IMG/VR virus record: IMGVR_UViG_2695420718_000006 | Length of the DNA stretch: 9,648 bases | Source of the DNA: a virus | Taxonomy: Duplodnaviria > Heunggongvirae > Uroviricota > Caudoviricetes | Reading direction: 5' to 3' (one strand) | In this document: piece by piece, positions 1-9,648 of the stretch | How the letters are laid out: every line of letters begins with the position of its first letter | Numbering within the stretch: position 1 is the stretch's first letter | Translations under genes and position numbers: made by a program | Notes under the pieces: model-generated | Told to the model about the DNA's origin: nothing | What the model saw: only the letters and a program-made list of their open reading frames with translations | The model's database searches: none

Positions 1-3
1 AGA

Positions 4-4946
<4,943 letters not shown>

Positions 4947-4972
<26 letters not shown>

Positions 4973-5135
4973 TCAGCAACCCCGGTATCAGTTCATCCAG
5001 CGCGGCTGCTTTGTTCATGGCTTTGATGATATCCCGTTTCAGGAAATCAACATGTCGGTTTTCCAGTTCCGGAAAACGCCGCTGCACCGACAGGGGGATC
5101 CCGTCGAGAATACTGGCAATTTCACCTGCGATCCG
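4947..5135 (-). pseudogene. Orphan 3' fragment of the terminase small subunit gene Nu1 (last ~62 codons, no native start)
   Basis: Sequence identical to the 3' end of the intact Nu1 at 6365-6553. Translation SRIAGEIASILDGIPLSVQRRFPELENRHVDFLKRDIIKAMNKAAALDELIPGLLSEYIEQSG equals the Nu1 C-terminus. The upstream junction at 5135/5137 removes the rest of the gene; the track's 64-aa ORF starts on a junction-spanning GTG. Confidence 0.8.
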
Positions 5136-6390
5136 ACTCACCCGGCCCCCATCCCCATACGCGCATTTCGTAGCGGTCCAGCTGGGAGTCGATACCGGCG
5201 GTCAGGTAAGCCACACGGTCAGGAACGGGCGCTGAATAATGCTCTTTCCGCTCTGCCATCACTTCAGCATCCGGACGTTCGCCAATTTTCGCCTCCCACG
5301 TCTCACCGAGCGTGGTGTTTACGAAGGTTTTACGTTTTCCCGTATCCCCTTTCGTTTTCATCCAGTCTTTGACAATCTGCACCCAGGTGGTGAACGGGCT
5401 GTACGCTGTCCAGATGTGAAAGGTCACACTGTCAGGTGGCTCAATCTCTTCACCGGATGACGAAAACCAGAGAATGCCATCACGGGTCCAGATCCCGGTC
5501 TTTTCGCAGATATAACGGGCATCAGTAAAGTCCAGCTCCTGCTGGCGGATGACGCAGGCATTATGCTCGCAGAGATAAAACACGCTGGAGGGGTCATCCG
5601 GCGTCCATTTGAGGCCAAACGGCGTCTCTTTGTCGCCAAATTTAAGATACTGCTCCTCCCCGCAATGCGGGCAGGCAACATGAAAACGCATAAAATGCGG
5701 GGATTCACTGGCTGCACGCTCAATCTGACAGGTGCCTCTCACTTTGGGCGTGGAGCCACGGATGGACTTTGGCCAGACCGAGCCTTCAATACGTTTGTCG
5801 CCAAGGAACGTCGGAGAGCCTTCCTGTTCAATATCCTCATCAAAGGCAGCAAGTTCATCATAACCCGCCACATCCACTGACTTTTCACGGTAGTTTTTTG
5901 CCGCTTTACCGCCCAGGCACCAGAAGCCACGACCATTGGAAAAACGCTTCATAGTGAGCGTGTTATCCCGGTGCTTTTTGCCATACCACGGAGCCAGCGC
6001 CAGCAGCGACGGAATATCGCGGATGGTCGGCTCAACGTGGGTTTTCATAAAGTTCTCGGCATCACCATCCGTCGGCAACCAGATAAGGGTGTTGCGCTGC
6101 TTATGCTCTATAAAGTAGGCATAAACACCCAGCAGCATTTTGGAATAACCGACACGGGCAGACTTCACCACATTCACCTCACGGATGTAGTCGCTGCCCA
6201 TCGCATTCATGATGGCCCGCTGAAAGGGCAGTGTTTCCCAGCGCCCTTCCTGGTATGCGGATTCTTTCGGGAGATAGTAATTAGCATCCGCCCATTCAAC
6301 GGCGGTCTGTGGCTCCGGCCTGAACAGTGAGCGAAGCCCGGCGCGGACAAAATGCCGCAGCCTGTTAACCTGACTGTTCGATATATTCAC
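5122..6390 (-). pseudogene. Truncated terminase large subunit copy (A residues 1-418 plus 4 junction-derived residues SDRR, then stop)
   Basis: 422-aa ORF identical to the gpA N-terminus through VWGWGPGE, then diverges at the 5136 junction. Start overlaps the end of the intact Nu1 as in lambda. One T-to-S difference at residue 151 versus the other copies. Confidence 0.85.
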
Positions 6391-6910
6391 TCAGCAACCC
6401 CGGTATCAGTTCATCCAGCGCGGCTGCTTTGTTCATGGCTTTGATGATATCCCGTTTCAGGAAATCAACATGTCGGTTTTCCAGTTCCGGAAAACGCCGC
6501 TGCACCGACAGGGGGATCCCGTCGAGAATACTGGCAATTTCACCTGCGATCCGCGACAACACGAAAGTACAGAATGCGGTTTCCACCACTTCAGCGGAGT
6601 CTCTGGCATTCTTCAGTTCCTGTGCGTCGGCCTGCGCACGCGTAAGTCGATGGCGTTCGTACTCAATAGTCCCTGGCTGGAGATCTGCCTCGCTGGCCTG
6701 CCGCAGTTCTTCAACCTCCCGGCGCAGCTTTTCGTTCTCAATTTCAGCATCCCTTTCGGCATACCATTTTATGACGGCGGCAGAGTCATAAAGCACCTCA
6801 TTACCCTTGCCACCGCCTCGCAGAACGGGCATTCCCTGTTCCTGCCAGTTCTGAATGGTACGGATACTCGCACCGAAAATGTCAGCCAGCTGCTTTTTGT
6901 TGACTTCCAT
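6365..6910 (-). CDS. Nu1: Terminase small subunit Nu1, 181 aa
   Basis: Product MEVNKKQLADIFGASIRTIQNWQEQGMPVLRGGGKGNEVLYDSAAVIKWYAERD is recognised as lambda gpNu1 (winged-HTH N-terminus) at the native 181-aa length. It lies immediately downstream of cos, as in lambda. Confidence 0.95.
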   Translation of the reverse strand: MEVNKKQLADIFGASIRTIQNWQEQGMPVLRGGGKGNEVLYDSAAVIKWYAERDAEIENEKLRREVEELRQASEADLQPGTIEYERHRLTRAQADAQELKNARDSAEVVETAFCTFVLSRIAGEIASILDGIPLSVQRRFPELENRHVDFLKRDIIKAMNKAAALDELIPGLLSEYIEQSG

Positions 6911-7135
6911 TGTTCATTCCACGGACAAAAACAGAGAAAGGAAACGACAGAGGCCAAAAAGCTCGCTTTCAGCACCTGTCGTTTCCTTTCTTTTCAGGGG
7001 GTATTTTAAATAAAAACATTAAGTTACGACGAAGAAGAACGGAAACACCTTAAACCGGAAAATTTTCATAAATAGCGAAAACCCGCGAGGTCGCCGCCCC
7101 GTAACCTGTCGGATCGCCGGAAAGGACCCGCAAAA
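6911..7135 (-). other. cos: Lambda-type cos site: cosB (Nu1-binding R elements and IHF region) 6911-7087, cosN 7088-7099, cosQ-side right-end sequence 7100-7135
   Basis: Reverse complement of 6911-7099 reads GGGCGGCGACCTCGCGGGTTTTCGCTATTTATGAAAATTTTCCGGTTTAAGG...GAAAGGAAACGACAGGTGCTGAAAGCGAG..., matching the recalled lambda left end with only a few substitutions. Reverse complement of 7100-7131 matches the recalled lambda right end GCGGGTCCTTTCCGGCGATCCGACAGGTTACG. Confidence 0.9.
7088..7099 (-). other. cosN 12-nt cohesive-end sequence (AGGTCGCCGCCC on plus strand, i.e. GGGCGGCGACCT)
   Basis: Exact 12-mer of the lambda cohesive end, flanked by lambda-like left-end and right-end sequence. Confidence 0.9.
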
Positions 7136-7150
7136 TGATAATAATTATCA
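7136..7150. promoter_or_regulatory. Perfect 7-1-7 inverted repeat TGATAATaATTATCA; candidate Fur box or operator
   Basis: Arms TGATAAT (7136-7142) and ATTATCA (7144-7150) are exact reverse complements around a single centre base; the palindrome extends to 17 bp (7135-7151). It matches the 7-1-7 form of the Fur-box consensus. It sits directly next to cosQ and about 150 bp upstream of the plus-strand ORF at 7299. Confidence 0.45.
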
Positions 7151-7298
7151 TCTGCATGTCACAACGTGCATCTACGCCATCAAACCACGTCAAATAATCA
7201 ATTATGACGCAGGTATCATATTAATTGATCTGCATCAACTTAACGTAAAAACAACTTCAGACAATACAAATCAGCGACACTAAATACGGGACAACCTC

Positions 7299-7532
7299 AT
7301 GTCAACGAAGAACAGAACCCGCAGAACAACAATCCGCAACATCCGCTTTCCTAACCAAATGATTGAACAAATTAACATCGCTCTTGATCAAAAAGGGTAC
7401 GGGAATTTCTCAGCCTGGGTCATTGAAGCCTGCCGCCGGAGACTGTGCTCAGAAAAAAGAGTTTCTCCTGAAGCAAACAAAGAAAAGAGTGACATTACTG
7501 AATTGCTCAGAAAACAGATCAGACCAGATTGA
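7299..7532 (+). CDS. Small ribbon-helix-helix (Arc/MetJ/CopG-like) DNA-binding protein, 77 aa (hypothetical)
   Basis: Basic N-terminal tail RTRRTT, then a beta-strand-like alternating segment TIRNIRF, helix PNQMIEQINIALDQ, a G-x-S/T/N-type turn (GYGNFS) and a second helix AWVIEACRRRL, the canonical RHH layout. Lower GC than neighbouring phage genes. No strong Shine-Dalgarno sequence, so the start is uncertain. Confidence 0.55.
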   Translation: MSTKNRTRRTTIRNIRFPNQMIEQINIALDQKGYGNFSAWVIEACRRRLCSEKRVSPEANKEKSDITELLRKQIRPD

Positions 7533-7588
7533 AGCAATTTAGATAATCGTGCAGACTACGCCCCTCATATCACATGGAAGGTACTACA

Positions 7589-7999
7589 ATGGCTCAGGTT
7601 GCCATTTTTAAACAAATATTCGATAAAGTGCGAAATAATTTAAACTATCACTGGTTTTATTCTGAACTAAAACGTCACAATGTCTCACATTACATTTACT
7701 ATTTAGCTACAGAGAATATTCATCTTGTTCTTGAAAACGATAATACGGTTTTAATAAAAGGACAGGGTAAGGTTGTAAATGTAAGATTTTCAAAAAATAA
7801 ATGCCTTATAGAAGCCACCTTAAAAGGATTCAAATCAGGAGAGTTATCATTTTACGAATACAGGAAAAATCTTGCTACAGCAGGGGTTTTCAGATGGATT
7901 ACAAATATCCACGAAAACAAAAGGTATTACTATACCTTTGATAATTCATTACTCTTTACTGAGAACATTCAGAACACTACACAAATATTTCCGCACTAA
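7589..7999 (+). CDS. Hypothetical cargo protein, 136 aa from the SD-supported ATG (the track ORF begins 5 codons earlier at 7574)
   Basis: GGAAGG Shine-Dalgarno 7 nt upstream of ATG 7589. Very AT-rich (roughly 30% GC by eye), Tyr/Asn/Lys-rich product with no transmembrane segment. Length and position resemble, from memory, the ybcV (DUF1398) locus of the E. coli DLP12 prophage; this is not verifiable without alignment. Confidence 0.6.
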
Positions 8000-8256
8000 A
8001 TCATAACGTCCGGTTTCTTCCGTGCCAGAACCGGACTCGCTGGCATGATGAAATATGTGTACCCGGTAACCCCGGTGTGCATCGTTTTTGATTATTCCCG
8101 CACACTCGCGCAGAAGGAGTTCCCCGTCGGGCTACGGTCTCTGTTAATACGGGAATACGGCGACGATACAGCGCATGATGTGTCAGGCTTGAATACCTTT
8201 ATCCTTTAAAAGGGATATCAGTTAAGTTATCCCGTGTAGGGTATAAACCATTATCA

Positions 8257-8287
8257 AAGCCACTCTGTAGGAAGTGGCTTTTGTAAT
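8257..8287 (+). terminator. Candidate intrinsic terminator for the plus-strand cargo transcript
   Basis: 8-bp perfect stem AAGCCACT / AGTGGCTT with an 8-nt loop, followed by TTTTGTAAT. Located about 260 bp downstream of the 136-aa ORF. Confidence 0.4.
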
Positions 8288-8290
8288 GGC

Positions 8291-8316
8291 AATAAAAAGC
8301 CCCGCGAATGCGAGGC
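8291..8316 (-). terminator. Candidate intrinsic terminator for minus-strand (lysis cassette) transcription
   Basis: On the minus strand: GCCUCGC-AUUC-GCGGGGC (7-bp stem with one G-U wobble) followed by UUUUUAUU. On the plus strand the same position is a C/A mismatch, so it is strand-specific. About 175 bp downstream of the Rz stop. Confidence 0.5.
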
Positions 8317-8490
8317 TAAATCCTGGTATTTGTAATGACTGGCTCTTATCTCAACGCAGCCCCTTACCGCGCGCAAAATGCTCAATATCAAGCATCAGCA
8401 ATGAGATGTTTAATCTGGATTCACTCCAGAAGTGAGCACCACCCTGTCTACAGAGCCAGATGTGAAGGATGATGAGTAAAATTATCGCTA

Positions 8491-8958
8491 TCATCGAAGG
8501 CATTGCGTCCTGATGTATTCCTGAAGCGTTCTCAGTGCTGTTTGGTCGCGGATAATTCCGTCCCGGACACCGAGAACGTTTCGTCCAGCAACTGGAGAGA
8601 GTTCGACGGTGGCATCATTGCCCATGCCGGAGGCGCTGGAGGTTTCGGCTGAGGATGGCACAGGGCATTTTCCTTTGACGAGCACCCGACCACCATTATC
8701 AAGCTTGCGCCGAAGAGCATCATTTTCAGCTTTCGCATCAGCTAACTCCTTCGTGTATTTATCATCGAGTGCATCAGCATCACGCTGGCGCTGCTGCATG
8801 TCAGTAATGGTGGCGTTCGCCTTCTCCAGTTCACTGGCCTTGTTATCGCGCTGTTCTTTGTAGGCGATTGCATTATCACGGTAATGATTAACAGCCCATG
8901 ACAGGCAGACGATGATGCAGATAACCAGAGCGGAGATAATCGCGGTTACCCTGCTCAT
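8491..8958 (-). CDS. Rz: Rz i-spanin (inner-membrane spanin), about 155 aa
   Basis: From the ATG at 8958 the product begins [30 protein letters not shown], matching the recalled lambda Rz N-terminus (N-terminal TMD plus coiled-coil-like body). Rz start ATG overlaps the R stop TGA (ATGA). The C-terminal half diverges from lambda. The track ORF begins 4 codons upstream. Confidence 0.85.
8532..8738 (-). CDS. Rz1: Rz1 o-spanin (outer-membrane lipoprotein), 68 aa, embedded in Rz in another frame
   Basis: [21 protein letters not shown] has a signal peptide and lipobox (VVGC), followed by a proline-rich segment [16 protein letters not shown]. It lies entirely within Rz in a different frame, the hallmark Rz/Rz1 architecture. 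It resembles lambda Rz1 (MLKLKMML...). Confidence 0.8.
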
Positions 8959-9452
8959 TGTTGCCCCCACAAACAGACCTCACGCTCAATCTCACGACGA
9001 GTCATCAGGCCTTTCCATTGCTTACCGCCAGCGTATGCCCAGCGACGTAGCTGGTCACATGCGCCCTTGATATCGCCCTGGTTTATTTTGCGAAGAAGAG
9101 TAGATGTTCTGAAATTGCCTGCGCCCACGTTATAGACGAACGAGTAAAGAGCGCCGCGCGTTGTTTCCGGTATATCGACTTTGATGTACGGGTTAATTTG
9201 TCTGGCTACCGTGGCAAGGTCTTTATTCAGGAGGGCTTTGCATTCTGCTTCGGTATACGTTTTACCGGGAATGATGTCTTTTCCTGTATGCCCGTGACAT
9301 ACAGTCCATACGCCAACGATATCTTTGTATGGTATGTAGCTGACACCTTCCAGACCATCGTTACCACTTGGGCCAGTGATTAACACTGATGCTATAGCAA
9401 TTGCTCCGCCACCAATAGCAGCAGCAACGGCTTTTCGTAATGATGGAGGCAT
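8955..9452 (-). CDS. R: SAR endolysin (phage P21 R21-type lysozyme), 165 aa
   Basis: N-terminal Gly/Ala-rich weakly hydrophobic signal-anchor-release segment [20 protein letters not shown]; catalytic-triad positions E35, D44, T50 present ([22 protein letters not shown]). The whole sequence matches recalled R21. Start ATG overlaps the upstream holin stop (TAATG). Confidence 0.9.
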
Positions 9453-9648
9453 TATTCACCTCTCGCAGCCTTGCGCTTATCTTCTTTAATCTTGAAATAA
9501 AGGTTTGTCAGGTACGTCAGCAGGCCAAATACCAAGCTACCCAGCACACCTATTGCTGCCCACTGTGAGGGCGTGACTTTATCGTAAGCGTAAACTGACC
9601 GCCGTATGTAGCCATCAGACGAGAATTGGTAACTTAGACGCCCATCTG
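9452..9648 (-). CDS. S: Holin, 3' portion (partial; N-terminus beyond window end); S21/pinholin-like C-terminal TMD and charged tail
   Basis: Hand translation of the minus strand gives ...[64 protein letters not shown]-stop. The C-terminal ~40 aa match recalled S21 ([13 protein letters not shown]...YLTNLYFKI...RKAARGE). It sits immediately upstream of R with a stop/start overlap. The in-window N-terminal part is unexpectedly hydrophilic. Confidence 0.55.

Follow-up and report, generated by a model that had tools for sequence, protein, structure and literature searches.

The closest described relatives of the site considered here are two Fur boxes in cryptic prophages of Escherichia coli K-12, one at nohB (nohD) in DLP12 and the other at nohA in Qin, which were described between 1994 and 2007. 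For nohB, Chen et al. (2007; PMC2189734) cite in their Table 4 the Fur titration paper of Stojiljkovic (1994), and they credit the selection of nohA in vivo to Vassinova & Kozyrev (2000). In their analysis nohB, a cluster of four sites spanning 28 bp, reaches 25.3 bits and ranks third in strength among the Fur clusters of K-12, and nohA has 22.3 bits (coordinate 1634624, position −233); nohA was gel-shifted with 150 nM Fur, and its main site is accompanied, at a distance of 6 bp, by a further site of 12.6 bits. In the literature the Fur box is regarded as belonging to the Nu1-homologue promoter, on the strand opposite to that of the cargo genes. A second regulator has been reported for the same loci: ‘nohB’ and ‘nohA/ydfO’ were targets of FNR in ChIP-chip and gel-shift experiments (TTAAGTTGATGCAGATCAATTAAT; Grainger et al., 2007; PMC1802558), and nohA was bound in FNR ChIP-seq with its summit at 1634625 and was classed as Fur-repressed (Myers et al., 2013; PMC3688515).

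A stretch of 9648 nt from an IMG/VR virus record (IMGVR_UViG_2695420718_000006; Caudoviricetes), referred to below as the window, carries a related site. On its sequence and its neighbours the palindrome described here is the orthologue of the nohB/nohD (DLP12) and nohA (Qin) Fur boxes, and the site as such is already known; the point that appears new, and only mildly so, is the consistency with which the box accompanies cosQ across lambda-type phages. Fur binding at the palindrome can be regarded as well supported and a regulatory consequence as not well supported.

The palindrome and its Fur-matrix score

The window contains a lambda-type prophage in the orientation opposite to that of the lambda map. 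Its relevant features, in window positions, are as follows.

6365–6910, minus strand: Nu1 small terminase gene, homologue of nohA/nohD (Pfam Phage_Nu1, E = 9e-101)
7088–7099, minus strand: cosN 12-nt cohesive-end sequence, lambda strand GGGCGGCGACCT (from alignment with lambda/DE3, where cos is annotated)
7123–7129, minus strand: cosQ, AGGACCC (lambda strand GGGTCCT), the packaging-termination subsite, read from the sequence
7134–7152, no strand: putative Fur operator, main 19-bp site AATGATAATAATTATCATC (centre 7143; 24.6 bits on the Fur matrix)
7135–7162, minus strand: predicted sigma-70-like promoter GTGACA-16-TATCAT directed toward cos/Nu1 (consensus scan, 10/12 matches)
7140–7158, no strand: weak second Fur site, half-overlapping the first and shifted by 6 bp (centre 7149; 4.3 bits)
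7147, minus strand: approximate nohA transcription start, transferred by orthology (Grainger et al.)
7225–7238, no strand: perfect FNR box TTGATCTGCATCAA (centre 7231.5), agreeing with the consensus TTGAT-N4-ATCAA
7261–7273, plus strand: predicted class II FNR-dependent ylcI promoter (−10 GACAAT at 7261–7266, start at about 7273, FNR box at −41.5)
7299–7532, plus strand: YlcI/YnfO family protein (DUF3950), 77 aa (Pfam DUF3950, E = 9e-20; NCBIfam YlcI_YnfO_N)
7574–7999, plus strand: YbcV/YdfO-like DUF1398 protein, 141 aa, cargo (Pfam DUF1398, E = 3e-43)
8491–8970, minus strand: Rz
8955–9452, minus strand: R lysozyme

Lambda coordinates are obtained by subtracting the window position from 55602, and a BLAST match of 7100–7152 to lambda 48450–48502 agrees with this. 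The cohesive end and cosQ were placed by alignment with lambda/DE3, HK629 and phage Kati, and cosQ, which we take to be the 7-bp GGGTCCT segment at lambda 48473–48479 (Wieczorek & Feiss, 2001), was invariant across all aligned cos loci. Three plus-strand cargo ORFs lie between Nu1 and Rz, encoding the 77-aa YlcI/YnfO protein, the 141-aa YbcV/YdfO-like protein and a product of 54 aa. Self-BLAST resolved duplications within the terminase gene, and Tandem Repeats Finder, run with a period limit of 500 bp, reported no tandem repeats.

The first-pass annotation had singled out an exact 15-bp palindrome in AT-rich DNA beside cosQ, about 150 bp upstream of the gene for the 77-aa protein, and had read it as a Fur box; repeat, setting and reading were all borne out. 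The 15-mer TGATAATAATTATCA occupies 7136–7150 on the plus strand as a perfect 7-1-7 inverted repeat, and its extended arms, ATGATAAT (7135–7142) and ATTATCAT (7144–7151), are 100 % complementary. It lies 6 bp past cosQ, its end 149 bp upstream of the ylcI ATG at 7299, within a region (7130–7298) of 36 % GC compared with 52 % for the whole window. Chance alone would yield only 0.01 matches to the 15-mer in the window when up to two mismatches are allowed.

A symmetric 19-bp Fur matrix was built from 15 E. coli K-12 sites (yoeA, gpmA, ryhB, sodA, fecI, entC, fepD-entS, fhuF, cirA, fhuA, sufA, mntH, bfd, ydiE and yqjH), placed by the centre positions relative to annotated gene starts given in Table 4 of Chen et al. 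(2007), with nohA and nohB left out. Scored in this way, as had been proposed for checking the site, AATGATAATAATTATCATC reached 24.6 bits, within the range of the training sites (20.2–28.6 bits), compared with 8.4 bits for the runner-up in the 9.6-kb window. At any one position such a score has a probability of 4e-9 with a uniform background and 9e-8 at 35 % GC. The matrix consensus is AATGATAATnATTATCATT, and the site in the window agrees with it at 17 of the 18 specified positions. The palindrome also matches exactly the 7-1-7 form of the Fur-box consensus (TGATAATnATTATCA), a form that underlies the 19-bp GATAATGATAATCATTATC as well. By hand comparison the IHF consensus (WATCARnnnnTTR) and the ArgR box fitted the palindrome poorly. 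An RNA hairpin or terminator was discarded, because an AU-rich stem of 7 bp closed by a 1-nt loop would not be viable and a terminator scan was empty at the palindrome.

Published binding evidence for the orthologous nohB and nohA sites adds to the identification as a Fur box. The 15-mer and the 19-mer are identical to those in the K-12 DLP12 ylcI-nohD intergenic region, whereas Qin (ynfO-nohA) and lambda carry TGATAATGATTATCA, with the lambda copy at 48452–48466 scoring 20.9 bits. The oligonucleotide that was gel-shifted was of the nohA (lambda-type) variant, other than the nohB-type 19-mer of the window. The coordinate given by Chen et al. (2007) for nohA, 1634624, is the central base of the Qin palindrome and lies 233 bp from the start codon, and the window has the same spacing (centre 7143 to the Nu1 ATG at 6910, 233 bp). 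Over 271 bp the K-12 and window regions are 97.8 % identical; one flanking base differs, being G at 7153 in the window and A in K-12, and the second, overlapping Fur site is weaker in the window because of this replacement. The region was present in 4542 of 5426 complete E. coli genomes, K-12 included. No Fur site is annotated at this position in the phage records of DE3, HK629, phi80 and N15.

An 8-mer, ATCTGCAT, had also been pointed out as recurring beside the palindrome. The two copies are there, at 7150–7157 and 7228–7235, and they do not form a meaningful repeat: by our own estimate 320 bp should contain about 0.8 such pairs of 8-mers, so that the recurrence is roughly at chance level. 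The first copy is polymorphic, reading ATCTACAT in most relatives, including K-12 and lambda, and the second is the core of the perfect FNR box TTGATCTGCATCAA.

The box as a companion of cosQ

The surroundings of lambda-type cos sites were compared in a sample of 80 IMG/VR loci, 36 genome loci and reference phages. Clustering by the 300 bp beyond the box gave 23 unrelated types of cargo flank. A Fur site of at least 17.5 bits (in most cases at least 20 bits), with its centre 12–15 bp from cosQ, was found in 15 of these types, and the remaining eight had none. The carriers included prophages of Citrobacter, Kluyvera and Klebsiella with diverged cosQ-cosN spacers. Among phages fetched separately, phi80 (28.7 bits), N15 (20.7 bits) and mEp043 (30.4 bits) also had the box; 434 had it as well, and Gifsy-1 did not. 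Elsewhere in 109 kb of non-redundant loci only five other matches to the Fur matrix reached 15 bits.

The box had a mean pairwise identity of 0.80 and the cosQ-cosN spacer one of 0.70 (0.58 in diverged pairs); past the box the value fell to 0.34, and several E. coli BLAST matches stopped exactly at window position 7150. Because the flanks share no related DNA past the box, the box is part of the cos module and not of the cargo. In 17 cos loci, representing at least 11 flank types, the box was present without ylcI within 1.2 kb; its retention across unrelated flanks, these loci included, places it at the outer edge of the conserved cos module. Variant boxes scored 23.3 bits, compared with 20.7 bits for the same number of random substitutions, a comparison that is only indicative because the sequences are related. 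The box thus seems to be kept for the sake of Fur binding, and it has no tie to ylcI.

The first-pass annotation had offered, as an alternative to Fur, that the neighbouring 77-aa protein is a ribbon-helix-helix (RHH) protein which controls its own gene through the palindrome. This was rejected and retains next to no probability: a perfect palindrome does lie upstream of a small protein whose residues 12–46 show a strand-helix-helix-like pattern, and every ylcI locus in the sample had the box, but operator and supposed repressor gene part company in the 17 loci without ylcI and in phi80, N15 and mEp043, where the box adjoins other annotated genes, the box varies as the Fur matrix prefers, and it sits 149–163 bp from the ylcI ATG and about 130 bp from the likely promoter, with the FNR-box promoter in between. 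An RHH fold of YlcI itself was not borne out by the searches, with DUF3950 as its only Pfam match and no RHH match up to E 10, only a chance match (E = 1.4) in a PDB sequence search, and a single-sequence AlphaFold2 model of low confidence (pLDDT 56) with helices at 19–32 and 37–46 and no confident strand.

The company that the box keeps with cosQ raises the question of whether it is itself an accessory of cos biology, with Fur slowing or positioning terminase at termination, protecting the right end that is injected first, or insulating cos. The spacing from cosQ is tight (12–15 bp) in prophages of Escherichia, Citrobacter, Kluyvera and Klebsiella and likewise in lambda, 434, phi80, N15 and mEp043 whatever the neighbouring gene, and conservation is higher in the box than in the cosQ-cosN spacer. 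Against this, the spacing varies by 3 bp, and cosQ, which acts in packaging termination, is defined as a 7-bp site in descriptions of cos that name no further upstream subsite (PMC4669245). An RppA-type cos of a phage-inducible chromosomal island (PICI), a kind packaged by lambda-like terminases, was located by BLAST in strain 300709; directly upstream of cosQ it has an intrinsic terminator and no Fur-like sequence, and the best score in the locus was 4.5 bits. The coordinate listed for the CFT073 ‘PICI-A’ (PMC9026076, Table S1) led to a different cos-like site without RppA. With eight of the 23 flank types, Gifsy-1 and the PICI cos all lacking it, the box is dispensable. A cos subsite would be expected at every functional lambda-type cos site or be needed for packaging; the box, missing from these, is probably not an essential part of cos, and a role for Fur in cos function of this kind is very doubtful. 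In a broader form, the box would be an accessory that selection has kept at the end of lambda-type chromosomes and not a relic of gene regulation, and host Fur sitting 6 bp from cosQ would couple a step of phage DNA handling to iron status. The coupled step might be a pause of the terminase motor ahead of cosQ, protection of the right end that is injected first or insulation of terminase from read-in transcription, and this form, candidate steps and all, is a quite unlikely one.

Equally, the box might bind Fur to no effect and persist through its linkage to cosQ and cosN and through the tolerance of AT-rich DNA. K-12 fur mutants without an expression change, the MG1655 binding data given below and the loss of the box from several phage lineages with no obvious harm fit such a reading. 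It is at odds with the identity of the box (0.80, compared with 0.58 for the spacer in diverged pairs), with the bias of substitutions toward changes that Fur tolerates, and with retention across four genera despite recombination breakpoints immediately beyond the box, and we give it very little credence.

Transcription on the two sides of the box

It had been suggested that the palindrome confers iron-responsive control on the prophage cargo genes, which an RNA-seq comparison with a fur mutant would reveal. Published fur deletions provide this comparison (Gao et al., 2023). In MG1655, nohD, nohA, ybcV, ybcW and ydfO were unchanged, and the ChIP-exo list has no Fur peak at either nohD or nohA, although DLP12 and Qin have this region in common and multi-mapping reads from it may have been lost; in W3110, ylcI, ybcV, ybcW, ynfO and ydfO were lower (log2 −2 to −5). 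The K-12 strains thus give no derepression of the cargo pairs ylcI/ybcV and ynfO/ydfO, and the change in W3110 is the opposite of it. Literature searches returned nothing directly relevant on ylcI/ybcV and Fur or on a Fur box together with prophage and terminase, and no paper mentioning both Fur and cosQ.

The picture from strain CFT073 is different. There, Fur ChIP-exo peak P53, seen under iron-replete conditions at 1424699–1424711 (Gao et al., 2023), maps onto the variant TGATAATTATTCTCG, directly beside cosQ in a prophage with a phage-21-like terminase. Two genes flanking this box were up 4–5 fold in the fur deletion, and C_RS07340, which is divergent from the box, was assigned to the Fur regulon (log2 +2.33 in the fur deletion; Gao et al., 2023). 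The start of C_RS07340 is about 100 bp from the CFT073 box, and this cargo gene is different from those of the window.

These data speak for a reading in which Fur at the box represses a divergent cargo promoter and makes ylcI, ybcV and the 54-aa ORF iron-responsive, and the cargo between Rz and cos is indeed usually transcribed away from cos. In the window itself the arrangement speaks against it. A consensus scan found no plus-strand promoter match overlapping the box, and ylcI has a perfect FNR box of its own in the class II position, its centre 88.5 bp from that of the Fur box. This FNR box was kept in 62 of the 64 ylcI-type flanks, and the FNR target of Grainger et al. (2007) has the same sequence and lies in the same intergenic region. 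From it we infer a class II FNR-activated promoter reading into ylcI; in microaerobic growth ybcV and ybcW were mildly raised (PMC8910356). The centre of the Fur box lies 156 bp from the ylcI ATG and precedes the predicted start by about 130 bp; at about −130 it would be too far away for promoter occlusion at ylcI. Moreover, the box persists beside many cargoes that are unrelated to one another. The gene next to it in phi80 and N15 points the same way as the late genes and stops at the box, leaving no divergent cargo promoter to control. The cargo genes beside the box appear to be driven by FNR and not by Fur; for control of the ylcI-ybcV genes by Fur there is no support, and we consider a divergent, Fur-repressed cargo promoter unlikely.

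On the other strand, the predicted sigma-70-like promoter at 7135–7162 has its spacer and −10 inside the Fur box. Grainger et al. (2007) placed the centre of the FNR site, 1,634,713.5, at −85.5 from the nearest nohA start. The nohA start computed from this, 1,634,628, is 4 bp from the Fur-box centre (1,634,624) and falls inside the box. A nohA::lacZ fusion had low activity (Grainger et al., 2007). The predicted −10 is not conserved, reading TATCAC in lambda and TCTCGT in the CFT073 type.

The reading that we prefer, at a probability of about 0.72 for the whole, is that the box is a Fur operator at the edge of cos which damps minus-strand transcription into the terminase genes and is not an operator of the cargo. 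The palindrome would serve iron-loaded Fur as a high-affinity operator at the outer edge of the cos module, the right end of the phage chromosome. A Fur dimer would occupy 7134–7152, with the weaker overlapping site 6 bp further on. Bound Fur would then cover the start region of a weak sigma-70 promoter on the minus strand, from which transcription would cross cos and enter the terminase genes, and in iron-replete cells less transcription would pass from the prophage's right end into Nu1/A. For ylcI-ybcV an operator role of the box is excluded under this reading; these genes would use their own FNR-box promoter about 90 bp downstream.

One of the strongest Fur sites of E. coli forms part of a cos-flanking module shared by lambda, 434, phi80, N15 and many prophages of four genera, in which the box stays beside cosQ while the cargo beyond it is swapped. 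Such constant placement suggests that active phages benefit from Fur binding, although the K-12 data show no regulatory effect. Should the box be so placed because it serves phage development, iron status would be tied to the biology of lambda-type phages, which is speculative.

Comparison with known systems

The nohA and nohB loci have the same neighbours as the site in the window, namely cos, the FNR box, ylcI/ynfO and ybcV/ydfO, and their Fur boxes likewise lie 6 bp beyond cosQ. They differ in their setting: the K-12 sites lie in cryptic remnants, whereas the prophage of the window still has lysis, terminase and portal genes. The FNR target of the same intergenic region (PMC1802558, PMC3688515) is a separate site for another regulator, and accounts for the second copy of the 8-mer but not for the palindrome.

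With the canonical Fur operators (fhuA, fepD-entS, entC, cirA, ryhB, fecI and others) the site shares the symmetric 19-bp motif AATGATAATnATTATCATT and a similar range of scores. Unlike them, it has no adjacent iron-related gene and no strong conserved promoter overlapping the box, and for neither this cargo nor nohA/nohD in MG1655 has expression been documented to respond to Fur. The cosQ/R4 region directly adjoins the box and is conserved jointly with it in most lambda-type phages; cosQ is nevertheless a 7-bp terminase signal needed for packaging termination, whereas the Fur box is missing from a third of the flank types and from the PICI cos. In lambda, 434, phi80, N15 and mEp043 the same element stands beside cosQ, with its central base and its flanks varying from phage to phage.

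FNR box and predicted promoter of the cargo genes

The region between cos and Rz contains a perfect FNR box and a predicted promoter upstream of the ylcI-like gene, together with a hairpin beyond the cargo genes:

7225-7238, perfect FNR box TTGATCTGCATCAA, its centre 41.5 bp upstream of a plausible transcription start
7261-7273, predicted ylcI start region with the -10 element GACAAT
8298-8317 (-), GC-rich hairpin AGCCTCGCATTCGCGGGGCT followed by the T-run TTTTATT, between Rz and the cargo genes

The placing of TTGATCTGCATCAA at -41.5 from a plausible start with a GACAAT -10 element suggests that ylcI-ybcV would form an FNR-activated (anaerobic) cargo operon; TTGATCTGCATCAA is a published K-12 target of FNR, by ChIP-chip and gel shift. 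The hairpin at 8298-8317 resembles a terminator, and could mark the end both of this putative operon and of unmodified transcription of the late strand.

At the orthologous nohA locus of K-12, the FNR ChIP-seq summit (1634625) falls on the centre of the Fur box (1634624), not on the FNR box 89 bp off (PMC3688515 Table 4; Myers et al., 2013). Classic Fur sites lie under nine further peaks of the same table; possible reasons for the FNR signal at Fur sites are binding of both regulators together or cross-reaction of the antibody.

Deleting fur in W3110 lowers the expression of an entire set of genes from DLP12 and Qin, including appY (down about 20-fold), ybcV, ybcW, ylcI, nohD, ynfO and ydfO (PMC10164565 Dataset 3). 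Nothing comparable occurs in MG1655 (PMC10164565), and the drop is strain-specific.

Fur-like sites and cargo at other cos loci

In the CFT073 prophage locus L086 (955-1281 and 181-474), the genes carried between Rz and cos include one for a TonB-family protein as well as iss, which is homologous to bor, so iron-related cargo lies close to a Fur box that carries a Fur ChIP-exo peak. A small ORF divergent from this box has a signal-peptide-like N-terminus (MKIRNILAISLA...) and matches in position C_RS07340, which is derepressed in a fur deletion of CFT073.

Additional Fur-like sites were found at three other cos loci. A second strong site, ATTGAGAATGTTTTTCATT (21 bits), lies approximately 320 bp past the cosQ-proximal box in L033 (about 1944) and L069 (about 1945), which represent two flank types, and in the Citrobacter locus L110 three further sites (15-18 bits) are clustered together.

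The Fur box is replaced in the RppA-type PICI of E. coli 300709 (L142, 660-700) by an intrinsic terminator, GGCCGGAGAAATCCGGCTTTTTTTT, directly before cosQ, so the slot upstream of cosQ can be filled by either of two different devices. CFT073 has an additional lambda-type cosN/cosQ in inverted orientation (L141, about 575-640; CFT073 1388275-1388340); it lacks a Fur box, and repeats like CCGGACAT flank it on the side of cosB. This is the place given for 'PICI-A rpp' in PMC9026076 Table S1, but the ORF alongside is not RppA.

Lambda sequence in unrelated assemblies and the terminase region

Near-identical lambda Nu1/cos sequences were found on short or ~48.4-kb contigs in assemblies of unrelated organisms, among them Kitasatospora, Pseudomonas, Paenibacillus and Shewanella (loci L090-L097, L099, L104-L106, L111, L116-L118 and L120-L121), and are almost certainly contamination by lambda control DNA.

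In the window, the terminase large-subunit gene contains large internal tandem duplications (2380-6553):

2380-3620 = 3622-4862, duplication 1, 99% identical
3719-5135 = 5137-6553, duplication 2, 99% identical

These result in a 1055-aa ORF, with the N-terminal 414 aa repeated, and a truncated 422-aa terminase copy. Either the duplications arose as an artefact of assembly, or the gene has truly been amplified, in which case the terminase would be inactivated. Phage Kati, which is 99.3% identical to the window across cos, is laid out differently.

Follow-up and report, generated by a model that had tools for sequence, protein, structure and literature searches.

Two neighbouring accessory genes between cos and the lysis genes of a lambda-like prophage: a probable Qin-type ynfO-ydfO cassette

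What are the two small genes that separate cos from the lysis genes of a lambda-like prophage and read against their neighbours, and do they work as a pair? The question is raised by a stretch of DNA of 9,648 nucleotides (IMG/VR record IMGVR_UViG_2695420718_000006, analysed at its full length and referred to here as the window), which is the late region of such a prophage written on the minus strand. The original prediction, made from the sequence, described a two-gene island in which a gene for a 77-residue ribbon-helix-helix (RHH) protein is followed by a gene for a 136-residue hypothetical protein, and likened it to toxin-antitoxin, anti-defence or lysogenic-conversion modules. In our view the locus is probably a Qin-type ynfO-ydfO cassette, that is, two neighbouring accessory genes of which one, YlcI/YnfO, is locked in position and the other, encoding a DUF1398 protein, is mobile cargo.

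The coordinates of the features discussed are collected in Table 1. The island is present as described, with ORFs of 77 and 136 codons between cos and the lysis genes. Both read from the plus strand and every late gene (portal, W, terminase, Nu1, Rz and R) from the minus strand, so that transcription opposite to the late operon, which had been part of the prediction, is borne out. The gap between the ORFs had been given as 57 bp; it measures 56 nt in the window (7533-7588), the value of 57 nt being that of the Qin prophage of Escherichia coli K-12. The ydfO-like gene is strongly AT-rich (GC 0.311) and the ynfO-like gene moderately so (0.432), compared with 0.529 for Nu1, 0.527 for Rz and 0.588 for the portal gene, in keeping with the AT-richness relative to the flanks that had been reported. 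The pair occupies the slot in which lambda carries bor, and homologues of both genes are found at this place in HK630, a lambda-type phage, which agrees with the moron position assigned to the island. Location between Rz and cos, antisense orientation to the late operon and a GC content of 0.31-0.43 where the flanks have 0.52-0.59 together mark these as moron-type accessory genes.

Table 1. Positions, strands and details of the features of the window
Feature	Position	Strand	Details
Portal gene	4-1605	-	ORF list
W	1602-1808	-	ORF list
Terminase block, rearranged (triplication)	1805-6390	-	
Nu1	6365-6910	-	ORF list
Cohesive-end sequence, taken as cosN	7088-7099		AGGTCGCCGCCC, reverse complement of lambda GGGCGGCGACCT
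cosQ-like heptamer	7123-7129		AGGACCC, reverse complement of GGGTCCT; kept in alignment
Sigma-70 promoter-like site	7135-7162	-	GTGACA, 16-nt spacer, TATCAT; 10/12 matches
Perfect 7-1-7 Fur box	7136-7150		TGATAATAATTATCA
8-bp perfect inverted repeat	7197-7229		ATCAATTA, 17-nt gap, TAATTGAT; flanks TATCAT 7214-7219 (+)
ynfO-like gene, YlcI/YnfO family (DUF3950)	7299-7532	+	77 aa, family HMMs
Degenerate PdhR-box-like sequence	7513-7529		AACAGATCAGACCAGAT, 3' end of ynfO
ydfO-like gene, DUF1398	7589-7999	+	136 aa, soluble basic protein
Hairpin	8008-8036		8-bp stem GTCCGGTT/AACCGGAC, 13-nt loop, just 3' of the ydfO stop
Rz	8491-8970	-	ORF list
R	8955-9452	-	ORF list

Both ORFs are real genes rather than chance reading frames, as indicated by purifying selection. 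Comparison of YlcI codons 1-50 with a diverged allele gave a dN/dS of 0.06, with 23 of the 32 differences at third positions, and the values for the DUF1398 gene are 0.2-0.35. The same gene pair is annotated by PGAP in 99.9%-identical genomes. An alternative ATG at 7574, upstream of that at 7589, would yield a DUF1398 protein of 141 residues. The 136-residue form is favoured because a GGAAGG lies 7 nt 5' of the ATG at 7589 and no Shine-Dalgarno sequence precedes that at 7574; PGAP places the start at 7589 in a 99.9%-identical genome.

Profile-HMM searches, which had been proposed as a check on the original prediction, placed both proteins in families at scores above the curated cut-offs. The 77-residue protein matches Pfam DUF3950 (PF13132; 70.7 bits, cut-off 25, E 9e-20), NCBIfam YlcI_YnfO_N (NF041551; 33.2 bits, cut-off 30) and phrog_949 (E 2e-31). 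The 136-residue protein matches Pfam DUF1398 (PF07166; 147.1 bits, cut-off 22, E 3e-43) over profile positions 1-119 of 119 and is 76% identical to E. coli YdfO, the NMR structure of which is deposited as PDB entry 2HH8 (E 3e-67) and stems from structural genomics; the two share the same fold. The identity of the families and of the slot is near certain.

Both proteins are basic, the DUF1398 protein with a pI of 9.4, and have neither a signal peptide nor a transmembrane segment. YnfO (pI 10.4) consists of an N-domain (residues ~12-50) that is nearly invariant across the family and a variable, helical C-terminal tail (residues 51-77). The N-domain is plausibly a ribbon-helix-helix, an assignment that falls short of statistical significance; the nearest known systems on this side are the Arc/Mnt/CopG repressors and RHH antitoxins. 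In the DUF1398 fold one unit is duplicated internally, (alpha-alpha-beta-beta-beta) x 2, which gives a pseudo-dimeric alpha/beta protein, and a search for its structural neighbours returned none that was informative. Its conserved residues are of the structural type and none is catalytic, which makes a binding or adaptor protein more likely than an enzyme. Matches of the region to the defence models of PADLOC-DB v2 were at chance level (E >= 0.016), without a hit to any defence family. Both ynfO and ydfO were listed as uncharacterised in a 2024 survey of the y-ome (PMC11551758). They are among the commonest uncharacterised genes of E. coli, and both are present in lambda-type phage genomes.

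The locus had been tentatively equated with the ylcI/ybcV-type locus of the DLP12 prophage, known but functionally uncharacterised. This holds at the family level, but the closer counterpart is ynfO (b4533)-ydfO (b1549) of the K-12 Qin prophage, where the order, lengths (77 and 136 aa) and strands are the same and the pair is likewise divergent from nohA/Nu1. From cos up to the point where ynfO begins, the window shares ~96% identity with Qin, Fur box included, and 96% with DLP12. Within ynfO itself only five of 234 nucleotide positions differ from Qin, whereas the DUF1398 allele of the window is only ~76-80% identical to Qin YdfO. A further difference is that gnsB-cspI and other cargo lie between ydfO and the lysis genes in Qin, while in the window Rz comes directly next.

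The gene order is ylcI, ybcW (on the opposite strand), ybcV and borD in DLP12, and in HK630 it is a ylcI ORF (64 aa, intact and unannotated), lambdap79, lambdap78 (DUF1398) and bor. In DLP12 and lambda/HK630 both families of the window thus fill the same Rz-cos slot and have the same orientation towards the late genes, with the Fur box and upstream region as in the window. Unlike the window, they have the pair split by the opposite-strand gene ybcW/lambdap79, and their YlcI of 64 residues ends in a different tail and lacks that of the YnfO type. The window has neither lambdap79 nor bor, which follows the DUF1398 gene in DLP12 and lambda. According to a 2026 preprint, the Vulcan NADase defence is set off by lambdap79, and escapers of lambda delete this gene, likely via recombination with Qin (bioRxiv 10.64898/2026.09.04.749371). 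Recombination between lambda and Qin with loss of lambdap79 would give the layout seen in the window.

The cassette is also widespread. Among 5426 complete E. coli genomes, 1013 cover at least 80% of a 1.6-kb block containing it and 4909 have some match to the block, and phage Kati, an inducible lambdoid phage of the Qin type, is 99.4% identical over its length. We note that the locus is already known, being annotated in K-12, with a deposited structure for one member and a published Fur site next to it; as a discovery, a locus whose K-12 counterpart is annotated and one of whose members has been solved is an ordinary one.

Whether the two genes belong together was addressed through their distribution. 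Co-occurrence, which had been named as a check on the pairing, was found in the clade of the window but not beyond it. In 80 viral contigs with the 77-residue type of YnfO, all near-identical relatives, a DUF1398 gene lies 56-59 nt downstream in 79, but in the 66-residue subtype of YlcI it is absent from all 80 loci. One of the latter (L159) has an HNH-TerS-TerL packaging module on one side and Rz and the gene for a lipoprotein with a TonB_C domain on the other, the lipoprotein occupying the place of DUF1398. In the 62-residue subtype the next gene is an unrelated one of 82 codons, followed by a KilA-N gene. From the other direction, no YlcI was found within 4 kb of any full-length DUF1398 relative at 34-53% identity, a set made up of the YcgX type (Escherichia, Shigella) and of proteins from Citrobacter, Klebsiella, Kluyvera, Raoultella, Pseudocitrobacter and Salmonella diarizonae. 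In metagenomic sequences, two DUF1398 relatives stand alone on the chromosome, outside prophages and surrounded by housekeeping genes.

The two genes also differ in how they vary. Within the 77-residue YnfO loci the DUF1398 proteins are 75-100% identical and the YnfO proteins at least 95%, and the comparison with Qin, in which ydfO is ~20% diverged and ynfO hardly changed, has the same character; this places a mosaic joint near or inside the 3' end of ynfO. Across every subtype examined YlcI adjoins, divergently, the first packaging gene (Nu1 or HNH), and the gene downstream of it varies. The content of the Rz-cos slot differs among related phages. It is well supported that ynfO and ydfO, each distributed independently of the other, are not an obligate pair, and the simplest reading of the locus is a small resident gene with exchangeable cargo rather than a two-component system.

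The sites that surround the genes bear on how each may be controlled. We take the cohesive-end sequence of Table 1 to be cosN, and the neighbouring heptamer to be cosQ, by analogy with lambda. The cosN sequence is identical in Qin, DLP12 and HK630 and delimits the accessory slot on the left. The Fur box lies 7 bp beyond cosQ, and its first base, 163 bp upstream of the ynfO ATG, is the point at which the original prediction had begun the island. It is the one exact match in the window (0.02 expected by chance) and is kept in Qin, DLP12 and HK630, where only the central base varies. The box conforms to the 7-1-7 Fur consensus, and the homologous Qin site was shifted with Fur in vitro by Chen et al. 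(2007; PMC2189734). Their nohA Fur site (predicted at 22.3 bits and verified by gel shift; the DLP12 copy is given 25.3 bits) has the same offset of 233 bp as that between the centre of the window Fur box and the Nu1 ATG, and it is also described as selected in vivo by Vassinova and Kozyrev (PMC2189734).

The sigma-70 promoter-like site is a match to the consensus only, the total of such sites in the region being no higher than expected from shuffled sequence. It aims leftward across cos at Nu1, and the Fur box overlaps its -10 element and spacer. On the plus strand no sigma-70 promoter upstream of 7299 passed the scan, and the sole -10-like element, the hexamer TATCAT at 7214-7219 found by manual inspection, has a poor -35 and reads TATCGT in K-12; the Fur box is ~65-80 bp upstream of it. 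Given the overlap with the leftward site and the distance from the plus-strand hexamer, the Fur box more probably controls Nu1 than ynfO.

The inverted repeat that flanks the plus-strand hexamer would, judged from its sequence and position, be a candidate promoter or operator of ynfO. No matching motif was found upstream of ylcI in HNH-type loci, the upstream regions of which are without inverted repeats, and these regions have no k-mers of at least 8 in common with those of the lambda type. An autoregulatory role for YnfO finds no support, since the plus-strand scan yielded no promoter and the lambda-type and HNH-type regions share no operator-like motif.

The degenerate PdhR-box-like sequence at the 3' end of ynfO is homologous to a PdhR site identified by gSELEX in Qin, AAcaGGTcagACCAgaT, which has GGT where the window has GAT (PMC7660256). 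The same motif is located upstream of the DUF1398 gene in HK630, a hint that the DUF1398 gene moves together with a control region of its own. For experiments, concrete starting points are the verified Fur site linked to this slot, the PdhR site and lambdap79 as the trigger of Vulcan.

We propose the following account of the cassette. The Rz-cos slot would be non-essential. YlcI/YnfO would be a small, very basic and probably RHH-type DNA-binding protein fixed beside the first packaging gene, which is Nu1 in lambda-type phages and the HNH endonuclease in phages of the HNH-TerS-TerL type. DUF1398 (YdfO/YbcV) would be exchangeable cargo that brings its own upstream block, including the PdhR-box-like site, and encodes a soluble cytoplasmic protein, most likely of the binding or adaptor kind. 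Expression of both genes would take place in the lysogen, from the prophage, and respond to host regulators and stress, and their products may act on the physiology or gene expression of the lysogen and not on virion assembly or lysis; to judge from their homologues, both would be dispensable for lytic growth. The Fur box would govern the leftward promoter reading across cos into Nu1 and not ynfO. As to biochemical function, the combination of a regulator with a binding protein is a tentative reading, to which we would give somewhat less than an even chance.

Published data on expression come from the K-12 orthologues and not from the element in the window. Under ionic liquid, ydfO was raised 12-fold by microarray and 116-fold by qPCR (PMC4077768). 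In a pdhR mutant ybcV was down 10-fold, and both K-12 loci have PdhR gSELEX sites (PMC7660256). A ylcI transcript was detected that overlaps convergently with ybcW (PMC12288877), and ybcV was among the genes most strongly down under copper stress (PMC13618251). CRISPRi knock-down of lambdap78, the DUF1398 gene of lambda, was neutral, and the bor-cos region of lambda is listed as non-essential (PMC10695390).

Four other explanations were weighed. In the first, YlcI/YnfO regulates the packaging or late region, or incoming related phages, and DUF1398 is unrelated cargo. The constancy with which YlcI stands directly divergent from Nu1 or HNH, in two unrelated packaging systems and all subtypes examined, argues for such a role, as do the almost invariant N-domain (omega 0.06), the leftward promoter-like site between ynfO and Nu1 and the reported occurrence of YlcI in capsid-forming PICIs of Enterobacter (PMC13612085). 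However, the lambda-type and HNH-type neighbourhoods have no operator-like sequence in common; the constant position may only mirror a favoured recombination slot, and the lambda bor-cos region is dispensable according to the listing cited above. No packaging phenotype is known. On balance we consider this explanation unlikely. A bolder version is less likely still: YlcI/YnfO would be a position-locked DNA-binding regulator at the point where lysis and packaging genes meet, in two or more unrelated packaging modules as well as in capsid-forming PICIs. There it would govern whether transcription enters the packaging genes, or hinder related incoming phages, and in the 77-residue Qin type the helical tail could also have taken on the docking of the orphan-fold DUF1398 protein, creating a new regulator-effector pair.

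Under the second explanation the cassette is an iron-responsive lysogenic-conversion operon, with the Fur box repressing ynfO-ydfO so that iron starvation turns both genes on. The perfect box lies 148 bp upstream of the ynfO ATG, and binding in vitro and selection in vivo are on record for its homologue, in those passages of PMC2189734 that assign the site to nohA and do not mention ynfO. The b-number of ynfO, b4533, belongs to a later series, and the gene was presumably not yet annotated when the nohA site was described. The geometry of the region speaks against this arrangement, because the box overlaps the leftward -10 element and spacer and is well removed from the -10-like element of the plus strand. 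HNH-type YlcI loci are without the box. Copper stress raised iron-acquisition genes, yet ybcV was strongly down (PMC13618251), and ynfO and ydfO are absent from the main text of a study of the Fur regulon (PMC4676285). These points make an iron-responsive operon distinctly improbable.

The third explanation is a type II toxin-antitoxin or abortive-infection-like pair in which YnfO is the RHH antitoxin and autorepressor and its tail neutralises a DUF1398 toxin. The order of the genes is that of such a module, a small RHH-like gene first and its partner second on the same strand, and the association of the tail-bearing YnfO with DUF1398 in 79 of 80 loci is what an antitoxin-like partner would show. 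This correlation between tail and partner is trivial, however, because the mosaic joint lies inside the 3' end of ynfO. The independent occurrence of the two families makes the toxin-antitoxin reading unlikely: all 80 loci of the 66-residue YlcI subtype lack DUF1398, the DUF1398 relatives at up to 53% identity stand alone wherever their loci were examined, and in DLP12 and lambda a third gene on the opposite strand splits the pair and YlcI lacks the YnfO tail. Moreover, ybcV appears to be under its own PdhR-dependent control, the 56-nt spacer offers no translational coupling, YdfO was obtained in a yield sufficient for an NMR structure (2HH8), PADLOC returned no matches and knock-down of lambdap78 was neutral (PMC10695390). 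We regard a toxin-antitoxin or other two-component system as very unlikely, and the independent distribution steers further work from a toxin-antitoxin assay towards what YlcI binds and what DUF1398 binds.

The last explanation, that the DUF1398 protein is a structural protein of the virion or envelope, derives from the label 'head protein' on PHROG 413 and from GenBank/nr names such as 'putative envelope protein', and is extremely unlikely for a soluble protein (as its NMR structure indicates) that has no signal peptide or transmembrane segment, shows no similarity to capsid proteins when the structures are compared, is encoded antisense to the late operon, is non-essential as lambdap78 in lambda (PMC10695390) and has some relatives that are solitary on chromosomes outside prophages.

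Several smaller points complete the description of the Qin-type cassette and its families. A protein of 233 residues containing both domains (P0014) was considered as a Rosetta-stone fusion and rejected, being the two Qin ORFs, which are in frame, with a single TGA read as W; the ynfO and ydfO ORFs of the window, unlike those of Qin, are out of frame. Matches to DUF1398 in Pseudomonas, the Bacillus group, Flavobacterium and other unrelated taxa were also set aside; these outliers are attributed to contamination with lambda control DNA because they lie on contigs of 3.5 kb or 48.5 kb with lambda-identical sequence. YdfO has been said to give resistance to oxidative stress (PMC4077768), a claim that we reject as a mix-up of names, since the paper cited for it concerns YfdO of CPS-53 (PMC3105296). 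Rfam and tRNA scans of the region gave nothing at threshold. The hairpin just beyond the ydfO stop has no T-run on the plus strand and is absent from the terminator calls; the cassette may end at this point.

Comparison of the YlcI genes of lambdoid elements indicates that the family occupies a recurrent position beside the packaging genes. The lambda-type phage HK630 carries an intact YlcI ORF between cos and lambdap79 (listed with the other features in the table), for which the HK630 record holds no annotation; its product agrees at both its N-terminal residues and its C-terminal tail with the short DLP12/lambda-type YlcI proteins obtained by homology search. In prophages with an HNH-TerS-TerL packaging module (L159 4001-4674; L238 707-1156), only ~40 bp separate the start of YlcI from the HNH gene, which is divergent from it. 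The cargo which follows YlcI differs between these prophages: one type carries a TonB_C-domain lipoprotein, whereas another has an 82-aa protein of unknown function together with a KilA-N gene. The slot close to cos or to the packaging genes is therefore a variable cargo site, of which YlcI is the constant member.

The apparent host range of these genes requires some care. Contigs of 3.5 kb or 48.5 kb containing the lambda ylcI-lambdap79-lambdap78 region are found in assemblies of many unrelated taxa, including Pseudomonas, Brevibacillus, Flavobacterium, Kitasatospora and Bradyrhizobium (genome-contig matches L094-L130). These are almost certainly contamination by lambda control DNA, and they exaggerate the apparent host range of both the YlcI and the DUF1398 families.

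On the cos side of the slot, the window contains a perfect Fur box overlapping a leftward promoter-like site. The box is homologous to the published Fur site of nohA, which was verified by gel shift (PMC2189734), and HK630 also carries it. Taken together, these observations imply that in lambdoid phages an iron-responsive putative promoter reads into the packaging genes.

Features located in the window and in phage HK630
Feature	Position	Strand	Remarks
Terminase repeat, copy 1	2477-2776		
Terminase repeat, copy 2	3719-4018		
Terminase repeat, copy 3	5137-5436		
Fused A ORF, 1055 aa	1805-4972		Product of terminase repeats
Nu1 C-terminal fragment, 64 aa	4947-5141		Product of terminase repeats
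A copy, truncated, 422 aa	5122-6390		Product of terminase repeats
Promoter-like site	7135-7162	-	Directed across cos toward Nu1
Perfect Fur box	7136-7150		Overlaps promoter-like site
ORF, 54 aa	8045-8209		No family match
Terminator-like hairpin with T-run	8298-8317	- (late strand)	~170 bp downstream of Rz
ORF, 50 aa	8351-8503	-	No family match
YlcI ORF, intact, 64 aa	HK630 (L005) 389-583		Between cos and lambdap79

In the Qin prophage of E. coli K-12 (L004 4757-5458), ynfO and ydfO share a reading frame and are separated by one TGA, whereas in the window the two corresponding ORFs are out of frame because the spacer is 56 nt. A cluster of 761 member sequences (P0014) describes a 233-aa 'fusion' in which the Qin-type TGA is read as tryptophan, most likely through an error of gene calling. 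The spacer (7533-7588) also distinguishes the window from lambda, as its Qin-type layout lacks lambdap79. According to a 2026 preprint (bioRxiv 10.64898/2026.09.04.749371), it is lambdap79 that triggers the Vulcan NADase defence system, and phages with the Qin-type layout would be predicted to evade that trigger.

We note that overexpression of YdfO has been said to raise resistance to oxidative stress (PMC4077768, citing Wang et al. 2010). The cited study (PMC3105296) names YfdO, of the CPS-53 prophage, and does not contain the term 'ydfO'.

At positions 1805-6910, the window contains three copies of the 5' part of the terminase large-subunit gene, 98-100% identical to one another and spaced by 1242 and 1418 bp, compared with a single copy in the best-matching complete E. 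coli genomes. The triplication is either a true tandem rearrangement or an assembly artefact.

Downstream of the ydfO-like gene, at positions 8000-8490, the window lacks bor. Positions 8000-8210 are homologous to the region upstream of bor in lambda and cover the spot of a promoter annotated in HK630. The terminator-like hairpin lies within a stretch of the same strand (8228-8419, minus) that Rfam matches to STnc560, an Hfq-binding sRNA, at 20.5 bits, below the gathering score of 55.

Follow-up and report, generated by a model that had tools for sequence, protein, structure and literature searches.

The closest described relatives of the locus analysed here are the S21-type pinholins, represented by S21 of phage 21 (S21 68/71) and by its E. 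coli prophage orthologue, EssD of DLP12 (PF04971). According to a systematic truncation study of S21 68, pores require TMD2 and can be formed by it alone, TMD1 serving to time activation and to stabilise the pore; S21 30-68 still makes transient pores (bioRxiv 10.1101/2021.04.20.440580). The other relevant system is the IS66 family of insertion sequences, and within it ISEc23. The termini of IS66-family elements typically begin with GTAA.

Both systems meet at the right end of the window, i.e., the whole stretch of 9,648 nucleotides that was analysed. The comparisons reported below leave little doubt that an ISEc23-like IS66 element of 2.5 kb is inserted in the essD/S21-type pinholin gene of a DLP12/phage-21-like lambdoid prophage, and that what remains of this gene in the window is a pseudogene. 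The features of the region are the following:

8491-8970, minus strand: Rz-type spanin gene of the same cassette (PF03245, E=6e-29; annotated as 'lysis protein' in L003)
8955-9452, minus strand: intact R21/RrrD-type endolysin gene, 165 aa (from the translation; PF00959, E=9e-46)
9452-9583, minus strand: 3' remnant of an essD/S21-type pinholin gene, codons 29-71 and TAA stop
9576-9583, no strand assigned: candidate 8-bp target site ACTTTATC, proposed from the 8-bp duplication that flanks the same IS in L001
9584-9648, plus strand: left end of an IS66-family (ISEc23-like) element, cut by the window edge (65/65 identity to L001 2499-2563 and to L002)

The minus strand of positions 9452-9646 gives a stop-free translation of 64 residues, the last 43 of which (DKVTP...ARGE) correspond to EssD residues 29-71; stops are present in the other two minus-strand frames. 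The remnant encodes the inter-TMD loop, TMD2 (about residues 36-57) and the basic, charged C-terminal tail, and it is identical at 132/132 nucleotides to nt 85-216 of essD in the prophage of E. coli AVS0747 (L003). This is the closest prophage, and its EssD is intact at 71 aa. The preliminary description of this DNA had proposed an S21-like TMD2 and charged tail at the C-terminus, which is what this identity to essD codons 29-71 and the stop demonstrates; a faulty picture of S21, the last of the causes it offered, does not account for the oddity, given that TMD2 and tail had been described correctly.

In a profile search, residues 21-60 of the fragment matched positions 24-63/64 of PF04971 (P21 holin S; Phage_holin_2_1) with E=1.6e-20. 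Intact EssD covers positions 1-63 of this profile, and the fragment lacks a full-length match. Hydropathy (Kyte-Doolittle means over 15 residues) is preserved in TMD2, where it reaches 2.1, and lies between -0.3 and -1.1 in the residues before the holin part, versus +0.1 to +0.6 in authentic TMD1. The coding DNA of the weakly hydrophobic, Gly/Ala-rich TMD1 is absent from the remnant, and IS DNA stands in its place. The polar character that had been noted for the stretch preceding the holin part is thus confirmed, but its length is not: since DKVTP belongs to the holin loop, the foreign stretch comprises 21 residues rather than 26.

The remnant also occupies the place typical of a pinholin in a lambdoid cassette, upstream of a SAR-type endolysin. 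Like S21 and EssD, it lies directly upstream of an R21/RrrD-type endolysin gene, with its TAA stop overlapping the endolysin ATG by 1 nt. The endolysin N-terminus contains an Ala/Gly-rich hydrophobic stretch of 18 residues, which we take to resemble the signal-anchor-release domain of R21. Ten public loci with an identical endolysin were sampled, and in all ten the gene ahead of it encodes a complete PF04971 holin of 71 aa that has the EssD N-terminus, with V/I variation at one position. The remnant differs from S21 and EssD in that codons 1-28, which carry the dual-start motif and TMD1, are replaced by IS DNA, leaving it without a start codon.

The homology to essD ends abruptly, with all essD/S21 homologues ceasing to match at 9583/9584. 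With positions 9300-9648 as query, megablast retrieved thousands of copies of essD/rrrD or S/R from a set of 5,426 complete E. coli genomes plus 50,697 phage records, each alignment stopping at query positions 285-295 (9584-9594 of the window). When the query was extended to the whole window, alignments to the best-matching prophages (99.1-99.2% identical) and phages likewise stopped at 9583/9584. A pseudogene in which the TMD1 codons persist in the wrong frame, through a frameshift or point mutation, would be in keeping with how common such lesions are in defective prophages, and the terminase gene of the window is disrupted as well. However, positions 9584-9648 agree with the 5' end of essD at just 13-23 of 65 bases in registers from -3 to +3, and none of their three frames resembles the 28 residues of the EssD N-terminus. 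On these grounds the frameshift put forward in the preliminary description is excluded as the cause, and we regard any such lesion as extremely improbable. Nor is the upstream region a normal conserved holin N-terminus.

The 65 nucleotides beyond the break read GTAAGCGTAAACTGACCGCCGTAT from position 9584 onward. In L001 and L002 the matching sequence lies directly upstream of tnpA, tnpB and a third gene annotated 'IS66-like element ISEc23 family transposase'. When the contexts of the window, L001 and L002 are compared, the sequence is common to the three only from GTAAGCGTAAACTGACC on, which therefore places the IS terminus at position 9584. The terminal inverted repeat covers about 9584-9607 of the window, and the start of tnpA is expected approximately 21 nt past the window edge at 9648. 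In L001 the complete element extends from 2499 to 5030 (2,532 bp) and has ...CGCTTAC as its last bases; an 8-bp duplication, GCCTGTTC, borders it on both sides. The adjoining element shares with ISEc23 and the IS66 family the terminus GTAAGCG, imperfect inverted repeats of ~24 nt, three ORFs and a length of 2,532 bp, where only the first 65 nt are in the window and the remaining features are drawn from relatives.

Searched alone, positions 9586-9648 were found at 10,632 places in 3,325 of the 5,426 complete E. coli genomes, on chromosomes and plasmids (median of 2 places per genome, maximum of 22), and also in a few lambda-like phages. The contexts of the IS elsewhere include the interior of another IS (L001) and the vicinity of a tail-fibre gene (the lambda-like phages). 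These observations bear on the possibility, raised earlier, of a divergent holin class in which an S21-like TMD2 and tail follow a soluble, hydrophilic N-terminal domain. The frame that is open to the window edge and the score that the fragment still attains on PF04971 agree with such a protein. Yet the DNA of the supposed domain is identical at 65/65 positions to an IS terminus present at more than 10,000 places in E. coli genomes and within unrelated genes, and once the continuation of the IS is added the frame meets a stop 41 codons upstream and offers no start codon. A novel holin class is accordingly a most implausible reading.

Because positions 9584-9648 are identical to the IS terminus, the 21 polar residues are IS DNA that happens to be in frame. 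The chance of such an open frame can be approximated as a 1-in-3 frame match multiplied by the probability of 21 stop-free codons (~0.36 for random sequence, by our own estimate), which gives ~1 in 8. A frame open through the IS end is unremarkable.

The inactivated holin in a defective prophage that was among the causes considered previously is therefore the correct one, with insertion of an IS66-family element after codon 28 as its mechanism. An ISEc23-like IS lies between essD codons 28 and 29, and we propose that it arrived there by transposition and thereby parted the remnant from the dual start (M1/M4), from TMD1 and from all upstream DNA. The 21 hydrophilic residues represent the terminal repeat and subterminal DNA of the IS, read from the opposite strand in a frame left open by chance. 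The remnant is probably an untranslated pseudogene, the downstream endolysin and spanin genes would be uncoupled from the late promoter and the Q antiterminator, and the prophage would presumably be incapable of holin-timed lysis.

Two independent IMG/VR contigs (L004 and L005) contain the exact 31-nt junction between essD and the IS; searches for it in GTDB representative genomes and JGI metagenomes returned no match, and neither did the search of the 5,426 complete E. coli genomes. L004 differs from positions 5137-9648 of the window by 1 mismatch in 4,512 nt and continues past the junction into a complete element of 2,532 bp; L005 ends 99 nt into the IS. In these near-identical relatives it is thus IS DNA, and not a TMD1 just beyond position 9648 as had been envisaged, that follows the window edge. 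The termini of the element of L004 are imperfect inverted repeats of 24 nt, with 85% pairing between the left and right ends across 26 nt. Profile searches of the elements of L004 and L001 identified TnpA (NF047595), TnpB (PF05717/NF033819; TnpB_IS66, E=1e-36) and, in the third ORF, DDE_Tnp_IS66 (PF03050, E=3e-97) and transpos_IS66 (NF033517, E=6e-135). The copy in L004 differs from that in L001 by 9 mismatches and by having no matching duplication.

These contigs also bear on the possibility that the junction is a chimera of assembly, a misjoin of essD and IS at a repeat behind which the real gene is intact. IS copies are classic points of misassembly, and the triplicated terminase of the window (see below), absent from relatives, suggests that the assembly may be unreliable. 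A misjoin is, however, expected inside the repeat and not at the first base of the IS within a unique gene, and the identical junction recurs in both L004 and L005. We consider a misjoin very unlikely.

With the insertion taken as real, the prospects for expression of the remnant were evaluated on L004. The frame that runs from the IS into the remnant has 84 open codons, the stop lying 41 codons ahead of the junction. In this chimeric frame, the earliest ATG, GTG or TTG is a GTG at Val42, within TMD2; the dual-start motif (Met1...Met4) was looked for in the same frame, and no ATG, GTG or TTG occurs upstream of Val42. A consensus scan of both strands across the junction (L004 5900-6700) found no sigma-70-like promoter.

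Engineered TMD1-less S21 proteins (S21 24-68 and 30-68; 'S21 68 delta-TMD1') are a further system close to the remnant. The remnant begins at D29 (D26 in S21 68 numbering), between the two truncation points, and it holds everything that was reported as sufficient for transient pores. The engineered constructs, however, have a start codon and a promoter, and the remnant has neither. The disabling factor is the loss of the start codons and of the transcriptional context, and not the loss of TMD1 as such. The earlier premise that S21 function requires TMD1 is too strong, since TMD2 was reported to be sufficient for pores (bioRxiv 10.1101/2021.04.20.440580).

A translated chimera of IS and essD can still be envisaged, made from a non-canonical start or by read-through from the IS and lacking TMD1 behind a hydrophilic leader of 20-40 residues. 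If it were translated, the host would be keeping an untimed, membrane-depolarising peptide, since TMD2 alone can form transient pores. A separate proposal concerns a heptamer in the right flank of the IS in L004, GAGCAGC, which might reflect an effect of homology on how an IS66-family element chooses its target or rearranges DNA. Even taken jointly, these two proposals have a very low probability.

We now return to the insertion in essD and to the right-hand flank of the IS in L004. After the element, this contig continues with GAGCAGCCGGATAATG..., the opening ~150 nt of a gene for a lambdoid exonuclease (exo) on the minus strand, followed by ydfD, also on the minus strand (L004 8639-9011). 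The expected duplication ACTTTATC and the remainder of essD (GAGCAGCTGTAAAAACC...) are absent from this right flank. That the 5' end of exo, and not the missing half of the holin gene, lies beyond the IS means that a further IS-associated rearrangement has taken place in L004. The reciprocal junction between the right end of the IS and the 5' half of essD, with and without the 8-bp duplication, was not found in the viral, metagenome and genome collections. A search for the predicted junction between the 3' part of exo and the IS was also negative, as was one for the IS-exo junction among the complete E. coli genomes.

The gene order of the intact G3/10 prophage is int, xis, exo, ydfD, dicB ... 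Q, essD, lysozyme, Rz ... nohA, terminase, portal; this prophage, compared in order to see whether the exo/ydfD region of L004 may belong to the same prophage as the lysis genes, shares the gene order and has a different endolysin (rrrQ). The layout of L004, namely R(-), 'essD(-), IS, exo 5'(-), ydfD(-), fits an inversion between two oppositely oriented copies of the IS, a model for L004 that is not a result for the window. According to this model the IS would have been present both in essD and in exo, with the two copies lying in a single prophage or in two different ones.

Under a simple deletion, the part of exo left behind would be the 3' one, in the opposite orientation.

In L004 the exo flank opens with GAGCAGC, the same heptamer as the one next to the insertion point, on its far side, in intact essD. 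In a fixed register such an identity has a probability of ~6e-5, but the observation was made post hoc.

IS-disrupted genes are commonplace in cryptic lambdoid prophages of E. coli, and the present finding is an ordinary one. Its value lies mainly in annotation: the ORF is properly described as a pseudogene (3' fragment of essD) beside an IS66-family element, and not as a novel holin. The disrupted essD also marks the prophage as rearranged and probably unable to carry out timed lysis. As a general caution, when an ORF extends past the edge of a window, mobile-element DNA that is in frame by chance can lend it a spurious 'domain'.

Elsewhere in the window, the gene for the terminase large subunit (gpA, normally 641 aa) was observed as three staggered, overlapping pieces in positions 1805-6390. 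The repeat copies span about 2375-3620, 3622-5135 and 5137-6390, as direct repeats spaced by 1,242 and 1,418 nt, and the resulting ORFs are of 1,055 and 422 aa. In terms of the E. coli AVS0747 prophage (L003), positions 1-3620 of the window correspond to 1501-5120, 3622-5135 to 3880-5393, and 5137-9584 to 3977-8424. The copies differ from one another by 1-2.3%; identity to relatives is about 98.4-99% for the first two pieces and 99.8-99.98% for the third. The triplication was not found in L003, in L004 or in any of the complete E. coli genomes, and no exact product of the two aberrant ORFs is on record. It may have arisen by recombination among paralogous prophages or as an artefact of assembly, and it is either a further sign of a defective prophage or a reason to doubt the assembly.

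The packaging-gene side differs again in L005. The left 4.7 kb of this contig (positions 1-4745) are unrelated to the terminase/portal region of the window, and the match to the window begins only at 6600, inside nu1. The lineage that carries the essD insertion has, on the evidence of L005, variable DNA on this side.

Between Rz and nu1, the plus strand of positions 7299-7999 carries a gene of the YlcI/YnfO family and a DUF1398 (ydfO-like) gene. Both genes recur together in prophages of the DLP12/Qin type (L003 and L007), and they resemble moron-type cargo conserved within this family of prophages.
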